This document shows, piece by piece, positions 1 through 64,000 of a stretch of DNA of 64,000 nucleotides. This DNA comes from an uncultured Planctomycetia bacterium (GTDB lineage Bacteria; Omnitrophota; Gorgyraeia; Tantalellales; Tantalellaceae): positions 145,872-209,871 of the forward strand of contig CAYQUS010000002.1 in assembly GCA_964421015.1 (NCBI GenBank), read 5' to 3'. Numbering within the stretch: the stretch's first letter is position 1; every line of letters starts with the position of its first letter. The notes under the pieces are model-generated. The model did not search any database. It was not told where the DNA came from and saw only the letters and a program-made list of their open reading frames with translations. Both the position numbers and the translations under genes were made by a program.

Positions 1-660
1 AGGAACAGGGACTGGTTCATACTCTCGAAAGGGCATGGTTGTCCGGCTCTCTACGCCATACTCGCGGACAAAGGGTTTTTCCCGGAGAAAGAGCTTATGA
101 CCTTGCGAAAAATGGGGAGCCGTTTGCAGGGGCATCCCCAGAGAGGTCTTCCGGGCGTAGAGATATCCAGCGGATCCCTGGGGCAGGGTCTTTCCGTGGC
201 AGTAGGTATAGCCATGGGAAACCGCATGGACAAGGTCGGGTCACGGGTTTACTGTATGATGGGCGACGGCGAGACCAACGAAGGGCAGATATGGGAAGCA
301 GCCATGACGGCGGCGCACTACAAGCTTAACGGTTTGTGCGGGATAATAGATTACAACAGGCTGCAGATAGACGGTTTTACATGCGAGGTCAAGCATCCGG
401 GCGAGATAAAGAAGAAATGGGAGGCCTTCGGCTGGTTCGTGATAGAGGTTGACGGGCACAGCATAGAAGAGCTGAAAAAAGCTTTTGATGAAGCGGCAAA
501 GATAAAGGACAGGCCGCAGGTCATAGTAGCGCATACAGTAAAGGGCAAGGGAGTTTCCTTCGTGGAGAACAAGGCGGAATGGCACGGGATAGCTCCTAAA
601 AAAGACGAACTTGAAAAAGGTCTTGCCGAACTGGCGGCCGCGGAAAAAAATATAGATTAG
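1..660 (+). CDS. transketolase, N-terminal (TPP-binding) subunit, 5' partial
   Basis: Frame 1 is open from base 1. Translation shows GDGE..NEG and HTVKGKG motifs typical of transketolase section 1. Ends TAG at 658-660. Confidence 0.8.
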   Translation, partial: RNRDWFILSKGHGCPALYAILADKGFFPEKELMTLRKMGSRLQGHPQRGLPGVEISSGSLGQGLSVAVGIAMGNRMDKVGSRVYCMMGDGETNEGQIWEAAMTAAHYKLNGLCGIIDYNRLQIDGFTCEVKHPGEIKKKWEAFGWFVIEVDGHSIEELKKAFDEAAKIKDRPQVIVAHTVKGKGVSFVENKAEWHGIAPKKDELEKGLAELAAAEKNID

Positions 661-680
661 GGCCTTTCTAAAAAGGGGAG

Positions 681-2324
681 ATGCAAATGTCCAGCACAAG
701 AAGAAGAATGATAATGTACCTCCAGGAATACAAGACGATCATCATCGTGGTCTTCGTCGTGATAATCCTCCTCATCCTTTCGGTCATAGGTCTTATGTCC
801 CTTGAGTCTTTTTACCGCAAGATGACACTGGCGACGATGCCGGTACAGTTCATAATGGCCGGTATTCATGCGGGGATATTCGTTTTCATGTACCTTACAT
901 TCATGCGAGGAGGATTCGCCAAGCTCGACAAGGCCCCAATAAAGGGAAGGGATGTTTCCATTACTTGGGACGATGTTATCGGAATGGACGACGCGAAAGA
1001 AGAAGCGAAAGAGGTAGTAAGGCTGATCACCGACAGAGCCGACGTCAAGAAAATGGGAGGAAGTGTCATAAAGGGCCTTCTTATGCTGGGGCCTCCGGGC
1101 TGCGGAAAAACATACATGGCCAAGGCCATAGCCACAGAGGCCAATATGCCCTTCATCTCCATGTCGGGAAGCGAATTCGTCGAGGTTTTTGTCGGGGTAG
1201 GAGCTTCTAGGGTAAGAAAACTTTTCAAAAAAGCCAGGTTTCTCGCGTATGGGTACGGCGGGTGCATAATATTCATCGACGAGATCGACGCCATAGGAAG
1301 ATCCAGGACTTTCAGTTTCATGGGGGGACAGGAGACCAACAGCACCCTTAATCAGGTGCTGGCGGAAATGGACGGTCTTAAGGGCAAAGAGGACAACATA
1401 GTTGTCATAGGAGCCAGCAACGCGCATGAACAGCATCTCGACCAGGCTCTTCTCCGGCCCGGCAGGTTCGACAGAAAGCTTATGGTCACGGCTCCGTCCC
1501 AGGAAGACAGGGAAAAACTTTTCAAGTTTTACCTCAGCAAGGTCAAGGCCAACCCCAGCCTGGACCTTGGCCGGCTCGCCAGAAGGGCCGTCGGAAAGAC
1601 CCCGGCGGACATAGCCAACATAGTGAAGGAAGCGGCTTTAATAGCCACAAGACATAAGAAGCCGATGATAGACCTCAAGGAGATAAGCGAAGCTTTTGAG
1701 CGAGTGGACCTGGGGATAAAATACAGACTGACGGTCACGCCGAAAGAGAAAGAAATGACCGCCTACCATGAGTCGGGGCATTTGATGATGACGTTCCTGA
1801 AGGCTCCGTCAAAAACGGTATTCAAGGCCAGCATAATACCCAGAAGAGGCAGCCTCGGAGTGGTGTGGAACCCCGAGAGGGAGGAAATACACTCTAAGAC
1901 CAGAGAGCATCTTCTTTCCGAGATAATGATATGTCTTGGGTCCTATGTGGCCGAGAAGATAGCGTTCGGAACAACAACTACGGGAGTTTCGGGCCCGGAC
2001 ACTGAAGAAGCTCCAAGATCTGATTTCGGGCAGGCCATGGCTTACGCGTATAACATGGCCTGGAGATATGGAATGGGCGAATCCGGGCTTTTGGGTAACT
2101 ATACCATAGTGCCAAAGGAACAGTTGTCGGAAGAATACCGGGTGAAGCTGAACAAAGACACCGAGGCAATAATAAACAGGTGTCTCCGGGAAACCGAGAC
2201 GACCTTAAATGACAATAAGCAAATTCTCGAAAGGTTCGCCAAGGAACTCCTGAAAAGAGAAGAGCTTGAGTACGACGAGATAATCGCGATATTCAAAGAG
2301 TACGGGATAGAGGAAGCGGCATAA
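681..2324 (+). CDS. FtsH-family AAA+ zinc metalloprotease (short form, no periplasmic domain)
   Basis: Two N-terminal TM segments; Walker A GPPGCGKT; Walker B IIFIDEIDA; SRH LLRPGRFDR; HESGH zinc motif. 547 aa. Confidence 0.8.
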   Translation: MQMSSTRRRMIMYLQEYKTIIIVVFVVIILLILSVIGLMSLESFYRKMTLATMPVQFIMAGIHAGIFVFMYLTFMRGGFAKLDKAPIKGRDVSITWDDVIGMDDAKEEAKEVVRLITDRADVKKMGGSVIKGLLMLGPPGCGKTYMAKAIATEANMPFISMSGSEFVEVFVGVGASRVRKLFKKARFLAYGYGGCIIFIDEIDAIGRSRTFSFMGGQETNSTLNQVLAEMDGLKGKEDNIVVIGASNAHEQHLDQALLRPGRFDRKLMVTAPSQEDREKLFKFYLSKVKANPSLDLGRLARRAVGKTPADIANIVKEAALIATRHKKPMIDLKEISEAFERVDLGIKYRLTVTPKEKEMTAYHESGHLMMTFLKAPSKTVFKASIIPRRGSLGVVWNPEREEIHSKTREHLLSEIMICLGSYVAEKIAFGTTTTGVSGPDTEEAPRSDFGQAMAYAYNMAWRYGMGESGLLGNYTIVPKEQLSEEYRVKLNKDTEAIINRCLRETETTLNDNKQILERFAKELLKREELEYDEIIAIFKEYGIEEAA

Positions 2325-2369
2325 GGCCCTCCTCGTGCGGCAGTTTACATTAGAACAGAAACGGCGTTT

Positions 2370-3380
2370 ATGAAAATACAAAGACAAATAACAGCCGCCG
2401 CGCTGACGTTAGCGGCGGCAGCTTATATTTTTTCCGCCGCGTCCTGCGCTCCGACTTACCCCAAGGAAAGTCTCCCGGAAGCCGTTAAAACCGTGTGCAA
2501 AGCCGAATATGGGATGGAAGTGGACGTAGTGGTCGAAGGGTCCACAATGGGTATATTCCATCCCATGGAAGGGCTTCTGGACACCAATATGGGAATAAGC
2601 AAGGATGCATGGGATAAGATAAGCAATCTGATACTGATAGCCTCGAGAGTGGTTTTGAGCACGGACGCGGATATAAAGTTCTATTGCGTCATAACGCAGG
2701 ACGCCAGGATGCCGGAGCTGCAGGTGGTTATCATAAAGTACGTGAACGACATCAAGCTGGGAATGTACCAGAACATTTCCCGGGGAGAAGCCTTTAAGCG
2801 AACGCTCTTCAGTATAAACCTTACCCCGCAGGCAAGAAAAGAAAGGTCGGTAGAGACCATTTTCAGCAGGATAGGCGTGGGTGACGAGGTAAAGGAAAAG
2901 GTTCTCGACGAGTTTTTCCGCAGCGCTCCTACCAAGCTCAGCGATATAGGGTACTGGAAAGGGCAGTTCTATCTCAAGGATGTAACTATGCCGGAATTTC
3001 TGGCGTCGCAGATAGCCAACAGGATAAAGATAGATTTCCGTTCCGAGAAACCTTTTATGAGCGACTACTCCTACAAGTCGGCCGAGGGGCTTTACGGTAC
3101 CGGCCTTGACGCGAAATATTTCCTGATAAATTTCAGAATAGACGAAGTCGGGTCCGATACCGGCGAACTTAAGACCCTGAAGATCAGGAAGCTCCTGGAA
3201 ATAACAAGCGAAGTGGTTTCCGGGTACAGATTCGAGGATTTCAATTTTGTCATAATGAACGATCAGGCGGAGGACGTAAGGCTTAGGGTTGAGAGAAAGG
3301 ACGTATACGGATACAACCCCAAAAGGACACCGCCGTACGATATTGTCCAGGCCCCAAAGGGATACTTCGGCGTTTATTGA
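2370..3380 (+). CDS. hypothetical lipoprotein
   Basis: Signal peptide with lipobox (..IFSAASC). No recognisable catalytic motif. Confidence 0.55.
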   Translation: MKIQRQITAAALTLAAAAYIFSAASCAPTYPKESLPEAVKTVCKAEYGMEVDVVVEGSTMGIFHPMEGLLDTNMGISKDAWDKISNLILIASRVVLSTDADIKFYCVITQDARMPELQVVIIKYVNDIKLGMYQNISRGEAFKRTLFSINLTPQARKERSVETIFSRIGVGDEVKEKVLDEFFRSAPTKLSDIGYWKGQFYLKDVTMPEFLASQIANRIKIDFRSEKPFMSDYSYKSAEGLYGTGLDAKYFLINFRIDEVGSDTGELKTLKIRKLLEITSEVVSGYRFEDFNFVIMNDQAEDVRLRVERKDVYGYNPKRTPPYDIVQAPKGYFGVY

Positions 3381-3415
3381 AAAATGAGGAATAGAAGCAT
3401 CTAAGGAGAAGTGTT

Positions 3416-4369
3416 ATGGGAATAGGTGATGTTAAAAAAGGCTCCACCAGGGACGGGTTCGGCAAGGCCCTTCTGGAATTGGGAGAGGAGAATAAGGACG
3501 TTGTCGTTCTGTCGGCTGACCTGACCGAGTCCGTCAGGGCACACTGGTTCAAGGAAAAATATCCGGAGAGGTTCGTAAGCCACGGGGTTTCGGAACAGGA
3601 CATGATAAGCGCGGCCGCGGGTATGGCCCTTACCGGGAAAATACCTTTCGCGTGTACCTTCGGGGCTTTCGCCTCCGGAAGAGCGTGGGACCAGGTCAGG
3701 GTTTCGGTAGCATATATGAACCTTAACGTCAATATCGCCGGCAGCCACGGAGGAATATCCGTAGGAGAAGACGGAGCCACACACCAGGCCATAGAGGAAA
3801 TAGCTCTTATGAGGATACTGCCCAATATGACAGTGGTTGTCCCGGCGGACATGAGAGAGGCTTTTGAGGCTACAAAAGAGGCCGTGAGAATACCCGGACC
3901 TGTGTACCTGAGGCTGGGGAGAGCCAATGCTCCCATTCTTGATGAAGTCGCTCCGTTCAAGATAGGAAAAGCCGACATAAAGAAAAAGGGATCGGATCTT
4001 ACCATAATAGCCTGCGGGCATCTTGTACATACGGCCCTTCTGGCCGCGGAGATCCTCTCGAAAAAGGGGATAAGCGCCGGAGTGATCAATCTGCATACGC
4101 CCAAGCCAATAGACAGACAGGCCATTATAGCCGCGGCAAGAGAGACCGGGGCCGTGCTAACCGTAGAGGAGCACACCATATACGGGGGCATGGGAAGCGC
4201 CGTAGCCGAGGTGTTGGTCCAGGAATGCCCCGTTCCGATGAGAATAATGGGAATAGCCGACAAATTCGGGGTAAGCGGGTCTCCTGCGGAGCTTTACGCG
4301 CATTTCTGCCTCACGGAGGATTGTGTGGTCAAGGAAGCGGAGAAACTGCTGACAAGAAAGAAAAAATAG
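3416..4369 (+). CDS. transketolase, C-terminal (pyrimidine-binding) subunit
   Basis: FVSHGVSEQDMISAAAGMALTG and downstream motifs typical of transketolase section 2. RBS GGAGAAG upstream. Confidence 0.85.
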   Translation: MGIGDVKKGSTRDGFGKALLELGEENKDVVVLSADLTESVRAHWFKEKYPERFVSHGVSEQDMISAAAGMALTGKIPFACTFGAFASGRAWDQVRVSVAYMNLNVNIAGSHGGISVGEDGATHQAIEEIALMRILPNMTVVVPADMREAFEATKEAVRIPGPVYLRLGRANAPILDEVAPFKIGKADIKKKGSDLTIIACGHLVHTALLAAEILSKKGISAGVINLHTPKPIDRQAIIAAARETGAVLTVEEHTIYGGMGSAVAEVLVQECPVPMRIMGIADKFGVSGSPAELYAHFCLTEDCVVKEAEKLLTRKKK

Positions 4370-4403
4370 ATAGAGGCATAACTTACAACAGGGTTTGAGC
4401 ATC

Positions 4404-5264
4404 ATGGAGATAACAGCGCCTGCCAAGATAAACCTGTTCCTCTCGGTATTCGGCAAAAGACAAGACGGATATCATGATATAGGAACACTTTTCGAAAGGA
4501 TATCCATATTCGACAGGGTTAAGGTCGATATCATCTCTTCTTCCACCAGCATAGAGGCCAGCGGAGCCGATATTCCCACCGACGAGACAAGCCTGCTGGG
4601 CAGGACCATAACTTCTTTCAGGGCGATCTCAGGCAAAAAGGAAAATTTCAGCGTACTTGTAGAAAAAAACATTCCCGTGGCAGCCGGAATGGGAGGGGGG
4701 TCGAGCGACGCCGCGGCTCTACTGAAAGGGCTTAACGCTCTTACCGGAAAACCCCTGTCTCCGGAGAAACTTGAGGGGATAGGGGCTCAGCTTGGAGCGG
4801 ACGTGCCGTTTTTTCTTAAAGATGTCTCTTTCGGCCTGGGTACCGAAAGAGGAGACGCGGTAAGGGAAGTAAAAACAGACCTGAAATTAAGCCATTTAAT
4901 AGTAAACCCGCCTCTTAAGGTGGAGACAAAATACGTGTATTCCGGCGTTTCCGGTTTCAACTTGACAAAGGATAAGGCATGGGCTACAATGTTGACCTTA
5001 TTTTTGGAAGAAAAGAACATAACCGGCTTGTCGGGGTATTTACGTAACGATTTACAACAAATAGTATTACGAGAATTCCCGCAGGTAGGCGAGGCTGTGT
5101 CGTTTTTAAAGCAACTGGGAGCGAAGGCCGCGCTTATGACAGGCAGCGGTCCCACTGTGTTCGGTGTCTTTGACGAAAAAGATATGGATCGCGCCGAAGA
5201 AAAGACCCGGAGCAGGTTCCCGATCGAGAAAGGGTGGCGGGTTTACGCGGCCAGAACATATTAG
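4404..5264 (+). CDS. ispE: 4-diphosphocytidyl-2-C-methyl-D-erythritol kinase
   Basis: N-terminus MEITAPAKINLFLSV.. and GHMP-kinase motif PVAAGMGGGSSDAAA. The ORF track begins at an upstream TTG; the ATG at 4404 is preferred. Confidence 0.85.
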   Translation: MEITAPAKINLFLSVFGKRQDGYHDIGTLFERISIFDRVKVDIISSSTSIEASGADIPTDETSLLGRTITSFRAISGKKENFSVLVEKNIPVAAGMGGGSSDAAALLKGLNALTGKPLSPEKLEGIGAQLGADVPFFLKDVSFGLGTERGDAVREVKTDLKLSHLIVNPPLKVETKYVYSGVSGFNLTKDKAWATMLTLFLEEKNITGLSGYLRNDLQQIVLREFPQVGEAVSFLKQLGAKAALMTGSGPTVFGVFDEKDMDRAEEKTRSRFPIEKGWRVYAARTY

Positions 5265-5311
5265 CGGCGGATGGTATCCGGGGAAGAAACAGAGAGAAAA
5301 GGAGTTTGAAG

Positions 5312-5854
5312 ATGAAGATCACGGAAGTCAGGATATTTCCGGCGGAAAGCAGGGACGGAAAACTGAAGGCGTTTGCCACGATGACATTCGATGATTGGTT
5401 CGTAGTAAGAAACGTCAAGATAATACAGGGTACCAGCGGTCTTTTCGTGGCCATGCCGTCAAGGAAGGTCATGGATACCTGCCCTAAATGCTCTTTTAAG
5501 AACGCCCGCGGAAGCAAATACTGCAATCAGTGCGGGAAAGAGCTTCCAAAAAAGACAGCTGTGCCCGAAGATGACAGCGACGAAAAACAGTCGGGGCATA
5601 TGGATATAGCTCATCCCGTGACCCCGGAATGCAGGATATACATACAGAAAGAGATACTCGAGACATACGAAAAAGAGCTCTCCGCGGGAAGGCTTCAGGG
5701 AGAGAATAAAGCGAAAGAGACGCCCCGGAAACAGGAAATCAAAAAAACCGCCAAACCGGCGGAAAAAAAGGCGGAAGAAAAGCCCGTCGAGAAGGAAGAA
5801 CCCCGGCCGAACATAAGTTTTGTCTCGGACAGGGAAAAAGACATAGAGCTTTAG
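5312..5854 (+). CDS. spoVG: SpoVG-family protein with C-terminal zinc-ribbon and K/E-rich extension
   Basis: MKITEVRIFP...KLKAFATMTFDDWFVVRNVKIIQGTSGLFVAMPSRK is the SpoVG core. It is followed by CPKC...CNQC and a lysine/glutamate-rich tail. RBS GGAG before the ATG at 5312. Confidence 0.75.
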   Translation: MKITEVRIFPAESRDGKLKAFATMTFDDWFVVRNVKIIQGTSGLFVAMPSRKVMDTCPKCSFKNARGSKYCNQCGKELPKKTAVPEDDSDEKQSGHMDIAHPVTPECRIYIQKEILETYEKELSAGRLQGENKAKETPRKQEIKKTAKPAEKKAEEKPVEKEEPRPNISFVSDREKDIEL

Positions 5855-5859
5855 ACGGT

Positions 5860-5933
5860 TGGCGGGTAGTGTAATGGTAGCACCGCAGCTTTTGGAGCTG
5901 CTTGTCAAGGTTCGAATCCTTGCCCGCCAGCCA
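5860..5933 (+). tRNA. tRNA-Gln (anticodon UUG)
   Basis: Cloverleaf: acceptor TGGCGGG/CCCGCCA with U1-A72, anticodon loop TTTTGGA, T-arm GGTTCGAATCC, CCA encoded. Confidence 0.75.
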
Positions 5934-6046
5934 GTTTTGCCGCAGGCAAAAAAGGCGAGCGGTGCGGATAAAGGTCGGGGAGAAATCCGGGCCGGACGGA
6001 CAGGCGAGATCAGGGGACAGCTTAAGAAATACAGCAAAGGTGAAAG

Positions 6047-7309
6047 ATGAAGAATGTTACGGCGGTAATACTTGCCGCGGGAATGGGCACAAGAATGAAG
6101 TCGGACGTACCTAAGGTCCTGCACAGGATCGGCTCTACGACCATGCTCGAGAGGATAATGTCCAACTTGCAGAGCTCGGGTATAGACGATATTCTGGCGG
6201 TCATAGGATACAAGGCCGAGATGATAGAGAGCCTTTTCATGGAACAGCTGCGCTTTGTAAGGCAGCCGGAACTTCTGGGAAGCGGAGACGCCCTGGCGCA
6301 TGCCGTGGATTTTATGACCGACAGGGAAAACACCGTTCTTGTTACATGCGGAGACACGCCTCTTATAACGGCCGAGACATACAAGAAAATGGTAAGGGCC
6401 CACTTTAAGGAAAAAGCCTCCTGCGTTCTTCTGACGGCCGAAGTGGAAAACCCCTCCTCGTACGGAAGAATAGTTAGGGACGCTCAAGGCAACGTAATGA
6501 GGATAGTCGAGGAAAAAGATCTTGAGGGCCCCGAGAAAAGAATAAAAGAGATAAATGTGGGGACTTACTGTTTCGTCAAGAGCGAGATAGTGAAGTACAT
6601 AAGGGAGATAGAGCTGAATGAAAAGAAAAAGGAGTTCTATCTTACGGATATAGTTGATATCCTGCGAAGGAAAGGAAAAAAAATAGTTTCGGTGAGCTGC
6701 GCGGAAGGCGAACATGTGGGTGTTAACAGCCGCAGGGACCTGGCAATGGTCAACTCGCTTATGTATCTTAGGAAAGCCGAGGAACTTATGGAAGAAGGGG
6801 TCACTATAGTGGATCCCGCGACCGCCTACATAGATTACTCGGCCTCTATAGGCAGAGACACTGTGATATTTCCGTGCACGGTGATAGAGGAAGACGTAAA
6901 AGTGGGCAAAGCTTGTAAAATAGGCCCTTTCGCCAGATTGAGGCCCGGGACCGTTCTTAAGGACAATACCGAGGCGGGAAATTTTGTGGAGATCTGCCGA
7001 ACACGGGTAGGAAAGAACACCAGGGTGAAACATCATACTTATCTCGGCGACGCCGTTGTCGGCGATAACGTGAACGTCGGAGCCGGCACCATAACAGCCA
7101 ATTACGACGGAAGGAATAAGAACAGGACCTCGATAGGGGACGGGGCTTTTTTGGGCGTGGGGTCTGTTCTGATAGCTCCCGTCAAGATAGGGGAGAAGGC
7201 TGTAGTGGGCGCGGGCAGTGTAGTGACAAGAAATAAGGACGTAGGCAAAGGAAAAACCGTAGCCGGTGTTCCGGCGAGGGAACTACCCAAAAAAAGGAAA
7301 AAGGCATGA
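6047..7309 (+). CDS. glmU: bifunctional UDP-GlcNAc pyrophosphorylase / GlcN-1-P acetyltransferase
   Basis: N-terminus AVILAAGMGTRMKS (nucleotidyltransferase) plus a C-terminal hexapeptide-repeat left-handed beta-helix. Confidence 0.9.
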   Translation: MKNVTAVILAAGMGTRMKSDVPKVLHRIGSTTMLERIMSNLQSSGIDDILAVIGYKAEMIESLFMEQLRFVRQPELLGSGDALAHAVDFMTDRENTVLVTCGDTPLITAETYKKMVRAHFKEKASCVLLTAEVENPSSYGRIVRDAQGNVMRIVEEKDLEGPEKRIKEINVGTYCFVKSEIVKYIREIELNEKKKEFYLTDIVDILRRKGKKIVSVSCAEGEHVGVNSRRDLAMVNSLMYLRKAEELMEEGVTIVDPATAYIDYSASIGRDTVIFPCTVIEEDVKVGKACKIGPFARLRPGTVLKDNTEAGNFVEICRTRVGKNTRVKHHTYLGDAVVGDNVNVGAGTITANYDGRNKNRTSIGDGAFLGVGSVLIAPVKIGEKAVVGAGSVVTRNKDVGKGKTVAGVPARELPKKRKKA

Positions 7310-8241
7310 ATTATCTCACTATCTTTTCCGGGAACGCCAATCCGGGGCTTACTGACGATATCTGCGCTGATCTGGGGATAGAAAAAGGTGAGTGCGAGGT
7401 ATCCCGGTTCAAGGACGGAGAGACAAAGGTGAAGATACCCCAGAACGTCAGGGGAAAAGATGTTTTTATAATCCAGCCGACATGCTGCCCCGCGAACGAG
7501 AACCTGATGGAGCTTCTCATAATGATAGACGCTGTCCAGAGGGCGTCGGCCAGGAGAATAACGGCCGTGCTTCCGTATTTCGGATACGCCAGGCAGGACA
7601 GAAAAGACCAGCCCAGAGTACCTATAACGGCAAAACTTGTGGCCAATCTTCTGGCCAGGGCCGGGGCTAACAGAGTTATAACCATAGATCTTCACGCCGG
7701 CCAGCTGCAGGGATTTTTCGATATACCGGTCGATCATCTTTATGCTGTAAGGGTGTTCCAGGAATATTTCAAGGATAAGGGGATAGATAATGTGACGGTG
7801 GTCTCGCCGGATGTCGGCGGCATTAAAATGGCCAGAGCCTACGCGAAGAGAATGAACGCCGGACTTGCCATAGTTGACAAAAGGCGCATTGACGACGAGA
7901 GCACCGAGGCGATGCACGTGATGGGAGACGTAAGCGGAAAGAACGTCATAATAGTGGACGATATAGTGGCGACCGCCGGGAGCCTGGCCGAGGCGGTATT
8001 GGCGCTTAAGAAAAAAGGGGCCAAAGACGTTTACGCGGCGATAACACATCCCGTTCTTTGCGGACCGGCCATAGAACGTCTTGCCATACCGGAGCTCAAA
8101 GAGCTTGTGGTCACCAACACGATACCGATACCAAAGGAGAAGAAGATACCCAAGATAAAACAGCTTTCAGTGGCTTCCTTATTAGGGGAAGCGATAAAGA
8201 GGATACATAACGAAGAGTCCATAAGCGCTCTTTTCGAGTGA
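7306..8241 (+). CDS. prs: ribose-phosphate pyrophosphokinase
   Basis: DLHAGQLQGFFDIPVDHLYA and PRPP-binding VIIVDDIVATAGS motifs. ATGA overlap with glmU. Confidence 0.9.
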   Translation: MNYLTIFSGNANPGLTDDICADLGIEKGECEVSRFKDGETKVKIPQNVRGKDVFIIQPTCCPANENLMELLIMIDAVQRASARRITAVLPYFGYARQDRKDQPRVPITAKLVANLLARAGANRVITIDLHAGQLQGFFDIPVDHLYAVRVFQEYFKDKGIDNVTVVSPDVGGIKMARAYAKRMNAGLAIVDKRRIDDESTEAMHVMGDVSGKNVIIVDDIVATAGSLAEAVLALKKKGAKDVYAAITHPVLCGPAIERLAIPELKELVVTNTIPIPKEKKIPKIKQLSVASLLGEAIKRIHNEESISALFE

Positions 8242-8294
8242 CGGCGTTTTGTTGTGAGCTCAGAGCGCAATAAAAAAGGAGAGGTGGAGAGAAA

Positions 8295-8969
8295 ATGGAG
8301 AAGATAAATCTTGAGGCGTTCGTAAGGCCGGAAACCGGCAAAAGCGCCGCCAAACATGTCCGCAAGGAGGATATGGTCCCGGCGGTGGTATACAAGAACG
8401 GAGAGAAAGGTATGAGCGTTAAGGTTGGGCGAAAAGACCTTCTCAAGGCCCTGCACACCGAGGCCGGGCTCAATGCCATAATAACTCTGGATATTTCCGA
8501 CGGGTCCAAGACGGATAGCAGGACAGTTATCGTCAAAGACACGCAGATAGACCCCCTTACCGATAAGCTGATACACGCGGATTTTCACGAAATATCGCTT
8601 AAGGAAAAGATAACGGTAAATGTTCCCGTAGCGGTAAAGGGTGAGGCCGTAGGTGTCACCGAGGAGAAAGGCGTTTTCACCCAGACCTTGTGGGAGCTTG
8701 AGATAGAGTGTTTACCCACGGAAATACCCGAAAAGATAGAGGTTAACGTGGAAGCGCTCCGTATAGGCGACGCCATCCATGTCAAGGAGCTGTCTGTTCC
8801 GGCGGGAATAACCCTGCTTGACGATCCTGACCAGGTAGTAGCTTCGGTCCATCATCAGGAGGTCGAGAAGGTCGAAGAACCTCTTGAGGAGGGAGCTGTC
8901 GAGCCCGAGGTCATAAAGAAGGGTAAAGAGGAGACCGGCGAAGAAGAGGAAGAAGCCCCCAAGGAGTAG
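8295..8969 (+). CDS. rplY: 50S ribosomal protein L25 / general stress protein Ctc
   Basis: N-terminus LEAFVRPETGKSAAKHVRKEDMVPAVVY with an acidic C-terminal tail. Confidence 0.85.
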   Translation: MEKINLEAFVRPETGKSAAKHVRKEDMVPAVVYKNGEKGMSVKVGRKDLLKALHTEAGLNAIITLDISDGSKTDSRTVIVKDTQIDPLTDKLIHADFHEISLKEKITVNVPVAVKGEAVGVTEEKGVFTQTLWELEIECLPTEIPEKIEVNVEALRIGDAIHVKELSVPAGITLLDDPDQVVASVHHQEVEKVEEPLEEGAVEPEVIKKGKEETGEEEEEAPKE

Positions 8970-9014
8970 AGGCTGCCCTCCGGTGGCAGACACGTAGAGA
9001 CGCCTCGCCATAAG

Positions 9015-9572
9015 ATGAAGATAATAGCAGGGCTGGGTAATCCCGGGTCGGGATACGAGAATACCAGGCACAACGCCGGGTTTATGGTGGTGGAAGCCGT
9101 AGCCCGGAAATACGGCATAGGGCTAAAGAAAAAAGCCTATGGGGGGCTTTACGGTTTTGGGAAGGTTTCCGGAAGAGAAACGATGCTCTTTGAACCGCAT
9201 ACTTTCATGAATTTGTCGGGAGAGGCTGTTAAAGCGGTATGCGCTTCTCACATGGAAGAAAAAGAGGACCTTCTTGTCGTAAGTGACGATGTGGCTTTGC
9301 CCCTGGGGGTCATAAGGCTCAGGGAAAAAGGGTCGAGCGGCGGGCACAACGGACTGGCATCCGTAATAGGTTGTATAGGCCAGGACTTTGCCAGGCTCAG
9401 AATAGGCGTCGGCTCAAAAGAGCCCGTCACCGATATGAAAGATTATGTGCTTGGGGCCTTCCGGAAAGAGGAAAGGCCTGTGCTTAAAGAAGTTATAGAA
9501 AAAGCTGTGCTGTGCGTGGAGCATTGGCTTGAGTTTGGCGCGAGCAAGGCCATGGCCGCCCATAACGGGTAA
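9015..9572 (+). CDS. pth: peptidyl-tRNA hydrolase
   Basis: MKIIAGLGNPGSGYENTRHNAGFMVV signature. Confidence 0.9.
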   Translation: MKIIAGLGNPGSGYENTRHNAGFMVVEAVARKYGIGLKKKAYGGLYGFGKVSGRETMLFEPHTFMNLSGEAVKAVCASHMEEKEDLLVVSDDVALPLGVIRLREKGSSGGHNGLASVIGCIGQDFARLRIGVGSKEPVTDMKDYVLGAFRKEERPVLKEVIEKAVLCVEHWLEFGASKAMAAHNG

Positions 9573-9666
9573 GATCTTCTGCGGATAGGCCGCGCCGGAA
9601 GCCGGTTAATTGTCTTGCGCCGCGATTTAATGTGTGTTATTATCTAACAACAATTTAAAGGAAACT

Positions 9667-9957
9667 ATGGAAAACACTAAAAAATACTCAGGATTATTCA
9701 TCATCGCTCCCGAAAAGGCGGACTCTATTGACGAGGTCAAGGCCGGGATAAGCTCCGCCATAGGAGAACATTCCGGAAAGATCGTCAGCGATACCCTGAT
9801 CGGGAAAAAGGCTCTTGCCTATCCTATAAAGAAACGCAAGGAAGCCGTGTATTACGAGGTGACTTTCACCGCCGTTCCCACGGATGTGCCGCGAATGATG
9901 AGACAATTCCGTATAAATACCGATATTCTCAGGACGCTCGTGGACGTCAAGGCTTAA
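9667..9957 (+). CDS. rpsF: 30S ribosomal protein S6
   Basis: S6 fold motifs (YSGLFIIAPEKAD...YYEVTF). RBS AAGGAA before the ATG at 9667; the ORF track starts at an upstream ATG. Confidence 0.8.
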   Translation: MENTKKYSGLFIIAPEKADSIDEVKAGISSAIGEHSGKIVSDTLIGKKALAYPIKKRKEAVYYEVTFTAVPTDVPRMMRQFRINTDILRTLVDVKA

Positions 9958-10034
9958 GGAGCTTAAACTGCGGCCCTGGGCCGAGAGTGGAGCTCTTTTT
10001 AGTTTGTCAGGGTTTTTACCGGGAGGGATAAGAT

Positions 10035-10490
10035 ATGGCTGCCAGCATGAACAAGGTGTTTCTTATGGGTAACCTTACCCGGGACCCGGAGCTGAGGTAC
10101 ATACCCAGCGGAACGGCGGTGGCTAACTTTTCTCTGGCCATAAACAGGCCGTACAAAGATGCCAGCGGCGAGAAAAAAGAAGAAGTTTCTTATGTCCGCG
10201 TGGAGGTCTGGGGAAAAATGGCCGAAGTTTGCGGGGAATACCTGTCAAAAGGCAGACCGGTACTTGTGGAAGGAAGGCTTAAATCCAGAAGCTGGGAGAC
10301 CCCGGACGGGCAAAAAAGGAATTCTCTGGATGTGGTGGCGACGAGCGTGCAGTTCCTGGGCTCAAAAAATGACAGACAGGAGGGGCGCCAGGGGAAAGGT
10401 TTCGGCGCCAGGGACGCTGACAGCGCGCAGGGAGTGGAATCCATAGACCTGGACGAACAGGGTAATACGGAAGAAGACGTTCCGTTCTGA
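10035..10490 (+). CDS. ssb: single-stranded DNA-binding protein
   Basis: OB-fold N-terminus NKVFLMGNLTRDPELRY, Gly/Gln-rich linker, acidic ..EEDVPF tail. Confidence 0.9.
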   Translation: MAASMNKVFLMGNLTRDPELRYIPSGTAVANFSLAINRPYKDASGEKKEEVSYVRVEVWGKMAEVCGEYLSKGRPVLVEGRLKSRSWETPDGQKRNSLDVVATSVQFLGSKNDRQEGRQGKGFGARDADSAQGVESIDLDEQGNTEEDVPF

Positions 10491-10518
10491 CAAAAAAAGC
10501 AAGAGGAGAAAACAAAGT

Positions 10519-10800
10519 ATGGCGAAAAAGAAAATAGAGAAAAAACCCCGCAAGATACTAAAAAAGAAACCCTGCAGGCTTTGCAAGGGCAAGGTTAAAG
10601 CGATAGATTACAGGGACGCGGAATACGTGAGCCACTTCATCTCGGACAGAGGAAAGATAATTTCCTCCAGGCTTTCGGGAAACTGTTCCAAGCACCAGCG
10701 CATGGTCGCCAACGCGGTAAAGAAAGCCAGGCTCGCGGCGATAATACCTTTCGTGCACATAACCGAAGGTTTGCAGAGAAAGAGAAGGAGACCTCAATGA
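10519..10800 (+). CDS. rpsR: 30S ribosomal protein S18
   Basis: CRLCKGK..IDYRDAEYVSHFISDRGKII..SRLSG signature. Confidence 0.9.
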   Translation: MAKKKIEKKPRKILKKKPCRLCKGKVKAIDYRDAEYVSHFISDRGKIISSRLSGNCSKHQRMVANAVKKARLAAIIPFVHITEGLQRKRRRPQ

Positions 10801-11240
10801 AAGTGATACTTATAAAGGACGTTGAAAAACTCGGGAAGATAGGGGACAGCGTTACCGTCAAGGACGGGTACGCCCGCAACTTCCTTTTTCCCCGCAAAGA
10901 AGCCATAGAAGCCACCGCCGGAGCGGTCAAGGTGCTGGAACAGAAAAAAGGACAGGCCCGGAGAAGGGAGCAGAAGCTCAAACAGGAAAGCGAAGTGTTG
11001 GCCGGGAGAATAGCTTCTGTTTCGTGCACCATACCAATGGAAGCCGGGGAAGAGGATAAGCTTTTCGGCGCCGTAACGGCCGAGATGATATCCACGGCCC
11101 TTGCCGCGGAAGGCATAGAGGTGGACAAGAGGAAAATAGTTCTGGAACAGCCCATAAAGACCATAGGCGTGCAAAATGTGGAGATAAGGCTGCATCCCGA
11201 GGTAAAGGCCGAAGTCAGAGTGTGGGTGATAAAGAAATAG
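10797..11240 (+). CDS. rplI: 50S ribosomal protein L9
   Basis: MKVILIKDVEKLGKIGD..VKDGYARNFLFP signature. Overlaps the rpsR stop. Confidence 0.9.
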   Translation: MKVILIKDVEKLGKIGDSVTVKDGYARNFLFPRKEAIEATAGAVKVLEQKKGQARRREQKLKQESEVLAGRIASVSCTIPMEAGEEDKLFGAVTAEMISTALAAEGIEVDKRKIVLEQPIKTIGVQNVEIRLHPEVKAEVRVWVIKK

Positions 11241-11265
11241 TATTTCTTCTGTCGGGAAATTTAAA

Positions 11266-12621
11266 ATGATCCCAAAAACGCTAATCGAGAAAATGCCGCC
11301 GCAGAATCTTGAGGCAGAGACCGCGGTACTGGGGTCCATGCTTCTTGACAGGGAGGCCATAGCGTCAGCGTTAGACCATCTTGACGAAAGTTCTTTCTAC
11401 ACCGAGGGCAACGGGAAGATCTTCCAGGCTATGCTGGCCCTGTACGACCAGGGTAAAGCCGTTGATATAGTTACCCTGACGGAAGAGCTTAAGAAACGAG
11501 GCAAGCTGGATGAGGTCGGCGGCGCTTCGCGGGTCATGGAAATAGCCTCAGCGGTCCCCACATCAGCCAACATCGAGCATTACGCCAGGATAGTCAAGGA
11601 AAAAGCCCTTTTAAGGACCCTCATAAACACGGCTACAAAGATAGCCTCGGAAAGTTACGATACCTCCGCCGACGTCGATGAACTTCTGGACAGGGCCGAG
11701 AAACTGATTTTCAATATTACCTCCGGCCACAAGAGCGGCGAACGCGTCTTTGAGATGAAGGACGTGGTCAAAGAAAGTATAGAGACCATCGACCGGCTTT
11801 ACCAGCGCAAGGAAAATGTCACAGGGATACCCACCGGGTTCCACGACATGGACATTAAAACAGCGGGGCTTCAGAAATCAGACCTTATAGTTCTTGCCGG
11901 CAGGCCCTCGATGGGAAAAAGCGCTCTTGCCATATCAATGATGGAATACGCCTCGGTCGTAAAAAAAGTGCCTTGCGCGTATTTCAGCCTTGAAATGTCC
12001 AAAGACCAGCTTGCCCAGAGGATGCTTTGCTCAATAGCGGGGGTGGACGCGCATAAGGTGAGGACAGGATTTTTTTCCCAGACAGACTGGCCGAAACTCA
12101 TCACGGCCGCCGGAAAACTTTCGGAATCCCCCATATACATTGACGATACTCCGGGCATATCGGCGCTTGAACTAAGGGCCAAGGCCAGACGACTTAAGTC
12201 AAAACACGATATACAGCTCATAATAATCGACTATCTCCAGCTCATGAGAGGCGCGGCTAAAACCGAGAACAGGCAGCAGGAAATATCGGAGATGTCACGC
12301 TCCATGAAAGCTCTGGCCAGAGAGCTGGATGTTCCTGTCATAGCTATAAGCCAGCTTTCCCGCGCTGTGGAACAGAGGTCGGACCACAGGCCTGTACTTT
12401 CCGACTTGAGGGAATCCGGAGCCATCGAGCAGGACGCGGATGTGGTAATGCTCATAATGAGAGAGGAATACTATACGCCGACTGAAGAGAACAAGGGTAT
12501 AGCCGAAGTAAACATAGCCAAACAGCGCCACGGGCCAATAGGGGTAGTGAAACTCGCGTTCCTTCCCGAGTTCACGCGGTTCAGCAACCTTGCCCGTAAC
12601 GAGGAAGAAGAGGGATTCTGA
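11266..12621 (+). CDS. dnaB: replicative DNA helicase
   Basis: DnaB N-terminal domain (AETAVLGSMLLD), Walker A GRPSMGKSA, Walker B IIIDYLQLM. Confidence 0.9.
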   Translation: MIPKTLIEKMPPQNLEAETAVLGSMLLDREAIASALDHLDESSFYTEGNGKIFQAMLALYDQGKAVDIVTLTEELKKRGKLDEVGGASRVMEIASAVPTSANIEHYARIVKEKALLRTLINTATKIASESYDTSADVDELLDRAEKLIFNITSGHKSGERVFEMKDVVKESIETIDRLYQRKENVTGIPTGFHDMDIKTAGLQKSDLIVLAGRPSMGKSALAISMMEYASVVKKVPCAYFSLEMSKDQLAQRMLCSIAGVDAHKVRTGFFSQTDWPKLITAAGKLSESPIYIDDTPGISALELRAKARRLKSKHDIQLIIIDYLQLMRGAAKTENRQQEISEMSRSMKALARELDVPVIAISQLSRAVEQRSDHRPVLSDLRESGAIEQDADVVMLIMREEYYTPTEENKGIAEVNIAKQRHGPIGVVKLAFLPEFTRFSNLARNEEEEGF

Positions 12622-14951
12622 TGAGAAAAAGTTTTTTATGTTTGATCGTGACGGTGATCTCGGCGATGCTGGCGTTTTCACCCTGCGCCTCGGCCCAGAA
12701 CGACGTTTCTTCGGGCAAAAGGATATTCGACATAGAGGTGAAAGGCAACGAGGCCATAAGCACGGCTACAATACTCAACAGGCTGAAGATAAAACCCGGT
12801 GACGAGATACAGGAAACGGCGCTCAACAACGAGATAAAACGCCTTTATGCCACAGGGTATTTCGCGGATGTTTTTGTGAAGGTGGACGAGCGCCCCGAGG
12901 GTTTTGTGGTCGTTTTCACCGTTGTTGAAAAACCCGTCATAAGGCAGATAGAGTTCCGGGGGAACACCAAGATACGCACCCAGCGCCTGGAGAAAAAAAT
13001 AAGCGTGAAAGCGGGCGATATCCTTGATTTCAATCTGGTTTCCGCCGATGTCGCGGCTATCAAGAACGCCTACATCGAGCAGGGGTACAGCGGGGTCGAT
13101 GTGGAATATAAGGTAGAACAGGACCCTGATACCGGCAAGGCGGTGCTGGTCTTTGACATAAGGGAAGGTCTGGCAAGAAAAATAAAGACCATTAAATTCG
13201 AGGGGAACGCCAACGTTCCTTCTTCTGAGCTGGAAAAATTCATGTCTACCAAGACCGCGTGGTGGTGGATAAGAAAAGGCGCTTTCGACGACGAGAAATT
13301 CCAGGCGGATATATCCAGGATAAAGAATTATTACAGGAGCAAGGGTTTTCTGGACGCCACCGTCACAAGCCGTATTGACTATTCCGAGGACGGCAACGAG
13401 ATGTATATCACCATCGTTGTCAAGGAAGGCAAGGAATACATGGTAGGGGATATGTCCATTAAAGGGGAGCTTGCCTTTCCCGAGGACGAGGTTTATTTCA
13501 GGACTAAAGTGCGGCCGGGAGACCCGTTCGACCTTGGGAAAATAAGGGAGGATGTGGAGAGCGTACGTACACTTTACTACGACCGCGGGTACATGAACGC
13601 GGAGATAGACCTTTCACAGAAATATAACGCAACAACGGACAGGATGGACCTGGTCTATAACATAACGGCGCACGACGTCGTGTACGTGGGAATGGTGAAC
13701 GTTGTCGGCAACACGACGACAAAGGACAAGGTAATAAGACGCGAAATGCGGCTTTATCCGGGGGAGAGATACGACGGGGAAAAGCTCAAGAAAAGCAAAG
13801 AGAGGATATACAACCTTGGATATTTCGAGGATGTTTTTTTCGATACCGTCCCGACTTCCCGCAAGGATGTTATGGACCTTAACGTTACCGTCAAAGAGAC
13901 AAAGACCGGAGAATTCTCCCTGGGAGGCGGGTACAGTTCGGTTGACGCCTTTATAGGTTTTGTGCAGCTCAGGCAGAGAAATTTCGACATCATGAATTTC
14001 CCCTCATTCACAGGAAGCGGCCAGGACCTCACGATAAGGGCAGAGCTCGGGAGCAACAGGACGAATTACATATTGAGCTGGACCGATCCGTGGATATTCG
14101 ATTTCCCGTACCTTTTCGGGTTCGATGTTTACCGAACCGAGCAGTTAAGGTCGGGAGATACGGGGTACGGGTATGACGAGACAAGGACCGGAGGAAGTTT
14201 GAGGCTCGGGAAAGAGCTGACCGACGAGCTTAACACGGGGCTCGTGTACAATCTTGAGGAGGTCAAGATATCCAACATCGCCGACGAAGCCACGGACGCT
14301 CTTCGAAGGGAAGTGGGCAGCAATTTCATAAGCCGTATAACATGGAACGTGAAATACGACGTCCGGGATAACAAGTTTTCCCCGACCAAGGGATTCGTAA
14401 CGGGAACTTCCATGGAAAACGCCGGAGGATTTGTCGGCGGGGACAAGGATTTTTACAAGTTCTACGGGTATCTGAACTACTACCACAGTATAATAGAGAA
14501 CGTTGTCCTCGAGCTCAAGGGAGCCGGAGGGATAGTCCAGAATTACGGCAAGTCCGATGAAGTGCCCATATACGAGAGGTATTTCGCGGGCGGAGCCAGG
14601 ACAATAAGAGGATATAAAGAAAGAGGAGTAGGCCCCAGGGACAGGGGAACCAACGCGGCGCTGGGAGGAGAGGCCATCCTGATAGGGAACGCCGAGGTAT
14701 CGTTCCCTGTTTTTAAGAACCTCGTCAAAGGGGCCGTGTTCTTCGATATAGGAAACGTCTGGGAGGAAGCCGACCTTAAAAATCTTACCGGGGCCAAAGA
14801 CGACGAAGGGTTCAAGGCCGGAGCGGGTATCGGCGTAAGGGTAAAGACGCCTATCGGGCCTGTTAAGCTGGATTGGGGTTATCCTCTTTCCGATAATTAT
14901 GACGACAAGAAAGAAGGTCAGTTCTATTTCAGCGTTACGCACGGATTCTAA
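12621..14951 (+). CDS. bamA: outer membrane protein assembly factor BamA
   Basis: Signal peptide, five POTRA-like repeats, C-terminal beta-barrel ending in an aromatic residue (..SVTHGF). Confidence 0.85.
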   Translation: MRKSFLCLIVTVISAMLAFSPCASAQNDVSSGKRIFDIEVKGNEAISTATILNRLKIKPGDEIQETALNNEIKRLYATGYFADVFVKVDERPEGFVVVFTVVEKPVIRQIEFRGNTKIRTQRLEKKISVKAGDILDFNLVSADVAAIKNAYIEQGYSGVDVEYKVEQDPDTGKAVLVFDIREGLARKIKTIKFEGNANVPSSELEKFMSTKTAWWWIRKGAFDDEKFQADISRIKNYYRSKGFLDATVTSRIDYSEDGNEMYITIVVKEGKEYMVGDMSIKGELAFPEDEVYFRTKVRPGDPFDLGKIREDVESVRTLYYDRGYMNAEIDLSQKYNATTDRMDLVYNITAHDVVYVGMVNVVGNTTTKDKVIRREMRLYPGERYDGEKLKKSKERIYNLGYFEDVFFDTVPTSRKDVMDLNVTVKETKTGEFSLGGGYSSVDAFIGFVQLRQRNFDIMNFPSFTGSGQDLTIRAELGSNRTNYILSWTDPWIFDFPYLFGFDVYRTEQLRSGDTGYGYDETRTGGSLRLGKELTDELNTGLVYNLEEVKISNIADEATDALRREVGSNFISRITWNVKYDVRDNKFSPTKGFVTGTSMENAGGFVGGDKDFYKFYGYLNYYHSIIENVVLELKGAGGIVQNYGKSDEVPIYERYFAGGARTIRGYKERGVGPRDRGTNAALGGEAILIGNAEVSFPVFKNLVKGAVFFDIGNVWEEADLKNLTGAKDDEGFKAGAGIGVRVKTPIGPVKLDWGYPLSDNYDDKKEGQFYFSVTHGF

Positions 14952-14979
14952 AACGGGTTTTATAAAAAGGAGAAATAGC

Positions 14980-15519
14980 ATGAAGAAGTTTGCGGCGGTA
15001 AGCGTGGCGGCGGCAGTAATTTTCTCGGCGTTCTTGACGATGGCGCCGGTGACGGTTTCGGCGAAAGAGATAAAAATAGGTTTCGTAGACCTAAAGAGAG
15101 CTTTCTACGAATACGAAAAGGCAAAGGCTATGGACAACGAGCTCAACGAGTTCGCCAGGGATTCCCAGACAAAAAGGGACACCATGGTCCAGAACATAAC
15201 TAAACTGAAGGATGAAGTAGAGCTTTTAAGCGCCGATGCCAGGCAGAAAAAGCAGAAAGAAATGGACGACAGGATAGGGGAACTTCAGGAATTCGACAGA
15301 GAAAGCAGGCAGATAATACTGGAAAGAAGGGATACGATCTTCAGGGAAGTGCTTGATGATATGCAGGAGGTCGTCGTCGAGAAAGGGAAGACCGGCGGAT
15401 ATGATTATATCCTTGATTCCCGGAACATAATGTATGCTGACGACATGTACGACCTTACTCAGGAAGTAGTAACTGAGCTTAACAGCCGGGCGGCTTCGGC
15501 TCCGGCGGAAAAGGAATAA
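14980..15519 (+). CDS. skp: OmpH/Skp periplasmic chaperone
   Basis: Signal peptide followed by a coiled-coil-rich ~150 aa. Sits directly after bamA. RBS AAGGAG. The ORF track start lies upstream, inside bamA. Confidence 0.75.
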   Translation: MKKFAAVSVAAAVIFSAFLTMAPVTVSAKEIKIGFVDLKRAFYEYEKAKAMDNELNEFARDSQTKRDTMVQNITKLKDEVELLSADARQKKQKEMDDRIGELQEFDRESRQIILERRDTIFREVLDDMQEVVVEKGKTGGYDYILDSRNIMYADDMYDLTQEVVTELNSRAASAPAEKE

Positions 15520-15547
15520 TAGAAGGTAAGAGCCGGGCCCGGAATAA

Positions 15548-16387
15548 ATGGAACAGCGGGAAAAGACAATAGGATCCGAGGTAACTCTTAAGGGGCGAGG
15601 GCTTCAGACAGGAAAATTCTCCTCCGTGACCTTAAGGCCCGCTCCCGCGGGATACGGGATAACTTTTGCCAGAAAAGACGCTGTTTTTCCCGGAGAAACA
15701 AGGCTTTCCGAAGGGCTCTTCTCTTCCAGCGCCAAGAGAAGAACAGAGATAGATCTCTCCGGGACAAAGCTCCAGACAGTCGAGCACTTTATGGCGGCTC
15801 TGTGGGCGCTGGGCATAGATAATCTTAAGGTAGAGGTAGATGGCCCGGAAATGCCGGCCATGGACGGAAGCGCTAAAGGGTTCCTTGACAACATAAGGCC
15901 GGCGGGTATCGAGGAGCAGGGGCCTTTGCGCAGGTTCATACGGATAAGAGAACCTTTAAGGGTCGAGGACGGGTCACGGGGCATAACCGTTCTCCCGGCG
16001 GATAAATTCTCGGTTTCTTACTCGATAGACTACCCGTCAAGCTGCATAAAGAAAGAGACTTTCAAGATAGACCTGGACGGGGAGAGTTTTGCCAGAGAGA
16101 TAGCGCCGGCCAGAACGTTCTGCATGAAAAGAGAGGCGTTATTTCTTTTTTTAAGCGGTCTTGGGAGGGGCGCTACTTTAGAAAATACTCTCGTTCTGGG
16201 AAAGAGGGGACCTTTTGGTACCTCGATGAGATTTCCCAATGAGCCGGTAAGACACAAGATACTGGACCTTGTAGGCGACCTTTATACGATAGGGCTTCCT
16301 ATACTGGGAGAGTTCGTTTGCGAAAGGTCCGGGCACGCTCTGAACGCCAAGGTCTTAAGGGAAATATACGAAAGATACGTGAGATAA
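15548..16387 (+). CDS. lpxC: UDP-3-O-acyl-N-acetylglucosamine deacetylase
   Basis: TIGSEVTLKGRGLQTGK...TVEHFMAALWALGIDN..HKILDLVGDL motifs. Confidence 0.85.
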   Translation: MEQREKTIGSEVTLKGRGLQTGKFSSVTLRPAPAGYGITFARKDAVFPGETRLSEGLFSSSAKRRTEIDLSGTKLQTVEHFMAALWALGIDNLKVEVDGPEMPAMDGSAKGFLDNIRPAGIEEQGPLRRFIRIREPLRVEDGSRGITVLPADKFSVSYSIDYPSSCIKKETFKIDLDGESFAREIAPARTFCMKREALFLFLSGLGRGATLENTLVLGKRGPFGTSMRFPNEPVRHKILDLVGDLYTIGLPILGEFVCERSGHALNAKVLREIYERYVR

Positions 16388-16426
16388 ACAGGCAGACGTT
16401 TTTAAAAGAGAGGAAGGTGGCTTAAA

Positions 16427-16885
16427 ATGGAAGGAAAGAAAATAGACGTAAAAGGCATAATGTCCAGGATACCCCACAGGTATCCTTTTCTCCTTGTGGA
16501 CAGGGTTTTGGACTACGAACCAGGCAAATGGATAAAAGCCCTGAAGAACGTCACCATAAACGAGCCTTTTTTCCAGGGGCACTTTCCCGGCGAGCCAATA
16601 ATGCCGGGAGTCCTTCAGATAGAGGCCATGGCCCAGACGGGGGGTATACTTTCTCTTATCGGGGAAGGGCTTAACGATAAGCTGGCTTTTTTTATGACGG
16701 TAAACAACGTTAAGTTCCGCAAACCCGTGGTTCCCGGAGACCAGCTTATTTTTGACGTGAACGTAGTCAAAATAGTACGGGGAAGCATCGTCCAGTGCCA
16801 CGGCGAGGCTACGGTGGAAGGCGCCAGGGTTTCCGAAGCCGACCTCATGTTCACTCTTGTGGACCGGGAAAAAAAGAATGCCTAG
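16427..16885 (+). CDS. fabZ: 3-hydroxyacyl-ACP dehydratase
   Basis: IPHRYPFLLVDRV...FFQGHFPGEPIMPGVLQIEAMAQ hot-dog fold. Confidence 0.9.
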   Translation: MEGKKIDVKGIMSRIPHRYPFLLVDRVLDYEPGKWIKALKNVTINEPFFQGHFPGEPIMPGVLQIEAMAQTGGILSLIGEGLNDKLAFFMTVNNVKFRKPVVPGDQLIFDVNVVKIVRGSIVQCHGEATVEGARVSEADLMFTLVDREKKNA

Positions 16886-17684
16886 GATAGGTATTGTCGC
16901 GGGAGCGGGGTCTTTACCTCTGGATTTCGTTTTGTCGGCCAGGGCAAAAGGGCGGGATGTTATTGTTTTCGCTCTCGAGGGAGCCGCTGACAGAAGGCTT
17001 GAAGAAGCGGTTAAAGGCAAGGTTTACTGGCTTAAGATAACACAGTACAAGAAACTGCTTTTCCTCCTTGTAATAAAAGGAGTGCGCGAACTTGTATTGC
17101 TGGGAAAGTTCGAGAAAAGCGCGCTTTATGAAAAGGGACGAACTCTTAAACAGTATTCCCGCAAACTCGGCCGCCTTCCCGACAGAAAAGATTACTCTAT
17201 ACTGAAGGAAATAACTCGAGTTCTGGCTTTCGTGGGGGTTAAAGTGACTGACGGACTGGAATATTTGTCGCATCTTGTGCCTACAGAGGGCGTTCTTACG
17301 GCTACCAGGCCCGACAAACGCGTCAGCGATGATATTTCTTTCGGGTACGACACCGCTAAAAAACTTGCGGGGATGGATATAGGCCAGACGGTGGTAATAA
17401 AAGACAGGTCCGTCGTGGCCGTCGAGGCCATGGAGGGGACCGACGCCGTAATTGACAGGGCGTTTTCCATAGCCGGCGCGGGATGCGTAATGGTGAAGGT
17501 TTCAAGGCCCGGGCAGGATATGAGGTGGGACGTCCCGGTGGTAGGACCGGAGACCATAAAAAAGCTCTCCGCCGGAAAGTTCAGCGCCCTCGCCGTTGAA
17601 AGCGGAAAAATGTTCGTTGTCGACAAGGAAGAAGTGATAAAGTTGGCCGACTCAGTCGGAATGACTGTACAGGTTCTTGTATAA
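16878..17684 (+). CDS. lpxI: UDP-2,3-diacylglucosamine hydrolase LpxI (DUF1009)
   Basis: N-terminus RIGIVAGAGSLPLDFV and overall LpxI-like architecture. Lies between fabZ and a convergent lpxB. Confidence 0.65.
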   Translation: MPRIGIVAGAGSLPLDFVLSARAKGRDVIVFALEGAADRRLEEAVKGKVYWLKITQYKKLLFLLVIKGVRELVLLGKFEKSALYEKGRTLKQYSRKLGRLPDRKDYSILKEITRVLAFVGVKVTDGLEYLSHLVPTEGVLTATRPDKRVSDDISFGYDTAKKLAGMDIGQTVVIKDRSVVAVEAMEGTDAVIDRAFSIAGAGCVMVKVSRPGQDMRWDVPVVGPETIKKLSAGKFSALAVESGKMFVVDKEEVIKLADSVGMTVQVLV

Positions 17685-18812
17685 TCCGGATATTTCTTCA
17701 GCCGCTCTTTCAGCGGCGCCTTTTTTCCCCAGAGACAGTCTTACTTTTTCCAGGTCTTCCTTCATTTTAAGCGCTCGGGCGGGAGTTTTGACTATGTCTA
17801 TGACCTCTTTTGAAAGGTTTTCGGGGGTAAGAGCGTCCTGCAGAAGCTCGGGGGCTATTTTTTTACCGGCGATGATATTGGCAAGCCCTAAAAAAGGAAC
17901 GCGGGAAAGAAGAAGATACAACAGGTAAGTCAACCTCGAAGCTTTGTAGACTATTACCATGGGTTTAACCATCATAGCTCCCTCCAGGGTCGCCGTCCCG
18001 GAAGTTATTATTGCTACGTCAGCTTCTTTCAGCGCCGCGCGGGTATCTCCCCGGAACCGCTCGGTTTCAAGGGCCGGATGCGAAGATAGCATATTATCGT
18101 AAAGAGCCCGGTCGATATTGGGACTTTCGGCCAGGGTGAAAACGGTTTTTCCCAGGGTTTCATTTATCCTGTCTGCCGCTTCCAGCATAACGGGAAGCAT
18201 GCTGTTTATCTCATGTTTTCTGGACCCCGGAAGAAGAGCCACTTTTACCGTGGAGGAAACCGTCCCGGACGGTTTTTCACGAGGATCTTCCGGAAAAGAA
18301 TCGGCAAGAGGATGCCCCGCGAAAAAAGAATCTATACCGTTATCCTTGAGAAGTTTGTCCTCGAAAGGGAAAAGCACAATAGCTTTGGTGACATACTTCT
18401 TCAGTTTCTTTATGCGGTTTTTTCCCCACGCCCAGACCTGGGGGATAATGTAGTAGACCACCGGTACCGAAACCGAATGAAGGTATCGCGCGACCCTGAG
18501 GTTAAACCCGGGATAGTCTATAAGGACGGCTAGCCGCGGTTCGCGTTCCCGTACCAGACGGGTTATCTGCCTGTAATGACGGAAGATGTCCGGCAGTTTG
18601 TGCAGGATTTCCACGGCGCCTACCATCGAAAGGTCCCTTATATGGCGAACTATCTCGACTCCCTCTTTCGACATAAGATCCCCGCCGAAACCCCAGAGGT
18701 GGACTCCCTTCAGGCGTTTCTTAAGTTCCCGGGCGAGCTCCGCCCCGCGGGCATCGCCCGAAGGTTCTCCCGCCAATATCATTATGCTGGGATTCTGCCC
18801 GCGATTTTCCAT
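17652..18812 (-). CDS. lpxB: lipid-A-disaccharide synthase
   Basis: N-terminus MILAGEPSGDARGAELARELK and GT-B fold motifs. Confidence 0.85.
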   Translation of the reverse strand: MENRGQNPSIMILAGEPSGDARGAELARELKKRLKGVHLWGFGGDLMSKEGVEIVRHIRDLSMVGAVEILHKLPDIFRHYRQITRLVREREPRLAVLIDYPGFNLRVARYLHSVSVPVVYYIIPQVWAWGKNRIKKLKKYVTKAIVLFPFEDKLLKDNGIDSFFAGHPLADSFPEDPREKPSGTVSSTVKVALLPGSRKHEINSMLPVMLEAADRINETLGKTVFTLAESPNIDRALYDNMLSSHPALETERFRGDTRAALKEADVAIITSGTATLEGAMMVKPMVIVYKASRLTYLLYLLLSRVPFLGLANIIAGKKIAPELLQDALTPENLSKEVIDIVKTPARALKMKEDLEKVRLSLGKKGAAERAAEEISGLYKNLYSHSD

Positions 18813-18844
18813 AAATAGTTAACGCCCTCCGGAGCGGCGTATCG

Positions 18845-19792
18845 TTAAAAGAGGGGACCTCGGCCGGACTTTATCTTTTCAAGTATGTCCAGCGCCACAA
18901 GAAGGGCCTGCTTGCCCTCCTGCCCGGAAACAAGGGGACGCTTTTCGTTCCTTACGCAGTCGATGAAGGACTTAAGTTCCACCTTTAAGGGTTCTTTTTT
19001 ACGGATAAGTATCTTTTTCTTCAGAAGTTTTCTGCCAGACCTCTGGAAAAGAAAAGCCTCCTGATGCATGTAATCCAGGAGGATGTAGGAGTCTTCCTGG
19101 AAGATGCGTATTTTTCGGGTTTCTTCTTTTGTAACTCTGCTGGCGGTTATGTCCGCTATGACGTCGTTCTGGAAAGTAAGGCGCACGTTCGCCAGGTCCT
19201 CATGGTCGGAGACGGTGCTTATGCCCACGGCTTCTATGTTCTTTACCTTGGACCGTACAAGCCCCAGAACTATGTCTATGTCGTGTATCATGAGGTCCAG
19301 CACCACTCCCACGTCCTTTATACGTCCTTTTTTCTTGACCGAACCGAGACGCTGGCATTCTATGAACCTGGGTTTCTGTATGTAGGGTTCTATGGCCCTC
19401 ACCGCGGAATTGAACCTCTCTATATGCCCTACCTGAATTATGACGCCTTTCTGCCGCGCAAGAGATATAAGCTCCTCGGCTTCCTCGAGGGTCTTTGTCA
19501 TGGGTTTTTCTATGAGGACGTGTTTCCCGGCCAGGATGGCGGACTTGGCGACGCTGTAATGCGCCACGGTAGGAACGACGATGCTCAGGGCGTCGACCTT
19601 TTCCAGAAGGTCGTTGTAATCCGAGAAAAACTCGGTGCCGTATTTTCTGGCGACCTCTCTTCCGGCTTTTTCGTTTACGTCGCAAACCCCGACAAAATCT
19701 ATTCCGGACTTTTTTTCGATAGTGGAATATACTTTGGAATGGAAGGTTCCCAGATGTCCCGTTCCCACAACCCCTACCCGGATTCTAGCCAT
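18845..19792 (-). CDS. Gfo/Idh/MocA-family NAD(P)-dependent oxidoreductase
   Basis: N-terminal Rossmann motif RVGVVGTGHLG and EKP motif. Co-transcribed downstream of lpxB. Confidence 0.7.
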   Translation of the reverse strand: MARIRVGVVGTGHLGTFHSKVYSTIEKKSGIDFVGVCDVNEKAGREVARKYGTEFFSDYNDLLEKVDALSIVVPTVAHYSVAKSAILAGKHVLIEKPMTKTLEEAEELISLARQKGVIIQVGHIERFNSAVRAIEPYIQKPRFIECQRLGSVKKKGRIKDVGVVLDLMIHDIDIVLGLVRSKVKNIEAVGISTVSDHEDLANVRLTFQNDVIADITASRVTKEETRKIRIFQEDSYILLDYMHQEAFLFQRSGRKLLKKKILIRKKEPLKVELKSFIDCVRNEKRPLVSGQEGKQALLVALDILEKIKSGRGPLF

Positions 19793-19951
19793 AACACCTC
19801 ATCTTTATTTTTTAAGAGCCGCTTTTCTGGAAATTATAACATCATTGGCAGGGCCAGGCAAGGGTTAGAGGCCCCAGGGCGAAAGGCGTCGACAATGCCG
19901 GAGGCATGTGATAGAATCGGGTCTGTTACCGAAAAACCGACAAAGGAAAAA

Positions 19952-21787
19952 ATGAAAACCTACTGGAGATTCGTAAAACTGCTGGCTCCCCACGGATGGG
20001 TGTTCTTCTCGGCCGTTGTTTTTATGGTGCTTTCTTCGGCATTCAGCGCCTCGCCGATAGCTCTTATAATACCCCTTGTGGACAAGGTGATAACGGGCAA
20101 GAATATAGCTCTGCCGCCGGGAGTGGCGCCGCCGGCGTTCATACAGCTCGGGATAGATAAAGTCAATGAACTTCCCAGGATACAGCTTCTCAATATCATG
20201 ACGGTCATAGTTGTCGTCATTTTTATCTGCAAGGGGCTGTTCGAGTATCTCAAGACGTATCTAATGAGCGACGTTAGCGAGAGGGTGATACGCGACGTCA
20301 AGAACGACATTTACCGCAAGCTCCAGGACCTTTCGATGGATTTTTTCAGCCATAACCCCACGGGCAAACTTATGTCCCGGATAACGCACGACGCCGCGGT
20401 CATAAGGGATTCCATAGGAAGCGGTGTCGCCGATACTTTTTCCCAGCCCATAGAGCTTTTCTTTTACATAGTGCTTCTTGTGGGGCTTAAGATGTACGGA
20501 GGGGTGCCGTGGAGTTTCATTCTTGTCAGCGTAGTGGTTTTTCCGCTAATACTTCTTCCCGTGGTGAGAATAGGGAAACGGCTCAGAAAAATAAGCCGCA
20601 CATCGCAGGAACAGGCCGGCGACATAAACAACATGCTCCTTGAGACCATCTCCGGGATAAAGCTCGTGAAATCTTTCGGGATGGAGGATTACGAATGCGA
20701 GAGTTTCAGGAAAAAGAACCAGGAATACTACGACCTCACAATAAAGTCCATAAAGAAGATGAAAATGGTAAGCCCGCTCACGGAAAGCATGATGGTGGTC
20801 TGTGTGGCGGCCATACTCTGGATAGCGGGAAGGAGCATGATATCGGGGGAGCTTTCTTTCGGCGTTTTCGCGGCGTTCCTCGCGGCCATATTCTCACTCA
20901 TGAAACCTTTCAAGAAACTGAGCAACGTCTACGGGATAAACCAGCAGGCGCTCGCGGCGGCGGACAGGATTTTTCAGTTGTACGACACACCCGTCAGCAT
21001 AAAGGAAAGGCCCGGCGCCAGGAAACTGGAAAAATTCACTGAAAGCATTTCGTTCGAGAAAGTGTGGTTCAAGTATGAAAAGGATTTTGTCCTTGAAGAC
21101 ATAAATCTCACGGTTAAAAAGGGAGAGATACTCGCTCTTGTGGGGCCCTCCGGAGGAGGGAAGAGCACGCTTGTAAACCTCATACCGCGGTTTTACGATC
21201 CTGTTTCCGGGTCGGTTCGGGTGGACGGACAGGATATAAGGGAGCTCGATATACGGTCTCTCAGGGACAAGATAGGTCTTGTAACACAGGAAACCCTGCT
21301 TTTTAACGACACCGTCCGGGCCAACATATGCTACGGCCATACCGATGTCGACGAAAAACAGCTCATAGCGGTATCGAAAGCGGCCAACGCGCATATGTTC
21401 ATAAAGGATTTTCCCCAGGGGTATGACACCGTTATAGGGGAAAGGGGCCTTAAAATATCCGGCGGGCAGAGGCAGAGAATAGCCATAGCTCGGGCTATAT
21501 ACAAGAATCCTCCTATACTTATTTTCGACGAGGCAACTTCCCAGCTCGATACCGAAAGCGAGAAGCTGGTACAGGAAGCCATAAATAACCTTGTAAAAGG
21601 CAGGACCGTCATAGTAATAGCGCACAGACTGAGCACGGTTAAACACGCCAACAAGATAGTGGTCATAAGCGGCGGTAAAATTTCCGATTCCGGGTCCCAT
21701 GAAGATCTTTTGAGGAAGAACCCCCTGTACAAGAAACTCTACACTATGCAGTTCGCCGAAGGGGAAGAAGCGGGGCTTGAGCCATAA
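19952..21787 (+). CDS. msbA: ABC transporter ATP-binding/permease, MsbA-like lipid A exporter
   Basis: Six-TM domain then NBD: Walker A GPSGGGKST, signature LSGGQRQR, Walker B ILIFDEATS. The ORF-track ORF is extended upstream by antisense read-through; the ATG at 19952 is preferred. Confidence 0.8.
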   Translation: MKTYWRFVKLLAPHGWVFFSAVVFMVLSSAFSASPIALIIPLVDKVITGKNIALPPGVAPPAFIQLGIDKVNELPRIQLLNIMTVIVVVIFICKGLFEYLKTYLMSDVSERVIRDVKNDIYRKLQDLSMDFFSHNPTGKLMSRITHDAAVIRDSIGSGVADTFSQPIELFFYIVLLVGLKMYGGVPWSFILVSVVVFPLILLPVVRIGKRLRKISRTSQEQAGDINNMLLETISGIKLVKSFGMEDYECESFRKKNQEYYDLTIKSIKKMKMVSPLTESMMVVCVAAILWIAGRSMISGELSFGVFAAFLAAIFSLMKPFKKLSNVYGINQQALAAADRIFQLYDTPVSIKERPGARKLEKFTESISFEKVWFKYEKDFVLEDINLTVKKGEILALVGPSGGGKSTLVNLIPRFYDPVSGSVRVDGQDIRELDIRSLRDKIGLVTQETLLFNDTVRANICYGHTDVDEKQLIAVSKAANAHMFIKDFPQGYDTVIGERGLKISGGQRQRIAIARAIYKNPPILIFDEATSQLDTESEKLVQEAINNLVKGRTVIVIAHRLSTVKHANKIVVISGGKISDSGSHEDLLRKNPLYKKLYTMQFAEGEEAGLEP

Positions 21788-21854
21788 ATTAGCGCTACAA
21801 AAACCTACCTATTGACCAGGGGGCGGTAAAACGCCCTTTTCTTCAGAAAAAACT

Positions 21855-21881
21855 TGCAATTACGGGCTTTTTATATATAAT
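21855..21881 (+). promoter_or_regulatory. sigma70-like promoter TTGCAA-16-TATAAT followed by a ~125-nt structured rpsB leader
   Basis: -35 at 21854-59, -10 at 21876-81. The leader contains a GCCTCCG-GGC-GGAGGT hairpin before the AGGAGG RBS. Confidence 0.45.
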
Positions 21882-22006
21882 ATTCGTTCAGTGTGTGTGT
21901 TTATTAACCCTAAAACGGCGCTTTTGGGCGGCGTGATGCCTCCGGGCGGAGGTAACAAATCGCGCTACTTTGACCCAGGTAAGCCGGCAGGAAAGAGGAG
22001 GAAACC

Positions 22007-22882
22007 GTGACAGTAGCTACACAGATGATCAAGGATCTTTTGGAGAACGGAGTTCATTTTGGGCATCAGACCAACAAATGGCATCCCAAAATGGGAAAGT
22101 TCATTTTCGGGGAAAAGAACGGTATATACATAATCGATCTTAAAAAGACCGAAGAAGCTCTCATAAAGGCAATGGCTTTCGCCAAGGCGGCCGCGGCTGA
22201 AGGCAAGACACTGCTTTTTGTAGGCACAAAGAAACAGGCCAAGGCCATAATAAGATCTCAGGCGCAGAGATGCGGCATGTTCTTCGTGGATGAAAGGTGG
22301 CTTGGGGGATGCCTGACGAATTTCGACACCATAAGAAAGAGCGTGGACAGGCTCAGGCAGATACAGGATACCAAGGCTACAGAGGCGTATAACTCATACG
22401 CAAAGAAGGAAAAGGCAAAGATAGACAGAGAGGAATACAAGCTTCTCAAGAACCTTGAGGGCATAAGAGAAATGACAAAACTTCCCGACGCTATGGTGGT
22501 TGTGGACGCGGAAATAGAGGACATCGCTATAAAAGAGGCCAGAAAAATAGGGATACCGGTCATAGCGCTTATTGACACTAACTGCGATCCGGCCTGCGTC
22601 GATTATCCGGTCCCGGGGAACGATGACGCCATAAGGTCCATCGAATATGTGGTGTCGAGAATAGCCGACGCCGTAGCCGAAGGCGTCAAGGAATCGGTTT
22701 CGGGAAAGAAGGTCAAGGACCTGAGGGAAGTTTCCGCTAAGAGCCAGGCCCAGACGGGAGCGGCGGCGGATACGGAAAGGACAAAGGCGCCTCTTCATCA
22801 GGCTCCTGAGAAAAAAGAGATAGAGGAAGAGGAAGCCTCTTCCGAGGAACCGGCGGAAGGCGACATCAAGCTGGACATTTAA
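22007..22882 (+). CDS. rpsB: 30S ribosomal protein S2
   Basis: [19 protein letters not shown] signature. GTG start with an AGGAGG RBS. Acidic C-terminal tail. Confidence 0.9.
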
Positions 22883-22936
22883 GGCGCGGGATGTACCGTC
22901 GCTTAAACACGGAATATAAATAATCGGGAGAATACG

Positions 22937-24266
<1,330 letters not shown>

Positions 24267-24289
24267 ACCCGTAAGGGAAGAGGTGAGCC

Positions 24290-24856
24290 ATGTATAAGAA
24301 TGAGCTTGATAAGTTGACCAAAGAAAGCGAGAACAAGATGCTGGCCGCGCTCGATGCGGTCAAAAAACAGTTCGCCACGATAAGGACCGGAAGAGCGCAT
24401 CCCGGGCTTGTGGAAGGGCTTAAGGTGGATTACTACGGGACCAAAACCCCGCTTAAGCAGGTGGCAAGCGTGACTGCCCCCGAACCCAGAATGATAGTGA
24501 TACAGCCCTGGGACAAGGGAGCCATGGGAGCTATAGAAAAGGCCATACAGACCTCGGAACTGGGGATAACACCCACGAACGACGGCAAGTTCATACGGCT
24601 GGCCATGCCGCAGCTTACGCATGAAAGGCGCGACGAACTGGCTAAAGTGCTGCATAAGATGTCGGAAGAAGGCAGGATCTCCATAAGGAACACCCGGCAC
24701 CAGGCCAACGAAGAAGCCGTAAAGCTGGAGAAGGACAAGGTTTTTACCGAGGACGACAAGTTCACGGCCAAGGATAAAATACAGAAACTTACGGACGATT
24801 ACATAAAGAAGATAGATTCCGCTCTGGCGGAAAAAGAAAAAGAAATAGCGGGGTAA
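24290..24856 (+). CDS. frr: ribosome recycling factor
   Basis: RTGRAHPGLVEGLKVDYYG signature. Confidence 0.9.
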   Translation: MYKNELDKLTKESENKMLAALDAVKKQFATIRTGRAHPGLVEGLKVDYYGTKTPLKQVASVTAPEPRMIVIQPWDKGAMGAIEKAIQTSELGITPTNDGKFIRLAMPQLTHERRDELAKVLHKMSEEGRISIRNTRHQANEEAVKLEKDKVFTEDDKFTAKDKIQKLTDDYIKKIDSALAEKEKEIAG

Positions 24857-24872
24857 AACCCCGAAAGTTACC

Positions 24873-24948
24873 GGGCCGCTAGCTCATCCGGTAGAGCAAC
24901 GCCCTTTTAAGGCGTGGGTGGTTGGTTCGAGTCCAACGCGGCTCACCA
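24873..24948 (+). tRNA. tRNA-Lys (anticodon UUU)
   Basis: Cloverleaf: GGGCCGC acceptor, anticodon loop CTTTTAA, T-arm GGTTCGAGTCC, CCA encoded. Confidence 0.8.
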
Positions 24949-24958
24949 GTTATAAAAA

Positions 24959-24990
24959 ACCCGAAGGGAAACCTTCGGGTTTTTATTTTT
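24959..24990 (+). terminator. rho-independent terminator after tRNA-Lys
   Basis: CCCGAAGG-GAAA-CCTTCGGG stem followed by TTTTTATTTTTT. Confidence 0.7.
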
Positions 24991-25011
24991 TAAGCGTTGA
25001 ACTCGAACCAA

Positions 25012-25044
25012 TAAAGGGGGAGATATAGAGGGGGAAAAGGATTT
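25012..25044. repeat. perfect 14-bp-arm palindrome ATAGAGGGGGAAAA-GGA-TTTTCCCCCTCTAT
   Basis: Visible directly between two ~38-bp direct repeats (24978-25015 and 25091-25130), downstream of tRNA-Lys. Confidence 0.8.
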
Positions 25045-25202
25045 TCCCCCTCTATGGTTTACACATCCATGCGGAAGGAGGGGGAACAGCGAGTTCGGGT
25101 TTTTATCTTTTTAAGCGTTGAACTCGAAGCTATTAACGAACGTATAAGATTGACAGCCAGGCAGGCGGAGGTTTATGATCAAAGTATAAAAGGAGGTTAC
25201 GT

Positions 25203-25535
25203 ATGTCCATAATAAAAGAGTTCAAGGAATTTGCCGTTAAAGGCAACGCGATAGATATGGCTGTAGGTCTTGTTATAGGGGCGGGGTTCGGGAAGATAGT
25301 AAATTCGCTGGTTAACGATATAATCATGCCGCCGGTGGGACTTCTTCTGGGAGGAGTGGATTTCAAGGATCTGAGCCTTACGCTTAAGGCGGCGACACTT
25401 ACAGATCCGGCGGTAACTCTTAATTACGGCCAGTTCATAAATAACCTGATAGATTTTCTTATAGTGGCGTTCGCTATTTTTATGGTGGTAAAGGGCATAA
25501 ACACCCTCAAGAAGAGCGCTCCTAAACAAAACTAA
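25203..25535 (+). CDS. mscL: large-conductance mechanosensitive channel
   Basis: [28 protein letters not shown] signature. 110 aa. AGGAGG RBS. Confidence 0.9.
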
Positions 25536-25559
25536 TTTTTTGAGGATCACCTATAGTAA

Positions 25560-25600
25560 AAGGGAAAGGACGGCCTCTATGGGCCGCCCTTTCCCTTTTT
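25560..25600 (+). terminator. rho-independent terminator after mscL
   Basis: AAGGGAAAGGACGGCC / GGCCGCCCTTTCCCTT hairpin followed by a T run. Confidence 0.7.
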
Positions 25601-25673
25601 GGCTTAATTTCCCAAAAACAAAATACAAGCTAAAGATCCATGGTACAATAATACCGTAAGAGGATGGGATGGA

Positions 25674-26003
25674 ATGAAAAAGGCAAAAACCGATAATATT
25701 TTCAATAAACTTCCTTCCGCGAAGAAAGGAGAGGTTTTTGAAAAAATGATCTCCCGCAAGGGGGTTAAGATAGAGCGAATAACATCACTCGGACAGGTTA
25801 CCCCTCCCGGCAGGTGGATGAAGTCGCGGCGGAACGAATGGGTGATACTTCTTAAGGGGAAAGCGAAACTCCGGTTCCGTGGTACCGGCCAGATACTGGA
25901 AATGAAGCCAGGGAACCATGTATTTATACCGGCGGGGACGTCTCACAGGGTAGAGTGGACGGCGCCGAGCGAAAAAAGTGTATGGGTGGCGGTGTTGTTC
26001 TGA
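25674..26003 (+). CDS. cupin-domain protein
   Basis: Small beta-barrel-type sequence with a ..GNHVFIPAGTSHRVE motif. Confidence 0.55.
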   Translation: MKKAKTDNIFNKLPSAKKGEVFEKMISRKGVKIERITSLGQVTPPGRWMKSRRNEWVILLKGKAKLRFRGTGQILEMKPGNHVFIPAGTSHRVEWTAPSEKSVWVAVLF

Positions 26004-26038
26004 CACGGCCCAATAAAAGCATGATAAGGGTGTAAGAG

Positions 26039-27070
26039 ATGAGAAGCCACGCGAGGGCGGCGATATTTGCGGCTGGTCTTATATGGGCGTACATTATTGG
26101 AGGGATGCTTATGTCTTCTGAAGCGAATGAGAGGGAAAAGATCTCCATATACAACGCCGGGACAGGAGAAACGGAAGAAGTGGAGATAACGGCCCGGACT
26201 GAAAAGGAATGGCAGGATATTCTTACGCCGGAGCAGTTCAGGATAATGCGGCAAAAGGGAACGGAAACGCCTTCTACAGGTAAGCATGAGGCTGGCAACG
26301 AGCCGGGCATATATAAGTGCGCGGCTTGCGGAACGGATCTTTTTTATTCTTCCGCTAAGTTTGAATCCGGAAGCGGGTGGCCGAGTTTCATGGAACCTGT
26401 TTCTTCCTGTAACGTGAGGGAAGAAACAGACAAAAGTCACGGTATGGTAAGGCAGGAAACGCTCTGCGCCAGATGCGGGTCGCATCTGGGGCATGTTTTT
26501 CCCGACGGGCCTCAGCCGAAAGGAACGCGTTACTGCATAAATTCGGCGGCGTTGAATTTTGTTCCATCGGGGGAGCAGCCTGAGAACACTGAACGTGCTG
26601 TTTTCGCGGCAGGATGTTTCTGGGGGGTTGAAGAGGCTTTCCGGAACGTAAAAGGAGTTTTGCGCACGACCGCGGGATACACCGGGGGGACAAGGGAAAA
26701 TCCTTCGTACGAAGATGTATGTTCAGGGGAAACCGGACATGCCGAGGCGGTAGAGGTAATATACGACCCGTCGGCGGTGACCTATGAGAGGCTGCTTGAT
26801 ATTTTCTGGGAGATACACGATCCGACAACACTAAACAGGCAGGGCCCGGATACCGGGACGCAGTACAGATCGGCTTTGTTCTATACCGACGAAAAACAGA
26901 AAAGTTACGCGGAAAGTTCCAAGAGAAAAATTAACGGAAGCGGCAGATACAAAAACCCGGTTGTGACAGAGATCTCCCCTCTCGATAAATTTTATCCCGC
27001 GGAAGAGTATCATCAGAAATACATTATGAAGAGCGGAAAGGGCTGCGCGGTAAAGCCTGGACATAAATAA
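26039..27070 (+). CDS. msrAB: bifunctional methionine sulfoxide reductase MsrB-MsrA (membrane/secreted)
   Basis: N-terminal hydrophobic segment. MsrB CxxC...CxxC zinc motifs with RYCINS. Then MsrA GCFWG active site. Confidence 0.85.
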   Translation: MRSHARAAIFAAGLIWAYIIGGMLMSSEANEREKISIYNAGTGETEEVEITARTEKEWQDILTPEQFRIMRQKGTETPSTGKHEAGNEPGIYKCAACGTDLFYSSAKFESGSGWPSFMEPVSSCNVREETDKSHGMVRQETLCARCGSHLGHVFPDGPQPKGTRYCINSAALNFVPSGEQPENTERAVFAAGCFWGVEEAFRNVKGVLRTTAGYTGGTRENPSYEDVCSGETGHAEAVEVIYDPSAVTYERLLDIFWEIHDPTTLNRQGPDTGTQYRSALFYTDEKQKSYAESSKRKINGSGRYKNPVVTEISPLDKFYPAEEYHQKYIMKSGKGCAVKPGHK

Positions 27071-27098
27071 AGAAGAGAAAAGAGGCGAGTTTGGGGAT

Positions 27099-27455
27099 AT
27101 GTTCACCAGAATAGCAGGCATAATAGTGATGCTTTTCGGGCTCAGCGGGGTAATAAACCCCCTGTGGTTCAAGAACAGGGTTGTCCGGAAGATAAACTTC
27201 AGGATAAGGTTCGTTGTGTACGCGTTCGTTCTTGTTTTCGCCGTTTTAATACTTGCCCACGCCGCCAGGGCCGAAGGGCTTGCCGCGAAAGTTGCCGCCA
27301 TGGCGGGGCTTGTTATTACGATAAAAATCATTATGCTTATAACAACGAAAAGCGGAGAGAAGATCTCCGCGATGCTCGAGGGGAAAGCCCTGAATTTTTT
27401 CAGGATATGGGCCGGTGTGTTTCTGGCGATGGGAATGATGCTGTTTTTTTCGTGA
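27099..27455 (+). CDS. hypothetical small membrane protein
   Basis: Three to four predicted TM helices; no motif recognised. Not a confident gene call. Confidence 0.4.
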   Translation: MFTRIAGIIVMLFGLSGVINPLWFKNRVVRKINFRIRFVVYAFVLVFAVLILAHAARAEGLAAKVAAMAGLVITIKIIMLITTKSGEKISAMLEGKALNFFRIWAGVFLAMGMMLFFS

Positions 27456-27478
27456 CTTTACCCGGGAGAAAAGGCTTT

Positions 27479-28798
27479 ATGAAAAAAAAGAAACTTTATT
27501 TCGTCCTGGCGGTTTGTCTGGCGCTGGCCGCGGGAGGGGCGGCTGTATATATCGCTCTTAAACCAGAACCGAACCCGGCGATACTGAAGAACAGTGTCAT
27601 TATGCGCAAAGGGCCTCTGGCGTACATGGAGGTGCGGCATATAGTACTTAAAGGCTCCAACAAGGAAATAGGACAGGCTATCGCCGATATAGCAAGAAGG
27701 GATTACAGGGTAGAACTTGTGAAATACGCCTCGCCGGTATATGCCAGGGCCCGGTACACTTATATGAGGAATAACTATCCCGCGCTTCTTGAGCGCATGA
27801 AAGGGGTTGCCGAAAGTTTCGGGATAAAGCTTGAAGACACCGATATGGACACAAGCTCCTTGTATTATTCCATCAATCCTCCGGAGTGTTCGTCGGTCTT
27901 CTTTCCGGCGGATGTCTCGGAAAGCGGAGGCAGTTTTTACGTATGTAACAGGGACTATTATCCGGGAAGCGTATCCGAGGCGATGGGGTTAAAAAGGAAA
28001 AACGGAGAAGAAGACATGTTCTCCCGCGCCGCGGTGATAGAGTTATATCCGGACGAAGGATACCCGTCTATCGGGATAGCGGCCGTCGATCTTATGAATA
28101 TGCGCGTTGACGCGGTCAATTCTATGGGGCTGGGAGTAGCTCTATTTAAGGATGCCGCGGCGGGCGACCAAAATACTGCCGGGGACATTTCAAGGCAGTC
28201 CGGGCTCAGCATTTATCAGGCGGTCCAGATAATAATGGATACTTGTTCTACGGCGGATGAGGCGAAAGAGGTCATATTGAGCAATAAAATAACAATGTCT
28301 CCCGTTACGGCGAGGCTTATGGTAATGGATAGTTCGGGCAGGTCCTTTCTGTATGAAAGATCCCCCAAAGACCACGAGGACAGGTTTACTGACTGGCAGG
28401 GAGAGCCCGTTGTAGTGACTAACCATTCGGCGTACGAGTACCCTTCTTCAGACACTTTCCCCGATGACGAGAGGGACGGGCATGGCAGTTTTAAACGGTA
28501 CCGAACTCTTGAGAAATACGTAAAGTCGCGCGCGGGAAAGTTTTCAGAAAGTGACGGGACTGAGGCCATGGAGCTCGTGTATGAACGCGGAGGAGATGCG
28601 TCGGGAAAGGATAGAGTTTCCGCTGTCAGGACTTTGTACACCGCGCTTGTCAATATGGAAGAGCGGTCCATAAAGGTAAAGTTCTACGCCCGTGACGGTA
28701 AAAAGGACAGGGGAACGGGGCTTGCCGAACTTGTTTTTTCCAAGCCTTTTGAGTTCAAGATAGAAGTTCCGGAGGATACGGTCTCCGGGCAAAAATAA
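27479..28798 (+). CDS. membrane-anchored Ntn-hydrolase-like protein (possibly peptidase C45 / acyl-CoA:6-APA acyltransferase family)
   Basis: N-terminal TM anchor (MKKKKLYFVLAVCLALAAGG). A G..E.G N-terminal motif. An internal Cys-Ser-Ser (PPECSS) sits where an autoproteolytic Gly-Cys nucleophile would be. Family assignment is tentative. The ORF-track start is upstream and overlaps the previous ORF; ATG 27479 is preferred. Confidence 0.4.
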   Translation: MKKKKLYFVLAVCLALAAGGAAVYIALKPEPNPAILKNSVIMRKGPLAYMEVRHIVLKGSNKEIGQAIADIARRDYRVELVKYASPVYARARYTYMRNNYPALLERMKGVAESFGIKLEDTDMDTSSLYYSINPPECSSVFFPADVSESGGSFYVCNRDYYPGSVSEAMGLKRKNGEEDMFSRAAVIELYPDEGYPSIGIAAVDLMNMRVDAVNSMGLGVALFKDAAAGDQNTAGDISRQSGLSIYQAVQIIMDTCSTADEAKEVILSNKITMSPVTARLMVMDSSGRSFLYERSPKDHEDRFTDWQGEPVVVTNHSAYEYPSSDTFPDDERDGHGSFKRYRTLEKYVKSRAGKFSESDGTEAMELVYERGGDASGKDRVSAVRTLYTALVNMEERSIKVKFYARDGKKDRGTGLAELVFSKPFEFKIEVPEDTVSGQK

Positions 28799-28831
28799 AA
28801 GTATCAACAAAAGAAAGGAAAAGTGGTAGAT

Positions 28832-29893
28832 ATGAAAAAGGAGTCTTTTGAGTTTTTCAAGAAACTTGCCGATGCCGTCAGCCCTTCGGGATTTGAGGAA
28901 GAGGCGGTAAAGATCTGGTCCGAAAGAGCCCGTGGTATTTCGGACAAGGTGGAAAGCGACGTTATGGGCAACTCTATAGCCACGCTTAACGGTGGAGGGA
29001 GCCCTAAGGTGATGGTGTCGGGGCATATAGACGAGATAGGGTTCATGGTGCAGTACATAAGCGATGAAGGGTACATATATTTTTCCACAATAGGCGGTAT
29101 AGACAGGCACGTTCTTCCTGGGCAGAGAGTTTGGATAAAGACCGGAAAGGGCATAGTTCTGGGAGTAATAGGAAAGAAACCCATACACCTTTTGGAAGAC
29201 GCCGAAAGGAGCAAAGTAGCAAAGCTTGAAGAGCTCTGGATAGATATAGGAGCGAAGGACGGGAAAGACGCTAAAAGCAAAGTGGAAATAGGAGATCCGG
29301 TGGTCTGCGCGGTAGGGCTTGAGCTTTTGAACAGCGACATAGCAGTCGGCCGCGGTTTTGACGATAAGGCGGGGGCTTTTGTGGTCAATGAAACCCTGAG
29401 CCTTCTTTCGGGAAAGAAACTTAAAGCCGCTTTTTACGGTGTAGCTTCGGTGCAGGAAGAGATAGGGCTAAGAGGTGCCAAGACGGCGGCTTATGGCATC
29501 TCTCCCGATATAGGTATAGCGATAGACGTTACTTTCGCCACGGATTTTCCGTCTATGGACAAAAGAAAATCCGGGAATGTGAAAATAGGTTCAGGGCCAG
29601 TAATAGCCAAGGGGCCTAATATCAACCCCAAAGTTTTTCATCTTTTAGTGGAAACGGCGAAAAAAGAGAAAATACCCTACCAGATAGAAGGCGTATCCCG
29701 GGCTACCGGAACAGACGCTAATGTTATACAGCTTACCAAAGCCGGTGTGGCTGCAGGGCTTATAAGCATTCCTTTAAGATATATGCATACACAGGTAGAA
29801 CTTGCCAGCCTGAAAGATCTGGAAAACACGGCAAAACTCCTAAGCGCGTTCGTAATGAAGCTGGACAAGGGCATAGACCTGATCCCCCGCTAA
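28832..29893 (+). CDS. M42-family aminopeptidase (FrvX/glutamyl aminopeptidase-like)
   Basis: HIDEIGFMV, GRGFDDKAG and metal-ligand motifs typical of M42 peptidases. Confidence 0.8.
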   Translation: MKKESFEFFKKLADAVSPSGFEEEAVKIWSERARGISDKVESDVMGNSIATLNGGGSPKVMVSGHIDEIGFMVQYISDEGYIYFSTIGGIDRHVLPGQRVWIKTGKGIVLGVIGKKPIHLLEDAERSKVAKLEELWIDIGAKDGKDAKSKVEIGDPVVCAVGLELLNSDIAVGRGFDDKAGAFVVNETLSLLSGKKLKAAFYGVASVQEEIGLRGAKTAAYGISPDIGIAIDVTFATDFPSMDKRKSGNVKIGSGPVIAKGPNINPKVFHLLVETAKKEKIPYQIEGVSRATGTDANVIQLTKAGVAAGLISIPLRYMHTQVELASLKDLENTAKLLSAFVMKLDKGIDLIPR

Positions 29894-29908
29894 AAACCAC
29901 CTTTCGTA

Positions 29909-29949
29909 CACATTAGTGCCAGGCACCATAGGTGCCTGGCACCAATGTG
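29909..29949. repeat. 41-bp near-perfect palindrome made of two 13-bp GGTGCCWGGCACC palindromes
   Basis: CACATTAGTGCCAGGCACC-AT-AGGTGCCTGGCACCAATGTG. Lies immediately upstream of the hydrolase promoter. Confidence 0.85.
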
Positions 29950-29956
29950 ACGGCAT

Positions 29957-29985
29957 TTGTTATTCACTCCCTGCAAGTGTATACT
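29957..29985 (+). promoter_or_regulatory. sigma70-like promoter (TTGTTA-17-TATACT) giving a leaderless or near-leaderless hydrolase mRNA
   Basis: -35 at 29957-62, -10 at 29980-85. The ATG follows 8 nt after the -10 with no SD. Confidence 0.45.
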
Positions 29986-29993
29986 TTACCCGT

Positions 29994-30827
29994 ATGACAG
30001 GCCTTAAATATAAAAAGTGGACAGTGGAAAGTCCCCGCGGGGCCTTAGTGCTTGTGCACGGTATGGGCGCTGGAACGGAGAGATGGGAAAGCCTTGCCGA
30101 ATACTTTCTTTCGAAAAATATCTCCTCATATGCTCTTTCTCTCCGTGGGTTCGACGGAACCGAAGGCGAGAAGGGGTATGTCGACAGTTTCCAGACGTAC
30201 CATTCCGACATAAAAAAACTTTATGAACTCGCCCGAAGAGAAGTTCCCACAGGTAAGATCTTTCTTCTAGGCGAAAGCATGGGGGCTTTAATAGCCTTTG
30301 ACCATGCCGCGCAAGGCGAGGGGCTTTTTGATGGATATATCCTTATTTCCCCGGCTTTCGGGAGCCGGCTTAAGTTCAATCCGCACGTGTATCTCTTTAT
30401 TCTTCTCTCGATGCTGTTCTTCCCTCGAAAACAGTTCAAAATGCCGTTTAATTCCAGGATGTGCACGAGTGACAGAGGAGAGATAGAGAAAATAGAAAAA
30501 GATCCGGCGGAACACCGGTATGCTACAGGTAGCCTTCTCCGGGAAATACTCAAAAAACAGGTGATGGCAAAAAAACTGGCTAAAAAAATAACTTCGCCGG
30601 TACTTTTTCTTTTATCCGAGGAAGACGAGTTAGCGGACCCCGCGCGGAGTGAGAAGGTTTTTGAAGTTTTAGGACACATTGGTGCCAGGCACCACAGGTG
30701 CCAGGCACCAAACAACAACCTTAAGAAGTATCCTGGGATGAAGCATGCGCTGTCTGTAGAGGCGGGGCGCGAGAGGGTTTTTGAGGATATTTATGAGTGG
30801 GGACAGAAGTTAGAAGGGAGAAAGTAG
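29994..30827 (+). CDS. alpha/beta-hydrolase (lysophospholipase/monoacylglycerol lipase-like)
   Basis: HGMGAGTERW and GESMGALIAF (GxSxG) motifs. The C-terminal region carries an in-frame palindromic repeat insertion encoding HIGARHHRCQAPNN. Confidence 0.75.
   Translation: MTGLKYKKWTVESPRGALVLVHGMGAGTERWESLAEYFLSKNISSYALSLRGFDGTEGEKGYVDSFQTYHSDIKKLYELARREVPTGKIFLLGESMGALIAFDHAAQGEGLFDGYILISPAFGSRLKFNPHVYLFILLSMLFFPRKQFKMPFNSRMCTSDRGEIEKIEKDPAEHRYATGSLLREILKKQVMAKKLAKKITSPVLFLLSEEDELADPARSEKVFEVLGHIGARHHRCQAPNNNLKKYPGMKHALSVEAGRERVFEDIYEWGQKLEGRK
30675..30709. repeat. second pair of GGTGCCAGGCACC 13-bp palindromes, inside the 3' end of the hydrolase CDS
   Basis: CACATTGGTGCCAGGCACC-ACA-GGTGCCAGGCACC, read in-frame as GARHHRCQAP. 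Confidence 0.85.
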
Positions 30828-30925
30828 AAAGGAGAAAGAGGAAAGGAGAAATGGGAAAGAGGAGAAAGGGGAAAGTGATAGGTTAAGGTTGAGGTTCAGG
30901 TTGAGAGAGAGGGGGAGTAGAGGGA
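30811..30925 (+). repeat. purine-rich (GGAGAAAGG)n + (AGGTTG)n intergenic repeat module, copy A
   Basis: AGAAGGGAGAAAGTAGAAAGGAGAAAGAGGAAAGGAGAAATGGGAAAGAGGAGAAAGGGGAAAGTGATAGGTTAAGGTTGAGGTTCAGGTTGAG. Its first ~17 nt lie inside the hydrolase CDS (stop at 30825-27). Confidence 0.8.
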
Positions 30926-30928
30926 ACC

Positions 30929-31049
30929 GTCATTCTGAGCCGTAGGCGAAGAATCTAGATCCTTCGGTCGCGTTGCTCCCTCAGGATGACAAGAGAAAGG
31001 GGACTCTCTCAGGATGACAAGTGAAAGGGGGCTCCCCCAGGATGACAAA
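30929..31049 (+). repeat. GTCATTCTGAGC...CTCAGGATGAC hairpin module followed by three tandem CAGGATGACAA units
   Basis: Inverted repeat GTCATTCTGAG / CTCAGGATGAC (30929-30990). CAGGATGACAA recurs at 30982, 31010 and 31038. Confidence 0.75.
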
Positions 31050-31134
31050 TAGGGTTGTCGCAATAACGCCGAACGCTATAACGCAATAACGAATAAGTAT
31101 CGAGAATCGAATATCGTGATGTCGAGGGAGGAGT

Positions 31135-32613
31135 ATGAAGTATATACTTGCGATAGATCAGGGGACTACGGGGTCTCGGGCAGTGATTTACGACAGAAAG
31201 GGGTTTGAGGTTGCCAGTCATTACAACGAATTTAAGCAGTATTTTCCCCATCCTGGGTGGGTAGAGCATGACGCGGATGAAATATGGGAGAGTGTTAATA
31301 AAAGTATACAGAAAGTCCTGTCAAAGATCCCCTCTGAAAATATAGAAGCGATAGGAATAACCAATCAGCGAGAGACGGTGGTTCTTTGGGATAGGGCTAC
31401 GGGAAAACCGGTGACCAAGGCTATAGTCTGGCAGTGCAGAAGAACAGCCGATAGATGCGAAAAGATAAAGCGAAATAAAAAACTCCGGGAAATAATATTC
31501 CAAAAAACAGGACTTCCCGTAGACGCATATTTTTCGGCGAGCAAAATAGAGTGGCTTTTGAGAAGCCATCCTAATATAAGGAAAAAAGCCGATAGAGGCG
31601 ATATTGTTTTCGGCACGATGGATTCGTGGCTTCTCTGGAAACTTACAGGGGGAAAGGCTCATGCCACGGACCACACGAACGCTTCAAGGACAATGCTTTT
31701 TAATATAAACACTAAAAAGTGGGACAAAGAGCTTCTTCGTGTTTTTAATGTTCCGGAAGCGATGACGCCCGAAGTAAAGAAATCGTCGGGTGTTTTTGGT
31801 TACACTGAAAAAATAGGCTGGCTAAAAGCGGGGATCCCTATCTCCGGGATCGCTGGAGACCAGCAGGCGGCGCTTTTCGGCCAGGCATGTTTTAATAAAG
31901 GAGACATAAAGAACACTTACGGCACGGGATGTTTTATGCTTCTTAATTCCGGAAAGAAAAAACCTAAAGGTAAAAACGGGCTAATAATTACTTTGGGATG
32001 CGGAAAAACCGGGGAACCGGTTTATGTTCTTGAGGGGGCTATTTTCATAGCGGGAGCGGCGATACAATGGCTTAGGGATTATCTTGGCATATTGTCATCC
32101 TCGGCTGAGTCGAGAGAAATGGCCGAAAAAGTTAAAGATAACGGAGGGGTGTATTTTGTGCCGGCTCTTGTGGGGCTTGGAGCCCCGCACTGGAAAAGCG
32201 ACGCAAGAGGTCTTATAACCGGAATAACACGCGGAACAAAAAGAGAGCATATAGTCAGAGCCGCTATAGAGGCGATGTGCTATCAGACAAAAGACGTTCT
32301 TGATGTAATGAAAAAAGAGGCCGGCGTGAATGTAAAGTCTTTAAAAATAGACGGCGGCGCGGCGAAGAATGATTTTTTGTGCGCTTTTCAATCTGATATA
32401 CTCGGGATGGATGTTGTGAGGCCCAGAGTTACGGAAACAACTTCTTTAGGAGCGGCGTATTTGGCGGGGCTCGGGACAGGGTACTGGAAAAATACCGGGG
32501 AGATAAGAAAGTGTTGGAAAGCCGATAAGGTGTTCCAGCCGGCCATGAAGCCGGCGAAACGCGAAGCGCTTATCGATGGATGGGAAAAGGCGGTGGCGAG
32601 GGCCGTGTTGTAG
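31135..32613 (+). CDS. glpK: glycerol kinase
   Basis: ILAIDQGTTGSRAVIYD...; FGGY-family motifs throughout. Confidence 0.9.
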   Translation: MKYILAIDQGTTGSRAVIYDRKGFEVASHYNEFKQYFPHPGWVEHDADEIWESVNKSIQKVLSKIPSENIEAIGITNQRETVVLWDRATGKPVTKAIVWQCRRTADRCEKIKRNKKLREIIFQKTGLPVDAYFSASKIEWLLRSHPNIRKKADRGDIVFGTMDSWLLWKLTGGKAHATDHTNASRTMLFNINTKKWDKELLRVFNVPEAMTPEVKKSSGVFGYTEKIGWLKAGIPISGIAGDQQAALFGQACFNKGDIKNTYGTGCFMLLNSGKKKPKGKNGLIITLGCGKTGEPVYVLEGAIFIAGAAIQWLRDYLGILSSSAESREMAEKVKDNGGVYFVPALVGLGAPHWKSDARGLITGITRGTKREHIVRAAIEAMCYQTKDVLDVMKKEAGVNVKSLKIDGGAAKNDFLCAFQSDILGMDVVRPRVTETTSLGAAYLAGLGTGYWKNTGEIRKCWKADKVFQPAMKPAKREALIDGWEKAVARAVL

Positions 32614-32689
32614 AGAGAAGTAGAAAGAGGGAAGGAGAAAGTGGAAAAGGATAGGTTTAGGCCCAGGTTCAGGTTGAGCCGAAGGGGTG
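32614..32689 (+). repeat. purine-rich + AGGTTSAG repeat module, copy B (after glpK)
   Basis: AGAGAAGTAGAAAGAGGGAAGGAGAAAGTGGAAAAGGATAGGTTTAGGCCCAGGTTCAGGTTGAGCC. Confidence 0.75.
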
Positions 32690-32710
32690 GCAACTAGGGC
32701 GTAGGTAAGG

Positions 32711-32851
32711 CAGCAGATTTCCGATATTTCCGGAAGGGCGTTGGTCGACCGAGCGGGCACGGATTCCGAGGGAGAGCGAGGGAGAGCATCGAGCGAGATT
32801 TCCACGCCGGGGAAATCGAGCGTCCCTGAAGGGAATGTCGGAAATCTGCTG
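32711..32851 (-). repeat. solo MITE-like copy of the 55-kb repeat unit, bounded by 18-bp terminal inverted repeats
   Basis: CAGCAGATTTCCGATATT ... AATGTCGGAAATCTGCTG. The interior aligns in reverse orientation to 55090-55235 (GAGCGGGCACGGAT..GGAGAGCGAGGGAGA..CGAGCGAGATTT..GAAAATCGAGCGTCCCTGAAGGGAAT). Confidence 0.8.
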
Positions 32852-32876
32852 ACAGACGCACATTATCGCTAAACTA

Positions 32877-34322
32877 ATGATGAGACAGGAAAACATGAAA
32901 TATGACGTTGTGATAATAGGCGCGGGGGTTACGGGATGCGCGATAGCTCGGGAGCTTTCCAAATACGAGCTCTCTATAGCTGTTCTTGAAAAAGAAGAAG
33001 AGCCGGCTTTCGGAGTTTCGAAATCCAATAGCGGGATAATACATCCCGGCACGCAGAATTCTCCGGATTCCCTGAAAGGGAAGCTTTGCGTAAGAGGTAA
33101 TATTTTGACGCGCAAGATGTCTCGCGACCTGGGAGTTGAGGTAAAAGAAGTAGGGGAGCTGATTGTCGCTTTTGGGGAAGATGAGATGAAAGAGCTTAAG
33201 AGAATAAAGACTGATGCCGAAAAGCTTCGTGTTCCGGGGCTCAGGATAGTCGGGAAAGCCTGGCTTAAAAAAAGAGAACCGAACCTTAGCGCGGAGATAG
33301 TCGCGGCGCTCTATTCCCCGACAGCATGCATAATAAGCCCTTACCGGTGGGCATACGCCTTGGCTGAAAACGCTGTTCGTAACGGCGCAGAAATGCGCTT
33401 AAACACTGAAGTCACGGGAATAAAGAAAGAAAGAGCCGGCGGAGTTTTCGTGATATCCTCAGGTTCCGGCATTTTTGAGGCCAGATACGTCATTAACGCA
33501 GCCGGGCTTTTTGCCGACAAAGTTTCCGCTATGGCCGGAGTGGATAGTTTTAAGATAACGCCCAGAAAAGGCGAAGAATTCCTTCTTGATAAAAAAAGAG
33601 AATATATCACGAGACATCTTATTTTCCCTCTCCCGTCAGAAAAGTCAAAGGGGGTTCTTGTAATAAAAACTTCCGACGGAAATCCCATGATAGGGCCTAC
33701 CGCCGAAGATACAGATGACAAGAACGATCTAACTACGACAAGCGAAGGTCTTGAAAAGGTGGTCGCCTCCGTGCAGAAAATGGTGCCGGCAATAGACCCT
33801 GCCGACATAATAGCTTATTTCGCGGGACTCAGGCCTGTTGCCGGAAAGGATTTTATAATTAGGCATGAGGAAAAACTTCCGGGGTTTGTAAATGTAGCGG
33901 GGATACAGTCGCCGGGGCTTACGGCATCTCCGGCAATAGCTGAAATGGTGCGGGATATCCTTAAAGCGAACGGACTTCTTTTAAAGAAAAAGAAAAACTT
34001 TCATTCGAAACGAAAAAGAACTAAACATCTATTTGATATGGCCATAAAGAACATAAAGAAAGCTGTAAAAGAAGACCCGGATTACGGGGACATAGTCTGC
34101 CGGTGCGAGACTGTATCTAAAAAGGAGATAGTGGATGCTATTGCCAGGGGAGCCAGGACGCTTGACGGCATAAAGTTCCGAACTCGCGCTCAGGCAGGCA
34201 GATGCCACGGAAGTTTTTGTACGGCCCGGATACTACGCATTCTGGCGGAGGAGCGCAATGTGCCGTTTAAGGAAATAACTAAGCGGGGGAAAGGGTCGGA
34301 GGTTGTGAAGGGGGAGAAATAG
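32877..34322 (+). CDS. glpA: FAD-dependent glycerol-3-phosphate dehydrogenase/oxidase-like subunit with C-terminal BFD-like [2Fe-2S] domain
   Basis: VVIIGAGVTGCAIAREL dinucleotide fold. C-terminal CRCE..C..C BFD-like motif. Start could alternatively be the ATG at 32895. Confidence 0.75.
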   Translation: MMRQENMKYDVVIIGAGVTGCAIARELSKYELSIAVLEKEEEPAFGVSKSNSGIIHPGTQNSPDSLKGKLCVRGNILTRKMSRDLGVEVKEVGELIVAFGEDEMKELKRIKTDAEKLRVPGLRIVGKAWLKKREPNLSAEIVAALYSPTACIISPYRWAYALAENAVRNGAEMRLNTEVTGIKKERAGGVFVISSGSGIFEARYVINAAGLFADKVSAMAGVDSFKITPRKGEEFLLDKKREYITRHLIFPLPSEKSKGVLVIKTSDGNPMIGPTAEDTDDKNDLTTTSEGLEKVVASVQKMVPAIDPADIIAYFAGLRPVAGKDFIIRHEEKLPGFVNVAGIQSPGLTASPAIAEMVRDILKANGLLLKKKKNFHSKRKRTKHLFDMAIKNIKKAVKEDPDYGDIVCRCETVSKKEIVDAIARGARTLDGIKFRTRAQAGRCHGSFCTARILRILAEERNVPFKEITKRGKGSEVVKGEK

Positions 34323-34510
34323 AAAGAAAAGAGAAGATAGAAGATAGAAAGGAGAAAGAGGAAAGGAGAAAGGGGAAAGAGGAGAAAGGAAAAGGAGAAG
34401 TGAGAAAGCGATAGGTTAAGGTTGAGGTTTAGGTTGAGGTGTTGGGACGTCATTCTGAGCCAAAGGCGAAGAATCTAGATCCTTCGTTCGCTTTGCTCAC
34501 TCAGGATGAC
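34323..34510 (+). repeat. purine-rich + (AGGTTG)n module plus GTCATTCTGAG hairpin module, copy C (after glpA-like)
   Basis: ..GGAGAAAGAGGAAAGGAGAAAGGGGAAAGAGGAGAAAGG..GATAGGTTAAGGTTGAGGTTTAGGTTGAGG.. then CGTCATTCTGAGCCAAAGGCGAAGAATCTAGATCCTTCG..CTCACTCAGGATGACAG. Confidence 0.8.
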
Positions 34511-34588
34511 AGAGAGGGGTTCAACCGGGATTATAGTGCGTTGTTTTTTGGTGCCAGGCGCCGAAGAGAGCAGATATCTTGGAGAAAA

Positions 34589-35560
34589 ATGGAAAAGCGT
34601 GATCTTGTCATAGTTGGAGGCGGACCGGCGGGGATGGCCGCGGCGCTAGCGGCCCAGGAAGCCGGAGTAAGGGATATCCTTCTTCTTGAAAGGGACAGGT
34701 TCCTTGGAGGCATACTGAACCAGTGCGTTCATACCGGGTTCGGGGTGGAATATTTCAAGGAGATACTGACCGGACCTCAATATGCCGAGAGGTTTGAGAA
34801 TATGGCGCGAGGCGCGAAAGGCATCGAAATAGCTTTAAGGTCTTTTGTGATAAAGCTGACCAAAGACAAAAAAATAACCGCGATCTCGCCCGGTAACGTG
34901 AGGGAGATCAGAGCCGGAGCGGTGATAATGGCCACTGGATGCCGAGAAAGAACAAGAGAGATGATACATGTTCCGGGTACGCGTCCGGCGGGCGTGTTTT
35001 CAGCGGGGCTCGCGCAGAAACTGATAAATATCGAAGGACTTCTCCCCGGGAGAGAAGTCGTGATAATAGGGTCCGGGGATATCGGGCTTATTATGGCGAG
35101 GCGATTCACTCTTGAAGGCTCAAGGGTGAAGGCCATAATAGAGATAAATTCTAAAGTCACCGGTCTTACGCGTAATGTTGCCCAGTGCGCCGAAGATTTT
35201 GATATCCCTATTTTTCTTGAACATAAAGTTACGGAAATAATAGGGAAAAACCGTGTTGAGGCTGTACGGGCCGCGAAAGTCGATGCTTCGGGTAAAAGCC
35301 TGCCGGGAACAGAAATGGAATGGGCCTGCGACACGGCGCTTTTTTCCGTGGGGCTTATCCCGGAGAACGAACTTATAGAGATGGCCGGTGTAAAGATAGA
35401 TAAAAAAACAAATACGCCCGTGTCCAGCGAGATCAACAGGACCTCTATCCCCGGCATATTCGTATGCGGCAATTCTTACAAGATATATGACATCGTGGAT
35501 GACGTAACTAAAGACGCCGAGATAGCGGGACGCCAGGCGGCGGAATATTTACGGAGATAG
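34589..35560 (+). CDS. NAD(P)/FAD-dependent pyridine nucleotide-disulfide oxidoreductase (glpB-like partner)
   Basis: LVIVGGGPAGMAAAL and a second Rossmann motif VVIIGSGDIG. GGAG RBS before the ATG at 34589. The ORF-track start lies upstream in the repeat region. Confidence 0.7.
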   Translation: MEKRDLVIVGGGPAGMAAALAAQEAGVRDILLLERDRFLGGILNQCVHTGFGVEYFKEILTGPQYAERFENMARGAKGIEIALRSFVIKLTKDKKITAISPGNVREIRAGAVIMATGCRERTREMIHVPGTRPAGVFSAGLAQKLINIEGLLPGREVVIIGSGDIGLIMARRFTLEGSRVKAIIEINSKVTGLTRNVAQCAEDFDIPIFLEHKVTEIIGKNRVEAVRAAKVDASGKSLPGTEMEWACDTALFSVGLIPENELIEMAGVKIDKKTNTPVSSEINRTSIPGIFVCGNSYKIYDIVDDVTKDAEIAGRQAAEYLRR

Positions 35561-35565
35561 TAATT

Positions 35566-35720
35566 TTATCAGCCGCGAGAAAGGCGTGTGTTGCGCGCTT
35601 CGCTATCAGCCTATTGAATTTTATCATTCAGGCGGGGCATATCGGGGAAGTGTAAATTATTTTTATCCTTTGGCGGCTGATAGCTCCAGTGCTCACACAC
35701 GCCTTTCTTCGGCTGATAAA
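35566..35720 (+). repeat. structured element with nested inverted repeats between the glpB-like gene and the DUF1667 gene
   Basis: ATCAGCCGCGAGAAAGGCGTGTG ... CACACACGCCTTTCTTCGGCTGAT outer arms. GCTATCAGCC ... GGCTGATAGC inner arms. Confidence 0.7.
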
Positions 35721-35744
35721 AATGAGATGTCTAACGGAGAAAAA

Positions 35745-36122
35745 ATGAAAAAGACCGTAACATGTATAGAATGCCCGGTAGGGTGCCGTTTGGAAGCTGA
35801 AATTGACGCCTCCGGGACAATAAAAGTCCTGGGTAATAAGTGCGCCAAGGGCTATGCTTACGCTGTTAAAGAGCTGACAAGCCCGGAAAGGTTCCTGACA
35901 TCTACTGTGAAGGCCGAAGGTCTTGAGGTGAAAAGGGTTCCGGTCCGGACAGACAGCCCCGTTCCCAAGGGTCGGATAAAAGATGTTATGGATGTTTTAG
36001 AGAAGACGGTCATAGTCAGTTCAATAGAAGAAGGGGATATAGTCGCGGAGAACGTTCTTGGCCTTGGGGCCAATATTATCGCAACAAGAAGTTATAAAAA
36101 ACCTGCGCCGGGGAGCCGGTGA
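35745..36122 (+). CDS. DUF1667-domain protein (third subunit of the glycerol-3-P dehydrogenase-like cluster)
   Basis: CIECPVGCRLE Cys cluster and DUF1667-like sequence. GGAG RBS before the ATG at 35745. Confidence 0.65.
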   Translation: MKKTVTCIECPVGCRLEAEIDASGTIKVLGNKCAKGYAYAVKELTSPERFLTSTVKAEGLEVKRVPVRTDSPVPKGRIKDVMDVLEKTVIVSSIEEGDIVAENVLGLGANIIATRSYKKPAPGSR

Positions 36123-36150
36123 CAGGTGATAGGGGCATCGAAGTTCTGGC

Positions 36151-36180
36151 TTGCAAGTGGCCGCGCGGGGAATGTATAAT
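36151..36180 (+). promoter_or_regulatory. sigma70-like promoter TTGCAA-18-TATAAT
   Basis: -35 at 36151-56, -10 at 36175-80, upstream of the lipoprotein gene. Confidence 0.45.
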
Positions 36181-36234
36181 GACAATCATGCCGTGGGGGA
36201 CGGTTTTATTAATAAGGTTACCTAAGGAGGAGAG

Positions 36235-36600
36235 ATGAAAAAGGTTATGGGAATAGCGGCGGCATTCGCCGCGGCAAGCGTTTTGATAGCCGGATGCGGA
36301 AGCACGGCCAGCGAGACTAAACCTGTCGCGCAGGTCCAGAGCGAGGCTAAGACCATGTCGGCGGCCCAGCTTGAGAAGATGGTGAACACCTACAAAGCCG
36401 CGATAGAGGCTAAACAGGTCCAGGTAAAGGCTCTTCAGGAGAAAATAAAGACAATACCCGTAACCCAGCTTTTGGGAGACGAAGCCAGGGCCATAAAGGA
36501 TGATGTGACCAAACTGGCCGGTTCGGTGCAGGCTCTTACCGAGAGAATGAACGTTTATCTCAAGGAGCTTCAGGCCAAACAGGTTACAGTAAAACAATAA
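36235..36600 (+). CDS. hypothetical coiled-coil lipoprotein
   Basis: Lipobox ..LIAGCGS then Ala/Gln/Lys-rich helical sequence. AGGAGG RBS. Confidence 0.55.
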   Translation: MKKVMGIAAAFAAASVLIAGCGSTASETKPVAQVQSEAKTMSAAQLEKMVNTYKAAIEAKQVQVKALQEKIKTIPVTQLLGDEARAIKDDVTKLAGSVQALTERMNVYLKELQAKQVTVKQ

Positions 36601-36672
36601 GCCTAACAGGTCTTAAGGATCGAAGTGCCCCGGGTCAGAAGCCCGGGGCACTTCTCGAGTAAGGGGATGATA

Positions 36673-37164
36673 ATGAAAGAAAAATACACCGCAAAAGATA
36701 TCATAGAAATGGCCGCCAAAGCCAAGGAAAGAGGAGCGGAGCTTTACCTTGCGCTAGCCCGTAACAGCGAGAATTTTCACGTGGGGCAGTTTTTTACGGA
36801 ACTGGCCAAGGACGAGCACCGGCATAAAATGGAGATAGAGAAATTCCTGTCCCGCCTCAGCCCGGCGGAAAGGGAAGAGGCGTATCCCGGTGAGCGATCC
36901 ATGTATCTTAAAGCTCTTGTGGACGAGAACACTTTCAAATGCGGGGCTGTATGCAAGAAGGCCCTTGAGAAGACCATAAGCGAGGAAGAGGCGCTTGCGG
37001 CCGGGATAACTTTCGAGAAGGATTTCATGCTGTTCCTGCACGATCTTAAGAGGAACGTTTCGTCTGACGCGCAGGAGCTGGTGGAGAAGCTTATCGAGGA
37101 AGAGATAGCGCATATACAGAGAATGTTCCACTTAAGCGAAAAGGCTAAAAAGGGCAGGGGCTGA
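36673..37164 (+). CDS. ferritin-like / rubrerythrin-like domain protein
   Basis: Paired E..H motifs (EHRHKME, EEEIAHIQ) typical of ferritin-like diiron four-helix bundles. Confidence 0.5.
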   Translation: MKEKYTAKDIIEMAAKAKERGAELYLALARNSENFHVGQFFTELAKDEHRHKMEIEKFLSRLSPAEREEAYPGERSMYLKALVDENTFKCGAVCKKALEKTISEEEALAAGITFEKDFMLFLHDLKRNVSSDAQELVEKLIEEEIAHIQRMFHLSEKAKKGRG

Positions 37165-37827
37165 TCAAAATGCGGCCTCGACCGTCTTTATAACGGAATT
37201 GACGACAAAGACTTTTTCGGCCGACATGACATCGTCGAGGTAAAGCACGCGCTCTTTGAGGGGTATTTCCTTAGACGAGAGAAGATATTCGCGGTAAGTT
37301 CCCGGAAGAACTCCGGAAGAGAGAGGCGGCGTAAAGAATGCGCCTCCTTTTTCTATTATTATGTTTGTTATCGCGCCTTCAGTGACCTCGCCTTCTGTGT
37401 TCATAAAAAGTGTTTCGAAAAACCCCTCTTTACGGCACAGGGAAAGTTCGCTGTCGTAAAGGTCACGTCGAGTGGTTTTGTGAGACAGAAACACGTCTGA
37501 ACTTTGCGTCCTTTTTTCGGAAAATCTCACACGAACGGGCTGGATCGGATCGCAAGTGATCTCGGAAGAAGTTATGGATACCGAACCTGAGGCGCCAAGA
37601 AGAAGCCTGACCCTGTATTTTTTCTCAGGGCAAAAACCTTCCGCCGCGATATTCAGGTCCTTTATAACGGAAGCGGGGTCGGCAGTGAAAGAAAAATACT
37701 CGGCGCTTTTTTCAAGCCGGGCCATATGACGCCCTATAAGAAAAAATCCTCCGTTTTCCCATAGAAGGGTTTCTATAAGTGAAAGATCTTTCCCGGAGAG
37801 ACTTCCCGGGGTCTTTTTTTTCGTCAT
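37165..37827 (-). CDS. class IV aminotransferase-fold protein (aminodeoxychorismate lyase-like)
   Basis: EGEVTEGAITNIII..GGAFFTP...GVLPGTYRE motifs of fold-type IV PLP enzymes. Confidence 0.6.
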   Translation of the reverse strand: MTKKKTPGSLSGKDLSLIETLLWENGGFFLIGRHMARLEKSAEYFSFTADPASVIKDLNIAAEGFCPEKKYRVRLLLGASGSVSITSSEITCDPIQPVRVRFSEKRTQSSDVFLSHKTTRRDLYDSELSLCRKEGFFETLFMNTEGEVTEGAITNIIIEKGGAFFTPPLSSGVLPGTYREYLLSSKEIPLKERVLYLDDVMSAEKVFVVNSVIKTVEAAF

Positions 37828-38861
37828 TGTTTTCCGAGTATTTCCGCTATGTCCTGTATGAGCTTTTCCGTGGCGGCCCAGCCCAGACAGGGGTCGGTTA
37901 TGGATTTACCGAAAACGCCGTCGCCGATCTTCTGGCACCCTTCCTCGATATAGCTTTCGACCATGAGTCCCTTTATCATTTTCCCGAGAAGAGGAGACCT
38001 TCTCCGGCTGTGCAGTATCTCCATGGCTATGCGGGGCTGTTCGGAGAACTTTTTGTTGGAGTTGGCGTGGTTCGTGTCCACTATTATCGCCGGGTTCTTA
38101 AGGCCCGTTTCCTCGTACATTTCCGACAGGGTCACGAGTTCCTCGTAATGGTAGTTGGGTATGCTCCTGCCGTAATGGTCGGTGGCTCCGCGAATAACGG
38201 CGTGACAGAGCGGATTGCCTGATGTTTTGACGGCCCAGCGGTTGTAAGAGAAGACATGGGGAAGCTGAGCGGCCTGTATTGAATTGAACATGACCGTAAG
38301 GTTGCCGCTCGTGGGGTTTTTCATCCCGGCAGGGATGTCCAGGCCGCTTATCGTAAGCCGGTGCTGCTGGTTCTCCACGCTTCTTGCTCCTATCGCCACG
38401 TAACTCAAAAGGTCGGCAAGATAAGGATAGTTTTCCGGATAAAGCATTTCATCCGCGGCCGGAAGCCCCGTTTCCCGGAGGGACCTTATGTGTAGACGCC
38501 TTATAGCCTCAAGGCCCTTTACCATATCGGGTTCTTCCGCGGGATTAGGCTGATGGGCCATGCCCTTGTACCCGGATCCTGTTGTGCGGGGCTTATTCGT
38601 ATATATTCTCGGGATTATGAGAACTTTATCTTTTACCTTGTCCTGCAGTTTTCTGAGGCGCAGATTATAGTCGCATACCGAGTCCTCGTTGTCCGCGGAA
38701 CACGGCCCTACTATAAGAACGAACTTTTCGGTATTGCCTTCAAAAACGTCCCGTATCTGCCTGTCCCTGGCGGCTTTAAGTTTCTTTAGGTCTTCGCTTA
38801 CGGGAATATCCTTAAGGATGGTCTCGGGAGCGGGTATTTCCTGTATGTATTTGAAACTCAT
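37824..38861 (-). CDS. aroG: 3-deoxy-7-phosphoheptulonate (DAHP) synthase, class I-alpha
   Basis: LIVGPCS, KPRTTGSGYKGM, GARSVENQQHR and HANSNK motifs match the AroG/F/H family. Confidence 0.85.
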   Translation of the reverse strand: MSFKYIQEIPAPETILKDIPVSEDLKKLKAARDRQIRDVFEGNTEKFVLIVGPCSADNEDSVCDYNLRLRKLQDKVKDKVLIIPRIYTNKPRTTGSGYKGMAHQPNPAEEPDMVKGLEAIRRLHIRSLRETGLPAADEMLYPENYPYLADLLSYVAIGARSVENQQHRLTISGLDIPAGMKNPTSGNLTVMFNSIQAAQLPHVFSYNRWAVKTSGNPLCHAVIRGATDHYGRSIPNYHYEELVTLSEMYEETGLKNPAIIVDTNHANSNKKFSEQPRIAMEILHSRRRSPLLGKMIKGLMVESYIEEGCQKIGDGVFGKSITDPCLGWAATEKLIQDIAEILGKQ

Positions 38862-38879
38862 CTTTTCCTCCGATAAGTT

Positions 38880-39827
38880 TTAGTTTAAAAGCGTCTGATC
38901 TTGCTGTTCCACTCTTTCGGCGCGGTCTGTCCAAACAGTATTTTCTTTTGTGATGCATTTTGCCGGAGAGCTAGCGCTTCCCGGCTCATACCGCCCACCC
39001 ATAGGGTCGCTTGGTATGGATTTCAGATAGCGCGGGACCAGGTCGTTCCAGGTAGGCACTGCTGAATAGGAGGCTCCTGTGTCCATGGCCCAGGCGGCCG
39101 TTGCCGCGTCTATTTGTTTTAAATTCGCTCTGCGGTAGTTTTCCGTGGCAACCGCTTTGGCCTTTATGAAATTAGGGATGGCAACAGCGGCGAGCAAACC
39201 AAAAACCGGCAGCGCACACAGTAAGACTATAGCTACTGTAGCCGCCGCAGATTGTGCCTGGGGTCGGTCTTTGTAAGGCAAAATCTCGGGACGGTCTTTA
39301 AGGGTCCTTTTTATTAAACTTTCAAGATAAGAAAGAGCCACAAAGCTCAAAAGGATACTTACGGTACTATCTATCCTGCCCAGCAAGGAGGAGGACAAAA
39401 GAAATAATCCCGGCACCCATGTTATGATTTTTTTGCCTGAGGTCCTCTGGTTTATAAAACGAATTATCTCCCCGGGCCACTTGAACATCCAGTAAAAACT
39501 GTATATGGGTATAAACCCAAAACCTACGGCTCTTGCCGGAGAGATAGGGTAATGGTTGTCCGTAACCTTCAGGAGGATCTTATGTATCTTGTACACACAG
39601 ACGCACCACCAGACAAGGGATCCGAGAATAACAAGGAGAACGATAGGAAGCAGTATGAACGGGACCGACTCTGCAGCAAATCCCGGGATCAGCGGAATTC
39701 TCGCGATCAAAAAGAACAGCGCGGCAAAAATGTACCCTGCCCATATTTTGGGGAACTTAATGTCGCCAAGTGACAGGGGTCTGGGCGCTGCATCTGAGAG
39801 ATCACGGCGAGGGTTACCGTTTTCCAT
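38880..39827 (-). CDS. hypothetical polytopic membrane protein with an embedded type IV pilin-like segment
   Basis: Multiple TM helices. Internal LLAAVAIPNFIKAKAVATE.. resembles a prepilin N-terminal helix. Confidence 0.5.
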   Translation of the reverse strand: MENGNPRRDLSDAAPRPLSLGDIKFPKIWAGYIFAALFFLIARIPLIPGFAAESVPFILLPIVLLVILGSLVWWCVCVYKIHKILLKVTDNHYPISPARAVGFGFIPIYSFYWMFKWPGEIIRFINQRTSGKKIITWVPGLFLLSSSLLGRIDSTVSILLSFVALSYLESLIKRTLKDRPEILPYKDRPQAQSAAATVAIVLLCALPVFGLLAAVAIPNFIKAKAVATENYRRANLKQIDAATAAWAMDTGASYSAVPTWNDLVPRYLKSIPSDPMGGRYEPGSASSPAKCITKENTVWTDRAERVEQQDQTLLN

Positions 39828-40042
39828 TTATTCCACTCCATGGTTGCCGGGGCCTGTTAAGGCACACGGTAAAGGGTTTCTTATTACCAGTATAAAGGAA
39901 CTGTCGTTCCTGGAACGGAACGAATACGTATACGAATATTAACATAAGAGATAGAATAATACAATTCACTTTGTGGGGGATGTTTTAAACGCGCGGATAT
40001 TACCGCAAAAACCGGCCCGAGCGGAAGTTAGGTCTCAAAAAG

Positions 40043-40071
40043 TTGACAAACGCCCGGGAAAAGGTATAATC
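40043..40071 (+). promoter_or_regulatory. consensus sigma70 promoter TTGACA-16-TATAAT for the ilv leader
   Basis: -35 at 40043-48, -10 at 40065-70. Confidence 0.6.
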
Positions 40072-40098
40072 ACAAAATAACTTGAAGAAATAAAAACA

Positions 40099-40197
40099 AT
40101 GGAAAAACAGAGATCTTCTTATATTTCCGGAACTGAAAACGGGACGACCGCGGTAGCGGTCTTAGCGGATGTAGTCTGCCCGTTTTTTGCCGGATAG
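40099..40197 (+). CDS. putative ilv leader peptide 1 (32 aa, Thr/Ala/Val-rich)
   Basis: MEKQRSSYISGTENGTTAVAVLADVVCPFFAG. Followed by an intrinsic terminator. Confidence 0.4.
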   Translation: MEKQRSSYISGTENGTTAVAVLADVVCPFFAG

Positions 40198-40224
40198 AGG
40201 ATAGCTGTAAAATAGATTTTAAAA

Positions 40225-40260
40225 GGCCCCTTCCGGAAAAACCGGGAGGGGCTTTTTTGT
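40225..40260 (+). terminator. attenuator terminator 1
   Basis: GGCCCCTTCCGG-AAAAA-CCGGGAGGGGC followed by TTTTTTG. Confidence 0.6.
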
Positions 40261-40287
40261 TTCAGGCGGCTTGGGGGCAAAAGTAAT

Positions 40288-40359
40288 ATGAAAAAAGAGC
40301 AGATGCAAAATACGGTAAAGGTAACGGTAGTAGAAGGGGGTGTAAAACCGCCTCCGTAG
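40288..40359 (+). CDS. putative ilv leader peptide 2 (23 aa, Val/Thr-rich)
   Basis: MKKEQMQNTVKVTVVEGGVKPPP. GGGGG SD upstream; followed by a second intrinsic terminator. Confidence 0.4.
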   Translation: MKKEQMQNTVKVTVVEGGVKPPP

Positions 40360-40385
40360 GGGTATGTCCACTCAGGATATTTTTG

Positions 40386-40422
40386 GGCCCCTGCCGGAGA
40401 CGGATCTGGCAGGGGCTTTTTT
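40386..40422 (+). terminator. attenuator terminator 2
   Basis: GGGCCCCTGCCGG...CTGGCAGGGGC followed by TTTTTTG. Immediately upstream of the ilvB RBS. Confidence 0.6.
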
Positions 40423-40446
40423 GTTTGAATAAATTAAGGAGGAAAC

Positions 40447-42120
40447 ATGAAATATTCAGGAGCTGAAATAACAATAAAATTGCTGGAAGAAGAGGGGATA
40501 AGTATCATCCCGGGGATCCCGGGCGGGGCGAATCTTCCCCTTTACAGCGCGCTGGCTAAAAGCGGGATAAGGCACATACTCGCGCGGCACGAACAGGGCG
40601 CGGGTTTTATAGCCCAGGGAATGGCAAGGTCTACGGGAAGACCCGCGGTTTGTTTCGCGACAAGCGGCCCCGGAGCGACCAACCTTCTTACGGCCATAGC
40701 CGACGCCAAGATGGATTCGGTGCCGCTAATCGCCATAACAGGCCAGGTTTCGTCGGGCCTTATCGGGACAGACGCTTTTCAGGAGGTTGATACGTACGGG
40801 ATGAGCATTCCCGTCACAAAACATAATTTTCTGATACGTTCGGCCGGTGAGCTGGAAAGGGTTATTCCCGAGGCGTTCAGGATAGCCTCGGAAGGAAGGC
40901 CCGGGCCTGTACTGATAGACATGCCTAAAGACGTGCAGCTCGAAAAAGTCGAGGCGGGGGACCTTAAAAAAAGGGCCGTTCCCGAAGAAAAACAGTCCGG
41001 TATGGATACCGAGGCTATTAAACGGGCAGCGCGGATGATAAACGGGTCAGCAAAACCGGTCATTTACGCCGGCGGAGGCATAATAGCTTCGGGAGCTGGA
41101 GACGTTCTAAGACGGTTATCCCGCAGGAATTCCATACCCGTGGCCTCGACATTAATGGGGCTTGGATGTATCAGTTCAAGCGAGGAAATGTTCCTGGGCA
41201 TGTTCGGTATGCACGGTTCAGCGCACGCGAACAGCCTGATGCACGAAGCCGATCTTGTCCTGGTTTTCGGCGCGAGGTTCGACGACCGCGCTACCGGGAA
41301 TCCCGGACTTTTCTGCCCCGGCGCGAGAATAATACATATCGACATAGACGGGGCGGAAATAAACAAGATAAAAAAAGCCGACATAGCTTTCCGGGGCGAT
41401 ATCCGGTTGGCCATAGAAGCTCTTCTTCCTCTCATCGAGGACAACGATAGAAGGGATTGGAAAAAAACCGTCCTGGAAAGGAAAAGGAAGTTATCTTGCG
41501 CCGGGAGGGGAGGAAAGATAGAGGAGCTGATAAAAAAAATAGCTCTTTTCGCCGGAGAAGACGCCATAATAACCACTGACGTGGGACAGCATCAGATGTG
41601 GGTGGCCCAGTACTACCCGTTTTCCGGGCCCAGGACTTTTCTTACTTCCGGAGGCCTGGGAACAATGGGGTTCGGGTTACCCGCGGCGATCGGGGCGGGT
41701 CTTGCAAACCCGGGCAAAAAGATAATCTGTTTTACCGGGGACGGGTCGTTTCTTATGAACATGCAGGAAATGTCCCTTCTTTCGGAACTGGGGCTGGACA
41801 TAAAAATAGTTCTGCTTAACAACAGGCGTCTTGGGATGGTGCGCCAGCAGCAGGAATATTTTTACGGAGGCGAATATATAGCCTCAAGCCTTAACTGTCG
41901 TACGGATTTCGCGAGGATAGCCGAAGCTTTCGGCATAGAGGGAAAGGAGCTTAAAAACTCCGCGGACCGCCTCGGCGAAATGGAGAAGGTCATTAAAGAA
42001 ACAGGTCCCGCGCTGATAAATATACCGGTGGATCCTTGGGAAAATGTTACCCCGACGGTTATTCCGGGCAGGTCCAACAATGAAATGATAGGAGGAGAAG
42101 GCCATGAAAGAGGGTTCTAA
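40447..42120 (+). CDS. ilvB: acetolactate synthase large subunit
   Basis: TPP-enzyme motifs (GDGSFLMN..N) and overall AHAS architecture. Confidence 0.9.
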   Translation: MKYSGAEITIKLLEEEGISIIPGIPGGANLPLYSALAKSGIRHILARHEQGAGFIAQGMARSTGRPAVCFATSGPGATNLLTAIADAKMDSVPLIAITGQVSSGLIGTDAFQEVDTYGMSIPVTKHNFLIRSAGELERVIPEAFRIASEGRPGPVLIDMPKDVQLEKVEAGDLKKRAVPEEKQSGMDTEAIKRAARMINGSAKPVIYAGGGIIASGAGDVLRRLSRRNSIPVASTLMGLGCISSSEEMFLGMFGMHGSAHANSLMHEADLVLVFGARFDDRATGNPGLFCPGARIIHIDIDGAEINKIKKADIAFRGDIRLAIEALLPLIEDNDRRDWKKTVLERKRKLSCAGRGGKIEELIKKIALFAGEDAIITTDVGQHQMWVAQYYPFSGPRTFLTSGGLGTMGFGLPAAIGAGLANPGKKIICFTGDGSFLMNMQEMSLLSELGLDIKIVLLNNRRLGMVRQQQEYFYGGEYIASSLNCRTDFARIAEAFGIEGKELKNSADRLGEMEKVIKETGPALINIPVDPWENVTPTVIPGRSNNEMIGGEGHERGF

Positions 42121-42403
42121 GACCATAATCGAGATAATAGTGAACAATCATCCGGGCGTGATGTCCCATATAACGGGGCTTTTCGCGAGGAGGGCTTACA
42201 ATCTTGAGGGGATACTGTGCGGCGAAATAGAGGACGGGTCCCGGAGCAGGATGTATCTTCTGGTGGATGAGGACGAGAGGCTGGAACAGATAATAAAACA
42301 GATAGAAAAACTTTATGACGTTATTACAGTTAATGCAAGGGGTGACAGGGACCATACCATATTCAAAAAACTGGATAAGGCTATGGAGATTTTTGGGGGA
42401 TAG
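42104..42403 (+). CDS. ilvN: acetolactate synthase small (ACT-domain) subunit, short form
   Basis: ACT-domain sequence IIEIIVNNHPGVMSHITGLFARRAYNLEGI. 99 aa. Overlaps the end of ilvB. Confidence 0.75.
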   Translation: MKEGSKTIIEIIVNNHPGVMSHITGLFARRAYNLEGILCGEIEDGSRSRMYLLVDEDERLEQIIKQIEKLYDVITVNARGDRDHTIFKKLDKAMEIFGG

Positions 42404-42488
42404 ATTTGGCTAACCGTAAACTGAAGTACTCAAGGTAGAACTTTTTCAAAGTCCTACCTTGAGGCCAAATCTATGGCGTGCCAGAGAG
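42395..42488. repeat. 94-bp direct repeat copy 1 (copy 2 at 42602-42695), containing a long hairpin and the 3'-terminal 15 nt of tRNA-Arg
   Basis: GGGGGATAGATTTGGCTAACCGTAAACTGAAGTACTCAAGGTAGAACTTTTTCAAAGTCCTACCTTGAGGCCAAATCTATGGCGTGCCAGAGAG occurs twice, 207 bp apart. Confidence 0.85.
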
Positions 42489-42680
42489 ATTGTTTCGGGC
42501 TATGATCCTCCTCTTCGGCGGATCATTTGTGGCGGTGTTGTTGGTGGCCGGCATCACCGATCCACCCTTGATTTACTCGCTTTGCTCGTAAATCAAACCA
42601 GGGGGGATAGATTTGGCTAACCGTAAACTGAAGTACTCAAGGTAGAACTTTTTCAAAGTCCTACCTTGAGGCCAAATCTA

Positions 42681-42759
42681 TGGCGTGCCAGAGAGGATTC
42701 GAACCTCCAACCAACGGCTTCGTAGGCCGCTACTCTATCCAGTTGAGCTACTGGCACGC
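42681..42759 (-). tRNA. tRNA-Arg (anticodon ACG)
   Basis: The reverse complement folds into a cloverleaf: acceptor GCGTGCC, anticodon loop CTACGAA, T-arm GGTTCGAATCC, CCA encoded. Confidence 0.8.
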
Positions 42760-42819
42760 GGTAAAAGCGGTCGCGCTTAAACATTGTAACATAGAGGCTC
42801 GATTAGTCAATCCTGGCTG

Positions 42820-42880
42820 TTGAGGGGAAGACCGGTAAAAAATAAGGAGAAAGGTAGAATAGGGAGGGAGGAAATGACAG
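42820..42880 (+). repeat. purine-rich + AGGTTAAAGTTGAG module, copy D
   Basis: AATAAGGAGAAAGGTAGAATAGGGAGGGAGGAAATGACAGGTTAAAGTTGAGCC. Confidence 0.65.
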
Positions 42881-42916
42881 GTTAAAGTTGAGCCGACCGG
42901 CCGGGCATTGTATAAT
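42881..42916 (+). promoter_or_regulatory. sigma70-like promoter TTGAGC-17-TATAAT for tadA
   Basis: The -35 is contributed by the AGGTTRAG repeat module. -10 at 42911-16. Confidence 0.4.
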
Positions 42917-42933
42917 GAAAAAAAGGAGAAACG

Positions 42934-43389
42934 GTGAAACTGCGCGAAATTTATATGGGGCAGGCTTTAAGAGAAGCTGTTAAGGCCTATGAGGCGGACG
43001 AGGTCCCGGTCGGGGCCGTTATAGTTCACGAAGGCGAAATTATCGCAAGGGCGCATAATCAGATAAAGCTGCTTAAGGACCCTACGGCTCATGCCGAGAT
43101 GATAGCGATAACCCAGGCGGCGGCTTATCTTTCAAATGAACGGCTTACCGGCTGTGAACTTTACGTTACTCTAGAGCCCTGCTCTATGTGTGTGGGAGCG
43201 GCTGTTCTGGGGCGTTTAAGCAGTATAGTTTTCGGGGCTTCGGATCCTAAAACCGGCGCGTGCGGAAGTGTGGTGGACCTGGCCAAACCGGGTCTATTTA
43301 ACCACAATATTGAGATATCGGGCGGAGTAATGGAAAATGAGTGCCGGGTTCTTTTGCAAAAATTCTTCGCGGGAAAAAGGGGGAAGTAG
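42934..43389 (+). CDS. tadA: tRNA-specific adenosine deaminase
   Basis: HAEMIAI and PCSMCVGA zinc-binding CDA motifs. 151 aa. GTG start. Confidence 0.85.
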   Translation: MKLREIYMGQALREAVKAYEADEVPVGAVIVHEGEIIARAHNQIKLLKDPTAHAEMIAITQAAAYLSNERLTGCELYVTLEPCSMCVGAAVLGRLSSIVFGASDPKTGACGSVVDLAKPGLFNHNIEISGGVMENECRVLLQKFFAGKRGK

Positions 43390-43432
43390 GAAGCAGTAAG
43401 GAGGAAGGGTCAGGTTAAGGTTGAGTATACCA
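43390..43432 (+). repeat. short purine-rich + AGGTTAAGGTTGAG module, copy E (after tadA)
   Basis: GGAAGCAGTAAGGAGGAAGGGTCAGGTTAAGGTTGAGT. Confidence 0.6.
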
Positions 43433-44287
43433 TCTTCTTATGACGAAGATCTTCCCGTAAGAGCTGTTCCAGCGGTTAGCCGGCGACCTTTCTTTCATTA
43501 TTGAGTTAAGACGTGTTACAAGGTCTGACACTATGACCCCCTCGGGGTGAGTGCTTTCAATGGTTTTGCCGGGACCAAGAACAATAACCACATGCCCTTG
43601 CCAGACTATAAGGTCGAGAGGTTTGACCTTCCGAGATATCTCTTCCGCGGACAAGCCTTCAATATTCACTCCATTCCCGAAAGATAGAAGGTCCGAGGTG
43701 TTCCTGGGTGTGCATCCTTCTGAAGCCTCGTAAATAAGGCCGGAACAATCGACGCCCTCAAGGCTCCAGAGCGAAAGTTCTTTCTCGCCGAGCTTACCGG
43801 CGGGCGGGAAATATTCCGTCATTTGTTTTATTCCTGAATGGAAGTTTCCGCCCCACATGTAGCTTTGGCCTTTCATCGAGAGCATCGAGGAAATTATCTG
43901 TTTTTCGCTCGGCAGTTTTTTCGGTCTTGCCGCGGGTTTATTCTCTGAAAAACTTACAAAACGGCTGTCTATGAAAAGCGGCCGCGAAGAGGTATATTCC
44001 GCGGTTATCACCTCAAGAACCCTGTGAGAATTTTTCGGGAAGCTTCTGATTATCTCGAAAACCGTTCCCGGGAAAGCTATAAATTCCATCTCTCTTATGA
44101 GTCCTTTTGAGTCTACTTTTACCGATAAACGATCCCTCCCGCCGAAAACGTTTTCCATGTCCGGAGAATTAAGAACGGGGCAAGGGATAACGGCGGAGCA
44201 GTATTTTTCTTCCTGAGGGAAAGAGCTTTCCGCCGGGGCAAGAAAAAGAGAGGCCACTAAAGTTGCCGATAGAACGAATCTTCTCAT
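43415..44287 (-). CDS. NlpC/P60-family cell-wall hydrolase (secreted)
   Basis: Signal peptide. Catalytic Cys in GVDCSGLIYEA and a downstream His in QGHVVIV. Confidence 0.7.
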   Translation of the reverse strand: MRRFVLSATLVASLFLAPAESSFPQEEKYCSAVIPCPVLNSPDMENVFGGRDRLSVKVDSKGLIREMEFIAFPGTVFEIIRSFPKNSHRVLEVITAEYTSSRPLFIDSRFVSFSENKPAARPKKLPSEKQIISSMLSMKGQSYMWGGNFHSGIKQMTEYFPPAGKLGEKELSLWSLEGVDCSGLIYEASEGCTPRNTSDLLSFGNGVNIEGLSAEEISRKVKPLDLIVWQGHVVIVLGPGKTIESTHPEGVIVSDLVTRLNSIMKERSPANRWNSSYGKIFVIRRWYTQP

Positions 44288-44320
44288 TTGGCGTCCTTTC
44301 GCGACGGATGGCGCGGGGTT

Positions 44321-46450
44321 TTATTTTCTGTAAGCTTCCAGCCTTTTTGTTATCTCTCCCGGCAGTTCGAATCCTTTATCCCGAGCAAGATCGGAATATC
44401 GAAGAGCGCTCTCGTACCGGCCTTCCAGATAGTGGAGAATGGCCATGTTTATGTAAGCATTCCCGAATCCCGGATCTTTTTCCACGGTGATACCGTAATA
44501 TTTGAGCGCGAGGGCGGTGTCTCCCGACAGGGAAAGAAGCCTGGCCAGGTTGAAATAGGCCCCCGCGAAATCGGGGTCTATGGATATAGCCTTACGGTAC
44601 ATCAGCATGGCCTCGTCGTTTCTCCCCGATATCGAGTGAAGGTTGCCTATATTGTTGCATGCCACGGCGTCGAGCGGGTCCTGGGCCAGGGCCTTTTCGA
44701 ACCAGAACAGGGCCTCGCTGAACTCGCCGTTCGCGGCGTAAACATTTCCGATACCGGTAATGGCCGGGCCGTAGTCGGGGTTTCTCTTAAGCGCCTCGCC
44801 GAAAATTTCCAGAGCCTCCTTTTTTCTGCCGGTGCTTCCGTAAAGGGCCCCAAGCCCGCAGTACGCTTCGAGGATATCAGGATTTTTTTCTATGGATCTA
44901 AGGTAAAGTTTTTCAGCGTTCCGGGTTCTGCCCATCTTAACGTATTCCCCGGCCAGGTTGTGCAGGGCTTTGGCGTAACCGGGGTCTATTCCGAGAGCTT
45001 TTTCATACATGAGGGCGGCTTCCTCTGTTCTTCCGGAACGGGAATAGATGTTCCCGAGATTGTTATAAGCCTCCTTGTGAGGCCGCGCCTCTAATGCCCG
45101 GATATAAAGCTTTTCGGCTTCCTTTTGCTGCCCGGTCTTCTCGTATATCCTTCCTAGGTTATTGAGGGCCCGGAAGCTGGACGGGTTGTAATTTAATGTT
45201 CTTTCATAAAAAACGGTATCGTTGGACCAGTAATGGTTTTGTCTTACGGTCACAAGGAAATAGAACCCGGAAAGGCAGACAATACCTGCCACCGATAAAA
45301 GCCGTGACCTTTTAGACGAATAGGCCGCGCGGAAAAGCCATCCAGCCGCCAGAAAAAACCCTATGGAGGGGAGATAAAGATAATGGTCCGCCATGTAAAA
45401 TGCCACGGGATACAGGTTGAGTTCCGGCAGAAGAGTTATGAAAAACCAGAACACAGAGAAGAAAACGATACCACCGCTCTTTCTCTTTTTGATGGCGACG
45501 AAAACAAGAAAGATCGTCAAAAGAGCTCCCGTTATGACCATTTTGTCGGCAAACCGGAAAATAACGCTGTCATGTCCCATGTTAAGCCCCGAAGGGGCAA
45601 GAAGCGTCAGTAAGTACCCGGTTATAGCCCTGAAGGCTCCCGGGAGGCGAAGCAGGATCCCGTCTGGGGACATTCCGTAGAATTCCGGCGCCGGGAGAAC
45701 AGTGAGACGTAAAGCCGCATAACCCGCGGCCGGAAGCATGGCAAGAATCAGGGGGAGCGGTTTAACGGGTTTCCGGAAGCACACGTGATAAAGAACCGCC
45801 AGCAGCGGAAAGATAAGGCCGTTCTCTTTTGAGAAAAGGGCCAGAAGGTAAACTGCCGGGAAAATGATAAAAAAATAAGCCCGCGAACTCTCCTGCAGTT
45901 TTACATAAAAAATGAACGAAAGAATGATAAATAGTCCCGAGAGACAGTCGCCCGTTCCCGAAATATAAGCCACGCTTTCGGCGTGAACGGGATGAAGCGA
46001 AAAAAGAGCGGCCGAGAAAAGAGCCAGGAGCCTGTCCCCGAAAAGGGTAGTTATCATCCAGTATACCGATACTGACATGAGCGAGTGGAGAAGCATGTTC
46101 GCAACATGGTAATAGCGAGCGTCCAGTTGCCGGAAATTATAAATGACAGCGTAAGCGGCCATTTGCAGAGGCCTGTAATATGTGAAGTCGGAGCCGCTGC
46201 CGGCGCCTATTGTGGAAAAGAAAAGTTTGGGTATTGACGAGAAGTCCCTTATGAGGGGATTTTCCGCTATGAGAATGTGGTCGTCGAGGATAAAAGACCC
46301 GCCAAAAGAATTAAAGTAAACCGATAGGGACAAAACAAGAAGGGTTATCACGGACAGCGCGTGGAAAAGCGCCCCCGTGTGCCGAAATGATAAATTTATG
46401 CCGGGTTTCACGTAATTGTCCGCGGCAAGATCCTTGTTTTGGGCAGGCAT
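44321..46450 (-). CDS. polytopic membrane protein with C-terminal TPR repeats (TMTC/PMT-like O-mannosyltransferase architecture)
   Basis: About 11 TM helices followed by at least 8 TPR repeats (..AYNNLGNIY..A...YEKAL..). Confidence 0.75.
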   Translation of the reverse strand: MPAQNKDLAADNYVKPGINLSFRHTGALFHALSVITLLVLSLSVYFNSFGGSFILDDHILIAENPLIRDFSSIPKLFFSTIGAGSGSDFTYYRPLQMAAYAVIYNFRQLDARYYHVANMLLHSLMSVSVYWMITTLFGDRLLALFSAALFSLHPVHAESVAYISGTGDCLSGLFIILSFIFYVKLQESSRAYFFIIFPAVYLLALFSKENGLIFPLLAVLYHVCFRKPVKPLPLILAMLPAAGYAALRLTVLPAPEFYGMSPDGILLRLPGAFRAITGYLLTLLAPSGLNMGHDSVIFRFADKMVITGALLTIFLVFVAIKKRKSGGIVFFSVFWFFITLLPELNLYPVAFYMADHYLYLPSIGFFLAAGWLFRAAYSSKRSRLLSVAGIVCLSGFYFLVTVRQNHYWSNDTVFYERTLNYNPSSFRALNNLGRIYEKTGQQKEAEKLYIRALEARPHKEAYNNLGNIYSRSGRTEEAALMYEKALGIDPGYAKALHNLAGEYVKMGRTRNAEKLYLRSIEKNPDILEAYCGLGALYGSTGRKKEALEIFGEALKRNPDYGPAITGIGNVYAANGEFSEALFWFEKALAQDPLDAVACNNIGNLHSISGRNDEAMLMYRKAISIDPDFAGAYFNLARLLSLSGDTALALKYYGITVEKDPGFGNAYINMAILHYLEGRYESALRYSDLARDKGFELPGEITKRLEAYRK

Positions 46451-46525
46451 TAAGCGTCCTTTTTTACGGGTATTCTACCATCGGGATATTTACCGTTCCA
46501 GGCCTTTTATCGCGGTTCATGCGAA

Positions 46526-46553
46526 TTGACAAACGTGATGACGCATGTATAAT
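46526..46553 (+). promoter_or_regulatory. consensus sigma70 promoter TTGACA-16-TATAAT for the rnf operon
   Basis: -35 at 46526-31, -10 at 46548-53. Confidence 0.55.
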
Positions 46554-46591
46554 GTAGTCTCATTTAGTCGCGTACGGAAACAGGAGCAAAA

Positions 46592-47929
46592 ATGTCTAAA
46601 ATCCTCACTTTTAGGGGCGGGATACATCCCGGCTGCCGTAAGGATATGAGCCTGGGGGAAGCTTTGCGTGAAGTTCCGCTTCCCAAAGTAGCCGTTGTGC
46701 CGCTTTCCCAGCATATAGGCGCTCCCAACCTTCCTTTGGTAAAGAAGGGGGATACTGTCGCGGAGGGCGACGTTATAGGCAGAAGCGAAAGCTTCGTTTC
46801 CGCCGCGGTCCATTCCCCGGTTTCGGGGAAAGTTGCCGATATAAAAAAAGCCCCTCATCCCTCGCTGGGGCAGGCAATGTCAGTTTTTATAGAAAGGGAC
46901 GATTTGTCCGGGAAAAAGGAATATTCCGTTAAGAACGACATCGAAAGACTTTCTCCGGCGGACATAATAGAGAAAATAAAGCTTGCCGGAGTTGTAGGCA
47001 TGGGTGGTGCCGCGTTCCCGACCCACGTTAAATTAAGCGTGCCGGCGGGAAAGAATATAGACACCCTTATAGTCAACGGAGCGGAATGCGAACCTTATCT
47101 CACCTGCGATCAGGCGCTTATGTCGTTAAAGACAAAAGAAATAATAGCGGGAATAGCCCTGGTACAGAAGGTGCTTCGGCCCGTGCGGACTTTCATTGCG
47201 TTGGAAGACAACAAGAAGGAAGCCGCTTTCGCTTTTGAAAAGGCTGTTAAGGCCCAGAGTAGGATATTGTCAGGAGAGGTTTCGGTGGTTCTTCTGAAGA
47301 CAAAGTATCCCCAGGGAGGGGAAAAACAGCTGATAAAGGCCATAACTTCGAGAGAGGTTCCGCCGGGCAAGCTGCCGCTTGATATAGGATGCATGGTGCA
47401 GAACGCCGGCACTATGAACGCGGTGTACGAGGCCGCGGCCATGGATAAACCTCTAATTGAAAGGCTGGTCACGGTATCGGGGGACTGCGTGGCCAAACCC
47501 GGGAATTATCTGGCGCGAGTGGGGACTACGGTGGAAGAACTTGTCTCCATGTGCGCAATAGAGATAAAAACAGAACCCTTTAAGGTTATATTCGGCGGGC
47601 CGATGATGGGGGTATCTCAAACCGGGATGTTATCTCCCGTGCTTAAAAATACTTCAGGTATTCTTTTTCTGTCCCGCAAGGCCGCCGGGCACCATACAGA
47701 GCAGAATTGTATAAGATGCGCTAAATGCGTTGATGTTTGTCCCATGCGCCTTGCCCCCACGGACATAATGAGGAACGTCAAGAAGGAGAACTGGGCGGCG
47801 CTTTCGGAATTTTATGTATCAGATTGTATGGAATGCGGCGCCTGCGCATACATATGCCCGTCAAGAATACCCCTTGTCCATTATATAAAGGAAGGCAAGG
47901 CCGTTATAGCGAGGATGAAAAGGCCATGA
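46592..47929 (+). CDS. rnfC: Rnf electron-transport complex subunit C
   Basis: Two 4Fe-4S ferredoxin motifs (CIRCAKCVDVCP, CMECGACAYICP) and a GxGxxG NADH-binding region. Confidence 0.85.
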   Translation: MSKILTFRGGIHPGCRKDMSLGEALREVPLPKVAVVPLSQHIGAPNLPLVKKGDTVAEGDVIGRSESFVSAAVHSPVSGKVADIKKAPHPSLGQAMSVFIERDDLSGKKEYSVKNDIERLSPADIIEKIKLAGVVGMGGAAFPTHVKLSVPAGKNIDTLIVNGAECEPYLTCDQALMSLKTKEIIAGIALVQKVLRPVRTFIALEDNKKEAAFAFEKAVKAQSRILSGEVSVVLLKTKYPQGGEKQLIKAITSREVPPGKLPLDIGCMVQNAGTMNAVYEAAAMDKPLIERLVTVSGDCVAKPGNYLARVGTTVEELVSMCAIEIKTEPFKVIFGGPMMGVSQTGMLSPVLKNTSGILFLSRKAAGHHTEQNCIRCAKCVDVCPMRLAPTDIMRNVKKENWAALSEFYVSDCMECGACAYICPSRIPLVHYIKEGKAVIARMKRP

Positions 47930-48876
47930 AAAAACTCAACATCAGCGTTTCCCCGCATATATCCTCTCCGATCGGTACCGCAGACATAATGAAAGATGTT
48001 ATTAAAGCCCTTATCCCGGCGCTTGCCGCGGGCATATATTTTTTCAGGGCCAGCGCCGCGGGCATAATAGTTTCTTCGGTGGCGGGATGTCTGTTCACCG
48101 AGATAGTCCTGGCCAAACTCAGAAAACGTCCCCTTGAGATCTCTAACTACAGCTCTACCGTTACAGGGCTTCTTCTTGCCATGGTGCTTCCTCCGGGGCT
48201 CCCGCTTTGGATGGCTTTTCTGGGAGGAGCGTTCGCTATAAGCCTGGGCAAGGATATTTTCGGGGGGTTGGGAGGGAATATATTCAATCCGGCTCTTTTG
48301 GCGAGGGCGTTCCTTATGGCCGCGTTCCCGGTGGCGCTTACAACGTGGAATCAGCCCATCACTCTGGACGCCGTTACAACCGCTACTCCGCTGGGTCTGG
48401 CGAAATTCGAGCATTACGCTACACCTATGCCGCTTCTTTTTTTCGGGAACGTCCCGGGTTGCGTGGGGGAAACTTCGGCTTTGGCTCTTCTTGCGGGGAT
48501 AGCGTATTTGCTGTACAGAAAGGTCATAGATTACCGTATACCGGCTGCTTATGTGGGAACAGTGGTCTTGTTCGCCGGCGTAACACGTCTTATAGCGCCG
48601 GGGACATACATGGGGCCGGTTTTTCATGTTTTTGCTGGAGGGCTGATACTGGGAGCGGGGTTCATGGCGACCGACCCGGTCACATCCCCCGTGACCGCTC
48701 TCGGCAGATGGGTTTTCGGTATAGGCTGCGGGCTTATAACAATGACGATAAGGCTTTGGGGAGGGCTTCCTGAGGGCGTAATGTATTCAATACTCCTGAT
48801 GAACGCCTGCACTCCTCTTATCAACAGAGCGACCCGTCCGAGACGTTTCGGTGTATGCGGAGGTGCGAAGCAGTGA
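47926..48876 (+). CDS. rnfD: Rnf complex subunit D
   Basis: NqrB/RnfD-like polytopic membrane protein with a FMN-attachment region. ATGA overlap with rnfC. Confidence 0.8.
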   Translation: MKKLNISVSPHISSPIGTADIMKDVIKALIPALAAGIYFFRASAAGIIVSSVAGCLFTEIVLAKLRKRPLEISNYSSTVTGLLLAMVLPPGLPLWMAFLGGAFAISLGKDIFGGLGGNIFNPALLARAFLMAAFPVALTTWNQPITLDAVTTATPLGLAKFEHYATPMPLLFFGNVPGCVGETSALALLAGIAYLLYRKVIDYRIPAAYVGTVVLFAGVTRLIAPGTYMGPVFHVFAGGLILGAGFMATDPVTSPVTALGRWVFGIGCGLITMTIRLWGGLPEGVMYSILLMNACTPLINRATRPRRFGVCGGAKQ

Positions 48877-49445
48877 TCAGAAAAATAACCGAAAGCGACG
48901 TTTTTAAAATGGTCACAGCTCTTTCCGTGGTGGGGATAATATCCGCGGTATCGCTGGTCTTTGTTTATAGTTATTCCATGCCCAGGATAATAGAGAATAC
49001 GAACAAGGCCACGCAGAACGGTATAAAAAACATATTCCCCCAGGCCGATAAAATAGAAAAAACGTCCATGGAAGGCGTTTTTAAGGTAAGTTCCAGGGAC
49101 GGAGAGGTGCTTGGATACGCTTTTACGGCCGCGGGCAACGGATACCAGGGAACAATACAGATGATAGCCGGCGTTGACGGTGGAATAACCCGGATGATCG
49201 GGATGGAAGTACTTGAGTCTCAGGAAACTCCCGGACTTGGAGCCGAAATAGCGGGAGATTTCAGAAAACAGTTTTCGGGTCTTTCAGTCGGGAGCCCCAT
49301 AGAGTACGTTAAGAACAAGAAACCCGAAAAGCCCGGCCAGATAGAGGCCATAACCGGGGCAACTATCTCTTCCAGGGCGGTTGTTAACACGCTTAACGCC
49401 CGCATACAAGAGATCAGGGAAGGCATAAAGGGCGGAGGAAAATGA
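48855..49445 (+). CDS. rnfG: Rnf complex subunit G
   Basis: N-terminal TM helix plus FMN-binding domain (..TGATISSRAV). Confidence 0.8.
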   Translation: MRRCEAVIRKITESDVFKMVTALSVVGIISAVSLVFVYSYSMPRIIENTNKATQNGIKNIFPQADKIEKTSMEGVFKVSSRDGEVLGYAFTAAGNGYQGTIQMIAGVDGGITRMIGMEVLESQETPGLGAEIAGDFRKQFSGLSVGSPIEYVKNKKPEKPGQIEAITGATISSRAVVNTLNARIQEIREGIKGGGK

Positions 49446-50053
49446 AAAAAGATTTTCTGAAAGGGCTTTGGAAAGAGAATCCCATTTTCGTACAGGTCCT
49501 CGGGACATGTCCCACCCTGGCAGTAACTACAAAAGCAGTGTTCGGTCTTTCCATGGGGATAGCCACAACGTTCGTTCTGATCTCATCAAGCTTAGTTGTA
49601 TCTCTCATAAGGAAAGTCGTTCCGCCGCAGGTGAGAATACCCATGTTTACCGTTATAATAGCCACTTTTGTCACCGCCGCCGATTATTTCCTTAAGGCCA
49701 ATTTTTATGAGATAAGCAAGGCCCTGGGGCCGTATGTTCCTCTTATAGTAGTGAACTGCATAATACTCGGCAGAGCCGAAGCTTTTGCTTCCAAGAACGG
49801 GCCGGTAAGGTCGGTGCTGGACGCTCTCGGAATGGGGCTAGGGTTTACCTCGGCGCTACTGGTCCTGGGCAGCTGCCGTGAGATACTCGGTTCCGGGGCT
49901 ATTTTCGGATTGAGGGTTATGCCGCAGGGGTTCACCAACTGGATAGTGATGATACTTCCCGCGGGAGCGTTCATTACTTTCGGACTTCTGGTAGGGGTTT
50001 TTAACACGGTTGACGGAATGATCAAGAAGAGGGAAGAGGTTAAGGTTAAGTAG
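49442..50053 (+). CDS. rnfE: Rnf complex subunit E
   Basis: RnfA/RnfE-family 6-TM protein (NPIFVQVLGTCP). Position is after rnfG. Confidence 0.8.
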   Translation: MKKDFLKGLWKENPIFVQVLGTCPTLAVTTKAVFGLSMGIATTFVLISSSLVVSLIRKVVPPQVRIPMFTVIIATFVTAADYFLKANFYEISKALGPYVPLIVVNCIILGRAEAFASKNGPVRSVLDALGMGLGFTSALLVLGSCREILGSGAIFGLRVMPQGFTNWIVMILPAGAFITFGLLVGVFNTVDGMIKKREEVKVK

Positions 50054-50174
50054 GAAGAGAGGAGAAATAAGTAGTAAGTAGTAAGGAATAAGGAGTAAGG
50101 AGTAAGGAGAAAAGAGAAAAGAAGGTTGAGGCAGTGAGGGGATCAAGGTTCAGGTTGAGGTTTAGAGGGGAGCG
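50054..50174 (+). repeat. purine-rich (AGTAAGGAG)n + AGGTTCAGGTTGAGGTT module, copy F, inside the rnf operon between rnfE and rnfA
   Basis: GGAAGAGAGGAGAAATAAGTAGTAAGTAGTAAGGAATAAGGAGTAAGGAGTAAGGAGAAAAGAGAAAAGAAGGTTGAGG..GATCAAGGTTCAGGTTGAGGTTTAGAGGGGAGCG directly before the rnfA ATG. Confidence 0.8.
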
Positions 50175-50762
50175 ATGAATATAGAACATCTCATACTCAT
50201 TTTTGTGGCGGCGAGCGTAACCAATAACTTCGTTCTCACGTATTTTCTCGGGATATGTCCTTTTATAGGAGTTTCCAACAAGATAGAGAGCGCCGTGGGG
50301 CTTGGAACAGCCACGACTTTTGTAATGACGATGGCCGCTGCCTTTACGTGGCTTATCTACCATTACATACTTGTTCCTTATGAACTGGTCTTTCTGCAGT
50401 ACGCCACGTTCATAATAGTCATAGCGAGTTTTGTCCAGTTCGTGGAGATGGTCATAAGAAAGATCTCTCCGGCATTACATAAGGCGCTGGGTATATTTCT
50501 GCCGCTGATAACGACCAATTGCGCCATACTCGGACTTACGCTTTTTATGGTCCTGCGCGATTACGCGTTCCTGGAATCGGTTATTTTCGGTCTGGGAGCC
50601 GGGGTTGGGTTCACCCTCGCTCTGGTGCTGATGGCCGGAATAAGGGAGGAGCTTGAATTCACGGATATTCCCCCAGCCTTAAAAGGAACAGGAATAACGC
50701 TGATACTCGCGGGGATGCTCGCTCTGGCTTTCATGGGTTTCGGCGGACTTATAAGCGGGTAA
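50175..50762 (+). CDS. rnfA: Rnf complex subunit A
   Basis: RnfA/NqrE family (NNFVLTYFLGICPFIGVS). Confidence 0.8.
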   Translation: MNIEHLILIFVAASVTNNFVLTYFLGICPFIGVSNKIESAVGLGTATTFVMTMAAAFTWLIYHYILVPYELVFLQYATFIIVIASFVQFVEMVIRKISPALHKALGIFLPLITTNCAILGLTLFMVLRDYAFLESVIFGLGAGVGFTLALVLMAGIREELEFTDIPPALKGTGITLILAGMLALAFMGFGGLISG

Positions 50763-50796
50763 AACCAGAGCTCACAGCGACAGAAAAGAGAAAAAT

Positions 50797-51603
50797 ATGG
50801 AAAATTTAGTAGTAACGTCGGTAATAAGCATGGTTTTTCTGGCGGTTTTTTTCGCCGTGGTGCTGGCTTTTGCCGATAAGAAATTCAAGGTCCAGGAAGA
50901 TCCCCGCGTGGTAGGCGTATACGGTTTTTTGCCTCACGTTAACTGCGGGGCATGCGGGTATTTAAGCTGCCACGATTTCGCCGAACGCATAATAAAAGAA
51001 GGAGAGAGCCCTCTTAAGTGCAGAGTGCTCGGAGAAGAAGCAAGAGAAGGTCTTTTGAATTATCTGGGGCATGATTCCGGCGAGACTTTTCCGCATGTGC
51101 CTCTTGTAAGGTGTTCCGCAAGATGCGCTAATAAGCCCTCTTCCGCGGAATACCTGGGTATACGCACCTGCCGCGGCGCGGCGGTATCTTTCTCGGGAGG
51201 GATGGAATGCGAGTACGGTTGCATGGGGTTCGGGGATTGTGTTAAAGCCTGTCCTTTCGGAGCGCTTGAGATAGTCGACGGGCTTCCCGAAGTCGATCAG
51301 GCGAAATGCACCGGGTGCGGCAAATGCGCCTCGGCCTGTCCCAAGGGGATAATAACAATAGCGGAAAAAAGGAACGAAAAGGTCTTTTATGTGGCCTGTT
51401 CCACTCATGACGGGGCTTTGAGAGTGCGAAAAATATGCGCCGTTGGCTGTATAGCTTGCGGCATCTGCGAAAAGATCTCCAAAGAGGGGTTTTTCTCGGT
51501 TAAAGACAACCTTTCGAGAGAGGATCTTTCTAAACAGGCCAGGCAGGAAGAAGTAGCCGCGGTGGCCGCGAAGTGCCCCACTAAGGTAATAAAAACCGCG
51601 TAA
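50797..51603 (+). CDS. rnfB: Rnf complex subunit B
   Basis: N-terminal TM anchor, a CxxC...C cluster and two 4Fe-4S ferredoxin motifs. Confidence 0.8.
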   Translation: MENLVVTSVISMVFLAVFFAVVLAFADKKFKVQEDPRVVGVYGFLPHVNCGACGYLSCHDFAERIIKEGESPLKCRVLGEEAREGLLNYLGHDSGETFPHVPLVRCSARCANKPSSAEYLGIRTCRGAAVSFSGGMECEYGCMGFGDCVKACPFGALEIVDGLPEVDQAKCTGCGKCASACPKGIITIAEKRNEKVFYVACSTHDGALRVRKICAVGCIACGICEKISKEGFFSVKDNLSREDLSKQARQEEVAAVAAKCPTKVIKTA

Positions 51604-51613
51604 CGGAGAAAGC

Positions 51614-52228
51614 ATGCCAGAGAAAATAAAAATAGCCGTGCTGGTTTCGGGTAACGGCAGCAATCTCCAGGCGATAATAGACGCCCAGGCAAATGGCGAC
51701 CTGGGGCCTGCCGAGATCGGGATAGTCATAAGCGATAAACCGGAAGCGTTGGCTCTCGAGAGAGCCGCCAAGGCCGGGATAAAGTCCGTGGTCGTCGAGA
51801 AGACCAAAGAGCTTTCCAGGGAAGAGTATGACGAGAAGCTTGCCGTTATCCTGAGAGAAGAGGAGATAAACCTTATTGTGCTGGCCGGGTTCATGAGGGT
51901 GCTAGGGGAAAAGTTTGTCGGCGCGTTCAAATGGAAGATAATCAACATCCATCCCGCGCTTCTCCCGGCTTTCAAGGGAACCCATGGCATAGCCGACGCG
52001 TTCCTCTACGGGGTAAAGGTAACGGGCGTGACGGTGCACTTTGTGGACGAAGGGGTTGATTCCGGACCCATAATAGCGCAGAGGGCGGTAAAAATAGAGG
52101 ACACTGATACGCTTGGGTCCCTTGAGGAAAGGATGCATCACCGGGAACACGAGCTTTATCCGGAAGTGATACGCCTTTTCGCCGAAGGCAGGATAAAACT
52201 GGAAGGAAGAAAAGTAAAGATAGTCTAA
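51614..52228 (+). CDS. purN: phosphoribosylglycinamide formyltransferase
   Basis: IAVLVSGNGSNLQAI and NIHPALLPAFKG motifs. Confidence 0.9.
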   Translation: MPEKIKIAVLVSGNGSNLQAIIDAQANGDLGPAEIGIVISDKPEALALERAAKAGIKSVVVEKTKELSREEYDEKLAVILREEEINLIVLAGFMRVLGEKFVGAFKWKIINIHPALLPAFKGTHGIADAFLYGVKVTGVTVHFVDEGVDSGPIIAQRAVKIEDTDTLGSLEERMHHREHELYPEVIRLFAEGRIKLEGRKVKIV

Positions 52229-52233
52229 AATAA

Positions 52234-53792
<1,559 letters not shown>

Positions 53793-53817
53793 TTTTTGTC
53801 CGCTTTCAGGAAAGGTC

Positions 53818-54738
53818 CTATCTAGGGTAGATCTTAAGCCCGGATGTGGCTCCGCGAGAAGAACAGACCATGGCGGCAAGCCGGGAAGCGAACGCCAGAT
53901 TAAGAGTCATTTCGTTCCAGAAAGCCTCTTTCCCTTCAAGACAATATCTTAAGATGAGACCCGCGGTGAAAGCGTCACCTGCCCCTATGGTGTCCACAAC
54001 ATCTACTTTTACCGCCGGGAATTTAAGAATGTCGCGGCCGTCCCAGTAGAGGGAGCCGTCCTCTCCCATTGTCAGGATGGTTTTTCCGGGAAGTTTCCTG
54101 AGAGCGGAAGGCAAAGTCTTTTTCCCCGTTATTCCCATAGCATCGGAAGCGCTCAGCTTTATCACGTCGGCCAGTTCAAAAAACTTTTCCACGCGCCGGC
54201 GCGCCGTGCGTTTGTCTTTAATTCGGGATTCTCTCCAGTTGGGGTCGTATGTAGCGAACATACGTTTTTCCTTCGCCGCTTCCATCATCTCAAGAGCGCT
54301 TTCGAAAGTGAAATCGGAGTAGGAGAAAGATGACCCGGTATGAAAAACCCCGTTTTCCGAAAACGACGAAAGAAGCGTCTTAGAGGGCGACAGCGCTATT
54401 TCCGGTCCGGTATCTCTGTAGAAAGCGTAGGAGGAATCGCCCTTACTGTCTATGCGGGCTATGGCAAGAGCTGTTTTGAGCCGGTCGTCCCTTTTGATAT
54501 GTCTTGTGGATATTTTCTCTTTGCGCATAACATCGACCAAGCTGTCCGAAAGAAAATCAGAGGCAAGGCGGGAAACGACCGACACATCCAGGCCCAGGCG
54601 GGCCAGCATGATGGAAACATTGAATACCGATCCTCCCGGACAGGCTTCCATTGAGTAGCCGCCTTCGGAGTTCGGCCTTGTGATAACAAGGTCATACGCT
54701 ATGTTCCCGCAGCAGAATACGCGTTTTTTGCGTGCCAT
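53818..54738 (-). CDS. PfkB-family carbohydrate kinase
   Basis: N-terminus FCCGNIAYDLV and C-terminus DVVDTIGAGDAFTAG, the anion-hole GAGD motif. Confidence 0.75.
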   Translation of the reverse strand: MARKKRVFCCGNIAYDLVITRPNSEGGYSMEACPGGSVFNVSIMLARLGLDVSVVSRLASDFLSDSLVDVMRKEKISTRHIKRDDRLKTALAIARIDSKGDSSYAFYRDTGPEIALSPSKTLLSSFSENGVFHTGSSFSYSDFTFESALEMMEAAKEKRMFATYDPNWRESRIKDKRTARRRVEKFFELADVIKLSASDAMGITGKKTLPSALRKLPGKTILTMGEDGSLYWDGRDILKFPAVKVDVVDTIGAGDAFTAGLILRYCLEGKEAFWNEMTLNLAFASRLAAMVCSSRGATSGLKIYPR

Positions 54739-54867
54739 GACAGATAATGATATCATCACTTTGCCGGTTTTACAACTTTTCCATTCGTTTTTGGTTTTCT
54801 CCGCCAGTTTGCCCTTGCGCGAGTGAATGGTATCTGATATAATTACGCCTCGGTACCTGAAAATTGA

Positions 54868-54942
54868 CGCGGGGTGGAGCAGAGGTAGCTCGTGAGGCTC
54901 ATAACCTCAAGGTCGAGGGTTCGATTCCCTCCCCCGCAACCA
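54868..54942 (+). tRNA. initiator tRNA-Met (anticodon CAU)
   Basis: Starts CGCGGGG with C1:A72 mismatch. Near-identical to the E. coli tRNA-fMet acceptor, D and T arms. Anticodon loop CTCATAA. CCA encoded. Confidence 0.8.
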
Positions 54943-55027
54943 ATATAAATATAGCGGAGATGGTCATTTACGACTGTCTCCGTTTCTTTTTTGGTTCCGA
55001 GTATAGATGTGTCCGCGCACCTGTTTC

Positions 55028-55583
55028 TCTTGTCATTCTGAGAATCTATAACTTTCGGTTTCCGCGGCTGAAGTACCGATGTGGCTGTCAAATGCCCGAT
55101 ATTCCCTTCAGGGACGCTCGATTTTCCCGGCGAGAAAATCTCGCTCGGAGGTCTCCCTCGCTCTCCCTTAGGGCTTTTGCCCTAGGGATCCGTGCCCGCT
55201 CGGGAGACCAACGCCCTTCCGGGAACACCGGGCATTTGCCTGAAAAAGACGCCTTTTTCACGGCCGAGGTGGCTTGTCATTCTGAGAATCTATAACTTTC
55301 GGTTTCCGCGGCTGAAGTACCGATGTGGCTGTCAAATGCCCGATATTCCCTTCAGGGACGCTCGATTTTCCCGGCGAGAAAATCTCGCTCGGAGGTCTCC
55401 CTCGCTCTCCCTTAGGGCTTTTGCCCTAGGGATCCGTGCCCGCTCGGGAGACCAACGCCCTTCCGGGAACATCGGGCATTTGCCCGAAGAAGACGCCTTT
55501 TTCACAGCCGAGGTGTCTTGTCATTCTGAGAATCTATAACTTTCGGTTTCCGCGGCTGAAGTTCCGAGGCGGCTGTCAAATGC
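55028..55583 (+). repeat. tandem array of about 2.3 copies of a ~245-bp structured repeat unit
   Basis: Units at 55028-55272, 55273-55516 and a partial one at 55517-55583 are near-identical. Each contains the GTCATTCTGAGAATCTA module and a TIR-like pair CAAATGCCCGATATTCC / GGAACACCGGGCATTTG. Confidence 0.85.
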
Positions 55584-55702
55584 ACTCAACCCGAACCTGC
55601 TTTTTGGCGACCTTCTAATTGACACCGCATACACAGGTATGATATAAAAAAGGTTCCCGGAGGGGTTCCCGCCGGAAAAACTATTAAACCGAGGTGCGGC
55701 AA

Positions 55703-56995
55703 ATGATAAAAAGATATTCAAGGCCCGAAATGGCCCGTATCTGGGATGAGAAAAACCGGTTCCAGAAGATGCTCGACGTTGAAATACTGGCATGCGAAGC
55801 CTTTGCCGAACTTAATATAATACCCGCCTCTGCCGCAAAGACGATAAAGGAAAAAGCGGCTTTCAGCGTAGATCGGATCAACGAGATAGAGCGCGTGACC
55901 AATCACGATGTTGTGGCCTTCATAAAAAGCGTTTCCGAGAACGTGGGCGAAGACGCCAGGTATTTTCATTACGGCCTTACTTCGAGCGATGTTCTGGATA
56001 CGGCGCTTTCCATACAGATGGTCGAGGCCGCCGATATACTGATAAGGGATATTGAGGAGCTCATAAATGCCCTTAAGAACAAGGCCATCGAGCACAAAAA
56101 AACCCCGATGATGGGCAGGTCTCACGGTGTTCACGCCGAACCCATATCTTTCGGCCTTAAGATGGCTCTTTATTACAGGGAAATGCAGCGCAATCTCGAG
56201 AGGATGAAGTCGGCCAGGAAAACCGTAGCTGTGGGAAAGATCTCAGGTTCGGTGGGAACTTTCGCTAATGTAGACCCCGGGGTGGAAGAGTACGTGTGCC
56301 GTAAGCTCGGGTTTGAATGCGCCGGCGTGGCCAATCAGGTTATACAGAGAGACAGGCACGCATATTATCTCAACGTTATAGCCATAACGGGGGCTACTCT
56401 TGAGAAGATAGCTCTCGAGATAAGGGGGCTTCAGAAAACAGAGATAGACGAAGTACAGGAATTTTTCGGCAAAGGGCAGACGGGGTCTTCGAGCATGCCC
56501 CACAAGAAAAACCCCATAATATGCGAAAGGATCACGGGGCTTGCCCGTATACTCAGAGCCAACGCCATGGCCGCCATAGAGAACGTGGCCTTGTGGCATG
56601 AAAGGGACATTTCGCACTCCTCGGTGGAACGGGTTATCCTCCCGGATTCCACTATACTTCTCGATTACATGCTGGACAAGGCGAAGGCGCTTATAACCGA
56701 CCTTGTTGTGAACAAGGACAAGATGCTTTCCAACATGGACGCGTCGAGAGGGCTTGTGTACTCTCAGCACATCATGCTTGAACTTATTAAAAAGGGAGCT
56801 ACCAGGCTCGAGGCCTACGACATCATACAGGCCGCCGCGCTGGATTGCCATTCGCGCGGGAAAACCTTCAAAGAGCTTGTGATGAAAGACGCCGGCGTGA
56901 AAAAATATCTCAGCGATAAGGAAATAGAGAACTGTTTCAGTCTGGATTATCATTTGCGTAACGTTGATCGGATATTCAAGAACATAGGACTTTGA
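55703..56995 (+). CDS. purB: adenylosuccinate lyase
   Basis: YSRPEMARIW N-terminus and fumarase/ASL-family signature SSMPHKKNP. GAGGTG RBS before the ATG at 55703. Confidence 0.9.
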   Translation: MIKRYSRPEMARIWDEKNRFQKMLDVEILACEAFAELNIIPASAAKTIKEKAAFSVDRINEIERVTNHDVVAFIKSVSENVGEDARYFHYGLTSSDVLDTALSIQMVEAADILIRDIEELINALKNKAIEHKKTPMMGRSHGVHAEPISFGLKMALYYREMQRNLERMKSARKTVAVGKISGSVGTFANVDPGVEEYVCRKLGFECAGVANQVIQRDRHAYYLNVIAITGATLEKIALEIRGLQKTEIDEVQEFFGKGQTGSSSMPHKKNPIICERITGLARILRANAMAAIENVALWHERDISHSSVERVILPDSTILLDYMLDKAKALITDLVVNKDKMLSNMDASRGLVYSQHIMLELIKKGATRLEAYDIIQAAALDCHSRGKTFKELVMKDAGVKKYLSDKEIENCFSLDYHLRNVDRIFKNIGL

Positions 56996-57006
56996 CGGGG
57001 AAAAAT

Positions 57007-58014
57007 ATGAGCGCAGCTAAAATGACCTACAAGAAAGCCGGAGTGGATATACACAGGGCCGACAGGCTGATAAAAGGTATGGCAAAGCTTATCGACACGA
57101 CGCGGGTCAAGGGAAGCATGGATTCCGTGGGAGGGTTCGGCGGGTTTTTTGACCTTGCCGCTTCCGGGGCGAAAGACCCGCTTCTTGTGGCTTCAACGGA
57201 CGGCGTGGGAACCAAGCTCAAGATAGCGGAGATAGCCGACAGGCATGATACAATAGGCATAGATCTTGTGGCCATGTGCGTTAACGACGTTCTTTGCTGC
57301 GGCGCCAGGCCCGTGTTCTTTCTGGATTATTTCGCCTGCGGCCGTCTTGAGGACAGGATATGGAACGATGTCTTAAAAGGGATAGTTGAAGGATGCCGAC
57401 AGGCTGAATGCGCGCTTCTGGGAGGAGAAACGGCGGAGATGCCGGGATTGTACAAAAAAGGCGAATATGACCTGGCCGGATTCTCTGTAGGTACGGTATC
57501 CCGCGCGAAGGTAATAGACGGAAAGAGCATAAGGCCCGGCGACGTTATTCTGGGTATCGCTTCAAGCGGGCTGCATTCCAACGGGTATTCGATGGTGCGG
57601 AAAGTTTTCAGTAAAAAAGAGATAAAAACCAGGTGGAAGGCGCTGCTTGCCCCCACGACCATATATGTAAAACCGTTCCTCGCCGTGCACGCCAAGGTCA
57701 AGATAAAAGGCGCGGCCAATATAACAGGCGGAGGGCTTTACGAGAATATACCCAGGGTTCTTCCAAAGGGGCTTAAAGCCGTAATACGTTCCGGAAGCTG
57801 GAAGGTGCCGGCCGTTTTCAGGGAAATAGCGGAAAGAAGCCAGGCCGGAAAGAGAGAGATGCACACCACATTCAATATGGGTGTTGGGATGACGCTTATT
57901 CTTTCTAAACCCGACGCGGTAAAGGCCGGAAAGATCCTGAAAGAAAAGTTCGGAATAAAGAGCAGTGTGATAGGCGACATAGTAAAAGGGCAGAGAGAAG
58001 TGGAGATAATATAG
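57007..58014 (+). CDS. purM: phosphoribosylformylglycinamidine cyclo-ligase (AIR synthetase)
   Basis: TYKKAGVDI..GGFGGFFDL motifs. Confidence 0.9.
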   Translation: MSAAKMTYKKAGVDIHRADRLIKGMAKLIDTTRVKGSMDSVGGFGGFFDLAASGAKDPLLVASTDGVGTKLKIAEIADRHDTIGIDLVAMCVNDVLCCGARPVFFLDYFACGRLEDRIWNDVLKGIVEGCRQAECALLGGETAEMPGLYKKGEYDLAGFSVGTVSRAKVIDGKSIRPGDVILGIASSGLHSNGYSMVRKVFSKKEIKTRWKALLAPTTIYVKPFLAVHAKVKIKGAANITGGGLYENIPRVLPKGLKAVIRSGSWKVPAVFREIAERSQAGKREMHTTFNMGVGMTLILSKPDAVKAGKILKEKFGIKSSVIGDIVKGQREVEII

Positions 58015-58034
58015 AACGCATGGGGGAGAGATAA

Positions 58035-59315
58035 ATGAATGTGCTTGTTATAGGTTCCGGTGGAAGAGAACACGCTTTGTGCTGGAAACTCCGGCAAAGC
58101 CCTAAGGTAGGGGATCTTTACTGCGCTCCCGGCAACGGAGGCACAGGGTTTCACGCCGCTAATGTCGATATAGACATCACAAGGCATAAAAAAGTGGTGG
58201 CCTTCTGCAAACGCAACGGGATAGATCTTGTTGTCGTGGGCCCCGAGGCTCCTCTTGCCGTGGGTATAGCGGACGACCTCAGGAAAGCCGGTGTGGCCGT
58301 TTTCGGGCCGTCTTATGCGGCCGCCAGGCTGGAGTCAAGCAAGATCTTCGCCAAAGAGATGATGGGCGGGTACAACATACCTACAGCCGGGTTCAGGGTT
58401 TTCGACAATTTCAAGAAAGCCAAGGAATACATAGACACCTGCGAGGAACCGCTTGTCGTAAAAGCCTACGGGCTAGCCGCCGGCAAGGGAGTCGTGGTGG
58501 CCAATACGAGAAAAGAGGCCGTTGACGCCGCGGAAAGAATGCTTATAAAAAAAGAGTTCAACTCCGCGGGGCAGAGGATAATAGTAGAGGAATATCTTTC
58601 CGGCAGGGAAGCATCCATAATGGTCATAACCGACGGCGAAACGATAGTTCCGCTTGCGTCGAGCCAGGACCATAAAAGAGCCTACGACGGAGACTCCGGC
58701 CCCAATACCGGAGGAATGGGAGCCTTTTCACCGACTCCAGTGATCGGCAAGAGCGAGTACGAAGAGATAATGGAGAAGATCATAAAACCTACGATCCAGG
58801 GCCTTAAGAGGGAGAGGATAGATTACAGGGGAGTGCTTTACGCGGGGATAATGATGACATCTTCCGGGCCCAAGGTGCTGGAATACAACGTCCGTTTCGG
58901 GGACCCCGAGACGCAGGTTATCCTGCCCCGTATAAAATCTGATTTCGCCGAACTTCTCATGAACACCGCTACCGGCAATCTAGCCGGCACGGAGATAGAA
59001 TGGGAAGATTCGGAGTGTGTCTGCGTGGTCATAGCCGCCGAAGGATACCCCGGGGAATATGAAAAAGGCAGAGAAGTCTCGGGGATAATAGAGGCTATGG
59101 AGACCCAGGCCATAATTTTCCACGCTGGCACGAAATACGACGGCGACAGGCTGGTCACCTCGGGGGGACGTGTCATGAACGTGGTCGGTAAAGGTCCGGA
59201 CATACGGCAGGCCACAGAAAGAGCTTACCGCGGAGCCTCAAGGATATGTTTCGAGGGGGCGTGGTACCGGAACGATATAGGAGAAAGAGAACCCAGCGAA
59301 GTAAGGAATTTTTAG
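58035..59315 (+). CDS. purD: phosphoribosylamine--glycine ligase
   Basis: [16 protein letters not shown]-terminus and ATP-grasp motifs. Confidence 0.9.
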
Positions 59316-59327
59316 GGGGTCTATCTA

Positions 59328-59830
59328 TGGCAAAAAAACCTCTGGTTAGCGTGATAATGGGCAGCGATTCCGACATGCCGGTCATGAAAGAGGCCGTCGA
59401 GGTTCTTGAGAGATTCGGCATACCATGCGAGGTCAAAATACTCTCGGCGCACCGCTGTCCCGACAAGACAGCTCTTTTCGCAAAATCCGCCAGGAAAAAA
59501 GGGATAATGGTGGTTATAGCCGCCGCCGGCGGGGCGGCTCATCTGGCCGGGGTAGTCGCGGCGCATACCACGCTTCCGGTCATAGGCGTACCAATGAGCT
59601 CACAGCTCGACGGGCTGGATTCCCTGCTTTCCACGGTTCAGATGCCCTCGGGTATACCTGTCGCCACCGTGGCCATTGGCAAGGCAGGCGCGGTTAACGC
59701 CGCCGTACTGGCCGCCCAGATCCTGGGCGTCACTTCTTCCGCTATCGCTAAAAAACTCGACGGATATAAAAAAGAGCTCGTCAGGAAAGTGGAAGAGAAG
59801 AACCGCGGTCTGGCTTCCGGCAAAAAATGA
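59328..59830 (+). CDS. purE: N5-carboxyaminoimidazole ribonucleotide mutase
   Basis: [14 protein letters not shown] and [14 protein letters not shown] motifs. The ORF-track start is upstream, inside purD. Confidence 0.9.
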
Positions 59831-60288
59831 AGAATATCCGGAAAATACTTTTTGTTTGTACCGGTAACAGCTGTCGAAGCATAATGGCGGAGGCTTACCT
59901 GGATAAACTTGCCGCGGAACAGGGGGCGGCGATAGAAGTGGAATCCGCGGGAACACTCGGTATGGAGGGGTCAAGCCCGTCCAGGGAAGTGATAACTCTC
60001 TTGGGAAAAGAGGGGATAGATCCCTCGGGATACATGTCTAAAAGCCTGACCAAAGAAATGGTGGACTGGGCGGATATAATACTCGTCATGGCTCCGGAAC
60101 ATAAGCTCGCGGTTCTCGGTCTTTCCCCTGGATCGGAGAGCAAGGTCAGGTATCTCGGCGAGTTCGATCCTGACAGGAGCGAGATGATGATCCCCGACCC
60201 CATAGGAAGGCCTATGGCCTTTTACATGTCTTCGTTCAACGTTATAAAACGATCAGTGAAGGAGCTTTTGAGATGGCTGGAAAAATAG
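59827..60288 (+). CDS. low-molecular-weight protein-tyrosine phosphatase / ArsC-like
   Basis: Active-site P-loop [17 protein letters not shown]. Confidence 0.8.
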
Positions 60289-60737
60289 CGATAGGGTCAG
60301 ACCACGGGGGGTTCGCGCTTAAAGAGTTTCTGTCGGGGAAACTTAAAGAATGGGGCTACAAGGTATACGACGCGGGCACTGATTCTCCCGAACCCTGCGA
60401 TTATCCCGTCACAGGGTTCAAATGCGCCTCCAGGGTATCGGAGAAAAAAGAACCGAGGGGCATACTTATCTGCCGGACGGGAGTCGGCATGGCGGTTATA
60501 GCCAATAAACTCCCCGGAGTAAGGGCCGGGGTCTGCGGCAAAGTTTCGGAAGCCGTTTCTGCCAGGGAACACAACGACATAAACCTGCTGGTGCTTGCGG
60601 CCGACAGGATATCTAGAGACGACGCGGAGGCGACGGTAAAAGCGTGGCTCGAGACCCCGGCGCTCAAGGGCCGGCACGCCAAAAGAGTGCGGCTCATCAA
60701 GGAGTATGAGAAGAAAGTGTTCAGGGGGAAGAAATAA
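60273..60737 (+). CDS. rpiB: ribose-5-phosphate isomerase B
   Basis: [15 protein letters not shown] and RpiB/LacAB-family sequence. Confidence 0.85.
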   Translation: MAGKIAIGSDHGGFALKEFLSGKLKEWGYKVYDAGTDSPEPCDYPVTGFKCASRVSEKKEPRGILICRTGVGMAVIANKLPGVRAGVCGKVSEAVSAREHNDINLLVLAADRISRDDAEATVKAWLETPALKGRHAKRVRLIKEYEKKVFRGKK

Positions 60738-60860
60738 GGAGAAAGGAGTAAGGAGAAAGGAGTAAGGAGTAAGAGGAAAAGAAGGGTAAGACAGTGAAAC
60801 TGCCTAGTCGAACTGTCCCCGGCAATAGGGAGGGGACTAAGGTTGAGGTTAAGGGGAAGG
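60738..60860 (+). repeat. purine-rich (AGGAGTAAGGAG)n + AAGGTTGAGGTTAAGG module, copy G, between rpiB and glyA
   Basis: AAGGAGAAAGGAGTAAGGAGAAAGGAGTAAGGAGTAAGAGGAAAAGAAGGGTAAG...GGACTAAGGTTGAGGTTAAGGGGAAGGAG directly before the glyA ATG. Confidence 0.8.
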
Positions 60861-60867
60861 AGACCAT

Positions 60868-62136
60868 ATGAAAAATCTGTACAAGGCGGACCCGGAGATA
60901 TTTTCGGCTATCCTTGAGGAAACAAAAAGAGAAGAACACGGGATAGAACTTATAGCGAGCGAAAATTTTGTTTCCCGCGCGGTGATGGAAGCCGTTTCTT
61001 CGGCGATGACCAACAAATATGCCGAGGGATACCCCAAAGCCCGGTATTACGGCGGCTGCGAATGCGTCGATACCGCCGAAGAGATAGCTATACAAAGGGC
61101 TAAACAGCTTTTCGGCGCCGAACATGTCAACGTGCAGGCGCATTCAGGGTCACAGGCCAACATGGCCGTATATTTCACGGCTGTAAAGCCAGGGGACACG
61201 GTTCTTGCCATGGATCTTGCCTGCGGAGGGCACCTCACGCACGGGCATCCCAAGAATTTTTCAGGGATGTTCTACAATATGGTCTTTTACGGCGTTTCCC
61301 CCGAGACCGAGAAACTGGATTTCGGTGAAATAAGGAAAAAGGCTCTTGAAACTAAACCAAAAATGATAATTGCCGGGGCTTCGGCGTATCCCAGAACCAT
61401 AGACTTCGTAAAATTCAGGGAAATATGCGACGAAGTCGGAGCGGTCCTCATGGTAGATATGGCCCACATAGCCGGGCTTGTCGCCGCTGGGGAACACCCG
61501 AGTCCTGTGGGGGTCTCAGAGTTCGTTACGTCGACCACTCATAAGACGTTGAGAGGCCCCAGGTCGGGTATAGTTATGTGCCGCGGAGAATTCGCCAAGA
61601 AAATAGATTCCTCTGTGTTCCCGGGCATACAGGGGGGCCCCCTGATGCACATAATAGCGGCAAAGGCCGTTGCGTTCAAAGAGGCTCTTAAACCCGAGTT
61701 CAAGGTCTATCAGGGAAAGATCAAGACCAACGCCAGAAAGCTTTCGGAAGAACTTTCCTCAAGAGGTTTCAGGATAGTTTCCGGCGGGACCGACAATCAC
61801 CTTATGCTGGTCGATCTTTCCAACAAGGGGGTCACTGGAAAAGAAGCCACCGTATGCCTCGACAAAGCCGGGATAACCGTCAATAAGAACCTTATACCTT
61901 TCGACCAGAAGAGCCCGTTCGTAACTAGCGGCATAAGACTTGGAACCCCGGCAGTTACAACGCGCGGCATGGGAGAAAGAGAGATGGCCAGGATAGCCGA
62001 GCTTATAGACAGGGCCATAGCCGCAAGGGACGACGAGGCAAAGTTGAGCGCGATAAGGAAAGACGTCAAGGAAATGCTCCGGGATTTCCCGCTTTACGCT
62101 GATTGGATAAAAGAAATGGAGAACATAAAAGGGTAG
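60868..62136 (+). CDS. glyA: serine hydroxymethyltransferase
   Basis: LIASENFVS and the PLP-lysine motif [10 protein letters not shown]. Confidence 0.95.
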
Positions 62137-62144
62137 GATAGGGT

Positions 62145-62639
62145 ATGGCAGGCAAAAGAAAAAAAGCTGAAAAAACCGGTGTTCCCGCCAAGGCCAAAAG
62201 GCCCAGCTGGGACGAGTATTTTCTCAGTATAGCCCATCTTGTGGCCACAAGGTCCACTTGTCTCAGGAGGCAGGTTGGAGCGGTTGTGGTAAAGAATAAA
62301 CAGATACTGGCCACGGGGTATAACGGCGCGCCCATGGGAGTTAAACATTGCGACGAGGTAGGTTGCCTAAGGGAAAAACTGAAGGTTCCCTCGGGAGAGA
62401 GGCATGAGCTTTGCAGGGCCCTGCACGCCGAACAGAACGCGTTTCTTCAGGCGGCCAGGCACGGCGTTAATCTTGACGGAGCCACGCTTTATGTTACCGT
62501 TCAGCCTTGCGCCATATGCGCTAAAATGATAATCAACGCCGGCATAAGAAAAATAGTCATAGACGGGAATTATCCCGATGAGTTCGCGGTTGGGTTCCTG
62601 AGGGAGTCCGGTGTCGAGATGACGGTGATGAAACGATGA
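62145..62639 (+). CDS. dCMP/cytidine deaminase-family zinc enzyme (ComEB-like)
   Basis: HAEQNA and PCAICAKMI zinc-ligand motifs. Confidence 0.8.
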
Positions 62640-63085
62640 AATGTCCCTTTTGCGGCAACATAGACGACAAAGTTATAGATTCCAGGATGCAGGCGGAGGG
62701 CCTCAGCATAAGGCGCCGGCGAGAATGCCTGAAATGCGGGAAAAGATTCACTACCTACGAGTACGTTGAGAACGCTCCCATGATGGTGGTAAAAAGGGAC
62801 GGCACTAGAAAACGTTTCGACAGGGAGAAGATAAAAGAAGGCATAATGAAGGCCTGCGAAAAACGGCCGGTGAGCATGGACAGGATAGAAGATATAGTTG
62901 AAGAGATCACCAAAGAGGTCCACAGAAAAGCGGAAAGAGAAGTAAAGACCACCATTATAGGAAAAATGGTAATGGACCGTTTGTATGAGCTCGACGAAGT
63001 GGCTTATGTGCGGTTCGCCTCGGTATACAGAAGGTTCAAGGACGTCTCTCACTTCAAGAAAGAGCTGGAAAAATTCCTCGGATAG
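62636..63085 (+). CDS. nrdR: transcriptional repressor NrdR
   Basis: MKCPFCG...[12 protein letters not shown] zinc ribbon plus ATP-cone. Confidence 0.9.
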
Positions 63086-63094
63086 AACCCCTTG

Positions 63095-64000
63095 TTACAT
63101 TTCCTCTATGGGCCTGTAAGTCTCCACGTCGGCTGAGTGCGCGTTAAGCCAATCGGTAACCGCGGTAGCCTGCTTGGAGGCGGTTATGCTTTTTTTGAGA
63201 GTTTCCCTGAGTTCCTCGGTAAGCTCCGAGGAAGGAGCCTTGTAGAGCTCGTCCACGCGCGTAAGAAGTATTCCCCTGTGGGTTATGAACGGGGGGATGT
63301 ATTTTTCTCCGCCCGAAGAGAACGCCGCTGACACCAGCTCTTTGGCCGGTGTTATGTCGTCGATCTTGCTTTCCGAGTTTATCTGCGCCGTCTTTTTGAC
63401 CGCCGCTCCGGCCTTCTCAGCCGCTTCCTCGAAAGTCAACTCGCCTTTGGATATCCCCTGGAAAAGTTCGTCAGCGAAGGTCTTGGCGGACTCTACGCTT
63501 TTTACGTTCCTGAGAGCCAGCGTTATCTCGGTTTTTACTTTATCGAAGGGAAGAAGCTGGGGAGTTTCCGTGCCGAAGCGCTTTATTATGAAAGCCGAGC
63601 CTTTATCCGGGGCGGAAAAAACCGGGAAACTTACTTCTCCGTCCTTGAGGGCGAAAGCTGTCTGATTGAAGTTCTCGGACCAGGACATTCCGGAGAGCTT
63701 TTCATCCTGGGCGAAAAGCTCGGTTTTACCGTATTTGTAACCCAGTTCGCCTGACCTTTTTTCGAAAGAAGCGTTCTCACGGGCGAGTTCCACCGCCAGG
63801 TTTTCAAGCGTCTTAGCCAGTTCGTTCTTCTCATCGGCGCTGGAATAAGGGATCTCAATGTATTCTACGGCCGCTTTTTCTTTAGAAAAAAGCCGGTCCT
63901 TGTTCCGGTCGTACGCCGCCAGGACCTCTTCTTCCGTGACCTCTACCTGCTCGAAATAGTTGTCCTTATCCACAAGAAAGTAGGAAAGAACGGCCTTGTC
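63095..64000 (-). CDS. periplasmic chaperone / PPIase-family (PpiD/SurA-like) protein, partial
   Basis: Minus-strand ORF runs open to the window edge. Sequence resembles the PpiD/SurA chaperone region. The N-terminus lies beyond 64000. Confidence 0.5.
   Translation of the reverse strand, partial: DKAVLSYFLVDKDNYFEQVEVTEEEVLAAYDRNKDRLFSKEKAAVEYIEIPYSSADEKNELAKTLENLAVELARENASFEKRSGELGYKYGKTELFAQDEKLSGMSWSENFNQTAFALKDGEVSFPVFSAPDKGSAFIIKRFGTETPQLLPFDKVKTEITLALRNVKSVESAKTFADELFQGISKGELTFEEAAEKAGAAVKKTAQINSESKIDDITPAKELVSAAFSSGGEKYIPPFITHRGILLTRVDELYKAPSSELTEELRETLKKSITASKQATAVTDWLNAHSADVETYRPIEEM

What the first reader, a model, noticed from the sequence alone, without database searches (positions are those of the whole stretch)
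55028..55583. A ~140-bp TIR-bounded structured element: one solo copy and a 2.3-copy tandem array beside an initiator tRNA
The interval between tRNA-fMet and purB holds about 2.3 near-identical ~245-bp tandem units. One sub-module reappears in reverse orientation as a solo copy at 32711-32851, between glpK and the glpA-like gene. That solo copy is bounded by 18-bp terminal inverted repeats (CAGCAGATTTCCGATATT / AATGTCGGAAATCTGCTG). Relative to the solo copy, the tandem units carry an extra internal palindrome (CCCTAGGGCAAAAGCCCTAAGGG) and a GTCATTCTGAGAATCTATAACTTTCGG module. The GTCATTCTGAG motif is shared with the hairpins at 30929 and 34448. This points to a mosaic MITE-like family in which modules recombine. 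Tandem amplification next to a tRNA and upstream of purB could affect purB expression. Overlapping ORFs through the repeats translate to near-identical peptides (..DIPFRDARFSRRENLARRSPSLSL..) on both loci. I judge these to be artefacts of nucleotide identity, but that has not been formally excluded.
Basis: seen in the sequence. Interest (0 to 1): 0.5.

Follow-up and report, generated by a model that had tools for sequence, protein, structure and literature searches.

The report
Small palindromic repeat element in Omnitrophota
This is a roughly 150-base, hairpin-forming, non-coding repeat that has spread to a few gene spacers in one lineage of uncultivated Omnitrophota bacteria and was locally duplicated beside a tRNA gene: an ordinary kind of selfish bacterial repeat, though a family not described before.

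Summary
There is a 244-bp x 2.3 tandem array at 55029-55583 between tRNA-Met and purB. An inverted solo copy of its ~150-nt core ('E') lies at 32711-32851 between glpK and a glpA-like gene.

E is an imperfect palindrome with an 18-22-bp closing stem and a branched interior. It matches no Rfam family and no protein family.

Three more copies turned up on two small metagenome contigs. Related Omnitrophota (75-93% protein identity) show the same spacers empty, holding a further-deleted copy, or holding an opposite-oriented fragment. The element is therefore young, lineage-restricted and decaying.

The outer stem differs between copies through fully compensatory changes. All mismatches in the intact copies are G·T on the G-rich strand. 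This suggests a folded single-strand form matters, as reported for bcr1 repeats of Bacillus.

The array sits between the tRNA terminator and a conserved purB promoter, so an effect on purB is unsupported. Each unit is E plus a co-amplified spacer that contains a decayed copy of another hairpin repeat.

Best reading: a MITE/bcr1/ERIC-like non-autonomous repeat. Flanking duplications are ambiguous and no transposase partner was found. Coding is rejected. Interest is low to moderate.

The parts
54868..54942 (+). tRNA-Met (CAT), initiator-like (C1/A72 mismatch). Left neighbour of the array.
   Evidence: ARAGORN; Rfam tRNA, 65 bits, with the first acceptor pair flagged as non-standard.
54953..54994 (+). 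Intrinsic terminator of the tRNA gene: a 13-pair stem followed by TCTTTTTT.
   Evidence: Terminator scan. A terminator occupies the same position in relatives L038, L039 and L041.
55029..55088 (+). Spacer module S2, copy 1 (CTTGTCATTCTGAGAATCTATAACTTTCGG...GGCTGT). It is a decayed relative of the 64-nt GTCATTCTGAG hairpin family.
   Evidence: (D4).
55089..55238 (-). Element E, copy T1 (150 nt). The G-rich, better-folding strand is the window - strand.
   Evidence: CM 188.8 bits. RNA fold is -92.5 kcal/mol (z -8.8) on the - strand against -76.1 (z -6.95) on the + strand.
55239..55272 (+). Spacer module S1, copy 1 (CCTGAAAAAGACGCCTTTTTCACGGCCGAGGTGG), containing a small A/T hairpin.
55273..55332 (+). 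Spacer module S2, copy 2.
   Evidence: (D4).
55333..55482 (-). Element E, copy T2. It differs from T1 by one substitution, in the closing stem.
   Evidence: CM 189.9 bits.
55483..55516 (+). Spacer module S1, copy 2, with 4 substitutions relative to copy 1.
55517..55583 (+). Spacer module S2, copy 3 (3 substitutions), plus the first 7 nt of E (CAAATGC). This is the end of the array.
   Evidence: (D4).
55619..55648 (+). purB promoter-like site, TTGACA-N18-TATAAA, with TG at the extended -10 position. It is conserved in relatives that lack the array.
   Evidence: Read from the sequence. The same block occurs in L038, L039/L040, L041 and L042. It is not listed by the consensus scan because its last base is A.
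55703..56995 (+). purB (adenylosuccinate lyase). Right neighbour of the array.
   Evidence: Pfam Lyase_1 + ADSL_C; homologues are named adenylosuccinate lyase from Candidatus Omnitrophota.
32711..32851 (+). Element E, solo copy (141 nt). The G-rich strand is the window + strand. It lacks the 15-nt tip of the P3 hairpin.
   Evidence: I8; CM 142 bits. RNA fold is -69.2 (z -6.1) on the + strand against -51.2 (z -3.5) on the - strand.
30928..30991 (+). 64-nt hairpin repeat GTCATTCTGAG...CTCAGGATGAC. This is the family to which spacer S2 is related.
   Evidence: (D11).
34448..34511 (+). Second copy of the 64-nt hairpin repeat, 92% identical to the first.
   Evidence: (D11).

Best explanation
Element E is a lineage-restricted, non-coding, non-autonomous palindromic intergenic repeat of an uncultivated Candidatus Omnitrophota bacterium. 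It is of the same kind as MITE-like structured repeats such as bcr1, ERIC and Correia.

Shown:
- E occurs at four or more unrelated intergenic loci, in both orientations.
- At orthologous spacers of close relatives it is absent, further deleted, or present only as an opposite-oriented fragment. One copy (L026A) is decaying through stem-breaking transitions.
- The 244-bp x 2.3 array is a local tandem duplication of E together with about 94 nt of flanking spacer, which itself contains a decayed copy of a different hairpin repeat.
- The array lies in a neutral slot between the tRNA-Met terminator and the conserved purB promoter.

Inferred:
- E is propagated in trans by an enzyme that was not found. 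That enzyme would recognise the conserved inner stem and junction in a folded single strand (the G-rich strand, as ssDNA or RNA). This would explain why the distal closing stem differs between copies yet stays complementary, and why the mismatches in intact copies are all G·T on one strand.
- Array growth is by unequal recombination or slippage between the repeated 68-nt S2 segment.
- Any effect on host genes is incidental. An example would be a strong RNA hairpin in the glpK-glpA transcript.
For: Repeat family and extra copies:
- establish the family and its further copies.
- The covariance model finds only these copies in 212 kb of window plus related loci.

Organism: searches place it in Omnitrophota.

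glpK-glpA spacer in relatives:
- L035 (93% aa) keeps the copy but has lost a further 27 nt between ATCGAGCG direct repeats.
- L032 (88% aa) has only a 33-46-nt fragment, in the opposite orientation.
- L036 (75% aa) has a compact 59-nt spacer with nothing.

tRNA-Met/purB spacer in relatives:
- It is empty in L038 and L041.
- In L039/L040 it is filled by other repeats.
- L042 has the conserved purB promoter but neither a tRNA gene nor the array upstream.

Structure:
- The closing stem pairs at positions 1-18 in all copies, with at least 10 positions showing fully compensatory differences.
- Overall 93% of cells are paired. P1 has 5 pairs and P4b has 1 pair changed on both sides. The covariation score exceeds 500 of 500 shuffles and all slid controls.
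- The G-rich strand folds 15-18 kcal/mol better as RNA in all four intact copies, and better as DNA too.
- There are 8 independent G·T pairs and no A·C mismatch on that strand in the intact copies.

Decay: L026A differs from L026B by about 12%, mostly through C>T changes that break pairs.

Neutral slot: the tRNA terminator and the conserved promoter bracket the array.

Array is real:
- The units differ by 5 and 3 substitutions.
- An independent assembly (L014, 99.2% identical) confirms the left junction and carries its own spacer variants.

Precedent: bcr1 is ~155 bp, non-conserved in location, transcribed, and shows compensatory changes (PMC3184786).
Against: - No transposase, integrase or reverse transcriptase gene is present in the 64-kb window. 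No autonomous element with matching ends was found anywhere.
- Flanking direct repeats occur only at L026 (AGCTGATCA three times, pattern DR-E-DR-E-DR). They could equally be left by a tandem duplication. The solo copy and L020 show none.
- The distal terminal repeats are not conserved in sequence between copies, which is atypical for DDE-transposase MITEs.
- Only about 6 distinct copies are known, so copy number per genome and mobility are inferred from presence/absence, not observed.
- The covariation and G·T strand bias would also fit a functional RNA.
Confidence: 0.62

Rival explanations
1. E is a host-serving structured RNA element that acts in cis. Examples would be a processing, stability or attenuation hairpin within operon transcripts, or a protein-binding platform. 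On this view it is maintained by selection on the G-rich strand.
For: - Compensatory changes occur in P1 and P4b, and the interior junction is conserved.
- All mismatches in intact copies are G·U on one strand: 8 against 0, two-sided binomial about 0.008.
- That strand folds much better.
- The solo copy and the L020 copy lie in sense orientation just upstream of a gene, following the same AGGTT-hexad motif.
Against: - The G-rich strand is antisense to both flanking genes at the array and at L026.
- The array lies outside the purB transcript, between a terminator and a promoter.
- The element is absent from relatives at 75-90% protein identity.
- It is being deleted piecemeal in the nearest ones: L035 has lost the P4 hairpin, the solo copy has lost the P3 tip, and L032 keeps only a fragment.
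- L026A accumulates stem-breaking changes.
- No Rfam family matches.
Confidence: 0.18
2. Each E copy, or each array unit, is a stand-alone small RNA gene with its own promoter and terminator. The array would then be a set of tandem sRNA paralogues.
For: Tandem sRNA paralogues are known in other bacteria (general knowledge). The fold is strong and strand-asymmetric.
Against: - No promoter-like or terminator-like site lies inside or beside the units on either strand.
- The flanks are not conserved between loci.
- The family is absent in near relatives.
Confidence: 0.05
3. The repeats encode a small protein (…DIPFRDARFSRRENLARRSPSLSL… or the opposite-strand frame).
For: One frame on each strand stays open through most copies. 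The two known deletions (15 and 27 nt) are multiples of three.
Against: - A search of 5.8 billion proteins with the + strand frame found nothing.
- A search of 1.84 billion representatives with the - strand frame gave only one weak, repetitive hit at E=2.4e-4.
- L026A has an in-frame stop.
- There is no consistent start codon or ribosome-binding site.
- The differences between copies are paired stem changes, not synonymous changes.
- Open frames are expected in G+C-rich, stop-poor palindromes.
Confidence: 0.02
4. The 2.3-copy array is an assembly artefact, and the true locus holds one unit or a different number of units.
For: An independent short-read assembly (L014) breaks inside the first E copy, showing that this locus is hard to assemble.
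Against: - The units are not identical: there are 5 substitutions between units 1 and 2, and 3 in the third S2.
- The array has unique junctions on both sides.
- L014 confirms the left junction.
- Adjacent copies also occur at L026, with a 171-nt spacing.
Confidence: 0.1

Closest known systems
bcr1 repeats of the Bacillus cereus group (Økstad 2004; Klevan 2007; summarised in PMC3184786)
   Same: Both are about 150-155 bp, intergenic, non-coding and non-conserved in location between close relatives. Both have a branched or cruciform-like predicted fold maintained by compensatory base changes. In both, some copies lose stability over time.
   Different: There is no sequence similarity to any Rfam family and the phylum is different. 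bcr1 has consistent 5-bp flanking direct repeats and shown transcription. Here flanking repeats are seen at one locus only and transcription is untested.
ERIC / IRU elements of Enterobacteriaceae (~127-bp imperfect palindromes)
   Same: Both are imperfect palindromes of similar size, found in spacers of operons in either orientation. Both can form a long RNA hairpin when co-transcribed.
   Different: E has no similarity to any E. coli genome sequence. ERIC-type elements carry TA flanks. E's distal stem varies between copies.
Correia / NEMIS elements of Neisseria (classical bacterial MITE)
   Same: Both are about 100-157 bp, have terminal inverted repeats of ~20-26 bp, occur as many intergenic insertions, and show internal-deletion variants.
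   Different: Correia inverted repeats are conserved in sequence, with a TA duplication and an IHF site. In E only the inner ~11 bp of the stem is conserved and the outer ~10 bp co-varies.
BOX elements of Streptococcus pneumoniae (modular, with tandem boxB)
   Same: Both show tandem repetition of sub-modules within an intergenic repeat, and co-occurrence of several small repeat families.
   Different: BOX modules are 45-60 bp in a fixed A-Bn-C order. Here the repeated unit is the whole element plus unrelated spacer.
REP/BIME with RAYT, and IS200/IS605-derived palindromic elements
   Same: Both involve strand-specific recognition of a folded single strand. This would explain the structure-not-sequence conservation and the G·T bias.
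   Different: Those hairpins are 20-40 nt with a conserved tetranucleotide. E is a 150-nt branched structure, and no Y1 transposase gene was seen.

Membership tests
MITE (non-autonomous, transposase-mobilised) | Terminal inverted repeats | tested here: met
   An 18-22-bp closing stem is present in every copy (I8, 63).
MITE (non-autonomous, transposase-mobilised) | Target-site duplication flanking each copy | tested here: inconclusive
   The 9-mer AGCTGATCA occurs three times around the two L026 copies. No direct repeats flank the solo copy or the L020 copy.
MITE (non-autonomous, transposase-mobilised) | Small, non-coding, multi-copy, and with presence/absence differences between relatives | tested here: met
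   E is 141-156 nt. It has no protein homologues. It occupies four loci. Empty, deleted or inverted states occur at orthologous sites.
MITE (non-autonomous, transposase-mobilised) | Ends match those of an autonomous insertion sequence in the same genome | not testable with these tools
   The whole source genome is not available. No transposase domain occurs in about 60 window ORFs. No partial match to the ends occurs elsewhere.
MITE (non-autonomous, transposase-mobilised) | Terminal repeat sequence conserved among copies | tested here: not met
   The inner 11 bp are conserved, but positions 12-21 differ between copies through compensatory changes.
bcr1/ERIC-type RNA-structured repeat | Imperfect palindrome of ~130-155 bp with a fold kept by compensatory changes | tested here: met
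bcr1/ERIC-type RNA-structured repeat | Transcribed, with an effect on neighbouring mRNA | not testable with these tools
   No expression data are available. By position, the solo copy lies inside the glp operon spacer and the array lies outside the purB transcript.
bcr1/ERIC-type RNA-structured repeat | Sequence homology to those families | tested here: not met
   There is no Rfam match. There is no match in E. coli genomes, plasmids or phages.
REP/RAYT or IS200/IS605-derived palindromic element | Short (20-40 nt) hairpin with a conserved tetranucleotide, associated with a Y1 transposase | tested here: not met
   E is a 150-nt branched structure. No Y1_Tnp or RAYT domain occurs in the window.
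Integron attC site | Outer core sites RYYYAAC / GTTRRRY with a variable centre | tested here: not met
   Read from the sequences: these cores are absent at the ends. The conservation pattern is the reverse, with a conserved centre and variable ends.
Described RNA family (Rfam 15) | Match to a covariance model | tested here: not met
   Only tRNAs reach the gathering score in the window. Nothing on E appears at E<=10.
Protein-coding gene | Conserved ORF with homologues and coding-type substitution | tested here: not met

The most novel reading that the evidence does not exclude
E may be the strand-specific, structure-recognised substrate of a mobilisation system not yet identified, acting on folded ssDNA or RNA of the G-rich strand. 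Alternatively it may be a self-propagating structured non-coding RNA family peculiar to a clade of Omnitrophota. On either view the conserved three-way junction and inner stem would be the functional core, and the freely co-varying outer stem would merely close it.
Probability: 0.15. Interest if true: 0.55.

Novelty: new member of a known kind. Interest (0 to 1): 0.25.

Why it matters
This adds a first described small structured repeat family for Candidatus Omnitrophota, a phylum known almost only from metagenomes. It also shows that spacers in this lineage are colonised by several short repeat families.

Practical consequences:
- Such repeats break short-read assemblies; L014 ends inside the element.
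- They seed spurious ORF calls.
- They can serve as strain markers.

The compensatory, strand-biased evolution of the closing stem is a modest lead. It hints that a single-stranded folded form is the unit of selection, and strand-specific metatranscriptomes or a full-genome census could test this. No effect on purB or glycerol metabolism is indicated.

Tried and rejected
- **Exact 18-mer scan of 185,579 species genomes.** It returned 11 chance hits only. L002 (Bdellovibrionota) has an unrelated tandem array sharing the 18-mer.
- **Scans of viral contigs and BLAST against plasmids, phages and E. coli genomes.** These gave chance matches or nothing.
- **Weak nhmmer hits on L024, L027 and L018.** They lie inside a protein-coding gene and are coincidental.
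- **Peptide searches with both open frames.** No family was found, so coding is rejected.
- **Exact-protein look-ups of the window's purB and of P0121.** Neither is on record, so the rest of the source genome could not be reached.
- **Test of whether the variable outer stems are pre-existing target hairpins.** No 'empty' hairpins with those arms were found in the held sequences, so this is uninformative.
- **A 17-mer hit at 40229.** It is an ordinary terminator hairpin, not a relic of E.
- **The RNAalifold P4a hairpin (CCGAGCGAGA/UCUCGCCGGG).** It is disfavoured against the alternative P4b (GAUUUUC/GAAAAUC). Two copies break P4a but keep P4b through a compensatory change.
- **Integron attC, retron, self-cleaving ribozyme and 6S-like readings.** These were considered and dropped for lack of defining motifs, neighbouring genes or Rfam matches.

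Full report
**Observation.**
- Tandem Repeats Finder reports one array at 55029-55583, with period 244, 2.3 copies and 97% matches. The repeat finder gives the same units (D1 and D4).
- The array lies between tRNA-Met(CAT) at 54868-54942 and purB, whose ORF starts at 55703. The tRNA's first acceptor pair is non-standard, as in initiator tRNAs.
- A 141-nt inverted copy of the array's core lies at 32711-32851 (I1-I4 and I8). It sits between a FGGY glycerol kinase and a DAO/BFD glycerol-3-phosphate-dehydrogenase-like gene.
- GTCATTCTGAG occurs 8 times with up to 1 mismatch, against 0.73 expected.

**Anatomy.** I call the shared core E.
- In the array, E occupies 55089-55238 and 55333-55482.
- Each 244-bp unit is S2 (60 nt, beginning CTTGTCATTCTGAG), then E (150 nt), then S1 (34 nt).
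- The array ends with a third S2 plus the first 7 nt of E.
- S2 aligns with the 64-nt hairpin repeats at 30928 and 34448 as a shortened, decayed relative. S2 is absent from E copies elsewhere. It is therefore co-amplified flank, not a module of E.
- Units 1 and 2 differ by 5 substitutions, and the third S2 differs by 3.

**Relatives and organism.**
- The best named homologues of the glpA-like protein and of purB are from Candidatus Omnitrophota MAGs.
- An exact 18-mer scan of species-representative genomes gave only chance hits.
- The same scan of metagenome contigs found three informative contigs.
  - L014 is the same species (99.2% identical over window 50941-55223), and that contig breaks inside the first E.
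  - L020 carries one copy.
  - L026 carries two adjacent copies, 171 nt apart.
- A profile HMM and a covariance model found no further copy in 212 kb of window plus related loci.
- There is no match in Rfam, plasmids, phages, E. coli genomes or viral contigs.

**Orthologous sites: the glpK-glpA spacer.**
- A relative with 93% identical GlpA (L035) has the solo copy with the same right flank and the same 15-nt deletion. It has also lost a further 27 nt, the P4 hairpin, between two ATCGAGCG direct repeats.
- A relative at 88% (L032-L034) keeps only a 33-46-nt end fragment, in the opposite orientation.
- A relative at 75% (L036/L037) has a compact 59-nt spacer.

**Orthologous sites: the tRNA-Met/purB spacer.**
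- Relatives at 90% and 88% purB identity (L038, L041) go from the tRNA terminator to the purB promoter with no array.
- L039/L040 have about 480 nt of other repeats there.
- L042 also lacks E.
- E and the array are therefore recent, lineage-specific and unstable.

**Structure.**
- All copies fold into an 18-22-bp closing stem (P1), a short P2, and a junction. The junction bears a long arm (P3) tipped by CCCUAGGGCAAAAGCCCUAAGGG, and a small hairpin (P4).
- The inner 11 bp of P1 are conserved. Positions 12-21 differ between copies at 10 or more positions, always on both arms, so pairing is kept.
- With a hand-specified structure, 93% of cells pair. Six pairs show double changes (five in P1, one in P4b). 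The covariation score exceeds all 500 shuffles and all slid controls.
- The interior helices are invariant and so say nothing either way.
- The G-rich strand is the window + strand for the solo copy and the window - strand for the array. It folds 15-18 kcal/mol better as RNA in all four intact copies, and better as DNA too.
- In the intact copies, every transition-type mismatch is G·T on that strand. That is 8 independent cases against none. The binomial value of about 0.008 is my arithmetic.
- L026A differs from its neighbour L026B by about 12%, mainly through C>T changes that create A·C mismatches, and it folds poorly. This is a decaying copy.

**Coding.**
- One frame per strand stays open in most copies. 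L026A has an in-frame stop, and starts are inconsistent.
- Neither peptide has homologues in 5.8 billion proteins or in 1.84 billion representatives.
- Coding is rejected.

**Transcriptional context.**
- A canonical terminator follows the tRNA at 54953-54994.
- A TTGACA-N18-TATAAA block with an upstream TG lies at 55619-55648. It is conserved in all relatives examined, including those without the array.
- The array therefore lies between a terminator and a promoter, so an effect on purB is not indicated.
- The G-rich strand is sense to its neighbours at the solo and L020 loci, and antisense at the array and L026.
- No promoter-like or terminator-like site belongs to the units themselves.
- No transposase, integrase or reverse transcriptase domain occurs in about 60 window ORFs.

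**Interpretation.**
- The pattern is scattered intergenic copies in both orientations, presence/absence at orthologous sites, piecemeal deletion, and one mutationally decaying copy. This is the signature of a selfish, non-autonomous repeat rather than a host gene.
- The array is best explained by unequal recombination or slippage on the repeated S2 segment.
- The L026 pair shows the 9-mer AGCTGATCA three times (DR-E-DR-E-DR). Its two copies are 12% diverged, while L026B is 96% identical to the window's units. This fits two insertions into one target but does not exclude an old tandem duplication.
- The co-varying outer stem and the G·T bias suggest that a folded single strand is what is recognised or selected. 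This step is inference.

**Comparison and novelty.**
- The closest precedent is bcr1 of the Bacillus cereus group. It is ~155 bp, non-conserved in location, transcribed, and has a cruciform-like fold kept by compensatory changes, with some copies losing stability (PMC3184786).
- ERIC, Correia and BOX share other traits.
- E shares no sequence with any of these. It fails one classical MITE criterion (conserved terminal sequence) and leaves two open (target duplication, partner transposase).
- I rate it a new member of a known kind, of low to moderate interest.

Noticed in passing
window 42395-42488 and 42602-42695: A perfect 94-nt direct repeat with copies 207 nt apart. The second copy includes the last 15 nt of tRNA-Arg(ACG) (42681-42757, - strand). 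The repeat is itself palindromic (ATAGATTTGGC...GCCAAATCTAT around CTCAAGGTAG...CTACCTTGAG). This is either att-like scars of an integrated element or a second tandem duplication beside a tRNA gene.
   Followed up: no
window 30812-30905, 32612-32680, 34346-34440, 42834-42892, 43392-43427, 50026-50167, 60729-60850: Spacers between co-directional genes carry purine-rich heptad runs (AGAAAGG or TAAGGAG, repeated) followed by AGGTTN hexad runs. AGGTTNAGGTT occurs 12 times, all on the + strand, against 0.22 expected. In relative L032 the hexads start at the glpK stop codon. In relative L036 the same operon has compact spacers without them. Their function is unknown.
   Followed up: partly
window 30928-31050 and 34448-34511; L039/L040 8260-8321; L020 1-32; L041 4830-5230: A 64-nt hairpin repeat, GTCATTCTGAG...CTCAGGATGAC, is present in several related Omnitrophota at different spacers. 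At 30976-31048 it is followed by a 28-nt x 2.6 tandem of its right arm.
   Followed up: partly
window 29902-29949 and 30668-30711; L032 7160-7205; L039 9560-9960: This is another palindromic repeat family (TGGTGCCAGGCACC...GGTGCCTGGCACCA). In the window, one copy lies at the 5' edge of the alpha/beta-hydrolase ORF 29916-30827 and one lies inside its 3' part.
   Followed up: no
L002 5160-5800 (Bdellovibrionota MAG JBMNIF010000001.1): This is an unrelated tandem array of ~72/145-nt units (…ACGGAGGTAAAAA…CCCTTCAGGGACGCTCGAACGGG…). It shares only the 18-mer used for the scan.
   Followed up: no
window, whole: There is a strong purine excess on the + strand: GC skew is about +0.1 to +0.24 and AT skew is positive in most 2-kb bins. 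Nearly all genes are on that strand. As a result, long spurious ORFs appear on the - strand opposite real genes.
   Followed up: partly
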